Source: Candidatus Iainarchaeum sp. (GTDB lineage: Archaea; Iainarchaeota; Iainarchaeia; Iainarchaeales; GCA-2688035). From it: a stretch of DNA of 64,000 bases. Shown here one piece after another: positions 1 through 64,000 of the stretch. The position numbers and the translations under genes are program-made. Positions within the stretch are counted from its first letter, which is position 1. Each line of letters opens with the position of its first letter. The notes beneath the pieces are model-generated. The model saw nothing but the letters and a program-made list of their open reading frames with translations. It had not been told where the DNA came from and made no database searches. The DNA is taken from assembly GCA_017610205.1 (NCBI GenBank), contig JAFCCL010000006.1, positions 42,475 through 106,474 of the forward strand. Reading direction: 5' to 3'.

Positions 1-1
1 T

Positions 2-118
2 CATCAGTCTACAGGAGAGCAGAACATGGAGCAGTCGGATGATTATATTAGAAGCCAGCAGGCACATCACAATGTGCAGGTTATAGATGACAGGCACGCA
101 CAGTTATCAGCGTTTTAA
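2..118 (+). CDS. tnpA: C-terminal end of IS200/IS605-family Y1 (HUH) transposase, truncated by window start
   Basis: Frame reads HQSTGEQNMEQSDDYIRSQQAHH...*, matching the TnpA C-terminal S-x-G...YIxxQ catalytic-Tyr helix; GC-rich hairpins follow. Confidence 0.65.
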   Translation, partial: HQSTGEQNMEQSDDYIRSQQAHHNVQVIDDRHAQLSAF

Positions 119-210
119 GCGCCGAGCGGGGGTACGGCAAGCCCGAACCCAAGTGAGGGCTTGACAGGGAAGCGAGGCGCAAGGGGGTTATAGGGCGCGC
201 AGCCCCCCTA
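119..210 (+). mobile_element. GC-rich structured right end of IS200-like element
   Basis: Stems gcgcc/ggcgc, caagccc/gggcttg and aggggg/ccccct in an otherwise AT-rich window. Confidence 0.6.
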
Positions 211-478
211 TTCCATTCCAAAGTATGAAGGCCTTAAGAAATTATTCGATGAAAACCTTGAAAAAGATTAAGGCAAAAAAGACTATGGCAAGCAGTTTAG
301 TATCAGAACCGGAAAGGTTTTGGCAAAACCTGACTGGATTGAAGCAATTTTCAAAGAAGAGGAAGACACACAAAAAGTTTTCTTGGAATATTTAAACCAT
401 CAAAGAAAAAGGCTTTTGGATGCAAAAGAAAAGTTTGGCAAATCAGAAATTCTTCCGGAAGAATTTGAAGCAAAGTAG
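211..478 (+). pseudogene. 3' remnant of a gene interrupted by the IS, with an internal stop
   Basis: IPKYEGLKKLFDENLEKD*GKKDYGKQF...PEEFEAK*; TAA at 269-271; host-like codon usage. Confidence 0.45.
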
Positions 479-534
479 GATTGCATTGGACAGCAAGGTT
501 TTAATATCTCCTTGCCCTTACTTTACTGGTTTTT

Positions 535-696
535 ATGGCTAACAATCAAATGGTTGGAATGCTTTTGCTTGGTCTTGCAATAGGTAGTTTTATTCCAAGA
601 ACTCTGCCGGCACCAGGAGACGCACTCAATCCGCTAATGCCTTTTGCTGGCTTTATCTTTTTGGCGGTCGCAATAATTTTATTTGTCAAAGGCTAG
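535..696 (+). CDS. Small two-TM membrane protein (53 aa)
   Basis: MANNQMVGMLLLGLAIGSFIPRTLPAPGDALNPLMPFAGFIFLAVAIILFVKG; below the ORF-track cutoff. Confidence 0.6.
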   Translation: MANNQMVGMLLLGLAIGSFIPRTLPAPGDALNPLMPFAGFIFLAVAIILFVKG

Positions 697-732
697 TTCT
701 TATTTGCCAAAGGCTAAGTCTTATTTGCCAAG
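680..732 (+). repeat. About 21-bp tandem repeat (2.5 copies) duplicating the gene's 3' end
   Basis: tatttgtcaaaggctagttct / tatttgccaaaggctaagtct / tatttgccaag. Confidence 0.7.
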
Positions 733-1064
733 ATTAATTTCATGACAATTGCCTTAAACCCCTTCGACAAAAGCGGATTTTTTTGCTTCACCATTTCACT
801 TGTAAAAGTGCTAGAAAGCTTTTTAAATGCCAAAAACCTATTACACTTGGAGATGGTTTGTTAATTATCAAGGCATCAATTTAAAACAAGCAACCGAAAC
901 AAACTCACCCTGTTTTAAGGGCAATAGAAAAAAAGGTTTTGGTTTGTACTCGGCCATCTCCAACCTAAAAGCACTTCTAATTCATATGTCTGAACTCTGT
1001 TCTTTTAAATTTCTTCAAAAAAAGCTAGATTTTTTTGTGGCTTACAATTTTTCCCTTGTTAAGT

Positions 1065-1445
1065 TCAAGCAATCCCAACTTCCTTTAAATGATTTTGTTC
1101 TTCTTCAATCAACTTTTCCAGAATTTGAATATATTCTGCGTTTTGCCCAGGCTTCTTCAAATGCACTAGCAAAGCGTTATCGTAAGCGATTTTTGCATTT
1201 GCAAATTCCAAAAAGTAAGTTCTGAGCTCAGGGTCCTGCCTGGACTTTATCATATCAGAGGCCTTTTCCAAATTAATTTTCCTAGACCTAACAGCATTTA
1301 TGTATTTCCTGCGGAGCAATTCGTAGTTCATGAAAAATACCTGCCCTTTTCCTCTTTTCTGAAACCTTGTGGTAATTTCCTTAAATCTTATTCCCTGTCT
1401 TTTCCAAAAGGGGTTTATCCCAGAACGCCTTCTATTATTTTTCAT
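1065..1445 (-). CDS. Hypothetical protein with basic N-terminus
   Basis: 126 aa ORF MKNNRRRSG..., helical, charged. Confidence 0.6.
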   Translation of the reverse strand: MKNNRRRSGINPFWKRQGIRFKEITTRFQKRGKGQVFFMNYELLRRKYINAVRSRKINLEKASDMIKSRQDPELRTYFLEFANAKIAYDNALLVHLKKPGQNAEYIQILEKLIEEEQNHLKEVGIA

Positions 1446-1482
1446 ACTAAAACCTTGTTTTTCTTAATTTAAATAGATTGCG

Positions 1483-2159
1483 CTACTCTGCCTCAATCTT
1501 TCCGTTTCTCAATTCTTTTTCAGTGAAATCGGTTCTAAGCAATTTTCCTTTTCCAGGCGCAGATAACTGCTTCACACCAATGTTGACTTCTTTCAATTCT
1601 TTGGCATTAAAGCCAGCTAGTGCAATTGAAAAATTACTAAATCTTGCTATAATTATCCATTTTAAGATTTCATCTTTAGTTTAATTGCACCTGCTTCTTT
1701 TCCTAATCTCGAAATCTTTGCGTTCAGTTTTTTAACTTTTTCACTGTTGGCATTCTCCAACTTTGATTGTTCTTTCACAAGGTAAACCTCTTCAAGGCGC
1801 ATTTCCTTCATCTTTAAGTCGTACTGTTCGCTTTGTTTGAGAGCCCATTTGTCTTGCAAGTCCAATAACTCTACAATCTTTTCCAAGAGATAGCTCTCTT
1901 CTTGAAATGACTTCCTTAAGACTTTTAAGTGTGCCTTTTCTCCTTTCACTTGTTATTTTCGAATTGCCCAAAATTTCCAAAAGCCTTCTGGTTTGTTCTC
2001 CAAATGTTAGCACTTCCTCTCCAAACCTGCGATATCCAATATGTCCTTCCATAACTCCTCTAACTTTTTTTTGTCTCTCCTGCTTCCAGTTTTACCAGAA
2101 CCCTGAATGGGCTTATGTAAGTTTGCTGTTCCTAAAACTCTCAATTTTTTCTTTTTCAT
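1483..2159 (-). pseudogene. Multiply frameshifted hypothetical gene
   Basis: MKKKKLRV... start; coding-like reading continues through the 1792-2052 and 1662-1949 frames and a last frame TKDEILKW...KIEAE*; first shift at an A8 run. Confidence 0.5.
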
Positions 2160-2245
2160 TGATAAATTATTGCCTTTTACGTAATTTAAATCTTCTTTTT
2201 TTCAATGAATAGTCTTTTTAATTCAATTATTTTATTCTATACACT

Positions 2246-2755
2246 ATGAGTGAAAAAGATAAATTGATTGAGGCAGCCTTGTTTATGACTCCGCAGGCTG
2301 TTAGTGTTTCAGACTTAATGGAGATTATTTCCGAGTCAAATTACACTATGGCAAAGGGAATTGCTTTGAAGTTTATGAAGGAGTTTAATCAAAGGGATTC
2401 TTCTCTTCAAGTAGTGCTGGTTGAGGACGCTTTTCAGATGGTTATAAAGCCTGCTTATGAGGAAAAAGTAAGGCATCTTGCACAGAAGGCAATGTTTCAT
2501 CCTGGTTTAATGAAAACCCTTGCTTTGATTGCGTTCAAACAGCCTATTGCCCAAAGTCTTGTTGTAAAATACAGAAACAACAAGGCATATGACCACATTC
2601 ACAAGCTTGTTGAAGAGGGTTTTGTTGCAAGGGAGCCAAAGGGAAGAAGCTATACTTTGAGAACCACTAAAAGGTTTTTGGAGTGCTTTGGAGAGGATGC
2701 AATAAAGCAAAAAAAGCTTTCTCCACTTCCTGATCTTGTTGAAAATTTGGATTAG
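2246..2755 (+). CDS. scpB: SMC-Scp complex subunit ScpB
   Basis: IEAALF, TLALIAFKQPI, TTKRFLECFG motifs. Confidence 0.9.
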   Translation: MSEKDKLIEAALFMTPQAVSVSDLMEIISESNYTMAKGIALKFMKEFNQRDSSLQVVLVEDAFQMVIKPAYEEKVRHLAQKAMFHPGLMKTLALIAFKQPIAQSLVVKYRNNKAYDHIHKLVEEGFVAREPKGRSYTLRTTKRFLECFGEDAIKQKKLSPLPDLVENLD

Positions 2756-2770
2756 AATTAAATAAAGGAA

Positions 2771-3424
2771 TTAAAATTCTAATTTTCTTTGAAAAACTTT
2801 GTTTTCAATGTTCTTGCTTGTTGCCCAGCTTTTTCTTGCAAAGTCCGGCAATTTTTTGTTTTTTTTAACCCAGTTGTGCATAAAAGCAATTGTGTTGGGG
2901 TCGTGGGGGTACCCTGAACCTATGTTTCCATACTTTCTGCTGAGTTTTCTTATTGCCTTGTCTCTTTCAACCTTTGCAATTATTGAAGCAGCGCTTACAA
3001 TTGGATAATTTATATCTGCCTTGTGTTCTGCCCTTATTTCTAATTTGAATGAAATGTATTTTTCAATCCTTTTTCCAAAGTTTTTTGCAATGGGGTCTGG
3101 TGAGTCAACAAATGCCACATCCGGCTTTTTTTTGAGACTGTTTAGCAGGTAACCTATTCTCATTGCCTCTATTTCGTTCAGGTTTTTTCTGTTGCGCAAT
3201 GTGTCAATTTCCCCTGCCTTGATGTGAACAGAATTAAATTCGTGAAGTAACGCTGGCAATATTTTGTTCTGTCTGTTTCTTTCCTTTTCGTTTAATAGTT
3301 TGCTGTCTTTGACTCCGAGGTCAACAAGTTTTTCTTCGTGCTTTTTTTCAATACTTGCAATGCTTAAAACCATTGGTCCAAGGGCTGGCCCTCTTCCTGC
3401 TTCGTCAACGCCTGCAATCAGCAT
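2771..3424 (-). CDS. rnhB: Ribonuclease HII
   Basis: GVDEAGRGP, DSKLL, VSAASIIAKVERD, GSGYP. Confidence 0.97.
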   Translation of the reverse strand: MLIAGVDEAGRGPALGPMVLSIASIEKKHEEKLVDLGVKDSKLLNEKERNRQNKILPALLHEFNSVHIKAGEIDTLRNRKNLNEIEAMRIGYLLNSLKKKPDVAFVDSPDPIAKNFGKRIEKYISFKLEIRAEHKADINYPIVSAASIIAKVERDKAIRKLSRKYGNIGSGYPHDPNTIAFMHNWVKKNKKLPDFARKSWATSKNIENKVFQRKLEF

Positions 3425-3434
3425 ATAAAAACCT

Positions 3435-3749
3435 TTATTTTCTTATTTTGTTCACGCCTCTGTTTACCAAATCAACGCTTTTGTCGCATTTTTCGCATTC
3501 TTCCAGCAAATCCATGCAACGCCTTTTGTTTTCAATAGCGTTGTTTATGTCTCCTGCTTCAGCGTCTTCTCTTCTAAGTGCATTGAATTTGGTGTGGAAG
3601 AATTCAACAAGATTTTTCAGTCCCTTTTGCACATTCTGCCTTTCAGGTTCGGAACTCCTCAACCTGCTTCTTCCCTTGCACAGCATGCAATGCCTTTTCA
3701 AAAAAGCAACTTTGTCGGAAACAAGCTCTTCATTTGTCAACTCAACCAT
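3435..3749 (-). CDS. Hypothetical protein with two CxxC motifs
   Basis: CMLC and CEKC; 10 bp upstream of rnhB on the same strand. Confidence 0.7.
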   Translation of the reverse strand: MVELTNEELVSDKVAFLKRHCMLCKGRSRLRSSEPERQNVQKGLKNLVEFFHTKFNALRREDAEAGDINNAIENKRRCMDLLEECEKCDKSVDLVNRGVNKIRK

Positions 3750-3775
3750 TTTAACCAGTAATATTATAGTAGTTG

Positions 3776-4216
3776 GTTATAAAAAAAGTTTCTGTTTTTT
3801 GTTCCGAAAGAATAAAATAGGGGTTTGAACTTATTAAGTAATACAAATGCCTAGAAAGCCAGCAAAAAAACCAAAAAGAAAACTAAGCGAAAGAATGCGA
3901 AACTGGAGAGCGTACAGAAGAGAGTCTGCTCCAGTCAGGAAACGACTTAAAGAACTTCGTAAAGGAGATAAAAAACTTAGGAGAGCAACTGATCTTGAAA
4001 CAATGTTAAGGAGACTGGGAAATTACGCCATTGCCGGGGAAGAACTGGCAAAGATTAAGAAAAAATATGGTTACAAATAATTCTTCTTCAACCCCTCAAT
4101 GGTTTTGCAGGCATAAAAAGGTTTGACTAATTAAGATGATTTAAGGATACGTCAAATTCAATATGTTAATATTATGCTTCCATTAAATTAAGTTATAAAA
4201 AAAGTTTCTGTTTTTT
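3776..4216. repeat. 25-bp direct repeat pair (3776-3800, 4192-4216) bracketing a small orphan ORF
   Basis: gttataaaaaaagtttctgtttttt twice; reads as BRE/TATA on the minus strand. Confidence 0.75.
3847..4080 (+). CDS. Small very basic hypothetical protein
   Basis: MPRKPAKKPKRK..., 77 aa. Confidence 0.65.
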   Translation: MPRKPAKKPKRKLSERMRNWRAYRRESAPVRKRLKELRKGDKKLRRATDLETMLRRLGNYAIAGEELAKIKKKYGYK

Positions 4217-4332
4217 TCTGGTTCTATATAAATCATTTATAAATTGAAGAAAAGCGTTCATATAATTGAGGTGATTTCATGAATGCTTTGTATCCAATAG
4301 AGCTTTCAGGTTTTTATAAGTTATGCATTAAG

Positions 4333-5648
4333 CAGTAGATTCGCAAGTGCTTGATTGAGAGCTGTTTTTCGTGCTTTTCTGTTGATGTTGTTGTTGCGTG
4401 TTTTGAGTTTGTTAGAGTAGGTGTTTGTTGTAGTGTGCTGATAGCGTGCATGTTTGCTCCTGTTGTGTATGCTGATGTCTAGTGCATGTGTGTTGGGGTG
4501 TGTGTGGTTGCTATGTGTCTGTTCTGTTTGGGTTTGCAAGGCTTGTGGCAGCAAGCTTTTCGATAACTTTTTTGAATGTTGCAATTGTTGTTGTGGTAGT
4601 GTTTCTTGCGTTGTACCATGCGTTGTACAGTAGGGATTCCATGTAGAAGTATAGCATTCTTACTGTGTTGTTTGTGGTGGTTGTCTTGGCTCTGAACCTT
4701 TTCTTTGACTTGTAGCCGGTTTCAATGCTCCATCTCTTGCGGTACAGTTCTCTGAGGTAAAGAGTGTTGTCTGTTTAGATGTTTGTTGCAAAGCAGTATA
4801 CTGGTCTTGGTTTGTTTGGTTCTTTGGTTTCACTGCGAGTCATGCCGAGGTTGAATGTTTGTTTTTCTTTCCTGCCGACAGCGTGTTGTATTACTATAGG
4901 TAGCTTGTTTTCGTTTTGTTTGATGGCTCGCTTGATTGCTTTGTCTCTTGGAACAGGCATCACAAACTTTGTTTTCAACAGCTTCAGTGCCTTAATGCAT
5001 GCAACAGTGTAAAACGCTCTATCTAACAGAATACAGGTGATTTGAGCGTGTTTTCTGGCAACCTGCATGAGCTCTTGTACTACTGTTGCTTTGCTGTCAT
5101 CATCTACTGAGAGTTTTCTTACTGCAAGTGTTAGCCAGCAGTCACCCTCAACAATCTCCAGTGTCGCAAATTGGTGGCAGTAGTTTGTGCCTCTTTGCCT
5201 CTTTGTTCCTCTGACATTAGGATTGTTTTTGTCTCCGTAGTATAGGATGTCATGATAGTCAATGGCCATAGTGTAGCGTTTCTTTTCGTGTCCTTTCAAC
5301 ATTCTTTTTACTGTAGAGTTGAATGCTTTCCTAACAATCTTTCTGTTGGTTTGTTTGAGCCGTCTCAATAACGTGTCTGCTGAAGCAACCAGTGCATCAG
5401 AGCACTCTATTTTGAGCTGGTTGCTTGCTTCTTCTGCAGACAACTGGTTTACAAACATGTATAGCAACAGTCGGAATAACTGGCTAAGTTTGTGTTTGCT
5501 GTTGTATTTTTGGGTGTATCCCAAGGTGTTTGAAGAAAAAACGCCTAATAATACTGACCTGTTTCCCAGAAACAAGTATTTTATTTACTCTCCCCTAACA
5601 AATAAAACTATCGAGTCAGCTAATCAGAACCCACTTGCGGAAGTACTG
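4333..5648 (-). mobile_element. ISH3-family insertion sequence
   Basis: Terminal IRs CAGTAGATTCGCAAGTG (4333-4349) and CACTTGCGGAAGTACTG (5632-5648), 14/17 match; DDE transposase inside; no TSD seen. Confidence 0.85.
4479..5575 (-). pseudogene. ISH3/IS4-type DDE transposase with an in-frame nonsense codon
   Basis: AIDYH, LLDRAFY, FATNI*, then in the same frame YRKRWSIETGYK; TAA at 4775-4777. Confidence 0.85.
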
Positions 5649-5704
5649 GGCAGGAGGAAAGTAATTTATATAAGAAAGAACAAAATAAATCTAGAGGAAT
5701 TGAA

Positions 5705-5926
5705 ATGGATACAAAATATAAAATCATTTTCAAATCATTGTTTTTTTTTGTAGCTGTTGCAATTCTTACAGCAAGCTTTATTGTCACACTTTTTGAAGGA
5801 ATTATAATGCAATTTAATGACCTTGAATTTGACGCAATGGGTCTTTACATTGTTTCAATAATTGCCCTAATCGCAGCTTTGGCAGTAATGAAAAGGGCAA
5901 AACACATGCTTTGGACAGCTGCCTAA
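5705..5926 (+). CDS. Small two-TM membrane protein
   Basis: 73 aa with two hydrophobic segments; gagga upstream. Confidence 0.7.
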   Translation: MDTKYKIIFKSLFFFVAVAILTASFIVTLFEGIIMQFNDLEFDAMGLYIVSIIALIAALAVMKRAKHMLWTAA

Positions 5927-5982
5927 AACAGGAATCAAAAGCCATATTAATCACTTAACACCTATTTAAAACCAGTTTAAGC

Positions 5983-7506
5983 ATGAAGAAAAAAGGGCAG
6001 GCTGCAGCAGAATTGCTGATAATTCTGGCGGTTGCAATAGTTGTACTAATTGCAATCTACAGCTTTAGCTTTGAAGCAATAACAGATATTGGACAAGAAC
6101 AAATTATTGAAACAGCACAAACAAGCGTGAAGGATTTGGCAAACGCTACAAACGACGTTTATGAGCAAGGAGTCGGGGCAAAAAAACGGGTTTTCTATCA
6201 GGTACCAGGAAATGTTGATGAAAGCAAAAGCGGAATTGAAGGAAATGCCTTTGTCCTGAACGTACTTAAATCAGATGTTTATGCTTCAGCAAACACCTGC
6301 CTTTTGGGAGAAATGCCTACAAGCACAGGAGGGCACTTTGTATGGCTTACTGCACAGGAGCAATGTGTTTTTGTAGGAATTGAAAACCTTGAAATAAGCA
6401 AAACAAGCAGTTACATTACATTAAACCAAAGCGATTCTGAAACAGACTCTGTAACCATAACAAACAATGGAGAAGAAACAGCAGACATTTTTCTTACAAG
6501 AAACTGGAGCCACACAGGAACAACAGACCTTGACCTTGACATATATATATTCTCACTTAACGCAGGGCAATCGCAAACAGTGACATTGACATACTCTTCA
6601 AGCGCGAGTGCCTCTGGCAACTATACCGGCAGCGTTTCAATTGATGCAGCCTTTGCATCAGGCAATGAAAGCAATTCACTGCCTGTTACTGCAGACGTGC
6701 TTGTTGCAGGCGGAGGTGAGATACTTGTTGTCTTTCCTGCAACAAGAACAAGTGACTATAATGCAGGCGAAACAGAGAATTATTCATTTCAGGTTTGCAA
6801 CAACGGGGACAGCGCGTTAACTAATATATCGTTTTCAGACAGCGGAAGAATTGCTGACTGGATTGACGCAGAATCAATTCCAATAATTGCCCTGCTTGCA
6901 GCAGGCAGTTGCGAAACAGTTTCTTACACTTTGACTCACCATGGGTTACGACGCCTAGTGCCACTGATTGGCACGATTATTGCAACAGACGGCACCTACA
7001 GTGACAACCTTGCAATAACTGTTGTTATTCCAGCAGCACCTCCAGAACCAACAGTAATTGCTTTTGATGTTTTCCCAAACAGTACCTGGGATGAAGGAAG
7101 TGGCTGGCTTGAAGACTGGACCCATTCAGGGGATGCATCTCTTAGAACAATCGGTAATCCACACAGTTTGCCAAGGCACCTTAGACTAAGAAGGGCAACA
7201 GGCTATGTCAAAAGACCTGTTGACCTGAGCAGCTACACAAATCCAAGAATTGAATTCTGGGCAAAAGCTATTAGCTGGGAATCTGGTGACGAAGCACATG
7301 TTTTGGTCAGCCACAATGATTCTGACTGGCATACCCTAAAAACATGGGTTAACGGAGAGGATGATGGTGTATATCACTTCTATGAATTTAATTTAAATCC
7401 TTATACCTTGAGCAGTGAATTCTGGATAGCATTTGATGCAGAAATGAACAATAAGAATGATTATTTCTATGTTGATGACGTAAATATTGTTGAAAGGACC
7501 CAGTAA
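5983..7506 (+). CDS. Large minor pilin/adhesin with class III signal peptide
   Basis: MKKKGQ-AAAELLII; Ig-like repeats and a C-terminal jelly-roll-like domain. Confidence 0.85.
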   Translation: MKKKGQAAAELLIILAVAIVVLIAIYSFSFEAITDIGQEQIIETAQTSVKDLANATNDVYEQGVGAKKRVFYQVPGNVDESKSGIEGNAFVLNVLKSDVYASANTCLLGEMPTSTGGHFVWLTAQEQCVFVGIENLEISKTSSYITLNQSDSETDSVTITNNGEETADIFLTRNWSHTGTTDLDLDIYIFSLNAGQSQTVTLTYSSSASASGNYTGSVSIDAAFASGNESNSLPVTADVLVAGGGEILVVFPATRTSDYNAGETENYSFQVCNNGDSALTNISFSDSGRIADWIDAESIPIIALLAAGSCETVSYTLTHHGLRRLVPLIGTIIATDGTYSDNLAITVVIPAAPPEPTVIAFDVFPNSTWDEGSGWLEDWTHSGDASLRTIGNPHSLPRHLRLRRATGYVKRPVDLSSYTNPRIEFWAKAISWESGDEAHVLVSHNDSDWHTLKTWVNGEDDGVYHFYEFNLNPYTLSSEFWIAFDAEMNNKNDYFYVDDVNIVERTQ

Positions 7507-7518
7507 CGGAAGGTTAAA

Positions 7519-7911
7519 ATGGATATAAGGGCACAGGTTTCGGTTGAGTTCCTAATAGTTTTGATACTGCTCCTTGGACTGCTTTTGTTTTCGCTTGCTG
7601 TTTTTAGCGAAAAAAATGAAGGATTTATTTTAAGCAAGGAAAATTACAAAGCAAGGCTTATTGCCAACCAGATTGCTGAAAAAGCAAACACAGTACTTAC
7701 TTCAGGAAATGGAGCAGAAGTAAGTTTTAGGCTTAAGAAATTGGAGGGTTTTGAGCCAAGTGTTGCAGGAAATGCAGTAAGGGTTTCGTGGCGCGATAAC
7801 TTTGTTGATTCGCCATTGCTAACTAACGATGTAACAGTAAACAACCTTGCATTAGGAGAGGGAATAAAAATTAAAAATCAGAAGGGGGAGATTGTAATTG
7901 ACTTTGCTTAA
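7519..7911 (+). CDS. Minor pilin, class III signal peptide
   Basis: RAQVSVEFLIV. Confidence 0.85.
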   Translation: MDIRAQVSVEFLIVLILLLGLLLFSLAVFSEKNEGFILSKENYKARLIANQIAEKANTVLTSGNGAEVSFRLKKLEGFEPSVAGNAVRVSWRDNFVDSPLLTNDVTVNNLALGEGIKIKNQKGEIVIDFA

Positions 7912-8404
7912 TAGAAATGGCCAGATTTTTTCAATAGATTTAATGCTTGCCTCAATAATTTTTCTTCTAATACTAACAACCGCGACAATTTACAGCAACC
8001 ATATTGCAAACAGGATTTATTTTTTGGAACAGGATGCAGAAATGAGACAGGCTGGCCAGCAGGCAGCCAATGGATTGGTTTTAACAGGAGGAAATCCTGC
8101 AAACTGGCAAAATCAGGGATTGAAAAATGTTAATTCGATTGGAATTGCAAGCAGTGCAAACAATCTCAAAAAAAACAAAATGCAGCGGCTTTCCTCACTG
8201 GCTTCAAGCAATTACGAGGAAGTGAAAGACATTCTTGGAATTGCAAAATTTGATTTTAAAATTGATGTTATAAGCATGAAGGGTAATTTTGTGGTTGAAA
8301 GCTTTGGCGCAAGGCCTGAAAGCGAAAGCAGCATAGTAAGCATTAACAGGATTGCGTTTTATGACGGAAACAATGTTGTTGTAAGGCTGAAGGTGTTTAA
8401 ATGA
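7898..8404 (+). CDS. Minor pilin-like protein
   Basis: NGQIFSIDLMLA; G-x-PxNW motif; overlaps its neighbours. Confidence 0.8.
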   Translation: MTLLNRNGQIFSIDLMLASIIFLLILTTATIYSNHIANRIYFLEQDAEMRQAGQQAANGLVLTGGNPANWQNQGLKNVNSIGIASSANNLKKNKMQRLSSLASSNYEEVKDILGIAKFDFKIDVISMKGNFVVESFGARPESESSIVSINRIAFYDGNNVVVRLKVFK

Positions 8405-8853
8405 AACATGCAAAAAACGGAAAGGAAAAAGGATTTATAATTTCATTCGAAGCTATTATTGCATTGCTTGTTTTTGCAGTGCTTATTGGCACAAGCGTTT
8501 TTTATCTTGAACAGAGTGTGCCAGAGGCAAGAAACAGCCTGCTATTGAAAGAAACTGCATCCGATACCTTGACTGTTTTGGACAAAACAACTATTTTGCA
8601 GGATGCCATTGACAACAGAAGCAGTTTAGGCATAAATTCTTTTTTTGCAAGACTTCCATACAACAAATGCGCAGAAGTTATTATTTACAATGAATCAGAC
8701 CTTAACACCGCAATCCTTAGTGTCTTAAGACAAGATTGTGAAAAAACATTTGACGAGCTTGCAACAGTTAAACGAGGCTTCTTTATTGAAAGTAACGGCA
8801 ACCTTGACTTTTACATTGCAGAATTAAATATGTGGGTGAGGGAAACAGCATGA
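8401..8853 (+). CDS. Minor pilin-like protein
   Basis: KGFIISFEAIIAL. Confidence 0.8.
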   Translation: MKHAKNGKEKGFIISFEAIIALLVFAVLIGTSVFYLEQSVPEARNSLLLKETASDTLTVLDKTTILQDAIDNRSSLGINSFFARLPYNKCAEVIIYNESDLNTAILSVLRQDCEKTFDELATVKRGFFIESNGNLDFYIAELNMWVRETA

Positions 8854-9725
8854 GGAAGGGATTTGTGATTTCAATCAGCACCTTTCTGGTAATGATAACT
8901 GTGGTGTGGTTCAGTATTTTTTACACAGGATTTATGCAAAACCAGGAAGCAGACATTTACAGCACTTATCCTATTGAAAAAGCCGGCTTTGTTGCAGATG
9001 ACATAATATGGGATGTGAATCAAATCGTTGGCATTGGACAAAGTGTTGAAAGGAGAACAGATTTTATGAGGATTGAAATAAAGGACAAGCTTCCTGCAGA
9101 TATAAACAAGCTGCAGCTGATTGACTACAATGAATTTGTTGACATAAATTACAGTGAAAAACAAAATGCCTCAATTAACCTTGATTTTTCAAATTTGCTT
9201 GACGGAAAGGTTGAACTTCTTTTCAGCAACGGTCTTGTATACGAGCACCAATATTCAGGAGACCAGAACTTTTCCAAGTTTTACAGGAACGATGGCAGCG
9301 ATACAGGTGTTTTTACCTACGACATAAATGTTTTTGTGCAAAATGCAAGATATGACAGTGGAGAATCCGAGGAATGGGACTGCGACAATGACGGAGATGT
9401 GAATGTGAATTTAAGGTATAGCGATAGCTATGGGGAAAGCGTTAATAGTTTTTGCCAACAGGATTCTGAAGAAGAGTATGAATATGAGTTTGAATTTGAT
9501 AGTGTTGCAGGAAGCCTTGTTGTAAGTTTTGGAGATGTACAAGGCAATGAGAATTCACTAAAGATAAGGAATAATATCGGAAACCCAAATGTTGAAGTAG
9601 TTGTTTCAATCAGTGCAGAGCTTGCTTCTCCAACTGAAGAAGTTGTATGGTATTATGATGCAGACCTGAATTATGTGCAGGGGGCTGTTGAATTGAATAG
9701 AAAAATTGAATTGGGAAGAAGCTAA
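8850..9725 (+). CDS. Minor pilin-like protein
   Basis: MRKGFVISIS followed by a hydrophobic stretch; ATGA overlap with the previous gene. Confidence 0.75.
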   Translation: MRKGFVISISTFLVMITVVWFSIFYTGFMQNQEADIYSTYPIEKAGFVADDIIWDVNQIVGIGQSVERRTDFMRIEIKDKLPADINKLQLIDYNEFVDINYSEKQNASINLDFSNLLDGKVELLFSNGLVYEHQYSGDQNFSKFYRNDGSDTGVFTYDINVFVQNARYDSGESEEWDCDNDGDVNVNLRYSDSYGESVNSFCQQDSEEEYEYEFEFDSVAGSLVVSFGDVQGNENSLKIRNNIGNPNVEVVVSISAELASPTEEVVWYYDADLNYVQGAVELNRKIELGRS

Positions 9726-9808
9726 TTATATTAGCCGGAATCACTTTTGTTGTTTATAATTAATTTCATTTTCGTTTCTTATAATTAGTTGTTATTTTTA
9801 CTTTGCTT

Positions 9809-9898
9809 TTAGGGTGCTTTTTTCCGGTAGTTTTTCTTTTTTCCTTCAGGCTGGGCAAAAAGTGCAATAACTGCCAGCAGAAACAACAATTTTTTCAT
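9809..9898 (-). pseudogene. Internally deleted stub paralogous to 10021-11502
   Basis: MKKLLFLLAVIALFAQ versus MKKLLFLLVILVFFAQ; near-identical DNA around the start codon. Confidence 0.55.
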
Positions 9899-10020
9899 TC
9901 AAGGATTACCTTTTTAAATGTCCATTCAATCATTATCTTTGAAATTGTTCTTTATATAAATAGTCTCTTATATACAAAATAGTTTTCCTAAGGCAAGACA
10001 GGAAAAATAGTTATTTTTGT

Positions 10021-11502
10021 TTATCTTTTTTTATTCTTAGAAATATACTTTTTGTATATTTTAATTTTTTCTTTCAGTTTTTTTTCAGCTTTAGTTTGTT
10101 TTCCAGATTCCTTTTCAGCTTTAAATTGTTTTTTGTGTTCCTTTTCCTTTTCAATATTGACAATGGTTATAACCAGAGGTTCACCTTCTTCATAGCCAAT
10201 AACTGCAGGCAATGGAACAGAATTTGCTTCAGGCTGTGAAATTAACAAAGGAACAGTGTATGAAAAAGTTGTTAGCTTCATTGCACCAACCTTTTCCAAA
10301 ATAAATTCAGCTACGGAATCAAACTTTTTTACATTGATTTTTGTATCCTCAGATTTTTCTAAAAAAGTTTTGCCAAAAAACCTTGGAATTTTAACTGCTA
10401 CCTTTGCATTCAACCAGTTTCTGTTAGTGTTGTTTTCAATTGTAACCATTACCGTTGTTTCAAAACTTGCTTCTCCTTTTTTTGTTACAACAAGACAGCA
10501 TTTAACCGACTGTAAAACATTTGTTCTGGCAGCAAACTCCATTGCGTTTTCCCTCACCTCTGCTTTTAATCCGAGTTTGTCAAGAATCCAACCCACATCG
10601 TAATCGTTTGCTGTTCCCTCTGACTCGGCAGCAAAAAGCCTCACACGATCTTCATCTTCAACACCATCAACAAGAGTTTCAGAAGGCATTATTTTCATAG
10701 GGTACTTTCCGCCTGCAAAACGCTTTGTTGTAAAAAATATTCCTGCAAAAAGCAGAGCGACTAAAACAATAATTGCAATCGTTTGCAATAACTCAAAAGG
10801 AAACGGCGGAGGAGTTAAAGGCAGTGCATTCACAGAAAAATCTTTTATAAGCTTTGCGGATTCGGTGCCTGATAAGGTAGTTACCATAAGCTTATAATTT
10901 CCTATCGGCAAACTAGGGCCAAGCCTTGTTATTTCATTAATCCCACTTACAGCAATATTCTGCGAATTAGACCAAACAACTTCACCATCCTTTGTTATCT
11001 GCTCATGTAATTGAATAGGTGTTTCATCAACATCGTTTGTCTTAATAGAATAAGCAAAGCCCAGCTGGCCTCCTTCATCCAGACCATCAAGTATAATTGC
11101 ACCAAGCTGGGGCATCACAGGAACAATTTTTCTCACTTCAATTGTCTTGTTTGCCAAAACATTTGCATCATTGCACTTTAATTCAATCAAAAAATTGTAA
11201 ATGCCCTCAAGGTGGCTTGGCAAAAGCACATTTGCATTTCCAGATTTTGTCTCATCGCTATCGAGAAAAATATTATCACTGCCCTTGCTTACTTTTTCAT
11301 TGTCAACCTCAATCCAATAGCTTACATAGCCTGTACATGGCGGACCAGCCCTGTTTCCTGCATAATACACAAAATCAAGAGGAGCTCCTGCTTTTACAAT
11401 AACAGGCATGTCCTCAATTTTTAGCTCGAGAATGTTTTCTTCAGCCACAGTAAGCTGGGCAAAAAAGACCAAAATAACCAGAAGGAACAACAATTTTTTC
11501 AT
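10021..11502 (-). CDS. Membrane-anchored surface protein with Ig-like domains and a cytoplasmic tail
   Basis: Signal peptide, central TM, basic C-terminus; LDFVYY domain paralogous to 11628-13325. Confidence 0.8.
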   Translation of the reverse strand: MKKLLFLLVILVFFAQLTVAEENILELKIEDMPVIVKAGAPLDFVYYAGNRAGPPCTGYVSYWIEVDNEKVSKGSDNIFLDSDETKSGNANVLLPSHLEGIYNFLIELKCNDANVLANKTIEVRKIVPVMPQLGAIILDGLDEGGQLGFAYSIKTNDVDETPIQLHEQITKDGEVVWSNSQNIAVSGINEITRLGPSLPIGNYKLMVTTLSGTESAKLIKDFSVNALPLTPPPFPFELLQTIAIIVLVALLFAGIFFTTKRFAGGKYPMKIMPSETLVDGVEDEDRVRLFAAESEGTANDYDVGWILDKLGLKAEVRENAMEFAARTNVLQSVKCCLVVTKKGEASFETTVMVTIENNTNRNWLNAKVAVKIPRFFGKTFLEKSEDTKINVKKFDSVAEFILEKVGAMKLTTFSYTVPLLISQPEANSVPLPAVIGYEEGEPLVITIVNIEKEKEHKKQFKAEKESGKQTKAEKKLKEKIKIYKKYISKNKKR

Positions 11503-11627
11503 TCAACTTCTCCTTTTATTAAACACTAGTATATAGAAGTCCTTTTTAGTATAAAATTGTTTTTACAAACCTAGCAAAAGAACAATCAGTACCCCCAAAA
11601 AAAGCACAATTTCAAAAAGTTTGTCAA

Positions 11628-13325
11628 TTACCCAAATTTAGGGCTGTTTTCCTTCATTGATTTGAGCTTTTTTGCCAAAACCAGCATTGCAATCACAGCA
11701 AGAATTGCCACTATTATCCATGGAATAATTTCAAAAAATGTTGCAACAAGAGACTGGTCTGAAGGAGATGGTGGAGTTGACGGAAGCAGTCCTGCAGATG
11801 GCTTTATTTCAAAAGAATACATATCAGTATCTGTTTCACCCTGATAAACAGCATCTACTTCAAGCCGGTAGTTGCCTGGTTCCAACCCATAAACTTCTTC
11901 GGAAAATTTCTGCAGGATTTGAACAGCCACTGTTTGCTTCTTTTCCCAAACCAGCGAATCGTTTAAATAAAGCCGTTCATTAACAAGCACTGGCAAAACC
12001 GCGTCCTTGTTTGATTCAATTGTCATTGAAAAAGACAATGGCTCTGCACCACCGCCTGGCAAAAGTGAAGTAATATCAATTCCGATTTTTGTCGGAACAC
12101 CTTTTCCAACAGTTATTAGCCTTTCCACTTCAACGTTTTCCTGCTCTTCCCTTGACAATTGCAGATGGAACTCATACAAGCCATCCATGTCTTCAAACAA
12201 AAGAAGGTTTGCATTGATTTCCCTTATTTCACCAGATACAAGATAAACTGTTTCACTTCCACTTACAAATTTCACATCATCTTTTTCAAGCCAATATTCA
12301 ATATATGCATTGTCATTTGAGTTTGTTCCATTTGTTATAAGATAGGTAAAATCAAGTTTCTCACCTGCTTCAACAGGGTCATCAATTCGGATAAGGATTA
12401 TATTAAAATCATTTTCCAAAACAGCCCCTGGAAAAACGCCGCCTCCACCAGGAACAGGTGAAGGTGTTGGCGTTGGTCCAGGTCCTGGAGGAGTATATGT
12501 TGTTTGCACTATCAAACTGTTGTTGTCAGCGTAATCCGTTGCCTTCACATAATAGGTATGGCTTGTTAATCCGCTTCCAGAAAAGACATGGGAAAGGGCG
12601 AGCCCTGTCCTTAGCCAGCTTCCACTGTCTTCCTTAATATAATATGTTTCAATTCCTGTAAACGAATCCTGTCCGTTCCATAAAAGGGCAACATTGGAGC
12701 CGCTTTGTGCAGCCGAAATGCTTGTAATTACAGGGGCTGTTGCATCATAATGTACAATCCTTTCAATGGGCAAACCACAATTATTCAAATCGTCAGCTGC
12801 ATAAAAAACAACGTTGTTGTCAGCGTCAACCGCCAAACCTGTTTCAACATAGCTGCAGTAGAACTCTCCCCTAAATTCGACGCAGTCAGTACTGCCATTA
12901 AAGTCAGTGCTTGCAAGGCCATTTAGATCTACTCTAGCACTGTAGTTGTTTACATCAGCAGTTGGGGTTTTGTTCAAGTCAAAAATGATTGTTGGATTAC
13001 TGTTAATGTTTGCATCCTGAACAGGGTTTTCTATATTGATTAGAACGCCAACAGGCCATCCGTCTAAAATTGTTGCAATCCAACCAAGCTGGAGATAGTA
13101 GCTGCTTGAGGATACTTCACCGGCAATTGGCTGCCCTGTTGTACTAATCATGCCATAAGAACTTGAGCCAGTTTCTTCACCACTTACTATAGCCAGTTGA
13201 ATTGGGTTTATTTTGTAAGCTGTTGTAATCGAGGGGAGAAGTAAAAGAGTAAGGCAAAGAACAATCAGTGGCTTGAAGAAAAATTGCTTTTTAAAAAAAA
13301 TGTTTGTTTTTTCATTTTCAGACAC
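11628..13325 (-). CDS. Surface protein with Ig-like domains, Pro/Gly linker and C-terminal TM anchor
   Basis: Signal peptide, DATAP Ig motif, PGPTPTPSPVPGGGG linker, C-terminal TM. Confidence 0.85.
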   Translation of the reverse strand: MSENEKTNIFFKKQFFFKPLIVLCLTLLLLPSITTAYKINPIQLAIVSGEETGSSSYGMISTTGQPIAGEVSSSSYYLQLGWIATILDGWPVGVLINIENPVQDANINSNPTIIFDLNKTPTADVNNYSARVDLNGLASTDFNGSTDCVEFRGEFYCSYVETGLAVDADNNVVFYAADDLNNCGLPIERIVHYDATAPVITSISAAQSGSNVALLWNGQDSFTGIETYYIKEDSGSWLRTGLALSHVFSGSGLTSHTYYVKATDYADNNSLIVQTTYTPPGPGPTPTPSPVPGGGGVFPGAVLENDFNIILIRIDDPVEAGEKLDFTYLITNGTNSNDNAYIEYWLEKDDVKFVSGSETVYLVSGEIREINANLLLFEDMDGLYEFHLQLSREEQENVEVERLITVGKGVPTKIGIDITSLLPGGGAEPLSFSMTIESNKDAVLPVLVNERLYLNDSLVWEKKQTVAVQILQKFSEEVYGLEPGNYRLEVDAVYQGETDTDMYSFEIKPSAGLLPSTPPSPSDQSLVATFFEIIPWIIVAILAVIAMLVLAKKLKSMKENSPKFG

Positions 13326-13539
13326 AGGATTAGCCCCCCAACTTTCCTAAAAAATAATTTTTCAGCCCAAAATTTATACGGGCAATTATTTTTTCCCAGT
13401 ATATTAAAGGCTTTTAAAATTTAAAAAGCCATTGTTATCAATATCTTGGATTACACCTGAATCCAATAAGAAAGACTTGTTTTAATTACATTTATTAATT
13501 AGAAAAGCGTTTTATTGGGTAGTGGAAAAGTGACTGGAA

Positions 13540-15447
13540 ATGACTGAAGAAAAGAAAGCACTAAAAGGCAATGAAAAGCAAATTGAGAAAAAAAAGAAAA
13601 TGCAAGCAAAGTCAGTGGTAAAAAAAGAAGGCCTTTGGGCAAATAAGGTTGAAAACAAAATGCAGGGAGAAGAAATTGAAAAAAATGGCGGGATTGCCTT
13701 TTTGCAGACACCTATTGACAAGTTTGTAGGACTTATTAAAAGAAATGGTAAGATGTCGTTTAAGGCGCTTGCAAACCAACTTGGATGGAGTGTTGAAAGC
13801 GTTGAAAAAGTCGGACTTGTTTTGGAAAAAAGAGGCGTTGTTGACGTGCGCTATCCGGCACTTGTTACAGCAAAGCCAAATATTTCTTTTATAAAAGAGC
13901 TTCCTTCAATTCCAAGATACGAAATTAGGGGAACTTTGCTTGAAAAATACCGTTACATTATTGACTTTGTTCCTGCAACAATTGAAATCTACAAAGTAAA
14001 AGAAGAACAGCGGCCGGTTTACCACATAGTCACTCCTTATGTTGGAGCATATACCCGTGCATTTTTTGAAGAACTAAAGGAGAATATTGCGGAACAGATT
14101 CCAATAGAGGCATCTGAAATAACAGACAACAGAAAAGGATTTGAATTGAAAAAAAGATTTTTTATAATTGCAAGAAAAGAGCTTAAAAGCTACCTTGCAG
14201 AAAGTCAGCCAAGAATTGTTGACGTACTTGCAGGACTTTTGCTGCATGCAATGTACGGACTTGGAGAACTGGAAATTTTACTTGGGGACAACAACCTTGA
14301 AGAAGTAGCAGTTAACAGTGCAAAAACTCCGATTACAGTTTATCATCGAAAATATGGATGGATGGAAACAACTATTTTTATGCAGTCAGAAGACGATATA
14401 TTCAATTACGCAGCCCAGATTGGAAGAAAGGTTGGCAGAAATATTAACACCCTGCACCCTATCCTAGATGCACATCTTGTTTCAGGAGACAGGGTTAGTG
14501 CCACACTCAGCCCGGTAAGCAGTTCAGGCAACACAATTACAATAAGAAGATTTGCAAGGCGCCCTTGGACAATAGTTGATTTTATTGGAAAAGTTCACAC
14601 AATGAACATTGAAATGGCGTCATTGCTTTGGATGGCAATGCAGTATGAGATGAGCATTGTGATTGCAGGCGGAACAGCAAGTGGAAAAACAAGCTGTTTA
14701 AATGCATTGACTGCAATGATTCCTGCATACCATAGGACTATTTCAATTGAAGATGTTAGGGAAATAATGCTGCCAAAATACATGCATTGGAACTGGGTTC
14801 CTTTAACCACAAGAAATCCAAACTCCGAAGGAATGGGAGAGGTTTCAATGCTTAACTTAATGCAGGCATCTCTTAGAATGCGACCTGACAGAATTATTCT
14901 TGGAGAAATCAGGAGAAAGAAGGAAGCAGAAGTATTGTTTGAGGCAATGCACACAGGCCACAGTGTTTACAGCACAATCCACGCAGACAACAGCCAGCAG
15001 GTTTTAAGAAGGCTGACAGAGCCTCCAATTTCACTGCCGCCTTTGGAAATTGAGGCAATAGACCTTGTTCTTGTGCAATACCGGGACAGGAAAAAAAATG
15101 TAAGAAGAACCTATGAAATAAGCGAAGTTGAAAGCGGTGTAAGTGGTGAACAGCTTGGAATAAACACTGTTTTCAAATGGGATCCGAGGACAGACGAATG
15201 GGAAACAGTAAATCCTGCAACCAAATTTATAAGGCAGCTTAATCTGCACACAGGAATGACAGAGGATGAGATAACAAAAAGCCTTGAGTCAAGAGCAGCT
15301 GTGCTGAAATGGGCTGATGAAAACAAACAGAACGAAATAGAGCAGGTTGGTAAAATAATGAAACTTTATTACAGTGAGCCAAAAATTATTGAAAAGGCTG
15401 TATTGGACAATGAAAACCCTGAAACAGTTCTTGGTGGTAAAACATGA
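13540..15447 (+). CDS. Type IV pilus assembly ATPase (TadA/CpaF/FlaI-like) with an N-terminal extension
   Basis: GGTASGKT Walker A; LRMRPDRIILGEIR; TGH...STIHA. Confidence 0.95.
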   Translation: MTEEKKALKGNEKQIEKKKKMQAKSVVKKEGLWANKVENKMQGEEIEKNGGIAFLQTPIDKFVGLIKRNGKMSFKALANQLGWSVESVEKVGLVLEKRGVVDVRYPALVTAKPNISFIKELPSIPRYEIRGTLLEKYRYIIDFVPATIEIYKVKEEQRPVYHIVTPYVGAYTRAFFEELKENIAEQIPIEASEITDNRKGFELKKRFFIIARKELKSYLAESQPRIVDVLAGLLLHAMYGLGELEILLGDNNLEEVAVNSAKTPITVYHRKYGWMETTIFMQSEDDIFNYAAQIGRKVGRNINTLHPILDAHLVSGDRVSATLSPVSSSGNTITIRRFARRPWTIVDFIGKVHTMNIEMASLLWMAMQYEMSIVIAGGTASGKTSCLNALTAMIPAYHRTISIEDVREIMLPKYMHWNWVPLTTRNPNSEGMGEVSMLNLMQASLRMRPDRIILGEIRRKKEAEVLFEAMHTGHSVYSTIHADNSQQVLRRLTEPPISLPPLEIEAIDLVLVQYRDRKKNVRRTYEISEVESGVSGEQLGINTVFKWDPRTDEWETVNPATKFIRQLNLHTGMTEDEITKSLESRAAVLKWADENKQNEIEQVGKIMKLYYSEPKIIEKAVLDNENPETVLGGKT

Positions 15448-16331
15448 GGGTAAAATTCATGCTTTTTTCAATTGAAAGAGCAAACAAGGTCAACAGGCAT
15501 TTTGTTTGGATTGGAGAAAAACTAAAAACTATTTTTTCAAATTTCAAATATACTCTTATGCAGTCAGATCTTAAAATTTCTACTGAAAAATATTTAACAG
15601 CGGCATTTTTTAGCGCACTTGTATACGGTTTGCTTTTCTTCGTGTTTATTTATGGATTGCAGTTTGCAAGAGACGGAACAGTTACTGCAGAAGGCAATAT
15701 CATATCGTTTGTTGTAGGCCTTATGTTCTTTGTCATTTTCTTCATTCTGCACATAATCTACCCCGGAATTATGGCAAAACAGCATGCAACAGGAATTGAC
15801 CAAAATCTTTTGTTTGCATTGAAAAGCATGATGATTCAGGTAAGCAGTGGAGTTTCATTGTTTGACTCAATGATAAACATAGGCAATGAAGATTACGGAA
15901 TTGTAAGCAAAGAGTTTGCAGAATTGACAAAAAAAATAAGTTCAGGAGAAGGCGAAGTAAAAGCCCTTGAAAAAATGGCTTTAAGCACAAAAAGCGATTA
16001 TCTTAGAAAAACCACTTGGCAACTGTTAACATCTTTGAGAAGCGGAGCTTCTTTGGAGAGTGCCTTAAAATCAATTGTTGAAACACTTTCAAACAATCAG
16101 GCAAGGGCAATAAAAAATTATGCAGCTGAGTTAAATCTGTGGATTTTGGTTTATTTGCTTTTGGCAGTAGCTATTCCAACTATGGGAGTAACCTTTTTGG
16201 TTATTCTTTCCGCATTAGGCGGTGTATCTATTGGACCAGAACTTATTATACTGATTGTATTGGGGGCATTTGCAATGCAAATTATTTTGATTGGATTTGT
16301 CAAAAACAGAATGCCAAAGGTGATTGCATGA
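15444..16331 (+). CDS. Type II secretion system F family (TadB/C-like) membrane platform protein
   Basis: Multi-TM with T2SSF-like domain; follows the ATPase. Confidence 0.9.
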   Translation: MRVKFMLFSIERANKVNRHFVWIGEKLKTIFSNFKYTLMQSDLKISTEKYLTAAFFSALVYGLLFFVFIYGLQFARDGTVTAEGNIISFVVGLMFFVIFFILHIIYPGIMAKQHATGIDQNLLFALKSMMIQVSSGVSLFDSMINIGNEDYGIVSKEFAELTKKISSGEGEVKALEKMALSTKSDYLRKTTWQLLTSLRSGASLESALKSIVETLSNNQARAIKNYAAELNLWILVYLLLAVAIPTMGVTFLVILSALGGVSIGPELIILIVLGAFAMQIILIGFVKNRMPKVIA

Positions 16332-17368
16332 GTAAAACAGCAAGTGGAACATATGAAAGGGTGTGCAAAACAGTCTGCGAAATTGTTCCACAGGAAAGAA
16401 GAGTTGCAAAAGTTTTTCCAAAGCTTAAGTATGCTGGCATAAAAGAAAATTTTGATGTCTGGATTGGAAAAAGAATGATTTTGGTTTTCTTTGCAGGAGT
16501 AATTGGATTTCTTTTGCCTTTGGCTCTTGGAAGATACTTTGCATTTCTTGACTTTTCAGCCTTTGTAATGCCTTTGTTTGAAGCAATAGGTCTTGGAATT
16601 GCTTTTGCACTTGCAGCAGTGCTTGCAGTTTACCTTCATCTTTATTACACAATTGAAGGCCGTGCTTCAATGGTTGAAGCAATTTTGCCTGACTTTTTGA
16701 TGCTTGTAGCAAGCAATATTAGTGCAGGAATGACTCCTTTTTCAGCATTTAGGGAAGGTGCAAGGAAAGAATTTGGGCCTTTAAGTGAGGAAATAAAAAT
16801 TGCTTCTGCAAAAAGCCTTGGAACAAAAAGCTTTGGACTAGCCCTAAAACAGCTTACAGTAAAAATAAATTCAAAGATTTTGAGGGAAACAGTTTCATTC
16901 TTTGCACAGTCTCTGAAAAGCGGAGGCAAGCTCTCAAAGCTTCTTGAAACAAGCGCCCTTGACTTAAGAAGGACACAGGAAATGAAAAAGGATTTGGCTT
17001 CAAGTACAAGAATGTATATAATGTTTGTTGCATTTGTAATAGTAATCGCAACCCCATTGCTTTTAGGAGTATCAATTCAATTCCTTGAAATGATTTCCAC
17101 TGTACAGGGAGAGCAATTGTCACAGGGAAGCCAAGGAATTTCAAGCGTTACGTTTCTTTCATCAGAATTGAATGTAAAACCAGCCTTTATGCTAAACCTT
17201 TCCTATATTTTGCTTACTGGAAATGCAATTCTTGCATCGCTCTTTATAGGAGTTATTGGAGGCGGAAAGGCAAAAATGGGCTTAAGATATACTCCTGCAA
17301 TTCTAATTTCCTCAATAATTGTGTTTGTTTTCCTTGAACAAATTCTTAATTCAATGTTTGGAATTTAA
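16328..17368 (+). CDS. Type II secretion system F family (TadC-like) membrane platform protein
   Basis: LPDFLMLVASNISAGMTP, EFGPLSEEI; start at MSKTAS by ATGA overlap. Confidence 0.9.
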   Translation: MSKTASGTYERVCKTVCEIVPQERRVAKVFPKLKYAGIKENFDVWIGKRMILVFFAGVIGFLLPLALGRYFAFLDFSAFVMPLFEAIGLGIAFALAAVLAVYLHLYYTIEGRASMVEAILPDFLMLVASNISAGMTPFSAFREGARKEFGPLSEEIKIASAKSLGTKSFGLALKQLTVKINSKILRETVSFFAQSLKSGGKLSKLLETSALDLRRTQEMKKDLASSTRMYIMFVAFVIVIATPLLLGVSIQFLEMISTVQGEQLSQGSQGISSVTFLSSELNVKPAFMLNLSYILLTGNAILASLFIGVIGGGKAKMGLRYTPAILISSIIVFVFLEQILNSMFGI

Positions 17369-17553
17369 ATTAATCAAACTTGCTCAAAAAGTAAGTATTT
17401 AGTTGGGTCTATCTTCAAGGCTCAGAAATGCGTTAAAACTGCCAAAATTGAAAAATAGCACTCAGTGACTAAATACGTACCTCAAAAAAAAGCTTTATAT
17501 AGAAGAAAACACTAATTAAAACCAGTTTTATTAAATTAAACGGAGGGAAAAAG

Positions 17554-18012
17554 ATGAAGTTTAAAGGTCAAGGGACAACAGAATATCTGATAATCCTTGC
17601 AGTTATAATTGTAGTTGCATTGGTTGTTGTCGGCGTAATGGGCTGGTTTCCAGGACTTGGAACAGGCATTACAGAAAGCCAGAGCAAAGCATACTGGAAA
17701 AGCGCTTCGCCAATAGCAATAACCGACTGGAAAATCACAGGAACTGCAGCAGATGCCACATTCTCTTTACAGAATCTGACAACCGACAAAATATCGGTTA
17801 CTGAGATAACAATTGATGGCGCAGCAATTGGATTGGCAGACGTCAACATTGCAGCAGGAGACACCAACGGAAGCGTTACAGGCTCAACAGGCATTGCATG
17901 CTCAAGCGGCTCAAGCTACCAATACAATATATCAATAAGCTATGATGTTGTAGGCGGAATTTCAGGCAAGACCGAAACAGGGCAAAAGCCATTAGTTGGA
18001 AGCTGTCCATAA
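17554..18012 (+). CDS. Probable major type IV pilin
   Basis: MKFKGQGTTEYLIILAVII; own promoter, ggaggg RBS and terminator. Confidence 0.9.
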   Translation: MKFKGQGTTEYLIILAVIIVVALVVVGVMGWFPGLGTGITESQSKAYWKSASPIAITDWKITGTAADATFSLQNLTTDKISVTEITIDGAAIGLADVNIAAGDTNGSVTGSTGIACSSGSSYQYNISISYDVVGGISGKTETGQKPLVGSCP

Positions 18013-18030
18013 AAAAAAGTGTTTTATTCA

Positions 18031-18066
18031 ATGGGAAGCATTGTACTTCCCACTATTTTTCATTTT
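18031..18066 (+). terminator. Hairpin plus T tract after the pilin gene
   Basis: tgggaag...cttccca followed by tattttt. Confidence 0.55.
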
Positions 18067-18089
18067 GTTAAATTTAAGTAGGCTATATT

Positions 18090-18386
18090 CTAAAATATTG
18101 AAAAACCCATAAAAATAAAGTAAGCATAGAAAAACACCTGCGCAAGAATTAATGCAGACGAAGTAAAAATTGTCGACTTCCTGTTTTTTGAAAACCTTTT
18201 AACAAAATTCAGCAATAGTACAATAAGAAAAAGAATTAATGGAAGTGAAAGAATAAAAATGTTCAACACCCACTTTTCAGGAATTCCCCAAACAAACCAA
18301 GTTGAAATTATCTTGTAGGCAAAATTTACCCCAGGCAACACAGCCAGAAAAGAAATTACTATAAAGGCAAGGTTTAATTTTTTCAT
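18090..18386 (-). CDS. Small three-TM membrane protein
   Basis: 98 aa, hydrophobic. Confidence 0.7.
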   Translation of the reverse strand: MKKLNLAFIVISFLAVLPGVNFAYKIISTWFVWGIPEKWVLNIFILSLPLILFLIVLLLNFVKRFSKNRKSTIFTSSALILAQVFFYAYFIFMGFSIF

Positions 18387-18425
18387 TCAAAAAAAGAAAA
18401 GGAACAAAACCTATTTAATTGAAAT

Positions 18426-18460
18426 GCCTCAGTCCGCCCATCTTATTTGAAAGATGAAGA
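18426..18460 (-). repeat. attR-like copy of the box C/D sRNA 3' end (copy 3)
   Basis: Minus strand TCTTCATCTTTCAAATAAGATGGGCGGACTGAGGC. Confidence 0.8.
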
Positions 18461-18474
18461 TTTAATTCCATTTT

Positions 18475-18924
18475 TTAAGAGTTCTTGGATTTAACGATGT
18501 CTTTTGCTTTTTCAATGAATTTTTCCGCTTTGTCATATAACTCGCTTAGGTTTTCCTCAAACTTCACTCTTGTGACATTGTATTGAACTTCCTGTCTTAG
18601 TCCCCTCAACAAATCAAATAATGATAAGTCCTCTGAGCTGAGCATTCCTTTTTCGCTGAATTTTTCTTCCAGGTATTTCTGCAGGCAATAGTGGCTTTTC
18701 TCCTTTACTCCATGCAAATAAAGTATTGCTCTTGCTGCATGAAAAGCCGCATTGTACATTGCTATTGCAGCCATCTCTTCCTTTTTAATGTTTATTAAAT
18801 CAAAACTTTCATTCAGAAAAAATTCAGCTTGTGCAAGATCCTGCAATGCAAGCCTCTTGCTTTTAGTGGTTTTCTTGAGTAATCCTTTCTCAAAACAATC
18901 ATCAACCTCAGTCAAGTTCTTCAC
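18475..18924 (-). CDS. HEPN domain toxin
   Basis: YNAAFHAARAIL, KSH, LRQEVQY (RxxxxY). Confidence 0.9.
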   Translation of the reverse strand: MKNLTEVDDCFEKGLLKKTTKSKRLALQDLAQAEFFLNESFDLINIKKEEMAAIAMYNAAFHAARAILYLHGVKEKSHYCLQKYLEEKFSEKGMLSSEDLSLFDLLRGLRQEVQYNVTRVKFEENLSELYDKAEKFIEKAKDIVKSKNS

Positions 18925-19465
18925 CTTCTAAGACAATTGATTTAGCCCTTATTTGCTGCAACAATTCTGTTTTCTCTTTTTCCATTAAATCAACTTTGCT
19001 TTTAGTCAACGTAATTAACTGCACATCTCTTTTTAGCTGGTTACTCAGCTCTCTTTTGATTTGGCTTATTAAAAGCGAATCTGGCTTTTTTTTAAAATAA
19101 ATTGCCAAATCAATATCACTGTCACCAGTCATTTTTCCGGTCGCAGCACTGCCAAACAAGTAAACGCCTAAAGGCCGTAACTTGACCAAGTTTTTAAATG
19201 GCCTGGTTATTGTGATTTCATGCACAAGAATAGTTCTCAGTATGCTTGTCGTTAGAGGATTATTATAATTCAGACTGAAAATTTTTCGGTTCTTTTGTTT
19301 TGCCACCACAACAATTTTTTTTAGTGCAAGCTTTGTCATTATTTTGTGAACAGTACTTGGAGCAAGACCTGTTTTTTCAGCAAGCTCTCGCAGATAGTAT
19401 TTCTTATTCAAAAGAAGCTCTAATAGTCGAAATGTGCTTTCATTAAGAAAATCAATATTACCCAT
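18908..19465 (-). CDS. HTH plus minimal nucleotidyltransferase (MNT) antitoxin
   Basis: N-terminal wHTH; LFGSAATG...SDIDL. Confidence 0.9.
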   Translation of the reverse strand: MGNIDFLNESTFRLLELLLNKKYYLRELAEKTGLAPSTVHKIMTKLALKKIVVVAKQKNRKIFSLNYNNPLTTSILRTILVHEITITRPFKNLVKLRPLGVYLFGSAATGKMTGDSDIDLAIYFKKKPDSLLISQIKRELSNQLKRDVQLITLTKSKVDLMEKEKTELLQQIRAKSIVLEGEELD

Positions 19466-19523
19466 GTAATAATACCAAACGTTCATATATAAAAACGTTT
19501 CGTTCACACAGAAAAACAATAAA

Positions 19524-19558
19524 GCCTCAGTCCACCCATCTCTCTCGAAAAATGAAGA
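19524..19558 (-). repeat. attR-like copy of the box C/D sRNA 3' end (copy 2)
   Basis: Minus strand TCTTCATTTTTCGAGAGAGATGGGTGGACTGAGGC; 29/35 identical to copy 3. Confidence 0.8.
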
Positions 19559-19583
19559 AAGACTTACAAGACCTTGAAAAGCA

Positions 19584-19814
19584 TTATTTTAGAAACTTAG
19601 CCAGTTCTTCAATGTCAAGGTTAGCTTGCCTTAGAATGGATTTCATTGTACCTGTTCTAATCACTTGTTTCAAAGGAATAATAACAGTAAGCTTTCTTCC
19701 GCTTGCAAATTTCCTGAGCTTTACATGACTCCCCCTCTGCTTGACAGATTTAAAGCCAGCCTTCTCCAAAGCTTTAATTACTTCCTTTCCTGAAAGAACT
19801 GGAAACTTAGGCAC
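19584..19814 (-). CDS. hicA: HicA toxin
   Basis: LEKAGF...QRGSHVKL...GTMKSILRQA. Confidence 0.92.
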   Translation of the reverse strand: MPKFPVLSGKEVIKALEKAGFKSVKQRGSHVKLRKFASGRKLTVIIPLKQVIRTGTMKSILRQANLDIEELAKFLK

Positions 19815-20016
19815 AGGCTTTCACTTCAAAAGTAGTGACAAAAGGAGCAATATCTGAAAGCTTTATGTCCTTCTTGTCTTCCAAATAGAGTTCAACAGCC
19901 TCTTTCAAATTAGCCAGAGCATCTTCTATTGAATTGCCTTGCGAAGCAACATCAAGCTCAGGGCACAAAGCAACATACTCGCCCTCTTCTTTACTAATTA
20001 CTGCAGATAATCTCAA
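19807..20016 (-). CDS. hicB: HicB antitoxin
   Basis: YVALCPELDVASQGNSIEDALANLKEAVELY. Confidence 0.92.
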   Translation of the reverse strand: MRLSAVISKEEGEYVALCPELDVASQGNSIEDALANLKEAVELYLEDKKDIKLSDIAPFVTTFEVKACA

Positions 20017-20157
20017 AATATCACCTAGTATATTTAATGGATAAACAGTATAAAAAAAGATTTGTTTCCCACCAATTTAACTCTAAAAATGAGCTCAGGC
20101 GTGCAATATGGTAGAAAGATAATATTTAATTGTTTAAGATGCATCATTCTGTTAAAG

Positions 20158-20757
20158 ATGACTCCGAAGAAAGCAATTAGAAAAAGAGAAGCTAGAGTAA
20201 CACAAAATCTGAAAAAAACGCTTGCGAGATTAAGACCGAAGCTGAAACCTTTCTTAGCAAATCCAAAACCCATAACTGTCGAACAACTTCGAGCAGGCGA
20301 CATACTATTTTTTAGGCCGAAATCTGATTCAGCTATTATAAGAAAGTGCCTTGCATATGGACACCCGTTTTCGCACATGGCACTCTACATTGGAAATGGT
20401 AAAATGTTTAATTTGGCAAAAACCGCAAGACTGCCACTGGCCGAAACCGTGTTAGCAACTTATGGGGCACCCTTTGTTTTAAGACCGGAAATTACTAAGA
20501 GGCAAACAGAAAAAATTGCTGAAAAAGCAAAAGAGGCTGTTGGAGAAAAGCATAATAAAAAAGTAGAGAAGATGGTTCAGCTAAGCGAATTGACAAACAT
20601 CGGATTCAAAAAAGCAAGAACCAAAGGATTCAACTGCACAAATGTAATATCATTTATTTTCTCAGAAGCAGGAATGGACGTGACACCAGGGGTGCATCCT
20701 CTAAGAGCCGGACCCTCACATTTCCTCCGAAACAAAAGACTCAGAAGAATAAACTAA
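20158..20757 (+). CDS. Permuted papain-like NlpC/P60 (YiiX/YebB-like) amidase with basic N-terminal tail
   Basis: LRAGDILF, SHMALYIG (His first), FNCTNVI (Cys second). Confidence 0.75.
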   Translation: MTPKKAIRKREARVTQNLKKTLARLRPKLKPFLANPKPITVEQLRAGDILFFRPKSDSAIIRKCLAYGHPFSHMALYIGNGKMFNLAKTARLPLAETVLATYGAPFVLRPEITKRQTEKIAEKAKEAVGEKHNKKVEKMVQLSELTNIGFKKARTKGFNCTNVISFIFSEAGMDVTPGVHPLRAGPSHFLRNKRLRRIN

Positions 20758-20776
20758 CCCAATAAAAATATTCACA

Positions 20777-20839
20777 GCCTCAGTCCGCCCATCTTTCTTC
20801 ATTGCTTGCGCTCTGTGTCATCGTCAGTTCATCATCGGC
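20777..20839 (-). ncRNA. Box C/D methylation-guide sRNA
   Basis: GCCG-AUGAUGA (C)-ACUGACGAUGACA-CAGA (D')-GC GCAA GC-A-AUGAAGA (C')-AAGAUGGGCGGA-CUGA (D)-GGC; terminal stem; TATA-like ctttaaag about 25 nt upstream. Confidence 0.85.
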
Positions 20840-20947
20840 AATTAAATTGTACTGCGAATGGCTTTAAAGAATAGGTATTCTTACAATTTTAGAGGCTACC
20901 ACGCCTCTCGGTTATCTTTTAAAGAAGTTTTAAACCCATTTTTTTTA

Positions 20948-22339
20948 ATGCTAACTGTAATGAAGTTTGGTGGTAGTATTCTTTCAAGCGAAAGCCAGCT
21001 TAAGCGGGTTACCCAAGTTGTTAAAAAGCGCAGGGAACGGGAAGATGTTTTGATTGTTGTCTCTGCATTGAAAGGGGTTACCAATTCTCTTATTGGGATT
21101 GCAAACAAGGCACTTGAAGGCAGCGACTTCAAAGAAGAATTTGTAGCAGTAAAAAAACTGCATCTTGAAATGCTTTCAGGCATCAAAGCCAAGAATTATG
21201 TGAAAGAGACTGAGAAAGGGCTGCTTGAAGAGTTTTCTCTGCTTGAAAGGGCACTGCAGGGAATTTTGTGCCTTAAAGAGCTTTCTCCGAGAAGCCTTGA
21301 TCTTGTGCAGACAGCGGGAGAGAGACTATGTGTTTTGCTTCTATTCGCCTATCTTTTGGATGAAAACATTCAGGCAATTGCCTTTGACGGAAGAAAGCAG
21401 GGCATTGTAACAAACTCTGATTTTGGCAGAGCTAGGCCTTTGATGGATGAAACCAAAAAAAAGCTGGAAAAAACGAAGGGATTTGTACACAGCAATGTCC
21501 TGATTTTCCCAGGCTTTTTTGGAGTTGACAAGCAGGACAATGTTGTCAGCTTTGGCAGGGGTGGCAGTGATTTCAGCGCAGCAATTCTTGCAAACTTGTT
21601 CAGAGCAAACTCCTTGGAGTTGTGGAAGGACGTTGATGGCTTTTTAACCAGCGACCCAAAAATTGTTGAGGATGCTGTGGTTTTGTCAAATCTGAGCTAC
21701 GAGGAGGCGGAGGAACTTGGCTATTTTGGGGCAAAAATCATTTACCCGCGAACAGTGGTTCCCTTGAAAGAAAAGGGTATCAAAATCGTGATAAAAAACA
21801 TCCAGAAACCTGACAAAATTGGAACAATTGTAAGTAATGAAAGACTTGAACAGAAGATAGTGGCCAAGTCAATTGCAGTCAAGAGAAACATTGCGAGCAT
21901 AACACTAAGAAGCCCTATCTTTGTTGGTCAGGCAGGCGTTCTGGAAAAAATCTTTTATGAAATCGCCAAGGCTAACATAAGCGTTGGCCTTGTTGCAACA
22001 AGCGAAACTGGGATTTCTTTCACAATTGACGAAAAAAGCCTGCCAAGGACAAGGGAAGCCATTTCCAGAATCGGCCTGGTTCTCGAAGAAGCTAGCTTTG
22101 ACAAGGATCTTGCAATGGTGGGAGTAGTTGGAGAGGGGCTGAAGAAAAAACCTGGGGTAGCAGGATTTGTGTTTGGCTGCCTTGCAGAAAACAAGGTAAA
22201 CGTTGAAATGATCTCTCAGGGAAGCAGTGGAATAAACATTTCTTTTATAATAAAAGAAAGTGATCTGCACAAAACAGTAAAGGCACTTCACAAGAAAATA
22301 ATACAAAACCCAAAGATGAAAAATAGCCTTATTAAGTAA
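20948..22339 (+). CDS. lysC: Aspartate kinase with two ACT domains
   Basis: VMKFGGS, GRGGSDFSA, DVDG...DP, EAEELGYFGAK. Confidence 0.95.
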   Translation: MLTVMKFGGSILSSESQLKRVTQVVKKRREREDVLIVVSALKGVTNSLIGIANKALEGSDFKEEFVAVKKLHLEMLSGIKAKNYVKETEKGLLEEFSLLERALQGILCLKELSPRSLDLVQTAGERLCVLLLFAYLLDENIQAIAFDGRKQGIVTNSDFGRARPLMDETKKKLEKTKGFVHSNVLIFPGFFGVDKQDNVVSFGRGGSDFSAAILANLFRANSLELWKDVDGFLTSDPKIVEDAVVLSNLSYEEAEELGYFGAKIIYPRTVVPLKEKGIKIVIKNIQKPDKIGTIVSNERLEQKIVAKSIAVKRNIASITLRSPIFVGQAGVLEKIFYEIAKANISVGLVATSETGISFTIDEKSLPRTREAISRIGLVLEEASFDKDLAMVGVVGEGLKKKPGVAGFVFGCLAENKVNVEMISQGSSGINISFIIKESDLHKTVKALHKKIIQNPKMKNSLIK

Positions 22340-22523
22340 AGTAGGGTAAAAGTGTTTGGTTTTAGTGCCTCAAGCCAAACTTACAAAAAAAGAGTATATT
22401 ACCCTGAGCACATCAAGCTAATTATCAGATTGGCAGTGGCAAAAGAATCAGGTTGCATAGGAGTTTAAAGAATAACATATACGTATATAAAGACTTTGTA
22501 AGTATATAATTATAGGTGATTTT

Positions 22524-22766
22524 GTGGGAAACGTGACAATTACCCTGGAAAATGAGGACGAGGAAACCCTTAGGTCAATTGCCGGAAGCAAGTATAATAA
22601 TAAAAAAGGCTCTTTGGCAAAAGTAGTCGGTGAGTCTATAAGACTACTTTCCAGCAAAACCGGAAAAAACAAGGCAATGAAGAGGCAGTTCAAGTGGATG
22701 GACCAAGGATTTAACCTAGGAAAAATAAAAGTAAAGAACAGAGGAGAAATATATGACAGAAAGTAA
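22524..22766 (+). CDS. Putative antitoxin (VapB-like)
   Basis: 80 aa overlapping a PIN gene; ends RGEIYDR. Confidence 0.75.
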   Translation: MGNVTITLENEDEETLRSIAGSKYNNKKGSLAKVVGESIRLLSSKTGKNKAMKRQFKWMDQGFNLGKIKVKNRGEIYDRK

Positions 22767-23193
22767 GGAATTGAAGCTTCTTGATTCAAACATCTTGGTT
22801 TACGCTTACGACAAAAGCGAGACAAAAAAGCATCCGATAGCAAGAGAACTTGTTAAAGAAAGATGGAAAAAAGAAGATTCGGTTCTAAGCATTCAAAACC
22901 TGGCAGAATTCTATTCAGTTATCACAAGCAAAATAGAGAGACCTTTGGAGATTGACAAAGCAAAGCAAATTGTCTTAGATTACATTGACGGCTTTGAGAT
23001 ACTAGGATACAACGAAAAAACAATCTTGGAAGCAATTAATGTGCAAGCAATTTACAAAATTCCTTTCTGGGACGCATTAATAGTTGCCACAATGGAAGAA
23101 AACAGCATTGACACAATAATAACAGAAAACGAAAAAGACTTCAAAAAAGTCAAGTGGATAAAAACAATAAACCCGTTTAAAAAGGCAGAATGA
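22753..23193 (+). CDS. vapC: PIN domain toxin
   Basis: LLDSNILVYA, LAEF, FWDALIVATM, TENEKDF. Confidence 0.92.
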   Translation: MTESKELKLLDSNILVYAYDKSETKKHPIARELVKERWKKEDSVLSIQNLAEFYSVITSKIERPLEIDKAKQIVLDYIDGFEILGYNEKTILEAINVQAIYKIPFWDALIVATMEENSIDTIITENEKDFKKVKWIKTINPFKKAE

Positions 23194-23276
23194 AACAACA
23201 ACAAAAAAGTTATATTACCCTTAATACTCAAGGCTAATTGTCAGATTACCATTTTGCAATGTTTTGCCAGATTATT

Positions 23277-24857
23277 TTAAATCATTTTTTTGTCGATTTC
23301 TTTGATTGTTCCGTTGCTTACTTTTAGAATTCGTTGTGCAATTTTTTCAATGAAGTATCTGTCGTGAGAAATTGCAAGAATTGCACCGTTGTAATTCAAA
23401 AATGCGTTTTCAACAATTTCGCAGGCGTCAATATCCAGGTAGTTTGTTGGCTCGTCAAGCAAAAGCAAGTTTGGTTTTTTAATGAGAATTTTGAGAAGGT
23501 TTAGCCTGGATTTTTCACCCATTGACAGTTGAGAAATTGGCTTGGATACATCTTTATCAGTAACAAACCCAAGCATGGACAATTGCTGGCGCGTTTTAGC
23601 ACGGTCTTTAAACAAGGAGAATATTTCGTCGTACAAGGTGGCTTTGATTGTTAGGTCTTTGAGTTCCTGGTCTACATAACCAAGCTTTGCCTTTGAGTCC
23701 AAAATCACTTTGCCAGAAATTGCCGAAACGCGGCCTTCGATTGTTTTGAAAAGCGTGCTTTTGCCTATTCCGTTTTCCCCAATTAAAACAGTTCGTTGGC
23801 CAAGACCAGCATTAAAATTTATGTTGGAAATGAGCGGTTTTTCATACCCTACACACAGGTCAACCAGGTCCAAAATCACAACTGAATTAATTGGGGTTGC
23901 TTCAAAGGAGGTTTTGAATCTTGACTGGTCCAGGTCTGGTTTTTCAATAATTTTGCGCTTTTCCAAAAGTTTTTCACGATATTTTCCTTGCTTGACTTTC
24001 TGGGGGCTTTTGCCAAGGCGGGCTATTTTGTCTTTTTGAATAGCAATGTATTTTTCTTCTAATGAGTAGGCTGCTTTTTGGGCTTTAAATGTTGCTTCAC
24101 GCGTTTTTATGTATGCTGAATAATTGCCGTTGTACTTAATCCATTTTCCATTCTCTATTTTTAGAATAGTGTCGCACACACTGTCCAAAAAATACCTGTC
24201 ATGTGTGACCATAAGCACAGTTCCTTTAAAAGCGCGCAAGTGGTTTTCCAAAATACCTAAGCGTTTAAAATCAAGGTGATTGGTTGGTTCATCAAGCAAC
24301 AAAAAATCTGCGTCAGAGGATAAAATCTGGGCCAAGGCAATAATCGCGCGTTGTCCTGTAGAAAGTGAGCCAATGGATTGGTTGAGCCATGATTCTTTAA
24401 TCTCAAGAGTTTGTAAAGCGTATTTGATTTTGTTAATAGGAGGCAGGGTTTGGTGCTTTGCAATTTTTGCCTGCAATTCCACATAGAGCTCCATTAGCTT
24501 GCTTACTTTATTATTGTCTTGATGGATTTCTGGGCGTGAAAGAAGCTGCTCAATTTTGTGCAATTTTTTTTCAAACTGATTTTGATGATGAATTGTGGCG
24601 CTTTCTCCAAGTGTTTGACACACTGTTTTATTCAAGTCCAAATCAACTTGTTGGGAAAAATAAACTGCTTTGCCATTGAATTCAATCTTGCCGTTGTAAT
24701 CCACTTGGCCTAAAATTGCTTTGAGAAACGTTGTTTTTCCAACTCCGTTTCTGCCAATAAGACCTACTTTGGAACCATCTGCAAGCCCCACGCTTTCGTC
24801 AAGCAGTATTTCCTTGCTGCCAAGAGAGATTGAAAGGTTTTTAACAGAAAGAGCCAT
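23277..24857 (-). CDS. ABC-F family ATPase
   Basis: Two ABC domains (GRNGVGKT, GENGIGKS, LLLDEPTN twice), no TM. Confidence 0.93.
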   Translation of the reverse strand: MALSVKNLSISLGSKEILLDESVGLADGSKVGLIGRNGVGKTTFLKAILGQVDYNGKIEFNGKAVYFSQQVDLDLNKTVCQTLGESATIHHQNQFEKKLHKIEQLLSRPEIHQDNNKVSKLMELYVELQAKIAKHQTLPPINKIKYALQTLEIKESWLNQSIGSLSTGQRAIIALAQILSSDADFLLLDEPTNHLDFKRLGILENHLRAFKGTVLMVTHDRYFLDSVCDTILKIENGKWIKYNGNYSAYIKTREATFKAQKAAYSLEEKYIAIQKDKIARLGKSPQKVKQGKYREKLLEKRKIIEKPDLDQSRFKTSFEATPINSVVILDLVDLCVGYEKPLISNINFNAGLGQRTVLIGENGIGKSTLFKTIEGRVSAISGKVILDSKAKLGYVDQELKDLTIKATLYDEIFSLFKDRAKTRQQLSMLGFVTDKDVSKPISQLSMGEKSRLNLLKILIKKPNLLLLDEPTNYLDIDACEIVENAFLNYNGAILAISHDRYFIEKIAQRILKVSNGTIKEIDKKMI

Positions 24858-25007
24858 GTATAATTATCATTTGCACAAATTCTTTAAAGTATGTTAAAAA
24901 TTATTTTTTTTTCCAGATTTCGTACTTATTACCAACTTACCATTGGCAAAATGTTGTCTTGCAAAAGAATTAAAAGCGTGGAATGCGTTATTTTTTTGGT
25001 TTTTTTA

Positions 25008-26108
25008 ATGCTTGTTGAGGAAAAGGTTTTGCTAAGACCAAAGGATGTCAAGCCTTTGGTAAGGGGCTGGGTTGTTATGGGCGTGCTGAATCCTGCAGCT
25101 GTGAGGCTGCCGAATAAGAAAATAATGCTTTATACAAGGGTTTCTGAAATGCCAAAAGGACATATTGGAACAGGCTTGAAATGCCCGGTGATTGTTTCAG
25201 ACAAGCAGGTGAAAAGAAAGGGCTACAAGCTTAGCAGCATGAAAATAAGCAAGGCAAAAATTGTTGGTGAAGAAGAAAACGTAATCTATCTGAAGGATGA
25301 AACATGCAGGCTTAAAACAAGCTCGCATTTTCGCAGAATAATTTTGGACAAAGCAGGATTTGAAGTTGAAAAAATTGATATGCTTCCAATTTTTACAGGA
25401 ACCCATGAAGAAGGACAATTTGGTGTTGAAGATCCAAGCATTACAAAAGTCGGTGACAAATATTATATGACATATGTTTCTGTTTCACTGCACGAAGGAG
25501 TATGCACTTCAATAGCTGTTTCAAGCAACCTCAAAAATTGGAAAAGAAAGGGAATAATTTTCAGGGAACAAAACAAGGATGTAGCCCTTTTTCCTGAAAA
25601 AATCAGGGGGCGTTTTGTTGCATTGCACAGACCGGAAGGATTTTTTGAATTCAGCCGCCCATCAATGTGGATTTCCCATTCACCTGACTTAAAATACTGG
25701 GGTGAAGAAAAAAGCATTATGCAGACAAGACCTAATTCCTGGGAAACCGAAAGGGTTGGGGCAGGAACAACCCCTATAAAAATCAAAGAAGGCTGGCTGG
25801 AAATATACCACGGGGTGCAAAAAGACAAAAAAGGCAACAAGATTTACAGTGCCGGAGCAGTACTTTTTGACAGGAATAATCCGACAAAAATAATTGCAAG
25901 AAGCCCAAGAACACAGCCTTTGTTCAAGCCTGAAAAAAGCTATGAAAAAAGTGGTTTTGTAAACAATGTTATATTTCCATCAGAGGCAATTCCTGATTTG
26001 AATGGAAAAAATTTGCTTGTGTTTAGCGGGGCAGGCGATTCTGTTACAACTGTGAAAAAAGTTGCAATAAAAGACATATTAAACCACATGCATTTTATTG
26101 GAAATTAA
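25008..26108 (+). CDS. GH130-like glycosidase/mannoside phosphorylase
   Basis: LNPAAV, GVEDPSIT, NKDVALFPEKI, WLEIYHGV, NVIFP. Confidence 0.88.
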   Translation: MLVEEKVLLRPKDVKPLVRGWVVMGVLNPAAVRLPNKKIMLYTRVSEMPKGHIGTGLKCPVIVSDKQVKRKGYKLSSMKISKAKIVGEEENVIYLKDETCRLKTSSHFRRIILDKAGFEVEKIDMLPIFTGTHEEGQFGVEDPSITKVGDKYYMTYVSVSLHEGVCTSIAVSSNLKNWKRKGIIFREQNKDVALFPEKIRGRFVALHRPEGFFEFSRPSMWISHSPDLKYWGEEKSIMQTRPNSWETERVGAGTTPIKIKEGWLEIYHGVQKDKKGNKIYSAGAVLFDRNNPTKIIARSPRTQPLFKPEKSYEKSGFVNNVIFPSEAIPDLNGKNLLVFSGAGDSVTTVKKVAIKDILNHMHFIGN

Positions 26109-26274
26109 TAAATGCCTAATTTAGCCAGATAATACCTACCTTTAGGGCTGTTTTGAGAAATTTTACAAAATAGTGCATCAATTTTTACAATGGAAAGGCT
26201 TTAAAATCTGAATGTTTGATAAGATATTTGCTTAATTTTTAATGCTAATTGGGAAAATTTGGGAGGCTATTAGT

Positions 26275-26694
26275 ATGACAGACAAACAAAATGACGAAAA
26301 AATATTGCCAGAAAATGGTGAAGAAACACCAGGAACAGAGGAAAAAATTGTTAAGGAAGAGGCTGCTGAAGTTGAACGTGATGATTTGCCTTTCCCAAAA
26401 GCAACAATTGTTAACATGCTTAGAAAGCATTTAAGCTCTGGAAAGCAAATTAAGGGCCAGGTAAAGGATGAAATGAACCTTTGGCTTGGAAAAATGGTTG
26501 AAAGAATTGCCAAAAAAATGGACTCTCACCCTTATGCATATGTTGACGGCGGAATGCTAAGGGATGCAATAGAGCCATATGAAACAGTGCAGGAAATAGA
26601 GCTTGAAAAGGAAAGGATAGTAAAGCAGCTTGAAAGCATTAAGGCAGCTTGTGACATTCTGATAAGCGAAGTGGACAGGAAATTTAGAAAATAG
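26275..26694 (+). CDS. Histone-fold-like (NF-YB-like) protein with acidic N-tail and C-terminal helix
   Basis: LPFPKATIVNMLRKHL; ggaggc RBS. Confidence 0.55.
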   Translation: MTDKQNDEKILPENGEETPGTEEKIVKEEAAEVERDDLPFPKATIVNMLRKHLSSGKQIKGQVKDEMNLWLGKMVERIAKKMDSHPYAYVDGGMLRDAIEPYETVQEIELEKERIVKQLESIKAACDILISEVDRKFRK

Positions 26695-26697
26695 ACC

Positions 26698-27258
26698 TTA
26701 TTCTTTTTCAATTGCCTTTGAATATACCTCTGCGGTTCTTCTAAGGCCACTGAGAAAATTGTCTATTTTGCCGCTTTTTCTGAGGGCTGCATCAAAGCTA
26801 AGCAGGCCTGTCCTGCCCATCCCACTGGCAAAAGACTCAAAATTATTGGAAATCCCTTTTCCAAGTTGGAAGGCATCTACTCCAAGAGCAAACCTGTCCT
26901 TGTAAAAGATTCTTTTGACAAATTTGGCAGAGTCTGGTCCCAATTTCCTAAAAAGCAGGTTAACGCTTGTGCCAAGACCCATAAAGAAAAAGGACGTGTT
27001 GTTCTTTCCAAGCCCCATTGCAAACTTTACAGGCTGCCTGGCAATCAAAGCAATTATCAGCCCCTTTTGCCGCATTGAGTACTGCGTTGCCTTGTTTTGC
27101 TTTAAGGATTCGGCAAGAATGAATGCTTTTTCTTTTGTGGCAAGGTTTTCCCATTTGCCAGCCTTAAGATATAGCCTCCTTGTTTTAAGGCGCTTGAAGA
27201 AAAAGGCCTGAACTCCCCTTGTTCCAAGCACTCTTCTTTTTTGTTTTGGTTGATGCAT
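26698..27258 (-). CDS. Hypothetical protein with basic N-terminus and internal GxG repeats
   Basis: MHQPKQKRR; FAMGLG/FFMGLG/FALGV/FASGMG. Confidence 0.65.
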   Translation of the reverse strand: MHQPKQKRRVLGTRGVQAFFFKRLKTRRLYLKAGKWENLATKEKAFILAESLKQNKATQYSMRQKGLIIALIARQPVKFAMGLGKNNTSFFFMGLGTSVNLLFRKLGPDSAKFVKRIFYKDRFALGVDAFQLGKGISNNFESFASGMGRTGLLSFDAALRKSGKIDNFLSGLRRTAEVYSKAIEKE

Positions 27259-27330
27259 TCTTTATCACAATAAAATAAAACTTGTTTTTCTATTTATTTA
27301 AATCTTTTCTTCCAAAATTTCCACAAACCT

Positions 27331-28239
27331 TTATTTTTTCGGTTGCCGCCAGTGAATTCCGCGCAAAGATAAGGAAAATCTTTTTATAATTGCTCCAGCA
27401 TCTTTTTTGGAAAATGTTTTTCCTTTTGGCAAGCCTATGGCAAGCTTGAATTTTGGATTGTTCAAAAGCTTCAGCAATCCTGAATTAAGCAAACTTGAAA
27501 CCAGCGAAGGACTTATTTCCATGATTTCGGCAATTGCCCTTGTAGGAAGAGATTGCTTTGAAAGAAACCTAAGCCTTAAAACTCTGGCAGTGCGCTTGTC
27601 AAGGTATTGGACAAACGCCTTTGAAAGGTATTCACGCAGGTCATTTGCCTCTGCACGCTTGAGTGGATTGGAATGCCCTGCCTTTCCTTCAATAAGGTCA
27701 AAAAGCTTGCTTCCTTTACCTTTTCCGGTTTCAACAAGTTTATCCCCTGAAAAAGGCCTTATTCCGCGATGTGCAGACCTTAGCCTTGAAATTAGGTTAA
27801 TGGCAGAATCTCTTTCAGCAATTGTTTTTGATTCAAAAACTACTTTGTAAAGCCGTTCAATTCTTTTGTTTAATGCAACCTCGTTTGAAATTAATCTCAA
27901 AACCTCTTTTGAAAGAGCAATTACCGGAGCTTTTTGCTCAAGCATTGTAATGACTTCACCCTTTGCCCTTGAGTAAGCAAATGTATTAAATTTAATGCCT
28001 TGTGATGGCTCAAACCTTGTATAAGCATCCATTACCCCAATAAAAGCCGCCTGTTTGAAATCATTTTTGGAAATACGCCCTGATTTTGCTACAGCATTAT
28101 ATTTAAAGAAAAGCCTGTTTGAAACATTGTCTGCAATCTTGTAAGCCTTCTTTACAAATTTTACATCAAATGTCTTTTGAACTTTCTTTTTCCTTGGTTT
28201 TGGTTTTTTTTGTTCACTTGGTTTTTTTTGGCTCATCAT
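27331..28239 (-). CDS. Sigma-70 family (FliA/SigB-like) RNA polymerase sigma factor homolog
   Basis: Region 2 DFKQAAFIGVMDAYTRFEPSQGIKFNTFAYSRAKGEV; region 4 LDKRTARVLRLRF...TRAIAEIMEISPSLVSSL. Confidence 0.85.
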   Translation of the reverse strand: MMSQKKPSEQKKPKPRKKKVQKTFDVKFVKKAYKIADNVSNRLFFKYNAVAKSGRISKNDFKQAAFIGVMDAYTRFEPSQGIKFNTFAYSRAKGEVITMLEQKAPVIALSKEVLRLISNEVALNKRIERLYKVVFESKTIAERDSAINLISRLRSAHRGIRPFSGDKLVETGKGKGSKLFDLIEGKAGHSNPLKRAEANDLREYLSKAFVQYLDKRTARVLRLRFLSKQSLPTRAIAEIMEISPSLVSSLLNSGLLKLLNNPKFKLAIGLPKGKTFSKKDAGAIIKRFSLSLRGIHWRQPKK

Positions 28240-28317
28240 TCTAAAGAATAATTCCTTTTTAAGGATTTATAATCCTTGCTGTTTCAGCAAAATTCCAAAA
28301 TTTGCAATACCTGGTTA

Positions 28318-28875
28318 CTACCCCAAAATTGCATTAACTTTTGCTGCAATTGCCCCTTTTGGATTTCTGAGCAGGAATCCTTCAATTACTGAAAGATTGT
28401 GGCATTTTCTGTTGCAGGAAGCCTTTTCAAAGTCAATTATTACAGGCATTCCTTTTCTTACCAGAATGTTTTTGCCGCTTCCTGCAAGCTGACCGTGGTC
28501 CAGACCAATTTTGTCAAGGACCTTTGCCTGCCTTTGCAGCTCTTTGACAAAACGCTTTAGTCCTGTTTTTGAAGGGCCCGCAAAAATCCATTCTGAAAAG
28601 CACGAGCCTTCAATGAATTCCATTAAAACAATTCTTTTTTCAAGATCTGCATCAAATAATTTTGGGCCAATTCCAACACCGTTTGCCTTTTTCAAATTTT
28701 CAGATTCCCTTTCAGCCATTTTAAATCGCGTACTGTCATGCCGTTCCATTTTGATTACAAAAAAAACTCCTTTTTTATTCCTTGCAAGAAAAAGGTGGCT
28801 GCTAAAGCCCCTGTCAATCTTTTTTTCAAAGAAAAGCTTTTTTTTGAGCAGGAATTCTTTCAAAGTTGAATGCAT
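28318..28875 (-). CDS. Archaeal Ser/Thr protein kinase (Bud32/RIO-like)
   Basis: VIK, MEFIEG, DHGQL...NIL, IIDFE. Confidence 0.85.
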   Translation of the reverse strand: MHSTLKEFLLKKKLFFEKKIDRGFSSHLFLARNKKGVFFVIKMERHDSTRFKMAERESENLKKANGVGIGPKLFDADLEKRIVLMEFIEGSCFSEWIFAGPSKTGLKRFVKELQRQAKVLDKIGLDHGQLAGSGKNILVRKGMPVIIDFEKASCNRKCHNLSVIEGFLLRNPKGAIAAKVNAILG

Positions 28876-28935
28876 AATCTATTTATAGAAGAAAAGCAAT
28901 TAATTACTTGTTTTGCTTTAAAAGGAGTGATTTTT

Positions 28936-29628
28936 ATGGAAGGAAAAATAACACTTGTGAAAACAGGAACACCTGGTTTGGACGAACTTTTTACAAAAGG
29001 CGGATTTGACCACAGTAGCAGCATTCTTGTAAGCGGAGAGCCAGGAGCAGGAAAAAGCATTGTTGCATTGCAATACATTTACAACGGCGCACGTATTTAC
29101 GGAGAAGCAGGAATTTATGTCACCAGTGAACAAAGCATTGAAAAAGTAAGGGAAAACGCAAAATCTCTTGGAATGAATTTTGCAGAGCTTGAAGAAAAAG
29201 GGCTTGTAAAGCTAATGAAGATTCCAATAAATCGCGGCTATGAAATGGCTGACGATGAATTAATGCGCGAAATCAAAAAGGAAGAGGTAAAAAGGGTTGC
29301 AATTGACTCAATAACGCCTTTGGAAAATCTTTCACCGGACATTAGAGGATTTAGAGTAAGAATACTTGGATTTATTGAAACAGTTACCGCAAATAACATA
29401 ACACTTTTGGTTACAGCTGAAAAGCGCAAAACAGATTTTGACAACATGGAGTTTTCTCCGGAAGACTTTCTTTTCGACGGACTTATTATGATGGGAAGGC
29501 TTCGCAAGGCAGTAAGCTTTGAAAGAGTATTAAGCGTTATAAAAATGCGTGGAACAAAGCACAGCGAGGAACTGCATCCTGTTGAAATAAGCAATTCAGG
29601 GCTTGTGATTAAAAGCCTTGAAGAATAA
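28936..29628 (+). CDS. KaiC/RAD55-like RecA-family ATPase
   Basis: TGTPGLDEL, GEPGAGKS, VAIDS, KMRGTKHS. Confidence 0.92.
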   Translation: MEGKITLVKTGTPGLDELFTKGGFDHSSSILVSGEPGAGKSIVALQYIYNGARIYGEAGIYVTSEQSIEKVRENAKSLGMNFAELEEKGLVKLMKIPINRGYEMADDELMREIKKEEVKRVAIDSITPLENLSPDIRGFRVRILGFIETVTANNITLLVTAEKRKTDFDNMEFSPEDFLFDGLIMMGRLRKAVSFERVLSVIKMRGTKHSEELHPVEISNSGLVIKSLEE

Positions 29629-29750
29629 AGTTTTGTTAATTGCTTAAAAACAACTAAGTTTATTAAAAAAAAGCAATTAAGTTTGTTTTTTAAAAAAAAA
29701 GATAATTTGGGCATTTTCATTGAAACACCCTTTAAAATAAAGCAAAACAT

Positions 29751-29906
29751 TTAGTCTGCTTCAGGAACTGCATCAGCTTCTGTTTCAGATTCAGTTTCCT
29801 CTTCAGATTCAGTTTCCTCTTCAGATTCAGTTTCCTCTTCAGATTCAGTTTCTCTATCTGTTTCTTCGTTAGGTGCTTCGCCTTCTTTCTGAAATTTTAT
29901 ATTCAT
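29751..29906 (-). CDS. Tiny hyperacidic protein (51 aa)
   Basis: MNIKFQKEGEAPNEETDR(ETESEE)3ETESETEADAVPEAD; ggagtga RBS. Confidence 0.65.
   Translation of the reverse strand: MNIKFQKEGEAPNEETDRETESEEETESEEETESEEETESETEADAVPEAD
29784..29852. repeat. 18-bp tandem repeat, about 3.8 copies
   Basis: ttcagattcagtttcctc units. Confidence 0.9.
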
Positions 29907-30114
29907 TATAAATCACTCCCGATTGTTTTATTTTTCTAAAATAAATAGTTTAAAACTATTAAGCAACATTTTTACAAAAAAGCTTAAAAAAGGAATTTGG
30001 AGCAGGTTTCCCATAAAAAAAACGAAAGGAAATAAAAATGGTTGCAATGATTATTTTTCAAAAACTTTTCATTGTAGGAAATATTTAAGTAAGGGAAAGG
30101 GCTTTAGTTATTTC

Positions 30115-31587
30115 ATGCCTCTTTTCTATGGTGAAAAAAGGGCAATGAATGAAATTGCCTCAGTTCTTTCTTCGCAGTGGAGCAATGGAATGCTTCCGCA
30201 AATAAGATTTGTTCCAGGACAAACAGGCTACAGCCCTGATGAAGAAGAATGGGGAGTTACTGCAAAAATAAGCGGAAACAAAAAAGTAAGGACTTCAGGA
30301 ATTACACAGCCCCCGAACATTGCCTTTGCACTATGGAAGGTTTTTAACAGCTCGCAGAACAAGGAAGAGCTTGTGCCAGCCCTCAAAGAATTTTACCCAA
30401 AGCTCAAAAAATACCATTCATTTCTTTTAAAGGAGCGTGACCCTAAAGGAGAAGGTCTTGCGTCCGTTTTTCACCCATGGGCAACTGGTTCTGATAACAC
30501 TCCGTGTTATGACGAGCTTGTAAAAAGCGTGGGAAAAGATCTTAGAGAAAATGGATTTGAACAAAGAATAAAAAAAAGAAAAGATGCGATTTACGTTGAC
30601 AAAAGCCAACGACCAAAAGAAAAGGATTACGAAACCTATGGAAGGCTGCTTGGCTTTTTTGTTGCAAAAAAGTATGACCAAAAAAGACTCTGGAAAGAAT
30701 GCCCTTTTGTTGTTCAGGATATTTTGTTTAACTGCATTTTTAAGGAATCACTTTCCGCAATGGCAAAAATTGCAGACGCTCTTTCTTTGGAAAAAGAAAA
30801 AAAGCTTGATGAAAAGCTTGCGTTAAAGGTTAAAAATGCAATAAAAAGCAAATTGTATGATGAAGAAACAGAACTGTTTTATTCTTTTGATGTAAAAGGG
30901 AACAAGCTGATAAAAATTGCAACAGTGCATTCACTTGCGCCACTTTTTGGAAAAATTGCATCCAAAGAACAGGCAAATGCATTGATAAAGCATTTGAAAA
31001 GCGAAAAAGAATTTAATCCAAAGAACGGTTTTATGGTTCCAAGCGTTCCACTTAACGGAAAGGAGTTTAATCCAACAGGATATGCACGCGGACCTGTTTG
31101 GCCTGTGCGAAACTGGATTGTTATAAAAGGCCTGGAAAATTATGACAAGAAGTTTGCAAGAAATCTTAAAGAGGAAACAATTGCATTAATTTCACAAGGC
31201 TTTAAGGGAATTGAAGAACTTGAAAGCCTTGCAGCTTCCCTAATGGAATACAACAGCTTTAATGAATCATTTACTACACCCTCCAAAACACAGTACTGCC
31301 ACGGATGGCTTTGGGATTCTGGATTTGCAGCAATTGGATGGAGTAGAGTAAGAAAAAAACCAGACCCAAGGATTTGGAAAAATGTGGAGTTGCGAAAGAA
31401 AGTACTTAGGAAAGAAGGAGCCAGTTCCGCTGAAATTAAAAATGCTCTTGGAAAGGAATTCCAAATGCCTTTGTTTGATGAATACTTTACCCCAATTGCT
31501 TCAAAGAAAGGAGTGGCTGGAATGCCTTTGGGCTCTGAGAAAATGACCTGGACAGCTGCGCTGCTTCTTGACTTGCTTCATTCATAA
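30115..31587 (+). CDS. GH63-like (mannosyl/glucosylglycerate hydrolase-like) (alpha/alpha)6 glycosidase with rearranged motif order
   Basis: QWSNGMLPQI, SGITQPP, HPWATGSDN, YARGPVW, WLWDSGF, EYFTP, TWTAALLLD. Confidence 0.85.
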   Translation: MPLFYGEKRAMNEIASVLSSQWSNGMLPQIRFVPGQTGYSPDEEEWGVTAKISGNKKVRTSGITQPPNIAFALWKVFNSSQNKEELVPALKEFYPKLKKYHSFLLKERDPKGEGLASVFHPWATGSDNTPCYDELVKSVGKDLRENGFEQRIKKRKDAIYVDKSQRPKEKDYETYGRLLGFFVAKKYDQKRLWKECPFVVQDILFNCIFKESLSAMAKIADALSLEKEKKLDEKLALKVKNAIKSKLYDEETELFYSFDVKGNKLIKIATVHSLAPLFGKIASKEQANALIKHLKSEKEFNPKNGFMVPSVPLNGKEFNPTGYARGPVWPVRNWIVIKGLENYDKKFARNLKEETIALISQGFKGIEELESLAASLMEYNSFNESFTTPSKTQYCHGWLWDSGFAAIGWSRVRKKPDPRIWKNVELRKKVLRKEGASSAEIKNALGKEFQMPLFDEYFTPIASKKGVAGMPLGSEKMTWTAALLLDLLHS

Positions 31588-32637
31588 CAGTTTTTCTTTA
31601 AACAATTTGAAAGCAAGCTTTGACTTTTTCTCAGCCTTTTTCCTTTTTGCAAGAAGCCTTTTTCTTGAAGCAGGCAAATTTTTGTACAACTTTGTTGTTT
31701 TTCTCGCAAGCTCTTCTGCCTTAAAACCCTGTTCCACTTCAAAACTTTGCCAGCCAAAAGCCTTTACAAGATTTCTTGTTTTTGCAGTAAAATCAATTGC
31801 AACAAACGGCTTTCCGATTACGGCGGAAAAAACAAGTGAATGAAAACGCATTCCGACAACAAGGTCAAACTTTTCAAAAGTTTTTGTCAGTTTCATTCCA
31901 AGAGGCTTGTATTTCAAAAGCCTTACCTTTTTGCTTTTAACACCTGAAAGAATTTTTTTGCAGAAGATTGTGTCATACTTTTTAAAGAAAGGAAAAATTT
32001 TAATTCCTGCACTTGTGTCAGAAGAAACAAGGTCAATTGCTTTTGCAATCTTTTCCGCAAGTTGCTTGTCTTTTTTTGGTTTGAGCTCAAAAATTTCATA
32101 AAAGGGAATGGGACAGAAAAGAATTGCGTTCCTTTTTCTTCTATCAGGCTTTTTGCTTTCAGTAAAAGTTAAATCTGCAGAAACATAAATTTGCTTTTTA
32201 ACATTAGCTTTCCTAAGCTGGTCCCTGCTTTCATTGTCCCGCATAATAATCAAATCGGAGTTTTCGCAAAGCTTTCTTGCAAGAGCCCTTCCTTTTGCTG
32301 TCTTAAGCTTGGTGGAACCAATTGAAAGCAAACAGGTTTTGACACTTGGTTTTTTTGCCTTCAAAAAAAACTTTACCAGATTTTCAAAACCTTTCAATCT
32401 GTAATCCTGGATTTGTGTTCCGCCGCCAAGAATAAAAAAATCATACTTTAGATTTGCAAGATTTGCTTTGGGGTTTATGGCCTCAATCCCAAAAGCCGTC
32501 CTTGTTTTTGCAGGGTTTCCTGAAACAGCAATTGTTTTGATACTAAGCTTTTTGAACTGTTTGGCAATAACCTGCAGCATTGCGTCATCACCAATATTAT
32601 CTTTGCCATAATACCCATAAACTAAAGCGGTTTGCAT
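31582..32637 (-). CDS. Polysaccharide pyruvyl transferase family protein
   Basis: GYYGKDNIGDDAM, GGGTQIQD, MRDNES, GMRFHS. Confidence 0.9.
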   Translation of the reverse strand: MQTALVYGYYGKDNIGDDAMLQVIAKQFKKLSIKTIAVSGNPAKTRTAFGIEAINPKANLANLKYDFFILGGGTQIQDYRLKGFENLVKFFLKAKKPSVKTCLLSIGSTKLKTAKGRALARKLCENSDLIIMRDNESRDQLRKANVKKQIYVSADLTFTESKKPDRRKRNAILFCPIPFYEIFELKPKKDKQLAEKIAKAIDLVSSDTSAGIKIFPFFKKYDTIFCKKILSGVKSKKVRLLKYKPLGMKLTKTFEKFDLVVGMRFHSLVFSAVIGKPFVAIDFTAKTRNLVKAFGWQSFEVEQGFKAEELARKTTKLYKNLPASRKRLLAKRKKAEKKSKLAFKLFKEKLL

Positions 32638-32687
32638 GAAAATAAGAAAGCACATGGAATAATAAAAGCCTTTCTGCAAGCAGGGTG

Positions 32688-33866
32688 TTAGCCAAATTTT
32701 GCTTTGAATTGGACTTTCAATGATTGTTCTTTGCCAAGAACTTGGACAAGCTTGACCCAGTTTTTCTGCAATTGCTGGTATTTTTTCTTGTTCTTGTCTG
32801 CAAAGCTTCTTGCATCAAACAATGAAACCTTGATGTTTGCCAAGTGGATTTTTGCTTCAGAAAATTTTGCCGTGAAAACAGAGCCTAAAAAAAGCAAAAG
32901 GTCTGTCAGCACAAGCTTTATGTAAATGCTTCTTTTGAGAAACATTCCAGGATAGGGGTCAAGCTCTTCTATTACGTTTGAAGGCAATTTTTTTTCTTTT
33001 ATAAATTCAAGAATCTTCTTTCTCTCATAGATGAACCTGTAAGCATCCTTTCTCATGTAAACACACCAGTCAGACATCTTTTTGGGAGGAGGCAAATGCG
33101 TTATTGCAAGCTCTTTATCAAGGAAGAAGTACAAACCATAAGCTCTTGCGTTAATCAAAAGGTCCATATCCTCTCCATAGGGAATAAGGGAATCAAACAT
33201 AAGCTTGTGAAACAGGTCTTTGTGTAAAACTATGTTGCCTCCAAATGCAAAGCTTGTTTCCTTCAGCCTTGGTTCCTTGCCAATAATTGAAAAGGCCTTG
33301 TTCATGTTCTTTATTTTGTTCCAGAAAACATCCCACCAAAGCTTTTTCCAGTTCCAAGGCACAAGGTAAGAGCCGGACCTGTCAACATAATAGCCTGCAA
33401 CAGCCCCAACAAACTTTCCATCAAAGCACTTTCCAATGAACTCCCTGGCTTTCTTTAGGAATTTCTTGTCTTCAATCAATTCATCATCATCCAGAAACAT
33501 TATTATTGGCGAGCCAAGGAGGATGCCTATTGCAAGCCCAAAATTTCTGAAACAAGAGTAGTTGCCGATTGCTACAGAGCCCTTTAGGTCAGCTAAGCCT
33601 TTTGAGGAAATAAATTGGTGAAATTTTTTGACATCACGATAGCTTACTTGTGCAATTGGAAAGTGTTTTCTAAAAGGAGAAATTATTTTATCAATTTTTC
33701 CCCTTACCCTCTCATTGTACTCCAAATCATAGGTATTATTTATTATCAAAACGCGGAAATTTTTTTCGTTAAGTGAACGAATACTTTCAAGCAACTGAAC
33801 AAAGGTATTGTGCTTTAATTCGAGTCTTTCTCCAAAGGTTGCAATCACTATAAGCATTTCCTGCAT
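32688..33866 (-). CDS. Family 2 glycosyltransferase
   Basis: RNFG, FLDDD, GGN, GEDMD. Confidence 0.85.
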   Translation of the reverse strand: MQEMLIVIATFGERLELKHNTFVQLLESIRSLNEKNFRVLIINNTYDLEYNERVRGKIDKIISPFRKHFPIAQVSYRDVKKFHQFISSKGLADLKGSVAIGNYSCFRNFGLAIGILLGSPIIMFLDDDELIEDKKFLKKAREFIGKCFDGKFVGAVAGYYVDRSGSYLVPWNWKKLWWDVFWNKIKNMNKAFSIIGKEPRLKETSFAFGGNIVLHKDLFHKLMFDSLIPYGEDMDLLINARAYGLYFFLDKELAITHLPPPKKMSDWCVYMRKDAYRFIYERKKILEFIKEKKLPSNVIEELDPYPGMFLKRSIYIKLVLTDLLLFLGSVFTAKFSEAKIHLANIKVSLFDARSFADKNKKKYQQLQKNWVKLVQVLGKEQSLKVQFKAKFG

Positions 33867-33985
33867 ACTCAAAAACCAGAAATAAAGAAAGGCAAGCTTA
33901 ATTATAACCTTATCCCCTAAAGCAAAAGCCAACGGCTTTTTGCAAAGAACATGTTTTTATAGTAAAAAGGGATTCTTTTTAATGC

Positions 33986-34750
33986 ATGGCAAACGATATC
34001 AAACCAAGGGTAACAGTAATAATGTCTGCTTACAATGCAGAAAGATTTGTTGCCGAAGCAATTGAATCTGTTTTGAACCAGACAATGAAAAATTTTGAAC
34101 TAATTGTAATTAATGACAACTCAAAAGACAAGACAGGAAAGATTTGCAAAAACTACAAGGATAAGAGAATCCATTATTTTGAACACAAGTACAACAAGGG
34201 GAAAAACCATGCAGTAAACTTTGCATTCAAAAGGGCTCGCGGGAAATATGCCTGCATTTTTGATGCGGACGACGTAATGGTAAATTACAAGCTTGAGGCA
34301 AGCAGCAAGCTGCTTGACAAGCACCCGGAAGTAGGGCTTGTTTATGGAGACGCATGGATTATTGACGAGGCTTCTGAAATTACTGGTCCGCTGTCTTTTC
34401 CTTCAAGGGCTAAAAAAAATATTGACGACAAGTTCCCTGATTTGAAATTTTCTATGGCAAAGTTGTGCAAGGGCGCTCTTTTCTCACAGGGCAGCACATT
34501 GTTTAGAATGGAGGCAATTAAGAAGGTTGGTGGCCTTGACGAAAAGTTAAAGGTTGCAGAGGACTGGGACCTTTGGATTAGGATTGCGGAAAAGTACACT
34601 CTTTACTATATGCCAGTTCCAATGTACCTTTACAGAATAAACCCAAAAGGGCTCTTAAGCCAGGCACTGAAAGGAAAGTTTCACGAAAAAAGCAAGAAAT
34701 TTGTTTTGAAGAAAATGCAGGAAAGGGCAAGGAAAGCGAAGAAATGTTAA
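33986..34750 (+). CDS. Family 2 glycosyltransferase
   Basis: VIMSAYN, INDNSKD, FDADD, EDWDLW. Confidence 0.93.
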   Translation: MANDIKPRVTVIMSAYNAERFVAEAIESVLNQTMKNFELIVINDNSKDKTGKICKNYKDKRIHYFEHKYNKGKNHAVNFAFKRARGKYACIFDADDVMVNYKLEASSKLLDKHPEVGLVYGDAWIIDEASEITGPLSFPSRAKKNIDDKFPDLKFSMAKLCKGALFSQGSTLFRMEAIKKVGGLDEKLKVAEDWDLWIRIAEKYTLYYMPVPMYLYRINPKGLLSQALKGKFHEKSKKFVLKKMQERARKAKKC

Positions 34751-34799
34751 TTCTTTTAAACATTAAACACTTGCAACCGCTATAAGGGATACAACAGTT

Positions 34800-35072
34800 T
34801 TAATCAACTTTAATGCCAAGCAATTCATAAATCATTTGCTTTATTTCTGGAGCCCTTTTATGGTTCAAGGAAACATGCAAACCATAGCCTGTAGGCTTTT
34901 TGAAAAGAAGATTTTCCTTGATTAATTCTTCAGCAGCCCTTTTCACCAAAAGATGCTCTCTTGGCTTGAAACCCTTCTTAAGGTTGTCAAAAGCAGTATG
35001 GGAATTACCCCAGTTTCTTCTCCTTGCCAGTTTGAAAAGAAGCTTTGTCTTAACTAGCTCAAGAGAGTCCAT
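34800..35072 (-). CDS. Small hypothetical winged-helix-like protein
   Basis: WGNSHT...ELIKENLL...HVSLN; divergent from a wHTH gene. Confidence 0.7.
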   Translation of the reverse strand: MDSLELVKTKLLFKLARRRNWGNSHTAFDNLKKGFKPREHLLVKRAAEELIKENLLFKKPTGYGLHVSLNHKRAPEIKQMIYELLGIKVD

Positions 35073-35124
35073 TTGAATAGACTTTGAAAGTATATTATTA
35101 TAAACTTTGCTTTCAATAAGTTAA

Positions 35125-35451
35125 TTGGCGAAAAATATGGAAGAAGAAACAAATTTGGTAAGATTTTTTGGAGACAACCCTTTTGTGAGAATGCTAGACG
35201 CATTCATAGACAACATTGGCGGAGAGTACAGCAAAAAAGAAGTACAAGAACTTGCAGGAATAAGCAAGGGTGCCTTGTTTAAGCACTGGAAAAAGCTTGA
35301 AGAGCTTGACCTTGTCAGGATTACAAAGACCTTTGGAAACACAAAGCTTTTCACACTAAACAAGCAAAACCCCCTAGTAAAAGACATCCTTCGCTTTGAA
35401 GCAAGAATGATTGAAGAAACAACGCCAAAGTCAGTAAAAGCAGTTGCTTAA
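35125..35451 (+). CDS. Winged-helix transcription regulator
   Basis: YSKKEVQELAGISKGAL...LVRITKTFGNTKLF. Confidence 0.8.
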   Translation: MAKNMEEETNLVRFFGDNPFVRMLDAFIDNIGGEYSKKEVQELAGISKGALFKHWKKLEELDLVRITKTFGNTKLFTLNKQNPLVKDILRFEARMIEETTPKSVKAVA

Positions 35452-35594
35452 AGCCAAAATAACCCAAAACCTACTTTTCCAAGGTTTAAAAACTTAAAAC
35501 AAGTAAAGGCTTTTAAACATTAAAAACTTACTTTTTGGGAAAGTATTACTTTTTACAATAGTAATATTTATATATAAGTTGCACCTATATTGTA

Positions 35595-35846
35595 TTGGTG
35601 ATTTGTTTGGGCGAGAATGTTCTTGAAACCAGAATGACGAGCAAGGGCCAGGTCCTGATTTTAAAGGAAATAAGGGAAAGGCTTGGTTTGAGCAAAAGGC
35701 AGCAGTTCATTGAGAGAACCAAAGACAACAAGGTTATTTTGGAACCTGTGCCAAATCTAGTAGACCTTGGAGGAACCCTGAAAAGCATGGGCAAAAACAA
35801 AAGCATTAAACAGCTTATGAAAGAAGTAAAAGAAGGCTGGGATTAA
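35595..35846 (+). CDS. AbrB/MazE-like antitoxin
   Basis: RMTSKGQVLILKEIRERLGL. Confidence 0.88.
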   Translation: MVICLGENVLETRMTSKGQVLILKEIRERLGLSKRQQFIERTKDNKVILEPVPNLVDLGGTLKSMGKNKSIKQLMKEVKEGWD

Positions 35847-35847
35847 G

Positions 35848-36234
35848 GTGCTTGTGCTAGATACCTACGCACTCTTCGAATGGCTTGTCTACCAAAACCA
35901 AAAATATAAGAAATACTTTGTAGAAATCAACGAAGAAGGCGCCCTCATCACCGAACTGGTTCTGATGGAATTCTACCACAAGGTCCTGCACGGAAAAGGA
36001 AAAGAAGAGGCAAACCAGCTGTTCAACACCATAACAGCAAAAACAGAAACAATCAAGCTAAACAACGAAAGAATCAAAAAAACAGGCATAAAAAGAAGCC
36101 AAACACTAAAGCAAAAGAAAAAACTTTCCTACGCAGACTGTCTCAACCTTGTAATAGCAGAAGAATTCAACGCAAAAGTCCTGACAGGAGACAAAGAATT
36201 CAAAGGAATGCAAAACACGAAATTCGTGGAATGA
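35848..36234 (+). CDS. vapC: PIN domain toxin
   Basis: VLDTYAL, LMEF, LSYAD, LTGDKEF. Confidence 0.9.
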   Translation: MLVLDTYALFEWLVYQNQKYKKYFVEINEEGALITELVLMEFYHKVLHGKGKEEANQLFNTITAKTETIKLNNERIKKTGIKRSQTLKQKKKLSYADCLNLVIAEEFNAKVLTGDKEFKGMQNTKFVE

Positions 36235-36359
36235 CAAACCACAGGGCAGTAAACATTAAACGCTTGCAACCACTATAAGGGATACAACCACTACTTTTCC
36301 ACTACAAAAACAGGGGGCTTAAATAATGCTTGCCTCACAATTAATGTAGTGATTTTGTA

Positions 36360-36644
36360 GTGGAAGTTTTTTGGACACAGCACGCATTGGAAAGATTTAC
36401 TGAAAGGACCTTGCTTTATGGACTTTCAAGAACAGAGTTGGAGTTCGTAATCAAAAAGCAGGAAGTGAGAATTTCCAAAGGATTTGACAAAAAGTATAGA
36501 AAAGAATGCTTTGAAACAATTGGCATGGTTGCCAACAAGTTTTTCACTGTTCAAAAAGCTGAAGACAAAAAGAAAATAATTGCGATTACCCTTTGGCAAT
36601 CAAGCAAAAAGGAGGTTGAATTATGGTTTTCAAAACAAAAATAA
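36360..36644 (+). CDS. DUF4258/BrnT-like putative ribonuclease toxin
   Basis: WTQHALERF...IIAITLW; overlaps a Zn-finger antitoxin. Confidence 0.7.
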   Translation: MEVFWTQHALERFTERTLLYGLSRTELEFVIKKQEVRISKGFDKKYRKECFETIGMVANKFFTVQKAEDKKKIIAITLWQSSKKEVELWFSKQK

Positions 36645-36958
36645 AATGCCCAATTTGTGAGGGTGAAGCAAAACTGTCAAAAACAAGCCTGAAGATGTTC
36701 GGCGGCGTTGTTACACTAAAGGACAACCCAATCTATGAGTGCAGGAAATGCAAGGAAAAGTTCGCAACAGGCAAAACCGTTGACAAGACCGTGAAAAGAG
36801 CAAGAAAGGAATTCAGCTTTGCAAGAAAGCTTATTTCAACAGGCGGCTCTTTGGCAATTACAATCCCACCAGATCTGACAAAATTCTACAAACTCAAAAA
36901 AGGGGAAGACATCCAGCTTATTCCGGCAGGCGAGCACTTGATGAAGGTTAAAGTGTAG
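36623..36958 (+). CDS. YgiT/MqsA-type zinc finger plus AbrB-like antitoxin
   Basis: CPIC...CRKC; RKLISTGGSLAITIP. Confidence 0.8.
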   Translation: MVFKTKIKCPICEGEAKLSKTSLKMFGGVVTLKDNPIYECRKCKEKFATGKTVDKTVKRARKEFSFARKLISTGGSLAITIPPDLTKFYKLKKGEDIQLIPAGEHLMKVKV

Positions 36959-37138
36959 GATAATATTAGATAAAAACCTACAGAATTAGCCTCAAAACAG
37001 CCTCAAATCCCCATTGTATATCCCATAACAACTATAAGTTTTTAAACATTTATATCCATCAATTTATTATACATTTATTGAACGTAGATATCAATACCAA
37101 ATTTTTAAAAACTAAAACAAACGGAGTGTGAGATATAA

Positions 37139-38782
37139 ATGGCTGAATCACAGCAACCAGTAGTATTTCTTCCAGAGGGAACAAAGAGAACAAGGGGAAG
37201 AGATGCACAGAGAATAAACATTTTGATTGCAAAAGCAGTTGCAAATGCAGTCAAGTCAACTTTGGGTCCAAAGGGAATGGACAAAATGATTGTTGACGAC
37301 CTCGGGGATGTAACAATTTCAAACGATGGTGCAACAATTTTGGACGAAATAAGCATAGAGCACCCTATTGGAAAGATTATGGCAGAGGTTGCCAAAACAC
37401 AGGATGATGCAGTAGGAGACGGAACAACAACTGCAGTTATTCTTGCAGGCGGTCTTTTGAAAGAAGCCGAAGGAATGCTTGACAACGATATCCATCCAAG
37501 CATTATTGTTAAGGGATATAGGATGGCGTCAAAAAAGGCAATAGAGTTTGCAAGAGATATCGCAGAGGAAATAAAATTTTCTGACAAAAAGGCATTGAAA
37601 AATATTGCAATGACTTCAATGACCGGCAAGGCAGCTGAATCAACAGAAGAATTGTCAGAAATTGTTGTAGAAGCCCTGTCAAAAATTGCAGACAGTGAAG
37701 AGGGCAAAATAGACATTGATATTGACAATGTAAAGGTTGAAAAAAAGCAGGGTGCATCACTTGCTGAAAGCAAACTAATTGAAGGAATTGTAATAGACAA
37801 AGAAATAGTGCACAGCGGAATGCCAAAAAAGGCTGAAAATGCAAAAATTGCATTAATTGACGTAGCACTTGAAGTAAAAAGCACTGAAACAGATGCAAAG
37901 ATTGAGATAACTTCGCCGGAGCAAATGCAGGCATTTCTTGACCAGGAAGAGGGAATGCTCAAAAACATGGTTGAAGCAATCAAAAAGGCAGGCGCAAACG
38001 TTGTTGTATGCCAAAAGGGCATTGACGATTTGGCACAGCACTTCCTTGCAAAAGAAGGAATTCTTGCTGTTCGCAGAGTCAAAAAATCTGATATGGATGC
38101 ACTTGTAAGAGCAACAGGCGGCAAGGTTGCAACAAGACTTGAAAGCCTTAACCTAAAAGATTTGGGAAATGCAAAGCTTGTGCAGGAAAGAAAGATTTCA
38201 GGCGACGCAATGGTCTTTATTGAAGGCTGCAAAAACCCAAAGAGTGTCTCGCTAATAATAAGAGGCGGTTCAGAGCACGTAATTGATGAAGCCGAAAGAG
38301 CAGTGCACGACGCTTTGATGTCAACAGCCACGGCAATAAAAGACGGAAAAATTGTTGCAGGCGGCGGAAGCGCAGAAATCGAAATTGCAATGCATCTAAG
38401 GGATTATGCAAAAAGCATTGGAGGCAGGGAACAACTTGCAATAGAAGGATTTGCAAACACAATGGAAGAAATTCCAAGAACCCTTGCTGAAACAGCTGGC
38501 ATGAACCCATTGGATACAATTGTCGAGCTTAGAAGCAAGCACGCAAAAAATGAAGAAAAAAACATAGGAGTTGATGTCCTAAAAGCAAAGCTCTCAGACA
38601 TGAAATCATTGAATGTCATAGAGCCATTGTCTGTAAAGACACAGGCAATAACATCAGGTGCAGAAGTTGCTGAAATGATTCTCAGAATTGACGACATCAT
38701 TGCAGGAACAAGCAAGAGCAAGATGGAAATGCCTCCAGGTGGAATGCCACCAGGAATGGGTGGCGGAATGGGAATGATGTAA
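37139..38782 (+). CDS. thsA: Thermosome (group II chaperonin) subunit
   Basis: TLGPKGMDKM, GDGTTT, LRIDD, GGM tail. Confidence 0.97.
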   Translation: MAESQQPVVFLPEGTKRTRGRDAQRINILIAKAVANAVKSTLGPKGMDKMIVDDLGDVTISNDGATILDEISIEHPIGKIMAEVAKTQDDAVGDGTTTAVILAGGLLKEAEGMLDNDIHPSIIVKGYRMASKKAIEFARDIAEEIKFSDKKALKNIAMTSMTGKAAESTEELSEIVVEALSKIADSEEGKIDIDIDNVKVEKKQGASLAESKLIEGIVIDKEIVHSGMPKKAENAKIALIDVALEVKSTETDAKIEITSPEQMQAFLDQEEGMLKNMVEAIKKAGANVVVCQKGIDDLAQHFLAKEGILAVRRVKKSDMDALVRATGGKVATRLESLNLKDLGNAKLVQERKISGDAMVFIEGCKNPKSVSLIIRGGSEHVIDEAERAVHDALMSTATAIKDGKIVAGGGSAEIEIAMHLRDYAKSIGGREQLAIEGFANTMEEIPRTLAETAGMNPLDTIVELRSKHAKNEEKNIGVDVLKAKLSDMKSLNVIEPLSVKTQAITSGAEVAEMILRIDDIIAGTSKSKMEMPPGGMPPGMGGGMGMM

Positions 38783-38815
38783 CGCTGAAAAAGCGTTACT
38801 TTCTTTTTTCTTTTT
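38779..38815 (+). terminator. Hairpin plus T tract
   Basis: gtaacgct gaaaa agcgttac then a T-rich run. Confidence 0.6.
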
Positions 38816-39326
38816 ATAATTTTTCCTTTTGTTTCAAATGTTCTTTGATAATTTCAAGAATTTTAAAATATTTTATTTCACACCCCATATCAGACAAAAT
38901 ATGAAATTCTAGGTCTATAATATGCGGCTTTTTAGTCCAGGTAGATATTATTTGTTTAACCATTAAAGTTGTTGAAGTGCCAATTGGGATAATGAAGTCC
39001 GACTTTAAGGCAAGGTGTTTGAATAAATCAGGAGTATTTCTGTAACCTATATGGTCTAACAGAATATTAACCTGAAGTGGGTTCTTTGATGCAATGTCTA
39101 CAAATGATCTTTGTGCATCAGCTGAAGAACCAACACCATCAGCGCAGACAAATAACAGAGTCGTTTTTTTCCTGGTTGGCTTTTTAGCCCTGACAACATC
39201 TGGCATCTTTGAAGCCTCTTCACGCCTTAGCCTATTAAGCAAGGTCTTGCCAGCACCTGTAAGATAAAATTTTCCACTGATTTTGGAGGCAAGCCCTCTT
39301 CTAACTAGACCGATCTTTTTTTTCAT
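38814..39326 (-). CDS. Basic-tailed protein with a PTS EIIB-like Cys loop
   Basis: MKKKIGLVRR...; LLFVCADGVGSS. Confidence 0.55.
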   Translation of the reverse strand: MKKKIGLVRRGLASKISGKFYLTGAGKTLLNRLRREEASKMPDVVRAKKPTRKKTTLLFVCADGVGSSADAQRSFVDIASKNPLQVNILLDHIGYRNTPDLFKHLALKSDFIIPIGTSTTLMVKQIISTWTKKPHIIDLEFHILSDMGCEIKYFKILEIIKEHLKQKEKL

Positions 39327-39407
39327 TTGTAACAAGAAAGTCACTCCGGTTAAAATTGTTTCTTTTGTGATTAATATTATTAACCCTTTACACAACTTAT
39401 TAATTGT

Positions 39408-39938
39408 ATGCAGGCAATTGCATTTACCGGACTGCCTCGTTCTGGAAAGGATACCGCTGCAGACTATCTTGTGAAAAAGCATGGTTTTAGCAAGGTTGTA
39501 ATGAGTGACGAGAATGGCTTTGAGTTAAAAAAGCATGGTTTAAAGGATAACAAAATGGGTCGTTCAAGAATGGGAAAGGAACTTCGTGAAAAATTTGGAT
39601 TGGACGTAATTGCAAGGCGTTCATTTGAAAGAGCCAAAAAAAGTGGCTTTGAAAGAGTTGTTTTTGTTGGAGTTAGGGGTGTTGAAGAAGTGAATTTTTT
39701 CAAAAAGGAAATTCCTGAATTTAAGCTTATAAAAATTGAATCGGTAAAAGGCAAAAGATTTGAGAGGAAAAGCAAAATTGACGGCCAAAGCAAAGAACAG
39801 TTCTTTGAAAGAGAGGTCTGGGAAGAGGAAAAGTTTGGACTTGGCAAAGTTTTGAACGAAGCTAATTATACTATCGAAAATAATTCAACGATTGCCGAAT
39901 TTCAAAAGGCAATAGACGAATTGATGCAAAACATTTAA
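39408..39938 (+). CDS. P-loop nucleotide/dephospho-CoA kinase-like protein
   Basis: TGLPRSGKDT, GVRGVEE, YTIENN. Confidence 0.85.
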   Translation: MQAIAFTGLPRSGKDTAADYLVKKHGFSKVVMSDENGFELKKHGLKDNKMGRSRMGKELREKFGLDVIARRSFERAKKSGFERVVFVGVRGVEEVNFFKKEIPEFKLIKIESVKGKRFERKSKIDGQSKEQFFEREVWEEEKFGLGKVLNEANYTIENNSTIAEFQKAIDELMQNI

Positions 39939-39975
39939 AAACATCAAATGCTTTTTAGATTCAGGTGATTAGTAA

Positions 39976-40701
39976 ATGGTTGATTTAAACCTGACAATAA
40001 GCCAATTTCTTGACAGCTTATACCAAGCACTTGTTGTAAACATCTGGGACGAATTTGTAGAAGTCGTTCCAGGAATTGTTGCGGCAATAATCATTGTGCT
40101 TATTGGTTGGGTACTGGCAAGAATAATCAAGCAGATTGTAATCAAAATTCTGCAGAGCACAAAGGTTGACAAATGGATTGATGAGCAAAACCTTACGGCT
40201 GCAATTGGAGGAAAAGAGGTTTCGGGATTGATTGGAAGCCTGACCAAATGGTATGTTATAGGAATCTTCCTTGCACAGGCGGTAGGATGGCTCAATCTTG
40301 ACATTTTTACAATCTACCTTGAAAGAATTTTTGTGTTCTCTAACAGCAACCCAAGCCCGATATTTTTCTCGTTGCTTGGAGGCATTGTTGTAATGGTAGC
40401 AGGATTGCTGGTTGCACGCTACTTCAGGAACCTTATTGAAGCAACAACATTCAGGGTAAAGAAAGCATTAGGATTAATTGCAGAAGGAATTGTCCTAATC
40501 TTTTCAGGAATGCTTGCTTTGACATTAGTTGTGGGACCGGAAATAGCAAATGTGCTAATACGCTTGATAGAGCTTTTCTTAACTCCGTTCATTCAAGCCT
40601 TTGCATGGGTGCTTGCAATAGTAGTAGGAATAAGCATTCTTGTAAACTCAAAAAATGAACTTAGGAAAATTTCTTTAGAGTTAAAAAAGTCAATCAAGTA
40701 A
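39976..40701 (+). CDS. TM-helix-repeat (MscS/CmpX-like) membrane protein
   Basis: PGIVAAIIIVLIGWVLA repeat pattern. Confidence 0.75.
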   Translation: MVDLNLTISQFLDSLYQALVVNIWDEFVEVVPGIVAAIIIVLIGWVLARIIKQIVIKILQSTKVDKWIDEQNLTAAIGGKEVSGLIGSLTKWYVIGIFLAQAVGWLNLDIFTIYLERIFVFSNSNPSPIFFSLLGGIVVMVAGLLVARYFRNLIEATTFRVKKALGLIAEGIVLIFSGMLALTLVVGPEIANVLIRLIELFLTPFIQAFAWVLAIVVGISILVNSKNELRKISLELKKSIK

Positions 40702-40817
40702 AAAAAGGGGCTTTTAAAAACCCCTTTCTTTTTTTATTTTTTTTAAAGCTTTAAAACCCCCAAAAAGCAGGAATTAAATAAATTATTAAACAAGTCCCCG
40801 TTTCTAATTTATTAGAA

Positions 40818-40905
40818 GTCACATCCTATTGTGCGAGTGATAACGAGCATATGGCATCGAGCGCCGTTAGGCGTGAAGATGGCATTCGCACTCGCGGGGC
40901 GTGAC
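40818..40905 (+). ncRNA. Unidentified structured RNA or tRNA leader
   Basis: Nested stems gtcac/gtgac, gcgagtg/cactcgc, catc/gatg, cgcc-gtta-ggcg with tandem GA; GC-rich. Confidence 0.6.
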
Positions 40906-40908
40906 CGC

Positions 40909-40982
40909 GGGTCCGTAGCTTAGTCTGGCAGAGCATTGGTCTTATACACCAAGGGTCAGGGGTTCAAATCCTCTCGGACCCA
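40909..40982 (+). tRNA. tRNA-Ile(UAU)
   Basis: Acceptor GGGUCCG/CGGACCC-A; anticodon arm UUGGU-CU UAU AC-ACCAA; GGUUCAAAUCC. Confidence 0.9.
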
Positions 40983-41145
40983 ATTCAATTTTTTTTGGAG
41001 AGGTAAAAAAATACCCGTGAAAAAAAGCCATTAAAGAGGCTTTTACTGGTTTTATTGCCCAAATAAGGAATTTGTTTAAAAGGATTAATTAGTTAAAAAT
41101 AATAAAAATGCGAATTTTTGTAAAGAAAGTAAAAAATGTGTTAAA

Positions 41146-44010
41146 ATGGCAAAAAAAAGGATTTTGGAACAATTTGACCTCAAAAAAGAGGAAAGCGTAA
41201 GGCGTTTTTGGAAAAAGGACCAAATTCCTGAAAAGGCAAGAAAACAAAGCCAGAAGCAAAAAGAACCCTTTTATTTTATGGACGGCCCGCCCTATGCAAC
41301 CGGGCACATTCATATGGGAACTGCCTTAAACAAGGTTTTGAAAGATGTTGCAATGCGTTCCAAAAGAATGCAGGGATTTAATGTTTTTGACAGGCCAGGA
41401 TACGACTGCCATGGGGTTCCAACAGAAAAAAAGGTTGAAGAAAAACTTGGCTTTAACAACAAACAGCAAATTGAAGAATACGGAGTTGACAAATTTACAG
41501 AGCAATGCAGGCATTTTGCCACACAATTCATTGAAGTAATGAACAAAGAATTTGACAATATTGGAGTCTGGATGGATTGGAAAAACCCATACCTTACATT
41601 AGACGATGATTACATTGAAGCAATCTGGGGGTCTTTCAAAAAAGCCGATGAAAAAGGACTTCTTTACAAAGGGCTTTACCCAGTGCACATTTGCCCACGC
41701 TGTGAAACAGTTGTTGCATTCAACGAAATTGAGTATACAAAACAAACAGATGAAAGCATTTACGTAAAATTTCCAGTAAAGGATGCAAAAGAAACATTTC
41801 TGGTAATTTGGACCACTACTCCCTGGACACTGCCTGGAAACACAGGCGTAATGGTAAACCCAAAATTCGATTACGCTTTTGTAAAACTAAGCAATGGCGA
41901 AACATGGATTGTTGCAGAAAAAAAAGTACAAAACTTAATGGATGCAATTGAAGCAGGCTATGCAATTGAAAAGATAGTAAAAGGAAAAGAACTTGAAGGA
42001 ATGCAATACAAAAATCCATTGCAGAAAAAATTAAAATTGCCAGAACTTGAAAATGCTTACAGAGTTGTTATGAGCGAAAGATATGTCAACCTTGATGAAG
42101 GAACAGGACTAGTGCACTGCGCACCAGGACATGGCAAAGAAGATTACGAGGTTGGAAACAAAGCAGGACTGCCTGCAATTTCACCGGTTAAATTAAACGG
42201 CTTGCTAAAAGAAGAAACAGGAAAATATGCAGGAAAGAAATGCAGAGTTGTTGACAAGGAAATTATTGAGGATTTGGAATATGACAAAATGCTAGTGTAC
42301 AAACACGAGCACACACATGATTACCCAGTGTGCTGGAGATGCAAAAGCCCTCTTTTAATGCTAAGCGTAAAACAATGGTTTTTGCAAATAAGAAGCATTC
42401 AGGAAAAAATGCTTTCATTAAACAAAGAAGTCAATTGGACACCGGCATGGATGAAGGACAGAATGCATAACTGGCTTGAAAGCATAAGCGACTGGCCTAT
42501 TTCAAGAGCAAGATACTGGGGAACACCACTGCCAATATGGGTTTGTGACAAGTGTGAAAGCAAAAAAGTTATTGGAAACAGAAAAGAACTCAGGCAATTA
42601 AGTGGTGTGAAAGAAATTGAAATGCACAAGCCAGGAATTGACAAAATTGAATTCGGATGCAGTTGCGGAGGAACAATGAAAAGGGTTCCGGAAATTCTAG
42701 ACGTATGGTTTGATTCAGGAGTAAGCAGCTGGGCAGCATTGGGATTTCCAGAAAAAAAGGAATTGTTTGAAAAATTCTGGCCAGCCAATTTAAACCTTGA
42801 AGGAACAGACCAGTTTAGAGGATGGTGGAACTCGCAATTGATTCTTTCAACAATTTGCTTTGACAAGGCACCATTTGAAAACATTTTAGTGCATGGAATA
42901 GTACTGGACCTTCAAAAGAAAAAAATGTCAAAAAGTGTTGGCAACATTGTACAACCAAAGGAAATAATTGAAAAATATAACAGAGACTACCTTCGCTATT
43001 ATTTAGTAAGCACAAGCAAGGGAGAAGACTTTGCATTTTCATGGGATGCGTTTAAAGACATTCACAGATTCTTCAATGTATTATGGAACAGCTACAATTA
43101 TGCCTTGCTTTACCTGGACATTGACCTTGAAAAGGCGGAAAAAATTGAATTAAAGGGACTGGAAGCAGAGGACAAATGGATAATAAGCAAGGTTGAAAGC
43201 TTGACCAAAGAAACCCTAAACGCTTACAACAATTTTACTTACTTTAAAGCAACAGCAGCAATAGAAGAATTTGTTTTAGAAGAATTAAGCAGAACCTACA
43301 TCAAACTTGTAAGAAACAGGGAAGACAAGGAAAATGTAAACAAAACCCTGTCCTATGTTCTTGGCAAAATACTAAAAATTATTGCACCAATCACCCCGCA
43401 TATTGCAGAATACATTTACCAGGGATTTAAATCAGGCAAAATGCCTGAATCAATTCACCTGATTGAAATTCCACTGCCTGATGCAAAAAAGATTGACAAA
43501 AAGCTCGAAGCAGAATTTGAAAAAACAAAACAGGTTACACAGGCAGTGCTTTCATTAAGGGAAGAAAACAAGCTAAGGAGAAGATGGCCACTGCGTTCTC
43601 TTACAATAGTATCCAAAACAGGAAAAGAATTAAGTCACGTTAAAAAAGTTCTTGAAAGCAGCTGCAATGTGCAAAAAGTTTTGCTTGACAAAAAAAAGCC
43701 AAGAAAAGGAAAATACGCAGAAAAGGAAATAGAGGGCATTAAAGCATTTCTTGAAATTGACGCAGACCAGGAACTAAAAGAAATCTGGGAACTGCAGGAA
43801 CTAAGAAGAAAAATACAGGATTTAAGAAAGCAGGCAAAGCTCATGCCAGGGCAAAAAGCAAAATTAAAAATTGCCTGCAGCAAGCCGGAATTTTTGGAAA
43901 AATTCAAAAAAGAAATTGAAACAGGAACAAACACAGAATTGGACCAGACAAAGAAAAAGCCCTCAGAAAAACTCCTTGAAAGGAAATTTGCACTACAGAT
44001 TGTGAAGTGA
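41146..44010 (+). CDS. ileS: Isoleucine--tRNA ligase
   Basis: DGPPYATG.HMGT, WTTTPWTLP, ISRARYWG, DQFRGW, KMSKS. Confidence 0.97.
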   Translation: MAKKRILEQFDLKKEESVRRFWKKDQIPEKARKQSQKQKEPFYFMDGPPYATGHIHMGTALNKVLKDVAMRSKRMQGFNVFDRPGYDCHGVPTEKKVEEKLGFNNKQQIEEYGVDKFTEQCRHFATQFIEVMNKEFDNIGVWMDWKNPYLTLDDDYIEAIWGSFKKADEKGLLYKGLYPVHICPRCETVVAFNEIEYTKQTDESIYVKFPVKDAKETFLVIWTTTPWTLPGNTGVMVNPKFDYAFVKLSNGETWIVAEKKVQNLMDAIEAGYAIEKIVKGKELEGMQYKNPLQKKLKLPELENAYRVVMSERYVNLDEGTGLVHCAPGHGKEDYEVGNKAGLPAISPVKLNGLLKEETGKYAGKKCRVVDKEIIEDLEYDKMLVYKHEHTHDYPVCWRCKSPLLMLSVKQWFLQIRSIQEKMLSLNKEVNWTPAWMKDRMHNWLESISDWPISRARYWGTPLPIWVCDKCESKKVIGNRKELRQLSGVKEIEMHKPGIDKIEFGCSCGGTMKRVPEILDVWFDSGVSSWAALGFPEKKELFEKFWPANLNLEGTDQFRGWWNSQLILSTICFDKAPFENILVHGIVLDLQKKKMSKSVGNIVQPKEIIEKYNRDYLRYYLVSTSKGEDFAFSWDAFKDIHRFFNVLWNSYNYALLYLDIDLEKAEKIELKGLEAEDKWIISKVESLTKETLNAYNNFTYFKATAAIEEFVLEELSRTYIKLVRNREDKENVNKTLSYVLGKILKIIAPITPHIAEYIYQGFKSGKMPESIHLIEIPLPDAKKIDKKLEAEFEKTKQVTQAVLSLREENKLRRRWPLRSLTIVSKTGKELSHVKKVLESSCNVQKVLLDKKKPRKGKYAEKEIEGIKAFLEIDADQELKEIWELQELRRKIQDLRKQAKLMPGQKAKLKIACSKPEFLEKFKKEIETGTNTELDQTKKKPSEKLLERKFALQIVK

Positions 44011-44014
44011 ACAA

Positions 44015-44242
44015 ATGAAACTGCCAATTATTTCTTCAGCAAAGGCAATCAAAGCACTTGAAAAGATTGGCTTTAAAGAAAATCACCAAAAAGGAAGCCA
44101 TATTGTTCTTAGAAAAACAACTTTTCCATTTGCAAGAATTGTTGTTCCAAAAAGAAAAGAATTGCCAAAAGGAACACTGCGTGCAATAATAAGGCAAGCT
44201 GGATTGAACAAAGAAGAATTTACAAAACTTCTTGGAAAATAG
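44015..44242 (+). CDS. hicA: HicA toxin
   Basis: QKGSHIVL...GTLRAIIRQAG. Confidence 0.92.
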   Translation: MKLPIISSAKAIKALEKIGFKENHQKGSHIVLRKTTFPFARIVVPKRKELPKGTLRAIIRQAGLNKEEFTKLLGK

Positions 44243-44318
44243 CTTTATTATTAATAATTTATATAACTTGTGTAAGAATAGTAATATATACAACTTTTAG
44301 CAATAAATGTGATGAAAC

Positions 44319-44534
44319 ATGGATTTTAAAGTGGCAATTTCAAAGGATGAAGATGGTATTTACATAGCCGAATGTATTGACCTTCCAGGCTGTGTTTCAG
44401 ATGGAAGCACAATGCAGGAAGCCAAAAAAAATGTCAAAGAAGCAATAGAAGCCTATTTGGAAAGCCTTGAAAAGCACGGTGAAAAAATTCCTTCAAAACA
44501 CTCCGAGATTGTAAGAATAAGCGTCTGCACATAA
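44319..44534 (+). CDS. hicB: HicB antitoxin
   Basis: DLPGCVSDGSTMQEAKKNVKEAI. Confidence 0.92.
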   Translation: MDFKVAISKDEDGIYIAECIDLPGCVSDGSTMQEAKKNVKEAIEAYLESLEKHGEKIPSKHSEIVRISVCT

Positions 44535-44595
44535 ACGCAAAGTTTTTCTAATTCAACGGTAAACATAAGACTCCCCCTTTAAGAGGTGTTTTTTT

Positions 44596-45510
44596 ATGGA
44601 AAAAATCAAGGATATTGAACTAAACGGAAAAAATTCAAAAGAAATGGTCAATGAAATGAAAACAGTTGGCTTTCAGGCAACTCATCTGGCACAAGCTGTT
44701 GAACTTATAGAACAAATGAAAAAAGAAAACGCAACAATATTTTTGGGTTTTACAGCAAACTTAATGGCCTCAGGATTGAGGGGAATTGTAAAAGAATTGT
44801 GCAAAAAAAAGTTTGTTGACGCAATTGTAACAACTGCAGGAAGCATTGACCACGACATCATCAAAAGCAGCATGCCATACAATCTTGGAACATTCCAGGC
44901 AAACGATGTAGAACTGCACCAAAAAGGCATTAATAGAATTGGAAACATTTTTGTTGAAACAAAAGGATTTGAGCTCCTGGAAGAAAAAATGCAGCAATGG
45001 TTAAAGGAAATTTACAGCAAAGAAAAAATTGTCAGCCCAAGCCAGCTTACAAAATTCATTGGAGAAAAGCTTCCAAAAGAAAGCTTTTTGCACTGGTGCA
45101 ATACAAACAACATCCCGGTGTTCTGCCCGGGAATAACAGACGGGGCAATAGGAATGCAAATGTATTTCTTCAAACAAGAACACGCAGACTTTGCAATGGA
45201 CGTAACAAAAGACATGAAAGAGCTGGCAGACCTTGTTCTGACAGCAGACAAAACAGGCGCAATAATTCTCGGAGGCGGAATTTCAAAACACCACATAATC
45301 GGCGCAAACATTCTAAGAGAAGGACTTGATTACGCGGTTTACATTTCAACAGCTGCAGAATTTGACGGAAGCCTTTCAGGAGCACAAACAAGAGAAGCAA
45401 AAAGCTGGGGCAAATTAAAGGAAAGAGGAAACAGCGTGCAGGTAAACTGTGACGCAACAATTGCACTTCCCCTAGTCGCTACTGCTTTAAAGGAAAAAGG
45501 AGTACTGTAA
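44596..45510 (+). CDS. dys: Deoxyhypusine synthase
   Basis: GFQAT, NRIGN, GGGISKHH, DGSLSGA, EAKSWGK. Confidence 0.96.
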   Translation: MEKIKDIELNGKNSKEMVNEMKTVGFQATHLAQAVELIEQMKKENATIFLGFTANLMASGLRGIVKELCKKKFVDAIVTTAGSIDHDIIKSSMPYNLGTFQANDVELHQKGINRIGNIFVETKGFELLEEKMQQWLKEIYSKEKIVSPSQLTKFIGEKLPKESFLHWCNTNNIPVFCPGITDGAIGMQMYFFKQEHADFAMDVTKDMKELADLVLTADKTGAIILGGGISKHHIIGANILREGLDYAVYISTAAEFDGSLSGAQTREAKSWGKLKERGNSVQVNCDATIALPLVATALKEKGVL

Positions 45511-45569
45511 AAAAAAAAGGAATTGCTTGCAATGATTACAACCAGTACTTGCAGTAAAGAGGAATTACA

Positions 45570-46580
45570 ATGATTACAGTAATAACTTATTTGCTAATGT
45601 TTGCCTGCGGAGCATTTACAAAATTCGCAGACAATTTAATTGACGAACCATTCAAATCAAAATTTCCATGGCTGCAATATGCCACAGCTGCAATTTACGG
45701 AATTCTTGCAGGATACCTTGCAACAGGCTCAACAGAATTTGCAACACTAATAATTGCAATCACAATAGGAGTGTTGTTTGCGGGAAAAATTGATTCAAAA
45801 GCACACCAGCTTGCAATTGCAATAATTTTTGTAACAATTGCACTGCGAGGTTTGCCCTCAATAGACATTCTTCTGCTTGCAGCCCTTGTTATTCTTGGAT
45901 TTCTTGACGACGCCTTAAACGATTTTGTAGACAATGCAAAAGAAAAAGGAAAACACATTAATTCAACAATAAGACACATTGTAAGCGCAAGGCTTTCACT
46001 GGAAATCGGAACACTTGCATTAGGGCTTTGGACAGGAAACTTTGTTTACTTCCTTTCAATATTTTCATTCGACCTTGCATACAACATTGTGGACAAGGCA
46101 ATGCCGTTGTTTATGAAAATGTTTAATCCAGAATACGGGCCACAGCTGGTTGTTGATTTGTACAAATGCAATGCAAAAAAACTAGGTGACAAAAATTTTA
46201 TCAAAAAAACGCTTGTGGAATTTCCTGCAAAAATCGGAATGAGAAAAATTTCCAAAGCATTTGTCTTCAAATACAATCCAAAAAACAAGGAAGAACAAGG
46301 ACTAAGCGCATTTGTGCTAATAGCAGAATCACACATTACAATACACACATATCCACTAAGGCAGCTTGCAAAAATAGATATAGTTTCATGCAAGGGATTT
46401 GATCAGGAAAAGGCAGCAGCAATGCTAAAAAAAACATTCAATGCAAAAGAAGCAGAAGCCAAATCACTCTACAGGGGAAAACACTATCCAAAAGACCTGA
46501 AAAAATCAGCAGAACTTGCAAAAAAAGAGCGCTCAAAAAGCACAGTTTGCAAAACGCAGGCAACTATGCTGAAGGAGTAA
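45570..46580 (+). CDS. speD: Multi-TM domain fused to an S-adenosylmethionine decarboxylase proenzyme
   Basis: About 185-aa hydrophobic N-terminus, then GLSAFVLIAE-SHITIHTYP and DIVSC. Confidence 0.8.
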   Translation: MITVITYLLMFACGAFTKFADNLIDEPFKSKFPWLQYATAAIYGILAGYLATGSTEFATLIIAITIGVLFAGKIDSKAHQLAIAIIFVTIALRGLPSIDILLLAALVILGFLDDALNDFVDNAKEKGKHINSTIRHIVSARLSLEIGTLALGLWTGNFVYFLSIFSFDLAYNIVDKAMPLFMKMFNPEYGPQLVVDLYKCNAKKLGDKNFIKKTLVEFPAKIGMRKISKAFVFKYNPKNKEEQGLSAFVLIAESHITIHTYPLRQLAKIDIVSCKGFDQEKAAAMLKKTFNAKEAEAKSLYRGKHYPKDLKKSAELAKKERSKSTVCKTQATMLKE

Positions 46581-46740
46581 TTGCCCTAACAACCAAAACC
46601 AGTGCAATAACAGCAATTGCCGCACCAATAACAAATTCTGGCGAAAGCTTTGGACCGCTTGTATCTGCGTCAAAAAACCTTACAATTCCCAAACTACTGC
46701 TTGGTCCGCTAACAGCAGGACCCCTATTTAACTTAACCAT
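46564..46740 (-). CDS. secG: Preprotein translocase subunit Sec61beta/SecG
   Basis: PSSSLGIVRFFD...KLSPEFVI plus TM. Confidence 0.9.
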   Translation of the reverse strand: MVKLNRGPAVSGPSSSLGIVRFFDADTSGPKLSPEFVIGAAIAVIALVLVVRAITPSA

Positions 46741-46842
46741 TTTAAAACACCAAAAATGCGCCAAAAAAGGCACAATATAAAGATTTTAATAGTTGTTAAG
46801 ATATAAAAATGATAACGTTTAAGAAAAAAAAGGCTGAAAACC

Positions 46843-47844
46843 ATGCAAAACGAAATACTGATACAAAATGGCATTAGGGCAATTATTCTAATAGCAATGA
46901 TTTTTGTTTTACTATTTTTGCTGACATTTACAGGAGTAATAGGATGCAGTGAAATTCCAATGGCAGGAGAAGCATGGTGCGACGTTTACTGGACAATCAA
47001 AACCTATACAACAGGCGGACCACGCGTTCTAATAGTATACGGAGACTCAGGTCTTGGAAACCCAATAGGGTTTAACAACGGAAGCCTTGAAGAACTTCTT
47101 GCAGACCCAAATCTTCTTTCGGTTCACGCAGATACACAGCATATTGACAACCTAAGCTACGGAGTTCTGCAAAACTATGACATAGTAATAGTTGACAGGG
47201 CAAAAGAAATTGAAACAAAGCAATTAAGGATGTTTATAGACTATGCATCAAATCCAACAGGCGGAGTACTTGTATGGACAGGTGATGCAGGAACCAAACT
47301 TGGACCAAATGACCACCCGGTTTACACAGAAGACAAAGATCCTTCCACAGATACAAATACAATCCTTGGACCATGGTCAAGAAGAGACGAAGATTACATA
47401 ATTTCGTTTGATGAGCTTTTAGGAGTAAAGCCTGTTGACAATGAAAAAATTACTTTCTGCGAACTCTTTTCATGCCGTGAAGGAATGCCAATGCTGGCAG
47501 GAAATATTGAAACAGAACCAAGCGGAAACCACCCGCTTATAAGAGGAATTACAAGATCGCTGCCATTATATGTCTTCAAAGGAGAAGACTTTGGAATTGT
47601 TGAAACACTTTCAGGAGGAATTACAAACGAAGTCCTCTCCCTTGACTTTGGAAGCAAAATGAGCGTAGCCGGATATGACCTCAACAAAAGTGTGCCACTA
47701 ATTGTAACATCGGGAATCGGTGAAAGAATAATTTACTACGCGCTTCCCATTGAATACTATGCAAACCCCGAACTTGAAAAGGCAGGAAAAGCAACATACC
47801 TGCTTCCAATAGAAAACATGTACTACGGAATCATAAAAGGGTGA
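46843..47844 (+). CDS. N-anchored extracellular protein with GATase-like fold
   Basis: YDIVIVD, GGVLVWTGDAG; paralog of 52500-53360. Confidence 0.7.
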   Translation: MQNEILIQNGIRAIILIAMIFVLLFLLTFTGVIGCSEIPMAGEAWCDVYWTIKTYTTGGPRVLIVYGDSGLGNPIGFNNGSLEELLADPNLLSVHADTQHIDNLSYGVLQNYDIVIVDRAKEIETKQLRMFIDYASNPTGGVLVWTGDAGTKLGPNDHPVYTEDKDPSTDTNTILGPWSRRDEDYIISFDELLGVKPVDNEKITFCELFSCREGMPMLAGNIETEPSGNHPLIRGITRSLPLYVFKGEDFGIVETLSGGITNEVLSLDFGSKMSVAGYDLNKSVPLIVTSGIGERIIYYALPIEYYANPELEKAGKATYLLPIENMYYGIIKG

Positions 47845-47923
47845 AGCAACGCATTAAATAAAAAAATCTGGCAATTAAAAAAAACAAAGCATTAAATAAA
47901 AAAAAACCTTTAATTAACACAGC

Positions 47924-50332
47924 ATGCAACAAAAACACATTGCAACAGCACTAATTTTTATAGCCTTGATAAGCACAGCAAACGCAGCTACTTACTATGT
48001 GGCGCCCTACGGTAACGACGCGCATACAAAACAACAAGCACAAAATGCCACAACTCCTTGGGCCACCATAAACTATGGAACTAGCCAGCTATTAGCCGGC
48101 GATACTCTTTTGGTTAGAGAAGGAACGTATAGAGAAAGTGTTAATATAAAGGTAAATGGCACAGAAGCAGATAGAATTACCATAAAAGCATATTTAGGAG
48201 AAAAGCCAATTCTAGAAGGCACGCAAGTCACAGGTGGTTGGGCAAAGTGCGTGTCTAAAGAGGAATGCCTTGACAATATTAATTGGCAGAATATCTACTA
48301 TGCAAAAACGAACATAAATCCAGAAGAAAAACTGTTTTTTGAAGATGGAGAATATCTACAAATAGCTCAAGAGCCTAACCAAAGCGATCCTGCCTTAGAG
48401 CAGGTTAGCGAATTTAGCTCTCTTGAGAATGAAGGAAACAATTTTGGGCATCAAATAATAGCAATAAATCCAGGGCAAGCAGAAGTTGGTTCTTTTAGTA
48501 TATCAGACCCAGATGGTTTTTATTCAACGTTGTTTAAAGAGGGGGAAACAATTATTGTAGGAATTAAAAGCGGGTCAAATAAGAACAATGGAAACTACAG
48601 TTTGACAATGGATGCAACTAACCTTAATGGTACCACAACACTTACTGTTGATAGAGAGGTTTTTGATGCACTTTATGATAACATTGAAGTTGAAAACCAG
48701 AGATTTTTTGTTGATAGTGATAAATTAATTCAAGATGATGATTATTGGAATGGAACAAAAATAAGATTTTGGTCTCATGCAGCAAATAACTGGGTTGACA
48801 CAAAATATGTGAAAAGATTTATCCAAGCCAGACACATGGTTGTTTTTGATGTTCCTCTTGGCTGGGCAGTTTCTCCTGGAGGAACAAGCCCTGATGCATA
48901 TTCATTCCAAAACCATCCATTAATTTTAGATAAAGCAGATGAATATTATTATACCACACAGCCAGATATAGATGGGAATTATACAGTTTATTTGTGGCCA
49001 AGAAATGCTTCAGATTTAGACAATAAAATCGGCATTTCTATTTTCATAAGAGGCTTTTACATTAATTCTAAATATGGGAGTTATGTAACTATAGACGGTT
49101 TTACTATTAGAAGCTATTCTGGGACTGAAGGGGGCACTCGATCAGGCGGAATTATCTGTCCCTATGGTTTTAACCATGAGAGTTTAATAATAAAAAATAA
49201 CCTTGTTTATAACAACAAAGGGTATGGCGGGATTGCAATAAGTTCAGGCAATTATGATATAGTTGAAGGCAATCTTGTTTACAACATTTTGGATGGATTC
49301 GGAATTTTACTTGCAGGAACAAATGGAAAAGCAACAGGAAACAATATTACAAAAACAGGGAGGACCTGTCTTTATGTAAGTTTAAAAAAAGGGTTACTTA
49401 CGAACAATGTTCTTGGTATCGGCTCTACCCATGCAAATGGAATAAGTATCTATGCAGGGAACGAAAATATTTTAGTGTCTGGCAACAGGTTTATGAATAA
49501 CAACTTAACTTTTCAAAGCTGCCGCAATCTTACAATTTATAACAATATATTGGACAGCAAAGAAGGAAACTATGTTATCGCAGACTGGAGCAAAAATGGA
49601 GAAAACGTTTACATTTTTAACAACATAATCACAGGCACTAGCAATAATGCTGCTCTTTATGCAACATCTCCAACAACCACTTCTAAAAATAATATAATTG
49701 GAGGAAGCTCTACTATTAACAGAAGCCATAATATTTACATTGCAAGAGCTTGGAACCAAAAACCAAGTTATGGGTGGTTATTGCAGGAAGAAGAAATTGT
49801 TGCAGACGGAACAACAATATACGGTCCGGCATATACAGTTAATGACATTTTTCAGGATATTTCCACATCCTATGAATTAAAAGAAAACAGCATCGCAATT
49901 GACAAGGGGACAAACATTATAACCGAGTTACCGGATTATTTACAAGATCCATTTTTCGCAGAGGTTGATTTTTTAAAAGATATTGATGGAAATCCACGGC
50001 CACAAGGCAATGGATTTGACATTGGACCATACGAATTTCAAAGCAATGCAACGCAAACATGCGCTGGCACTGACTCAAACTGTGGCACCTGGCCAAACTG
50101 CCAAAACTGCAACAGCCAAGACGGCTGCATTGAAACAGCTTACAGAAACTACAGCTGTGAAGGAACAAACTGCAGCTACACAGAACAAGCAGACGACCCA
50201 AGATGCCAAGCAGTAGAATGCGTTGACCTAACAGCACTAACAGACCACATTTCCCAATGGAAACAAGGCAACCTAACAATGCTTGCTCTAATGGAAAAGA
50301 TTCAATTGTGGAAAGCAGAAACAGGATGCTAA
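47924..50332 (+). CDS. Secreted right-handed beta-helix protein (polysaccharide lyase-like) with Cys-rich tail
   Basis: YYVAPYGND...PWATI, Asn ladders, DIDGNPRPQGNGFDIGPYE. Confidence 0.88.
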   Translation: MQQKHIATALIFIALISTANAATYYVAPYGNDAHTKQQAQNATTPWATINYGTSQLLAGDTLLVREGTYRESVNIKVNGTEADRITIKAYLGEKPILEGTQVTGGWAKCVSKEECLDNINWQNIYYAKTNINPEEKLFFEDGEYLQIAQEPNQSDPALEQVSEFSSLENEGNNFGHQIIAINPGQAEVGSFSISDPDGFYSTLFKEGETIIVGIKSGSNKNNGNYSLTMDATNLNGTTTLTVDREVFDALYDNIEVENQRFFVDSDKLIQDDDYWNGTKIRFWSHAANNWVDTKYVKRFIQARHMVVFDVPLGWAVSPGGTSPDAYSFQNHPLILDKADEYYYTTQPDIDGNYTVYLWPRNASDLDNKIGISIFIRGFYINSKYGSYVTIDGFTIRSYSGTEGGTRSGGIICPYGFNHESLIIKNNLVYNNKGYGGIAISSGNYDIVEGNLVYNILDGFGILLAGTNGKATGNNITKTGRTCLYVSLKKGLLTNNVLGIGSTHANGISIYAGNENILVSGNRFMNNNLTFQSCRNLTIYNNILDSKEGNYVIADWSKNGENVYIFNNIITGTSNNAALYATSPTTTSKNNIIGGSSTINRSHNIYIARAWNQKPSYGWLLQEEEIVADGTTIYGPAYTVNDIFQDISTSYELKENSIAIDKGTNIITELPDYLQDPFFAEVDFLKDIDGNPRPQGNGFDIGPYEFQSNATQTCAGTDSNCGTWPNCQNCNSQDGCIETAYRNYSCEGTNCSYTEQADDPRCQAVECVDLTALTDHISQWKQGNLTMLALMEKIQLWKAETGC

Positions 50333-50387
50333 AAAAAAACAAGAGAAAACAATTATATAGGAATTTGAAGCAATAGAATTAAAGAAA

Positions 50388-50654
50388 GTGGAAAAAATGG
50401 GTAAAAAAATTATTTTAGTGTTTGCTGCCTTAGTGATTTTGGCTGGTGGCAGCCTTGCTTCCGGTGTTTCAAGAAGCTTTAGCAGCAATGTTGAACCAGG
50501 AGCCGACCTCAAAGTAATGCTTATCGTAGAGACTGAAGGCGATGAAACTTACTATGCAATAGACGAATTGGTGCCAAAAGGCTGGACAGTAAAAAGCAGC
50601 GGAAGCGAAAGACCAAATAAGATAAAAGCAATAGAAGGAAAAATCGATGAATAA
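50388..50654 (+). pseudogene. Truncated paralog of the downstream surface protein
   Basis: VSRSFS...ETYYAIDE.VP.GWTV shared with 50647-52137. Confidence 0.55.
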
Positions 50655-52137
50655 CAAAGCTGTTTTGCTATTTGCAATTTTTGTAATGTTTTTTGGAAGC
50701 GCTTATGCGTCAACAGTTTCAAGAAACTTTAGTGAGACAACAGTTGAAATTGACAGTAATGTAACTGTAACACTAACTGTTGACATTACCGGAAGTGAAA
50801 CTTATTATGCAATAGACGAAAGCATTCCAACAGGGTGGACAGTGGCTTATGCTGATAACGAACCTGATTCAATACAACAGTCAGGGCATATAAAATTGGT
50901 TGTGATAGAAAACGCGACAAACACGACACACACATACATTCTGACAGCACCAAACCAAGCCGAAACAACAACCTTTTTAGGCATATACATGCTTGAGGGA
51001 ATGAACAATGAAGCGCAAATTTCTGGAGAAAACCAAGTAACTGTTGCTTCAGACAGCTGCGCAACAGATGATGATTGCCCTAGCCAAATATGCTGCAGCA
51101 GAATATGCATCAATCCAGCATGCAGCCTGAACTCAGATTGCGACGACGGAGACGCCTGCACAACAGACTCCTGCGGTGATGGAGGCACCTGCACAGCAGC
51201 CTGCTCAAACACGCCAATAGAAGGATGTGGCGAAGAACCAGAGCCAGCATCAGGGCCAGGAGGCGGAAGCTCAGGAGGCGGTGGAGACACTGGCAACAGG
51301 TTAACCATCAACATAGAAGGAAGCTGCCTAAGGCAACCAATCACTATAACAGTACTAAACCAACAAGGAAATCCGTTAACAGGAGCATTTACAAGAGTAA
51401 CAAAAAACCGGACAACTGTTGAAACAAAAACAACAAACCAGACAGGAAAAAACACATTTGTATTTGAAGAACCAGGAGAATACACAATCTACACAACCAA
51501 ACCAGGATACCATGCAAACACCAAAACAATCCAAGTCAGAGAATGCAAACCACCAACAGCACACTTCGAACAAGAAATAAAAACAGGCCAAACACAAACA
51601 ATAACACTAACAACAGATGACGGCAATACAATAACAGACTTCAACGTCCTGATAACATACCCAAACAATACAACAGCACTGCTTGAAGCAAAAGATGGGG
51701 CGATAATACTGCCAGCAGAGGAAGCAGGAACATACACAGCAACAGTAACAACAACAGACTTTCAAACAACAGTAAACTTTGAAGCAACAACACCAATGCA
51801 AATAATCCCAAACATCAAACCAGACGCAAGACCAGTAGTCAGCGCAGTACTAGGAGAAGAAACAGTCCAAACACCAAACTACCTAATCATATGGATACTA
51901 GCAGTAGCAATCATAAGTGGACTAATCATAGAAATAACAAAAGTCAAGCCAGGATGGTTCAGAATATTCATGGCAACAACATACACAACCCTGCCATTAG
52001 TAGTAAATTACTACACAAACATCTGGATAGCCTTCGCAACAATAGCAATACAAACAGTAATCCTAACAGCACTATACTTCAACCAATGGAGAATAAAAAA
52101 AGCACTACAAGCAATAAGCAAACTTGAAAATAATTAA
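50647..52137 (+). CDS. Surface protein with Cys-rich repeat, Ig-like domains and three C-terminal TMs
   Basis: Signal peptide; CDDGDACTTDSC; Gly/Ser linker; TMs. Confidence 0.85.
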   Translation: MNNKAVLLFAIFVMFFGSAYASTVSRNFSETTVEIDSNVTVTLTVDITGSETYYAIDESIPTGWTVAYADNEPDSIQQSGHIKLVVIENATNTTHTYILTAPNQAETTTFLGIYMLEGMNNEAQISGENQVTVASDSCATDDDCPSQICCSRICINPACSLNSDCDDGDACTTDSCGDGGTCTAACSNTPIEGCGEEPEPASGPGGGSSGGGGDTGNRLTINIEGSCLRQPITITVLNQQGNPLTGAFTRVTKNRTTVETKTTNQTGKNTFVFEEPGEYTIYTTKPGYHANTKTIQVRECKPPTAHFEQEIKTGQTQTITLTTDDGNTITDFNVLITYPNNTTALLEAKDGAIILPAEEAGTYTATVTTTDFQTTVNFEATTPMQIIPNIKPDARPVVSAVLGEETVQTPNYLIIWILAVAIISGLIIEITKVKPGWFRIFMATTYTTLPLVVNYYTNIWIAFATIAIQTVILTALYFNQWRIKKALQAISKLENN

Positions 52138-52499
52138 AAAAAAATGTTTGATTAATGCGGCAATTTTTTTCAGCAAATCTTTTCTTTGCTTTTTTGGAAA
52201 CTTTTGTTTTCTTTGAAGCCATCTATAAAAATAAAGGAAAAAGAGAATTTAGTACTTTGCCTTCAAGAAGTTTTTAAACAAGGTCCAACTTAAGCAAAAT
52301 CTAATTAACCAACAAAAGTCCAATCCATGAAATGGCAACAGAATTTACCTACAACGCCAAGGAAAAGAAAAGCTTTATAAATAACAAAAGACTTCTATTG
52401 ACTTAGAGTGCCTCCCTCAAAAAGGAAAGGTTAAAAAGGGAGAAAAGCACCAAATATTAATAGAATTATTAACATATTAATTGGAAAAAATTAACGAAG

Positions 52500-53360
52500 G
52501 TGAGTATTAGGATGTATCCAGAAGACGCAGGAGGAGAACCGGCACAAGGTGGCGGAATGAAAGCAGGCGTTACAAGAAATCTTGAGGCCCTAATTCCGTT
52601 AATTCTGATTGTCATAATAGCTGCATTCTTAGGTCACAAATTTGGATTGTGGACAATCCCATTTTTGGGAGGAGATAATCAGGTCCAGATGCTGGTAGTA
52701 GGCCAGCCAAGTGTTGACCTGCTTGCAGACCTTGACAACCAGCGAGATTTGGTATACTACAGAGTAAAAGATGCTTCAGATTTAGATGCAGCACCACAAG
52801 AGCAGCTAGCTCAATATGACATTGTTTTGCTTGACCAGCATATGGGAATAACGCCATATGACAAAAGTGTCTCAAGGACTTTTGGCGAAGCACTTGAAAA
52901 CTATGTCAAAACAGGCGGAAAGCTAATAACCGTAATGGATTCAGGAATTTATAGATCTGGAGGAATTTACGGAACAGGGGTTGCATCAGACGTAATAGGT
53001 TGGAGAGCAACATTTGGCGATATTATACCAGTTGAATGTGATCTTGGGCCAAACGACATTCCGACATGCAAGCAGCCAATTGCAACAACAGGCAAAATTT
53101 ACAGGTTGGACTTTGACAACAAAATGATGGAAGGCATAGAAGTTGCCCCAGCAGACCCAAGATATGGTCCACTGAACATACTAACATTTGATGTCAAACC
53201 AAACGGAAATCAGGTTGCCTACATAAAACATATTGCGACTGCAAGCAACTACCCAGGAATAGTTGAAAAAAATCTCCTAATAGGAAAAAGCATTTACTTC
53301 AACTACGACCCAGCTATAACTCCTGGAATCTGGCAAAACACTCTGGAATATCTGCGCTAA
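52500..53360 (+). CDS. N-anchored extracellular protein with GATase-like fold
   Basis: YDIVLLD, YVKTGGKLITVMDSG. Confidence 0.75.
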   Translation: MSIRMYPEDAGGEPAQGGGMKAGVTRNLEALIPLILIVIIAAFLGHKFGLWTIPFLGGDNQVQMLVVGQPSVDLLADLDNQRDLVYYRVKDASDLDAAPQEQLAQYDIVLLDQHMGITPYDKSVSRTFGEALENYVKTGGKLITVMDSGIYRSGGIYGTGVASDVIGWRATFGDIIPVECDLGPNDIPTCKQPIATTGKIYRLDFDNKMMEGIEVAPADPRYGPLNILTFDVKPNGNQVAYIKHIATASNYPGIVEKNLLIGKSIYFNYDPAITPGIWQNTLEYLR

Positions 53361-53588
53361 TGCAAAGGCATTCCAGCAATTTTTTCTTTTTTAAAAAAAA
53401 ACCAGGCACAGCCTTAGACAGTGTAGGGAATGATATTAGACATTGCATAATTCACTAATTACGATAAAATGGTAAAATAAAACATATTTATAAAAAAAGG
53501 TTGTAGGCATATTTTTTTAGAAAAGGCAGTTTGCCTTTAAGAAATTAGATAACAGAATTTCAAAAAAAATAGCGTACATCAGGGAGGT

Positions 53589-53870
53589 GTGCTTTGGATG
53601 ACTGGGGATAACATTGTTTTCGTTGGAAAAAAAGGAACAATGGCATATGTTTTGGCTGTTGTAACACAAATGAATCAGGGTGCAAAAATCATTCAAATAA
53701 AAGCCAGAGGAAGAGCAATCAGTCGGGCTGTTGACGTCGCAGAAATTGTAAGAAACAAGTTTGTGATAGAGAGCAAGATTGACAACATAAACATTTCAAC
53801 AGAAGAAATCAAAACAGAGGAAGGAACACCTTTGAAGGTTTCAGCAATAGAAATAACACTATCAAAATAA
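53589..53870 (+). CDS. albA: DNA/RNA-binding protein Alba
   Basis: [33 protein letters not shown]. Confidence 0.97.
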
Positions 53871-54034
53871 TTGTTTTTGAAAGGAATTGATTCTTTCCTT
53901 TCAAACTTTCTTATTCTTTCTTGAAATACAGAAAAACAGCATAAACCTCGTTTCTGCACAAAAAGCCTGGTTTGAAACCCAAAGTTGTACTCCCTTCTTG
54001 TGCAAACATCCTGAAAAGCAAAGCTTTATTAATG

Positions 54035-54071
54035 TCATGACACTATCATGATACATCATGTCAAGTCATGA
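54035..54071. promoter_or_regulatory. Four helically phased TCATGA palindromes overlapping a promoter and start codon
   Basis: Sites at 54035, 54046, 54056 (TCATGT) and 54066; spacing 11/10/10. Confidence 0.6.
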
Positions 54072-54561
54072 TTCAACAAAGCAGCTTGAAGACCTGTTTG
54101 GGGACGCGGAGTTAGTCAAGAAAATTTCTCCAAAGTTTTCCGAACTGAGCCTTGATTTGCAGGAGATTAGCAGGCAGTGCAAAAACCCAATGTTTTTGGC
54201 AGTGTTGCTTTTCAAGCTTTCAGAGGAAAGGGAAAAGACAAACAAAATGCTTGAAGACATTCATGACAAGTTTGACCAAATAATGTTCAAAATGAAAACG
54301 GCTGAACTGGATCATACCCCTTTGCAGCAAAGCAGAGTTGACTCGCCTAGCTCAATTCTCTCAGAGCAGGACCAGATGATAATGCACATGGTCCAATCAA
54401 ATGGAAAAGCAACAGCCGAGGAAATAAAAGCGGAACTCGGCTATAAGGGAAGAAACGCAGCTTCCCAAAGATTGAACCGCTTATTCAAAGAAGGGCATTT
54501 AAGAAAACTACAATCAGGGAGGAAAGTATTGTATTTGGCAAGGAATACCCAAATTCCTTAA
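54058..54561 (+). CDS. Coiled-coil plus winged-helix DNA-binding protein
   Basis: ATAEEIKAELGYKGRNAASQRLNRLFKEGHL. Confidence 0.8.
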   Translation: MSSHDSTKQLEDLFGDAELVKKISPKFSELSLDLQEISRQCKNPMFLAVLLFKLSEEREKTNKMLEDIHDKFDQIMFKMKTAELDHTPLQQSRVDSPSSILSEQDQMIMHMVQSNGKATAEEIKAELGYKGRNAASQRLNRLFKEGHLRKLQSGRKVLYLARNTQIP

Positions 54562-54687
54562 CTCCCAACCCCCACCTCCTTCGCCAGATACATTTCCTCC
54601 CCTTAAATGCCCACCTCCTTTGCCTTAATAACTCTTCAAATTTTTTAAGAGATAGGTTTATATTTTTCCAATTCGTTTGTTTAACTT

Positions 54688-57279
54688 ATGGCAATTAAGG
54701 AAATTGGAAAGGGCGAAAATATTATTGGAAGAAGCCTTAAAGATCTTTCAAAATATGGAAAGGAAGGAACAGGATATCTTGGCAAGGTCTTAATGTCAAG
54801 CGGTGAAAGGCCTGTTCTTGGAAGCAAAATTCTTGTTGATGTTGCAAGACCACACCTTATGTTAATTTGCGGAAAGAGAGGTGGAGGAAAGTGCCTTGCA
54901 GGCGACACTCTTATTACAATGGACGACGGTTCGCTTGTAGAAATAAAAGACTTAGAACACGACTCACGTGGTGTTGTGTCAATGAATGAAAATTACAAAA
55001 TTGGCAAAACACCAAAGCAAGAATTTTTCAAGCGACCAGTAGAAAAGCTTTTAGAGGTTGAATTTAGAAGCGGGCGAAAGATAAAGCTTACACCAGAACA
55101 TCCTTTGCTTACAATTGAAGGCTGGAAACCCTTAGAGCAACTTTCAAAAGGCAGCAGGATTGCAACACCGAGAAAACAAGAAGTTTTTGGCAACGGGTTC
55201 TTACGCGAATGTGAGGTAAAGCTTCTTGCGTACTTAATTGCGGAGGGGCACATGGCAAGAAGGACTGTTTGGTTTAGCAATACCGATAAAAAAATAGTTT
55301 CCGACTTCAAACAAGCAGTACATGAATTCGATGAAAATTTGCAAGTTAATTTGAGCGGACAATACAATTGGCGTGTTGTAAACTCAAACCCAAAAACTAA
55401 AATTATAAAAGCCGTAAGAAAGAATGGAAAGTTTGCAAAAGGAACAAAGATTGCGCCAGTTAACACCCTAAGAAACTGGCTTAAAAACATTGAAGTATAT
55501 GACTTGTTGTCACATGAAAAAACTATCCCACAAAAAGTATTGCAAATGCCAAAACAAAAACTTGCACTTTTCTTAAACAGACTATTCAGCTGTGATGGCA
55601 GTATTTATTCAGAATCAGAAAGATATAGACTTAGTTATTCAAGTGTTTCCGAAAGACTTATAAGACAGGTACAGCATTTGCTACTTCGCTTTGGCGTGCT
55701 TTCAAAAATAAGGAAAAAAACAGCAGTGCTAGACGGAAAAAGCTTTGGTTCTTTTGAAATAGTAATTCAGGGCGAAAGCCTTGAAACTTTTCTGAAAGAA
55801 ATCGGATTTTATGGAGAAAAAGAATTTAAACAACAGAAGGCATTGCTTGAAGTTCAGGCAATAAGAAAAAATCCGAATCTTGACACTATTCCGAAAGAAA
55901 TCTGGAAACAGTACAGGCCAAAAAATTGGGCAGAAATTGGAAGAAGCGTTGGATACAAAATACCAAAAAGCATGTGTGAAAGTATTCATTATGCACCATC
56001 AAGACAGAAAATGCTTCAGATAGCAAAAGTTGACGATTGCAAAATAATGGAACTGCTTGCAGAAAGCGATATTTTTTGGGATGAAATAAAAAAAATTACA
56101 GAATTAGCAGGAAATTTTGAGGTTTATGACATCAGTGTTCCTGAAAAACATAATTTTGTTGCAAACGATATTATAGTGCATAATAGCTATTCTATGGCAG
56201 TGCTTTTGGAGGAAATGGCTCGTGTTTCTCCAAGCGTAAGGCAAAGGCTTTCAGTAATAGTTATTGACACCGTTGGAATTTTTTGGAGCCTTAAGATTCC
56301 AAACAAGGAAAATGTCAAAGGACTTTCAGACTGGGACTTAAAGCCTGCTGCAACAGACGTAAAAATAATGGTTCCAAAGGGAAAGCTTGGCTTTTACAAA
56401 GAAAAAGAAATTCCTGTTGACGGAGCTTTTACTTTAAAGGCTTCAGAGCTTGAGGCAGGGGAATGGATGGCTTTGTTTAGAATGAAGTGGTCAGAGCCTT
56501 CGGCCGTGCTTCTTGCAAGGGCTGTTGAAAACCTTAAGGAAACCCTTGGAACATATTACGGAATTTCTGACATAATTTCAATGGTAAAAAAGGACAATGA
56601 GTCTGACAGCAACACAAAGCAGGCTTTGATTAACAGGCTTAGGGCAGCACAGGCTTGGGGGCTTATTGAAAGGCAGGGAACAAAAATCAGGGATTTGGTA
56701 AAGCCTGGAAAGATTACAATAATTGATGTAAGCAGCTACAGGCAGGCAATTGGAATGGAGGGAACAAAGGACATTATTGTTGCATTGCTTGGAAAAAAGC
56801 TTTTTGAGGACAGAATGCTTTTCAGGAAAGAGGAAGAAATTAAAATGGTAAAGGGAGAGAAAAGGGAATCTTCAATGCCAATTGTCTGGATGTTTATTGA
56901 CGAGGCACATATGTTTATGCCAAAGGATGAGGACAACCTTGCGTTAAAAGTATTGCTTGAGTGGGTTAGGGTTGGAAGACAGCCTGGTTTGAGCCTTGTA
57001 CTTGCAACCCAAAGGCCGAATAAACTGCATCCTGATGCAATAAGCCAGTGTGATTTGTTTATTTCCCACAGGATGACTGCAAAGCCTGACATAGATGCAG
57101 TTGGGGCTCTGAGGCCTAGTTATATGCATCAGGATTTTGACAAATATTTTGCAGAAATGCCAAGAAGCAAGGGGTTTGCATTAATAATTGATGACAACAC
57201 TGAAAAAATCTGGATGATTAAGGTAAGACCAAGGCTTTCATGGGATGCAGGCGTTACTGCCTCTGCTTTTTTGAAATAA
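54688..57279 (+). CDS. HerA/FtsK-like (DUF87) ATPase with intein
   Basis: Spliced Walker A GKRGGGK-S; FIDEAH; GRQPG; ATQRP. Confidence 0.9.
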   Translation: MAIKEIGKGENIIGRSLKDLSKYGKEGTGYLGKVLMSSGERPVLGSKILVDVARPHLMLICGKRGGGKCLAGDTLITMDDGSLVEIKDLEHDSRGVVSMNENYKIGKTPKQEFFKRPVEKLLEVEFRSGRKIKLTPEHPLLTIEGWKPLEQLSKGSRIATPRKQEVFGNGFLRECEVKLLAYLIAEGHMARRTVWFSNTDKKIVSDFKQAVHEFDENLQVNLSGQYNWRVVNSNPKTKIIKAVRKNGKFAKGTKIAPVNTLRNWLKNIEVYDLLSHEKTIPQKVLQMPKQKLALFLNRLFSCDGSIYSESERYRLSYSSVSERLIRQVQHLLLRFGVLSKIRKKTAVLDGKSFGSFEIVIQGESLETFLKEIGFYGEKEFKQQKALLEVQAIRKNPNLDTIPKEIWKQYRPKNWAEIGRSVGYKIPKSMCESIHYAPSRQKMLQIAKVDDCKIMELLAESDIFWDEIKKITELAGNFEVYDISVPEKHNFVANDIIVHNSYSMAVLLEEMARVSPSVRQRLSVIVIDTVGIFWSLKIPNKENVKGLSDWDLKPAATDVKIMVPKGKLGFYKEKEIPVDGAFTLKASELEAGEWMALFRMKWSEPSAVLLARAVENLKETLGTYYGISDIISMVKKDNESDSNTKQALINRLRAAQAWGLIERQGTKIRDLVKPGKITIIDVSSYRQAIGMEGTKDIIVALLGKKLFEDRMLFRKEEEIKMVKGEKRESSMPIVWMFIDEAHMFMPKDEDNLALKVLLEWVRVGRQPGLSLVLATQRPNKLHPDAISQCDLFISHRMTAKPDIDAVGALRPSYMHQDFDKYFAEMPRSKGFALIIDDNTEKIWMIKVRPRLSWDAGVTASAFLK
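54892..56184 (+). mobile_element. Intein (431 aa) with LAGLIDADG homing endonuclease
   Basis: C1 CLAGDT, block B LTPEHP, LAYLIAEG and FLNRLFSCDG, terminal IVHN/S. Confidence 0.95.
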
Positions 57280-57299
57280 ATCCTTTGCGGCACAGGCAA

Positions 57300-58013
57300 T
57301 TATACTGACAGGTGTTTTTCAATGCTTTTGCCTTCAAGCACTTCACACAATCGGTCAAGCCTGAAAAGCCTTTCCTGAGGGGCATCAACAGCAAGGGTTT
57401 TTTTGTCATGCCATACAAGCTTCAGACCATCGCATTCAAGAGAAATGTTTGAAGCAAGCCTTTTAGAAGACATGTATTCCACAAACGCCTTTAGGTTTTT
57501 TGGCTTTAAAACAATGCCGTTTCCTTCAGCTTTGAGCTTTAGGGCGTTGGCTGTTTTTTCAATGTCAATGGTCCCGATAAAACGGGGTTTGAACACCGCT
57601 TTTTGGATTGAAAAGGATTCCATTGCCTGTTTTGCAAACTTTGTTGCTGCCTTTCCGGTTTCAAAAGAGTAAAGCCTTTCAGTTCTGTGCTTTTCAATAA
57701 AAAGCCTTGCTCTTGCCTCGTTTTCAAAAAAGCCGTCAATCCCCTTTTTTAGCTTTTCAAGATTGCTAAAAAGAAGCCTTGCCTGTCCAACAATTTTCTT
57801 TCCCTTTAGTTCCTTTTCAAATTCTTTTGCAAGGCTTTGGGTTTTGGCAGATGCTTCTTCAAAAAGTGCAAGGTTTTCAAAAATTGATTCAATTTCTTTT
57901 GGAAGGTCTGAAGCCTCTTTCAGTTGCCTGTTTGCCCTGAAAAGGTTTTTTTCGGTTTCCTTAACCAAGTTGGCAAGCTTGGCTTTGCCTAAATTCTTTT
58001 CCATAACTCCCAT
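57300..58013 (-). CDS. Hypothetical protein with coiled-coil N-terminus
   Basis: 237 aa ORF with host-like codon usage. Confidence 0.7.
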   Translation of the reverse strand: MGVMEKNLGKAKLANLVKETEKNLFRANRQLKEASDLPKEIESIFENLALFEEASAKTQSLAKEFEKELKGKKIVGQARLLFSNLEKLKKGIDGFFENEARARLFIEKHRTERLYSFETGKAATKFAKQAMESFSIQKAVFKPRFIGTIDIEKTANALKLKAEGNGIVLKPKNLKAFVEYMSSKRLASNISLECDGLKLVWHDKKTLAVDAPQERLFRLDRLCEVLEGKSIEKHLSV

Positions 58014-58052
58014 TAAACAAAGGATTTTGAAATTATTAATTCTATCGGAAAT

Positions 58053-58124
58053 TGGACCCGGCCGGAATTGAACCGGCGACCTTCGCCTTGTGAAGGCGAT
58101 GTCATACCACTAGACCACGGGTCC
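58053..58124 (-). tRNA. tRNA-Val(CAC)
   Basis: GGACCCG...UCGCC-UU CAC AA-GGCGA...CGGGUCC-A. Confidence 0.95.
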
Positions 58125-58190
58125 TGACTAATTAATTTTTCTTTAGGCAAATGTTTAAATATTAAATAAGCCCTAATCTTATTGGTTTAA

Positions 58191-59165
58191 ATGAAAAGAT
58201 TGCTTTTTGCCTTAATTATTTTGCTTGCCGCAACAGGAGCAGGTGCTGCTTCAATTGATGTACAGGAAAGCATTCCTGCAAATACTGTCTGGAGCTTTTC
58301 AGTTACATTGCCAAACGGAACAGATTTTGATGATGCAGAGGTTTTGGTTGACGGAAGCAGGATTATTTCTTTCGAGACTGTTGGTTCAAGCCAGACAATT
58401 CAAGCATTTGACGAGGACAGTTCAAGGCTTTTTTCAAGCACAGAGCCTGTTGGCAACACAGTTTATTTCCTTGTATCGCCTTTGGATGACGGAGAGCACA
58501 ATATTGTTTTGAAGGTTGATGACAGCGAGGTTGACGAGGAAAGCGTTGACTTTTTTGAAATTTATGACGCTGATGAAAGGGCTGATTTGCAAAACCAGGT
58601 AACCAGCTTGAAGGGAAGCGTTAATACTCTTGTGTCACAATTTAACAGCATTGAAGAAAGTTTGGGAAGTGCTTTGAAAGAGGAAGACAGGCTTGCACTG
58701 CAGGCAAATATTGACAATTTGCAGGCGTCAATGTCTGAAGTTGAAACAGGTCTTGAAAGCCAAACCGGTGATAATCTTGTAAAAATAAATGCCTTGAATA
58801 AGTATTTGAATGAGCTTGAAATGAGAACAAATGAGCTTGTAAATCCACCGGTTACAGGAATTGGAATGGTGTCGCTTGGAAGCGTTGGAGCAGAAGCACA
58901 GGCTGGAATTCTTTTTGTAATTGTTGCCATTATAGCAGCTGTTCTTGTTGTAAAATTTAAGGACAAGCTTCCAAAAAAAGGTCTTTACAGTAAATCAAAA
59001 AGTGAAGCATCTGTTTTTTCACAGCATGATGAAGACATAGCAGACCAGGTTTTGACCGAGTCACAGAACGCTGAGAAAAGCGGAAAGTGGGCTATTGAAG
59101 GAGCAAAACCAGTAAAGCAGGAAAGAAAGCGCTTTAACGTAGGCGACCTTTTGAGAAAGGACTAA
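58191..59165 (+). CDS. Secreted Ig-like plus coiled-coil protein with TM anchor
   Basis: Signal peptide, acidic coiled coil, VTG motif, TM, cytoplasmic tail. Confidence 0.8.
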   Translation: MKRLLFALIILLAATGAGAASIDVQESIPANTVWSFSVTLPNGTDFDDAEVLVDGSRIISFETVGSSQTIQAFDEDSSRLFSSTEPVGNTVYFLVSPLDDGEHNIVLKVDDSEVDEESVDFFEIYDADERADLQNQVTSLKGSVNTLVSQFNSIEESLGSALKEEDRLALQANIDNLQASMSEVETGLESQTGDNLVKINALNKYLNELEMRTNELVNPPVTGIGMVSLGSVGAEAQAGILFVIVAIIAAVLVVKFKDKLPKKGLYSKSKSEASVFSQHDEDIADQVLTESQNAEKSGKWAIEGAKPVKQERKRFNVGDLLRKD

Positions 59166-59200
59166 GCAGCACTGTTTTTAAAGATTGATTAGGAGCACTA

Positions 59201-59398
59201 CTACGTTTGGTCTTCAATGAATTTTGCAATGCTTCTGTCATAGCTCGCTTCTGCTTTTTTACCGAAATAACAGGCTGGAAGTTCGCCCCGTTCTCGGTGG
59301 AATTTTATGCATTCGCAGCAGATTCCTTTCTTGTCACAGTCGTAAGTGCAGTTGCATTCGTTCAGGTTTTTTTCCTTTTGGCACTCCGTTTGAATCAA
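59201..59398 (-). CDS. Small Cys-rich protein (DUF6485-like)
   Basis: [20 protein letters not shown]...LPACYF. Confidence 0.8.
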
Positions 59399-59528
59399 AA
59401 AAGTAAGGGGTTGAAAAACTATTTAAATTAAGAAGGCATAATAATACTGGTTTTTATGTCTGTTGAAGATTGTGTAATTTTCGGATTTTTTTGAAGGGCA
59501 ACAGACCATTGTTCCTATTTTACCTCCA

Positions 59529-60080
59529 ATGAACGAGATTGTTTTTGCAATAATTTTTGTTGCAATAACCTTGTTTGTTGCATATGTTGCAATAAAGATT
59601 GTGCAAAAAATTGTGAAAAAAGCTGTTGAGAAAAGAGACTTTAATCCAGACATGAAATATCTTGCATACATGGGTGTTTCCTGGGTTGGATGGTTTTTGG
59701 TTGTTCTATGGCTTCTTGGCGAGTTTGGGCAACAGGAACTGGTTGTAGCAATGCTTGCAAGCGGGGGCATAATTGGCTTTGCAATTGCTTTGTCTGCCAA
59801 GGACAGCTTGGCAGGCATTTTTGGAGGGTTATTTTTGCTGCAGGACAAGGACTTTAGTGTAGGGGACAAAATAAAGACAGGCAGTGTTGAAGGGAGAATT
59901 ATTGAGATAGGCATGAGAAAAACAAGAATTAGTCTGCCAAACGGAGTAATAGAAATTGTGCCAAATTGCAAGATTGACAATGGCGGATGGACCCTGTTTC
60001 CAAGGGAAAAACATAGAAAAGGGCCTTTTTTAAAACTCGAAGGCCGGGCAAAAAAAGATTTCCTTGAAAAAAAGAAATGA
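59529..60080 (+). CDS. mscS: Small-conductance mechanosensitive channel domain protein
   Basis: Three TMs; FSVGDKI...EGRIIEIGMRKT...VPN. Confidence 0.85.
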   Translation: MNEIVFAIIFVAITLFVAYVAIKIVQKIVKKAVEKRDFNPDMKYLAYMGVSWVGWFLVVLWLLGEFGQQELVVAMLASGGIIGFAIALSAKDSLAGIFGGLFLLQDKDFSVGDKIKTGSVEGRIIEIGMRKTRISLPNGVIEIVPNCKIDNGGWTLFPREKHRKGPFLKLEGRAKKDFLEKKK

Positions 60081-60172
60081 ATTTTCCAAAAAAAAGACCT
60101 GTTTTTTGGAAAAAAAAAGAAAAAGAATAGGGGGCAAAGACCCCACTTTTCAATTACTTGTTTAACCTTCAA

Positions 60173-60391
60173 TTACTTGTTTAATGCTCCGGCTAAGATT
60201 GCACCGAAAGACAGTATTGCTGCTGATAATACAGCAAAGTCTGCACTAGGAGCCATTCCAAAGACCATTTCGCTTCCTGCACCAATTACCCAAAGAGTTA
60301 TGCCAAAGAATATTACTGCAAGAATAACCAGCATAATTGCGGCAAGAAGGGTCAAAACAAATACTTCAAGAAATTCTGTTACTGCGCCCAT
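60173..60391 (-). CDS. Small two-TM membrane protein
   Basis: ggaggtga RBS; hydrophobic; 17-bp duplication of its 3' end (60149-60165, 60168-60184). Confidence 0.8.
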   Translation of the reverse strand: MGAVTEFLEVFVLTLLAAIMLVILAVIFFGITLWVIGAGSEMVFGMAPSADFAVLSAAILSFGAILAGALNK

Positions 60392-60540
60392 TGTTTCACC
60401 TCCTTTTGTGTTAAGGAAATTTATTAATGTTAAAAACTATGCAAGGTATGGTTTTTTGGTTTTTATAAGAGTTTGGATTTGGAAAAAAACAGAACTTTTT
60501 AGGTAAATGGAAATTTGTGTGAGGGAGGACTCGAACCAGA

Positions 60541-60810
60541 TCATTTGTACATCCTGTCTTTCTTTTTATCAACTTTCAACAGTTCTATTTTTTTATCTTT
60601 CCAGTAAACGTCATAAATTACTCTGATTTTCTGAAGGCGAACGCGGTAAGTATTTTTGCTTCCGCTTAATTTGACAACATTAAATTCATCAACTGGCACA
60701 GGGCTTTCCTTGAGTTTGAGAAACAGGTCAAGAAGTCTCAGTTTGCTTTTTCGTTCAAGTTTCTCAATTTGTTTTCTTATTCTCTTTGATGGCTTGAGTT
60801 CAAATGCCAC
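60541..60810 (-). CDS. relE: RelE/ParE family toxin
   Basis: KLSGSKNTYRVRLQKIRVIY. Confidence 0.88.
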   Translation of the reverse strand: MAFELKPSKRIRKQIEKLERKSKLRLLDLFLKLKESPVPVDEFNVVKLSGSKNTYRVRLQKIRVIYDVYWKDKKIELLKVDKKKDRMYK

Positions 60811-60816
60811 ATTTGC

Positions 60817-61017
60817 TCACTTTGAAAGAATAGAAAAAAGCTCTTTCTCGGAAATTGTTTCGCCATTCTTGATTTCTTGCCTTATCTTATTCAATTCTGC
60901 AAGCTCTTTTTTGCTTAGGTTTACTTCTGGAATTAGCTTCTTTTCAAGCTTACCAACCTTTTCTTCTAAGCTATTAAGCTTCCTATAAACCATTTGCAAA
61001 GTAACATTTTGAACCAT
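60817..61017 (-). CDS. Putative antitoxin
   Basis: Small ORF upstream of relE; LSKKELAEL...GETISEKEL. Confidence 0.75.
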   Translation of the reverse strand: MVQNVTLQMVYRKLNSLEEKVGKLEKKLIPEVNLSKKELAELNKIRQEIKNGETISEKELFSILSK

Positions 61018-61066
61018 AATTTCACATAGCAATATATTGCACTGACTTTGATTTAAATTTATCGTT

Positions 61067-61151
61067 TGCAGGGAGGAGGATTCGAAAGCCGGAAAAATCC
61101 GGCTGAGATTTTCACTTCAATCCATCTCAACAGGGAACCTACGGTTCCCTA
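61067..61151 (-). repeat. 20-bp duplicate of the tRNA-Leu 3' end plus 65-bp triple-hairpin spacer
   Basis: 61067-61086 equals 61152-61171; hairpins agccgga/tccggct, gagat/atctc, agggaacc/ggttccct. Confidence 0.8.
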
Positions 61152-61235
61152 TGCAGGGAGGAGGATTCGAACCCCCGAACGCACTAAGCGACAGCGTCCT
61201 AAGCGCTGCGGGTTTGACCGCTTCCCTATCCCTGC
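61152..61235 (-). tRNA. tRNA-Leu(UAG)
   Basis: GCAGGGA/UCCCUGC-A; CAGCG-CU UAG GA-CGCUG; long variable arm. Confidence 0.95.
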
Positions 61236-61320
61236 CAAACCATTAATTTAAGGTAATAAAAAATGTGTTTGGCAAAGAATTAAAGCTTTGCCCTTTTGGC
61301 ATTTTTCCATTTTGACATTT

Positions 61321-61899
61321 TCAAATTGAGTCAAGCAGTTCGTGCAATGCCTTTTCTTTAATCCAGTCCCCTAGTTTGTGTGTGGCTTTTGCCCTGTGGG
61401 AAATCTTGTTTTTTTCTGCTTTGGTCATTTCCACAATTGCCTTTTTGTACCCGTTTGGAATGAAGATTTTTTCGTAAGGCATTCTGTTAGCATTTGGTTT
61501 TATCACTTTTGAGGTTATCTTTCCTTCAAGTTTTCCTTCAAAGAATTTGTGCTCTGAACCGTCAAAAAAGCATATTGTGCAAAGGAAAAAGGCGTTTCTG
61601 TCCTTGCCTTTAAGCAATTTAAGCAGTCCTTCCAGCCCCAGGCTTTCAAACATTCGTTTGGGCTGGGTTCCTGGAAAGTTCTTGTAGGCCTTGAACCATA
61701 CACCTGTGTCCTCTGTTATTACTGAGGTTCTAAGCTGTTCAAAGGCCTGTTTTGCCTTGTCCAAGGCAATCTTTTTAGGGCTTGTTGAGTCAATTTCTTC
61801 AATTTTTGGGTTTGCATGGTCAATTTCAAGACCGTATTCTTTGAGAACTTCTGAAACCTCTTCAACCTTGTGACTGTTTCCTGTTGCAAAGTAAAGCAT
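61321..61899 (-). CDS. rdgB: Non-canonical purine NTP pyrophosphatase (Ham1)
   Basis: FATGNSHK, EDTG, FPG, KNKISHRAKA. Confidence 0.93.
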   Translation of the reverse strand: MLYFATGNSHKVEEVSEVLKEYGLEIDHANPKIEEIDSTSPKKIALDKAKQAFEQLRTSVITEDTGVWFKAYKNFPGTQPKRMFESLGLEGLLKLLKGKDRNAFFLCTICFFDGSEHKFFEGKLEGKITSKVIKPNANRMPYEKIFIPNGYKKAIVEMTKAEKNKISHRAKATHKLGDWIKEKALHELLDSI

Positions 61900-61916
61900 T
61901 ATTTTTTGACACCTTT

Positions 61917-62837
61917 TTATAGTTTGAAATATATTGCTTTAACTGCGTAATTGTACATTATTTCAAATATAAGAATCCATGTTATTGCAAAGGCTGCTGC
62001 AAGCAAAAATGGCTCTTTTAGGAAGGGAATAAATAAGGCTGGTCCAAGTGTTGAAAGAATGAATGAAATTGCAATTCGGTGGTTTCTGAAAAAGTTTTTT
62101 GAAACCATTTTTTGCTTGTATTTGTGCTTTTCAGCTATTACAAAATCCATCAATGCAGTGTCCTCTGCCTTTTTGCCAATTTCATTAATTATTTGATAGG
62201 CGTTTTCCTGATTGAACAAAAGGCCCCTTATGGTCATTGCATCCATTTTTTGCGAGGCAACTGTTTTAAGCAAAATTGGTTTTGGAATCCTGTTCCTGTA
62301 CTTGCGCATTAAAAGCGAGAAATCTGATTCGTTTAATGGTTCTTTTATTATTTCCTCAAAAATTGCTATTTCCTGCGGCTGCCTTATTATTGTCCGGATT
62401 ATTTCCGGCGGAATGCCTTGGCCTTTTGCTCGGTATGCACGAATTATTGAAAGTGTTAAACGTGGCGGAAGCAAGTTTTTGTTAAGGTGTTTTGCAACCT
62501 GCTTTATTGAAATTTCCTTGTTTTTTATTTTGGATACAATTCCGCGGATTTGAGAATCGTTTGAATAGTATCCCAAAAACTTTCTTATTGGCATTATGTT
62601 TGCAATGCAAAAGCTTGCAAATGCAAGAATTAAAACAAAGGCTTCAAATTCAACAAAGTATTGAAGTATTAAAGGAAAACCAAGCCATAGTAAAAAGATG
62701 AAGATTGCTGTGTGGTATAGGAATCGTGTTTCTTCAGGAATGTTCCAGCCGCGTTCTTCAAGCAATGTTAGGAAAACATCTATTACGCTGAAAAAGGCGT
62801 TGTTTATTTTGTCAAAAAATCCCTTTTTTGGCTCCAT
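61917..62837 (-). CDS. Hypothetical membrane protein (2+2 TMs)
   Basis: 306 aa ORF. Confidence 0.75.
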   Translation of the reverse strand: MEPKKGFFDKINNAFFSVIDVFLTLLEERGWNIPEETRFLYHTAIFIFLLWLGFPLILQYFVEFEAFVLILAFASFCIANIMPIRKFLGYYSNDSQIRGIVSKIKNKEISIKQVAKHLNKNLLPPRLTLSIIRAYRAKGQGIPPEIIRTIIRQPQEIAIFEEIIKEPLNESDFSLLMRKYRNRIPKPILLKTVASQKMDAMTIRGLLFNQENAYQIINEIGKKAEDTALMDFVIAEKHKYKQKMVSKNFFRNHRIAISFILSTLGPALFIPFLKEPFLLAAAFAITWILIFEIMYNYAVKAIYFKL

Positions 62838-63012
62838 GTTAAAACAGTAATATTAGGCGATTGGAAATATTAAGCTTGCCTTTTTGCAAAAAGTGGTATT
62901 TTTGCAGGAAAAAAAAGGAAATTATTCCAGTGTAAAGGCAATTACAGATAGTGATAGAAGGTGGCAAAAGCAATAAAAAGCGAATTAACATTAGTTATTA
63001 CAGGGTGTTTTT

Positions 63013-64000
63013 TTGGAAAAGATTGATTTCAAAAATGTTTTGGCTGAAAAAAAGGAAATTATTTGGAAAGAGTACCAAAAGTATTTGCCTGGAAGTACAA
63101 AGCCTGCCTATGCACAGGACAGGATTCAAGAATACAAGGCAGAGGATGAATTTTTCTGGAAAACTATTTCTGATTACCCTGAAAGGCAGGGAAAGTATAT
63201 TAGAGGAAGCCTGATAATGCTTGCGTGTGAGGCAATGGGAGTTGACGAAAAAAAGGCTGCTTTAACTGCTGCAGCAATGCAGGCAAGCGAGGACTGGATT
63301 TTAATCCACGATGATTTGGAAGACGGTTCTTTGGAGAGAAGAGGCAAACCAGCACTTCACCACATTTACAGCATGGCTCAAACAATTAATGCAGGAGATG
63401 CATTGCATATTGTAATGTGGAAAATGCTTCGCGACAACGAAAAGATTTTGGGAACTGAAAAAACATTTAAGGTCATGGACGAAATGAACAAAATGCTAAT
63501 GCGAACAACGTTGGGACAAAGTGTTGAAATAAAGTGGATTGAAGAAAACAAGCTTGATTTGGATGACAAAGATGTCTTTTTTGTAATTGGAGGAAAGACA
63601 ACCTACTACACTATTTGCGGGCCACTAAGGCTTGGTGGAATAATTTCAGGAATGAACGAAAAGCAGCTTGAGGCATTGTTTGAATTTGGAGTTCCGCTTG
63701 GAAGATGTTTTCAAATAAAGGACGATTTGCTTGACCTTACATCAGACTTTGAGGGATTGAAAAAACAGGTTGGAAACGACATTTTTGAAGGAAAAAGAAC
63801 ACTAATGCTTATGCACTTACTTAAAAATGCTAAAGGAAACGATTTGGAAAAAGTAAAAGAAATTTTGGAGAAACACAGGGAAGAAAAAAGCATGGAAGAA
63901 GTCAAATTTATTATTGATAAAATGCACGAGTATGACAGCATAAAGTACGGTGAGCAAAAGGTAGAAGAATTGAAAAATCAGGCCCTTAAGGCATTTGAAG
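63013..64000 (+). CDS. Polyprenyl diphosphate (GGPP-type) synthase, runs off the window
   Basis: TTG start; GKYIRG, LIHDDLEDGSLERRGKP, GKT, FQIKDDLLD. Confidence 0.93.
   Translation, partial: MEKIDFKNVLAEKKEIIWKEYQKYLPGSTKPAYAQDRIQEYKAEDEFFWKTISDYPERQGKYIRGSLIMLACEAMGVDEKKAALTAAAMQASEDWILIHDDLEDGSLERRGKPALHHIYSMAQTINAGDALHIVMWKMLRDNEKILGTEKTFKVMDEMNKMLMRTTLGQSVEIKWIEENKLDLDDKDVFFVIGGKTTYYTICGPLRLGGIISGMNEKQLEALFEFGVPLGRCFQIKDDLLDLTSDFEGLKKQVGNDIFEGKRTLMLMHLLKNAKGNDLEKVKEILEKHREEKSMEEVKFIIDKMHEYDSIKYGEQKVEELKNQALKAFE

Follow-up and report, generated by a model that had tools for sequence, protein, structure and literature searches.

Several systems of small, recombinase-less mobile units have been described. 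CIMEs and integrase-less ICE satellites are non-autonomous units lying between att sites of an integrase encoded elsewhere. IMEX/pdif modules are small, often carry toxin-antitoxin genes, have no recombinase of their own and feature inverted arms with a 6-nt spacer, while the attC sites of integron cassettes are recognized by their R''/L''/L'/R' boxes and GTTRRRY core. Archaeal elements with tyrosine integrases are found at the 3' ends of tRNA genes, as reviewed in PMC8371274, and tandem accretion at tRNA genes is described, in the accessible part of a preprint, for the tycheposons of Prochlorococcus (bioRxiv 10.1101/2020.12.28.424599). Bacterial small-RNA genes, ffs among them, also serve phages as integration sites, according to the accessible part of a further report (PMC12540744). 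A literature search returned no report of a box C/D sRNA gene as an integration site, in line with what the sequence-only reading of this locus had presumed, and the terms 'sRNA' and 'snoRNA' are absent from the 2021 review of archaeal elements (PMC8371274).

In the archaeal locus analyzed here, contained in a 64-kb stretch of DNA to which we refer as the window, a box C/D sRNA gene probably provides, with its 3' end, the attachment site of tyrosine-integrase elements, and the two units lying behind it are probably integrase-less mini-elements, accumulated serially. According to this reading, the 3'-terminal 18 nt of a conserved, 16S-targeting C/D sRNA gene would serve one clade of tyrosine integrases, which ride on integrative plasmid-like elements of the archaeal order, as their chromosomal att site. 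Integration would duplicate the sRNA 3' end, so that the sRNA is restored, and would leave behind a distal junction, in which an element arm (TGTAAYTAA..CCTCATCTT-N6) is fused to AAGATGGGCGGACTGAGGC. The two units of the window would be mini-elements which keep the junction site, like satellites, CIMEs or integron cassettes, and which may have piled up one after another behind the sRNA, with a cargo of the addictive or defence type (HicAB, MNT-HEPN). Excision and insertion of the cassettes would be carried out by such an integrase acting in trans, and the crossover would presumably fall within the 18-mer or at its end. The short list of RNA genes serving as integration sites would gain a box C/D sRNA gene, and small-genome archaea would maintain, at a single conserved landing pad, a stock of swappable cassettes resembling that of integrons. 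As a short, conserved site is here paired with an identifiable integrase clade, the system is directly testable; the pair of site and integrase could become a genetic tool for organisms currently without any.

Archaeal box C/D sRNAs are characterized by a C box, RUGAUGA, near the 5' end and a D box, CUGA, near the 3' end, with D' and C' boxes and guides some 12 nt long between them. The attB-like gene at the head of the array, a dual-guide sRNA on the minus strand (20777..20839), conforms to this layout: a GCC stem strand, C box ATGATGA, a 13-nt guide, D' box CAGA, C' box ATGAAGA, the 12-nt guide AAGATGGGCGGA, D box CTGA and a GGC stem strand follow each other, so that both ends (GCCG-ATGATGA ... 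CTGA-GGC) form a short terminal stem, and exactly 12 nt separate C' from D. In most relatives D' reads CTGA. The sRNA is kept in 11 compared loci, across genera, with variation in the terminal stem and in the stem of the D'-C' loop. Guide pairing was examined in a relative, G038, the window's own MAG containing no rRNA: the guides of the same sRNA form 10 and 9 contiguous pairs with G038's own 16S, at TCATCGTCAG and CCGCCCATC. Applying the N+5 rule, with E. coli numbering, would place the methylation target at C1402. The best Rfam match of the sRNA, sR2, reaches 26 bits (E 0.006) against a gathering score of 42; in the window and 14 loci, gathering scores are passed by tRNAs alone, and a 23.5-bit match to U3 over hicB was taken as chance. 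A TATA-like sequence, CTTTAAAG, at 20862..20869 on the minus strand, 23-30 nt upstream of the sRNA 5' end, is a putative promoter, assigned on the basis of promoter spacing upstream of an RNA 5' end.

The pattern GCCTCAGTCCRCCCATCT occurs on the plus strand of the window at 18426, 19524 and 20777, against a chance expectation of 0.03 and with at least three copies in 0 of 100 shuffles; the copies start 1098 and 1253 bp apart. Copy 1 (20777..20794, minus strand) comprises the D guide, D box and terminal stem of the sRNA. The other two lie at the end of longer sites, both on the minus strand: site 2 (19524..19570; profile E 7e-10) consists of an arm and a spacer, then the 18-mer in a GGGTGG variant, while in site 3 (18426..18472; profile E 7e-14) the arm, featuring CATCTT-N6-AAGATG, precedes the 18-mer. 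The arm TCTTCATYTTTC is common to copies 2 and 3 and is not part of the sRNA; in copy 2, positions 19551-19562 are the exact reverse complement of 20792-20803. The cassette-end profile matches these three places alone in the whole window. The partial copies are not sRNA paralogs, being devoid of C, D' and C' boxes and carrying the conserved non-sRNA arm instead. All that the sequence-only reading had seen at this locus was recovered, at the positions it gave: an intact sRNA with readable boxes, guides and stem, the recurrence of its last 18 nt, the arm shared by the two downstream copies and absent from the sRNA, the two inverted motifs of copies 3 and 2, and units of about 1253 and 1098 bp, the spacings being exact and the gene contents confirmed by Pfam, weakly so for NlpC/P60.

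In the loci examined, 88 motif sites were found, 24 of the sRNA type and 64 others. Alignment of the 36 sites with a CATCTTT-like arm (at most two mismatches), leaving aside the other 28 (HerA-end sites, copies following an 85-nt unit, truncated sites and contig-end sites), gave a 47-nt cassette-end consensus. It contains an 8-nt inverted repeat with a 6-nt spacer, CTCATCTT-N6-AAGATGGG, whose arms pair in 87.5% of cells, versus 37-60% in slid controls. No two-sided covariation was found among the aligned sites, and the near invariance of the 3' arm made a shuffle control uninformative. We therefore treat the hairpin as a conserved inverted repeat rather than as a proven structure. Homology to the sRNA starts exactly at the boundary between spacer and right arm, and the sequence between the inverted arms is absent from the sRNA, so that the inverted repeat is not a classical core with homologous overlap.

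This architecture recalls a Xer/dif site, in which two 11-nt arms flank a 6-nt spacer (11-6-11 in archaea, according to the accessible part of PMC8371274), and the host XerA might move the cassettes as in IMEX/pdif modules, by one strand exchange where spacer and right arm meet, finished by replication. The paired arms and the point at which sRNA homology begins would suit such a process, and XerA is indeed encoded in the genome (C14, a different contig from the array; NF040815 275.7 bits, cut-off 220), with Xer-like matches of about 160 bits in relatives; the same protein gives the sole IntI-like score, 227 bits with TIGR02249, below the cut-off of 265. We consider this explanation unlikely, as the target is an sRNA rather than dif, no corresponding left arm exists in that sRNA and, as detailed below, dedicated integrases are found at exactly this site in three genomes; two genome pattern scans for the dif site of the lineage returned nothing usable for comparison. 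Small recombinase-less modules, often of toxin-antitoxin genes, and inverted-arm sites with a 6-nt spacer are nonetheless shared with IMEX/pdif, from which the present units differ in an insertion site other than dif and in the dedicated integrase clade at that site in relatives.

The hairpin makes use of G-T pairs, effective on one strand only, and is fixed 11 nt from the cassette end, features which would also be compatible with single-strand transposition by a Y1 HUH transposase of the IS200/IS605-like type, which would rely on the 3' hairpin and insert on the 3' side of the sRNA end. The genome holds seven Y1_Tnp matches, but none lies in or beside its three arrays, and the 5' ends of the cassettes show no conserved hairpin or motif, at variance with the hairpins at both ends of IS200/IS605 elements. 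Moreover, an 18-nt duplication is, to our knowledge, not a product of this family, and we find the explanation hardly credible. A further scheme combines some of these features into an integron-like gene-capture platform in archaea with small genomes: the sRNA 3' end would act as head site, the cassettes would carry attC-like folded sites derived from the inverted guide, and XerA or a visiting integrase would perform one strand exchange at the hairpin foot, completed by replication. If true, co-option would have turned the sRNA gene into a landing pad that is permanent and immune to mutation; we regard this scheme as rather doubtful.

Preferring, as stated, the reading of serially accumulated mini-elements, we turn to the units themselves. 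Cassette 1 (19571..20776, minus strand) contains an NlpC/P60-like ORF (20062-20757, plus strand), whose Pfam match is weak (22.6 bits versus a cut-off of 23), followed by a HicB-like gene (19807-20016, minus strand; Pfam match below cut-off) and HicA (19584-19814, minus strand; 60.5 bits). Cassette 2 (18473..19523, minus strand) encodes a wHTH-MNT nucleotidyltransferase (18908-19519, likely start ATG 19465; Polbeta/MNT 57.3 bits) and a HEPN protein (18475-18924; 54.7 bits). HicAB and MNT-HEPN are thus adjacent small genes, both members of each pair bearing the domains of toxin-antitoxin families. HicBA cassettes with the same bounding site are also present in L060, L061, L066, L075 and L002; the MNT-HEPN cassette is found in L140 too, and is 92% identical over 1042 nt to its homologue in G004:C32, the alignment stopping at the motif.

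The host flanks are conserved. On the 5' side of the sRNA lies an ABC-F ATPase gene (23277..24857, minus strand), which also adjoins the sRNA in L059, L209, L064 and L066, with 83-84% amino acid identity. Beyond the array, a 98-aa membrane ORF (18090..18386, minus strand) and a class III signal-peptide pilin (17554-18012, plus strand) have orthologs after the array of G004:C32, 79% and 91% identical, respectively, at the amino acid level; DNA homology between the window and G004 resumes about 14 nt ahead of the last motif.

Within this fixed order, ABC-F gene, sRNA, array, 98-aa ORF and pilin, cassette content differs among G000, G004, G003, G002 and L209. Compared with the window, G004 carries an inserted Fic cassette, positioned exactly at the last motif. 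In L171 the sRNA is immediately adjacent to the flank, with the caveat that the match to the flank spans just 62 nt, 18-mer included. The Fic cassette occurs at two sites, after a HerA-like gene in G000:C1 and in the sRNA array of G004:C32, with 90.6% identity over 1432 nt and homology running from motif to motif. Comparison of relatives, which the sequence-only reading had proposed as a check, revealed empty sites as well as sites with other contents, the breakpoints coinciding with the repeats, and a turnover of content that speaks against static, decayed duplications. Cassettes of different genomes are 90-92% identical, which is barely above the 80-85% of the host flanks and thus no proof of recent transfer.

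Near-identical repeats of 18-47 nt, with breakpoints falling within them, are also what would be expected of homologous recombination following the uptake of DNA, a process that needs no site-specific enzyme. Such homology is, however, very short, and both the conserved arm of non-sRNA sequence and the dedicated integrases would be left unexplained; this origin appears highly improbable. Alternatively, the units might be immobile wrecks of larger elements, their integrase deleted, and the array a record of old serial integrations. In G128 an integrase remnant is fused to the sRNA, G000:C19 holds a decayed hicBA unit with a single repeat, and the tycheposon preprint, in its accessible part, reports such remnants at tRNA genes (bioRxiv 10.1101/2020.12.28.424599). 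Against this, different genomes carry the same small cassettes at different sites and array positions, with exact boundaries and with end sites that are both conserved and intact, and an 85-nt motif-bounded unit is 99% identical at two sites inside G004, all of which makes the proposal very unlikely.

The evidence tying the mini-elements to an integrase comes from relatives. In G113 and G125 a full tyrosine-integrase gene begins about 50 nt after the sRNA, the two integrases being 62% identical to each other, and in G128 the same position, right next to an sRNA variant, is taken by the C-terminal remnant of an integrase. The enzyme is an ordinary SAM-domain tyrosine integrase carried by a plasmid-like element; its next closest homologs, at most 44% identical, are in some cases found beside tRNA genes. 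The G112/G113 element, sized at about 17.8 kb by means of contig L168, which bridges G112:C25 and G112:C20 at 100% identity, is plasmid-like, encodes a TraG/VirB4-like ATPase, and its far junction fits the cassette-site profile (E 2.8e-9). The sequence-only reading had proposed the sRNA as attB for serial capture, a view that these integrase genes and the remnant directly after the sRNA support: direct repeats of the 3' end of the target gene bound the inserts, and the gene is restored. Counting against it, an integrase or remnant is found at the sRNA in only three of the 196 genomes of the order, versus arrays in 29.

The arrays themselves were correctly described as integrase-free: tblastn with five tyrosine-recombinase queries detected no recombinase in 43 array loci (445,394 nt, including the whole window), so that an integrase inside the element is missing from the window and 42 other loci, and is present in G113 and G125 and, as a remnant, in G128. 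No cognate integrase was found in the window's MAG, which is 92% complete; the three large integrases that it encodes share 32-37% identity with the sRNA-linked enzyme, and at least two lie beside tRNA genes. Mobilization of the cassettes would depend on an enzyme supplied in trans.

As in elements targeting tRNA or tmRNA genes, the target gene 3' end is duplicated and the gene restored, the integrase gene adjoins the junction (here in G113 and G125), serial insertions displace older units away from the gene, and integrase-less remnants lie between partial gene copies. What sets the present case apart from those elements is a target that guides methylation, a box C/D sRNA, and units that are small, recur at several sites and genomes and share a conserved end site of about 47 nt. 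Use of a non-tRNA small RNA gene as attB is shared with phage integration at ffs, which, in the accessible part of that report (PMC12540744), concerns a bacterial host and a whole prophage, with no cassette array. CIMEs and ICE satellites are likewise non-autonomous and att-bounded, but lack the archaeal host, the sRNA target and the integron-like depth, up to ten cassette-end copies. Integrons, including those of archaea, and CALINs (PMC9668308) share with the present arrays small, mostly co-oriented cassettes, each with a hairpin-forming end site, rich in toxin-antitoxin genes, usually with no integrase nearby, and one fixed head site. Here, however, the head is an sRNA gene, not an attI beside intI, and no recombinase is found in the arrays; the cassette sites share 18 nt with the head and, by inspection of the 36-site alignment, have neither the R''/L''/L'/R' boxes nor the GTTRRRY core, and the linked enzyme is an ordinary SAM-domain integrase on a plasmid-like element. 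The likeness to integrons and dif modules that had been suggested therefore holds as a functional analogy, not as membership of either family.

The motif is found in 14 of the 23 genomes of the family and 98 of the 196 of the order, 29 of the latter, as counted from the table, having at least two copies. The largest array, G162:C54, includes two sRNAs and ten cassette-end copies. Units are mostly 0.4-2.3 kb long and carry one or two genes; the cargo includes toxin-antitoxin, Fic, methyltransferase, transporter and glycosyltransferase genes. In the 42 listed cassettes, which omit units whose bounding site has E > 0.01, such as the Fic unit of G000:C1, 58 of 73 ORFs are co-oriented. A third attachment site, inside a 178-aa ORF of G004:C55, was considered and discarded: in the G000 ortholog the breakpoint is devoid of the motif, which points to an illegitimate junction or a deletion. 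In viral contigs neither the site pattern nor the integrase query found a match, and a first site pattern had none in metagenomes. A 17-mer scan of metagenomes retrieved 96 stretches; 58 of the 80 loci examined, lacking both an sRNA and a cassette-arm context, were judged probable chance matches and dropped, and 22 were kept.

The 18-mer GCCTCAGTCCRCCCATCT occurs in the window at 18426, 19524 and 20777, with no further copy; three copies, against a chance expectation of 0.03, were reached in 0 of 100 shuffles. Of these, the one at 20777 forms the 3' end of an RNA gene lying at 20777-20839 on the minus strand, made up of a C box (ATGATGA), a 13-nt guide, a D' box (CAGA), a C' box (ATGAAGA), a 12-nt guide (AAGATGGGCGGA), a D box (CTGA) and a GCC/GGC terminal stem. 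The unit between copies 1 and 2 contains a NlpC/P60-like ORF, for which the match is weak, together with HicB-like and HicA genes; that between copies 2 and 3 contains a wHTH-MNT/HEPN pair. The arm TCTTCATYTTTC is common to copies 2 and 3, copy 3 reads CATCTT-N6-AAGATG, and the inverted 12-mer within copy 2 is exact. The features that had been described in a sequence-only reading of this DNA, from the intact box C/D sRNA to the inverted repeats, are borne out here.

The sRNA gene was recovered at 11 loci in 11 genomes of the family, with both guides constant, while the terminal stem and the small D'-C' stem vary in paired fashion (e.g. GCGCAAGC, CCGAAAGG, GGCTAAAGCC, GCTTCGGC). In Rfam the only match is sR2, below threshold (26 bits, E 0.006, versus a gathering score of 42). 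The gene is regarded as encoding a real and conserved sRNA. Since no rRNA was found in the MAG to which the window belongs (G000), guide targets were tested in a complete genome of the same order, G038, by comparing its sRNA (..ATGATGA-CTGACGATGATT-CGGA..TGTGAAGA-AAGATGGGCGGA-CTGA..) with its own 16S. The D' guide forms 10 contiguous pairs at TCATCGTCAG, and the D guide 9 at CCGCCCATC; by the N+5 rule, the latter would presumably point at C1402 (E. coli numbering), in the decoding centre. That the guide is fixed by an invariant rRNA target accounts for the stability of the 18 nt, and hence for their being a good landing site. In several genomes the whole sRNA is found in two or three tandem or nearby copies, with differing terminal stems (loci L084, 4760-4930, L085, L087 and L088).

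The ABC-F gene located 5' of the sRNA is also found in four related loci, L059 (genome G004), L209, L064 (G003) and L066 (G002), with 83-84% amino acid identity, and in G004 a 98-aa ORF and a pilin gene lie past the array, as in the window; judging from these flanks, the sRNA/array locus is orthologous in several genomes. The sRNA is followed by NlpC-like+hicBA and then MNT-HEPN in the window, by an 85-nt RNA-like unit, MNT-HEPN and Fic in G004, by DUF211+VIT1 in G003, by GNAT-like+hicBA in G002, and by radical SAM and then DUF211+VIT1 in L209. Outside this syntenic set, ORFs of 296 and 148 aa, with no assigned family, follow the sRNA in genome G001, whose flanks are not confirmed, and MNT-HEPN alone does so in L140; in L171, sequence resembling the distal flank of the window comes directly after the sRNA, the match being a short one (62 nt at 82%, 18-mer included). 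The MNT-HEPN cassettes of the window and of G004 are 92% identical across 1042 nt, and their alignment stops at the motif, while that of the host flank (85%, 936 nt) restarts about 14 nt ahead of the last motif, so that G004 differs from the window by precisely one Fic cassette plus one repeat. Breakpoints at the repeats and turnover of content, which the sequence-only reading had suggested looking for in relatives, are both seen, in this insertion and in the differing arrays.

The Fic cassette of G004 is also present in G000, on contig C1, at another site: the 3' end of a HerA-like gene (90.6%, 1432 nt). The homology between the two sites extends exactly from motif to motif. At its own HerA site G004 carries a different cassette (111+89 aa), present too in genome G015 and on G004:C68. 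The HerA-like ATPase ORF (1032 aa; L001 1970-5068, on G000:C1) appears, from reading of its translation only, to contain an intein-like insert. At its 3' end the ORF runs into half of an sRNA copy (C' box, guide and D box) that acts as a second attachment site, and the G004 ortholog carries the same motif. On G004:C55 (L060 7650-7680) a membrane ORF of 178 aa is joined, at its 3' end, to an array; the G000 ortholog (C16 51700-51800) has no motif at the matching point, and this junction was set aside as illegitimate or due to a deletion.

To judge from genome sizes and archaeal markers, the organism is probably a DPANN-type archaeon. A 15-mer, GATGGRCGGACTGAG, has six copies in G000: three in the window, a pair on C1, on both sides of a 408-aa wHTH-Fic gene, and a single one on C19, which follows a decayed hicBA unit. 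The motif occurs in 14 of the 23 genomes of the family and in 98 of the 196 of the order, at least two copies being present in 29 of the 196, as counted from the genome table. Arrays occur in several families: on G162:C54, ten cassette-end copies come after two tandem sRNAs in a stretch of 9.7 kb, and shorter arrays are found in G122, G170, G052, G167 and G004, the latter with four. The sRNA-linked array pattern is therefore general. The sites closing the cassettes are well conserved, 36 of them aligning nearly gap-free to AnTGTAAnTAAnnCTTCATCTTTCGGGTAAGATGGGCGGACTGAGGC. In their inverted repeat (columns 16-23 with 30-37) 87.5% of cells are paired, versus 37-60% when slid; two-sided covariation is absent from the 36 aligned sites, since the sRNA sequence fixes the 3' arm. 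MAG contigs often end 0.1-1.5 kb past the sRNA (G100:C2, G132:C7, G113:C15, G120:C57 and others), as expected if the region varies within populations.

The 42 cassettes listed between sites range from 163 to 5384 bp (median near 1040 bp) and contain 73 ORFs, 58 of which are co-oriented with the sRNA. By Pfam tallies, Fic, HEPN and MNT nucleotidyltransferase account for six ORFs each, HicA and DUF7387 (HicB-like) for three each, methyltransferases, family-2 glycosyltransferases, DUF211, VIT1, MqsA-like and GNAT proteins for two each, and a radical SAM protein for one; a single 5.4-kb unit encodes a cation antiporter and a P-type ATPase.

The description of the cassettes as integrase-free holds: tblastn with five queries, at E 1e-3 or better, detected no tyrosine recombinase in 43 loci (445,394 nt), including the window in full and every array locus collected for the search. 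Searching G000 as a whole, as had been suggested, revealed XerA (C14; NF040815, 275.7 bits) and three larger integrases, on C18, C3 and C24, none of them within the window. The C18 integrase adjoins tRNA-Arg(gcg), where a 4.3-kb integrated element (40153-44465) lies between copies of a 14-nt repeat derived from the 3' end of the tRNA, and the C3 one adjoins tRNA-Ser. G000 also has seven matches to Y1 transposases; no serine recombinase was found.

In DNA downstream of the sRNA from 40 further genomes, an integrase gene co-oriented with the sRNA begins about 50 nt past its 3' end in two, G113 (414 aa) and G125 (62% identical), both proteins featuring Phage_integrase and SAM-like domains. At E 1e-40 or better, 76 of 196 genomes encode a member of this integrase family, the best full-length match after these two being 42% identical. 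The eight next-best places include a C-terminal remnant in G128 (69% identical), directly abutting a sRNA variant, one gene beside tRNA-Ser, one about 700 nt from tRNA-Glu, and five with no tRNA or sRNA found nearby. Integrase genes, or a remnant, directly after the sRNA in three genomes support its proposed role as attB. Moreover, a metagenome contig, L168, on which both the sRNA and the G113 integrase are found, overlaps G112:C25 by 1993 nt on the sRNA side and the end of G112:C20 by 4656 nt, each at 100% identity. Joined in this way, the contigs describe one element of about 17.8 kb, encoding a TraG/VirB4-like ATPase, a PrgI-family protein, an ABC transporter and an IS. Its far junction (...TCTTATCGTCTTTCGGAGCAGATGGGCGGACTGAGGCTGATT) matches the cassette-site profile, built without that junction, with E 2.8e-9, and a 24-nt block is common to both junctions.

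Most likely, the sRNA 3' end is the attB of a clade of tyrosine integrases residing on plasmid-like elements. With at least the last 18 nt also present in the element's own site, the sRNA would remain intact. The window units would be non-autonomous derivatives or satellites, retaining the element-side arm and the repeat, and would accumulate serially behind the sRNA, in an order that we infer; they are probably excised and re-inserted, by mobilisation in trans, when a cognate integrase is present. As the sRNA lacks the stretch that separates the inverted arms, this stretch cannot contain a classical homologous overlap; crossover would thus take place inside the 18-mer or at its end, or else involve one single strand exchange at the foot of the hairpin. 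Far less likely alternatives are that XerA moves the cassettes, that the units are inert remnants, that cassettes are exchanged by homologous recombination, and that Y1 transposases mobilise them.

The logic matches that of integrative elements targeting tRNA and tmRNA genes: tycheposons (bioRxiv 10.1101/2020.12.28.424599) are reported to accumulate in tandem and to leave remnants without an integrase at tRNA genes, and archaeal elements at tRNA/tmRNA genes are covered in a review of archaeal recombinases (PMC8371274). The suggested likeness to integrons stands for the look of the arrays, similar to that of integron/CALIN arrays (PMC9668308), but not for membership in that family, as the sRNA arrays have neither intI at their head nor attC boxes. 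In the literature searched, C/D sRNA genes were not found described as integration sites, there being 0 occurrences of "sRNA" or "snoRNA" in the review and 0 of "sRNA" in the integron paper.

Other features were noted, some of them close to the array. On both sides of a VapB-like/PIN (VapC) pair (22524-23193) lies a 45-nt direct repeat, imperfect at 76% identity (22387-22431 and 23203-23247), with more copies on G000:C12 and C17; at the same place the close relative L209 has one repeat copy and no vapBC. The pair may be a second cassette-type insertion with a different repeat. An aspartate kinase gene adjoining the sRNA (20858-22339) is absent at the orthologous locus of L059, L209, L064 and L066, and was not found in 6 same-genus genomes searched, so that the 5' side of the sRNA is variable too. 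Another unit, structured and some 85 nt long, consists of a GTGYCATYGAGCCCAAGCGAAGATGGCAC-type hairpin followed by CACYAGCCGGGCGTGACGGCT. It forms a dispersed repeat family (L059 6527-6608; L060; L068; L001 6660-6740; about 20 or more in G000), often just 3' of tRNA genes; the copies in G004 and G011 are bounded by the 18-mer, cassette-like. The unit belongs to no Rfam family, and could be a sRNA family or a REP-like element. Finally, a Y1 transposase gene of the IS200/IS605 type (G000:C10 42188-42532) ends at the window start (1-58).
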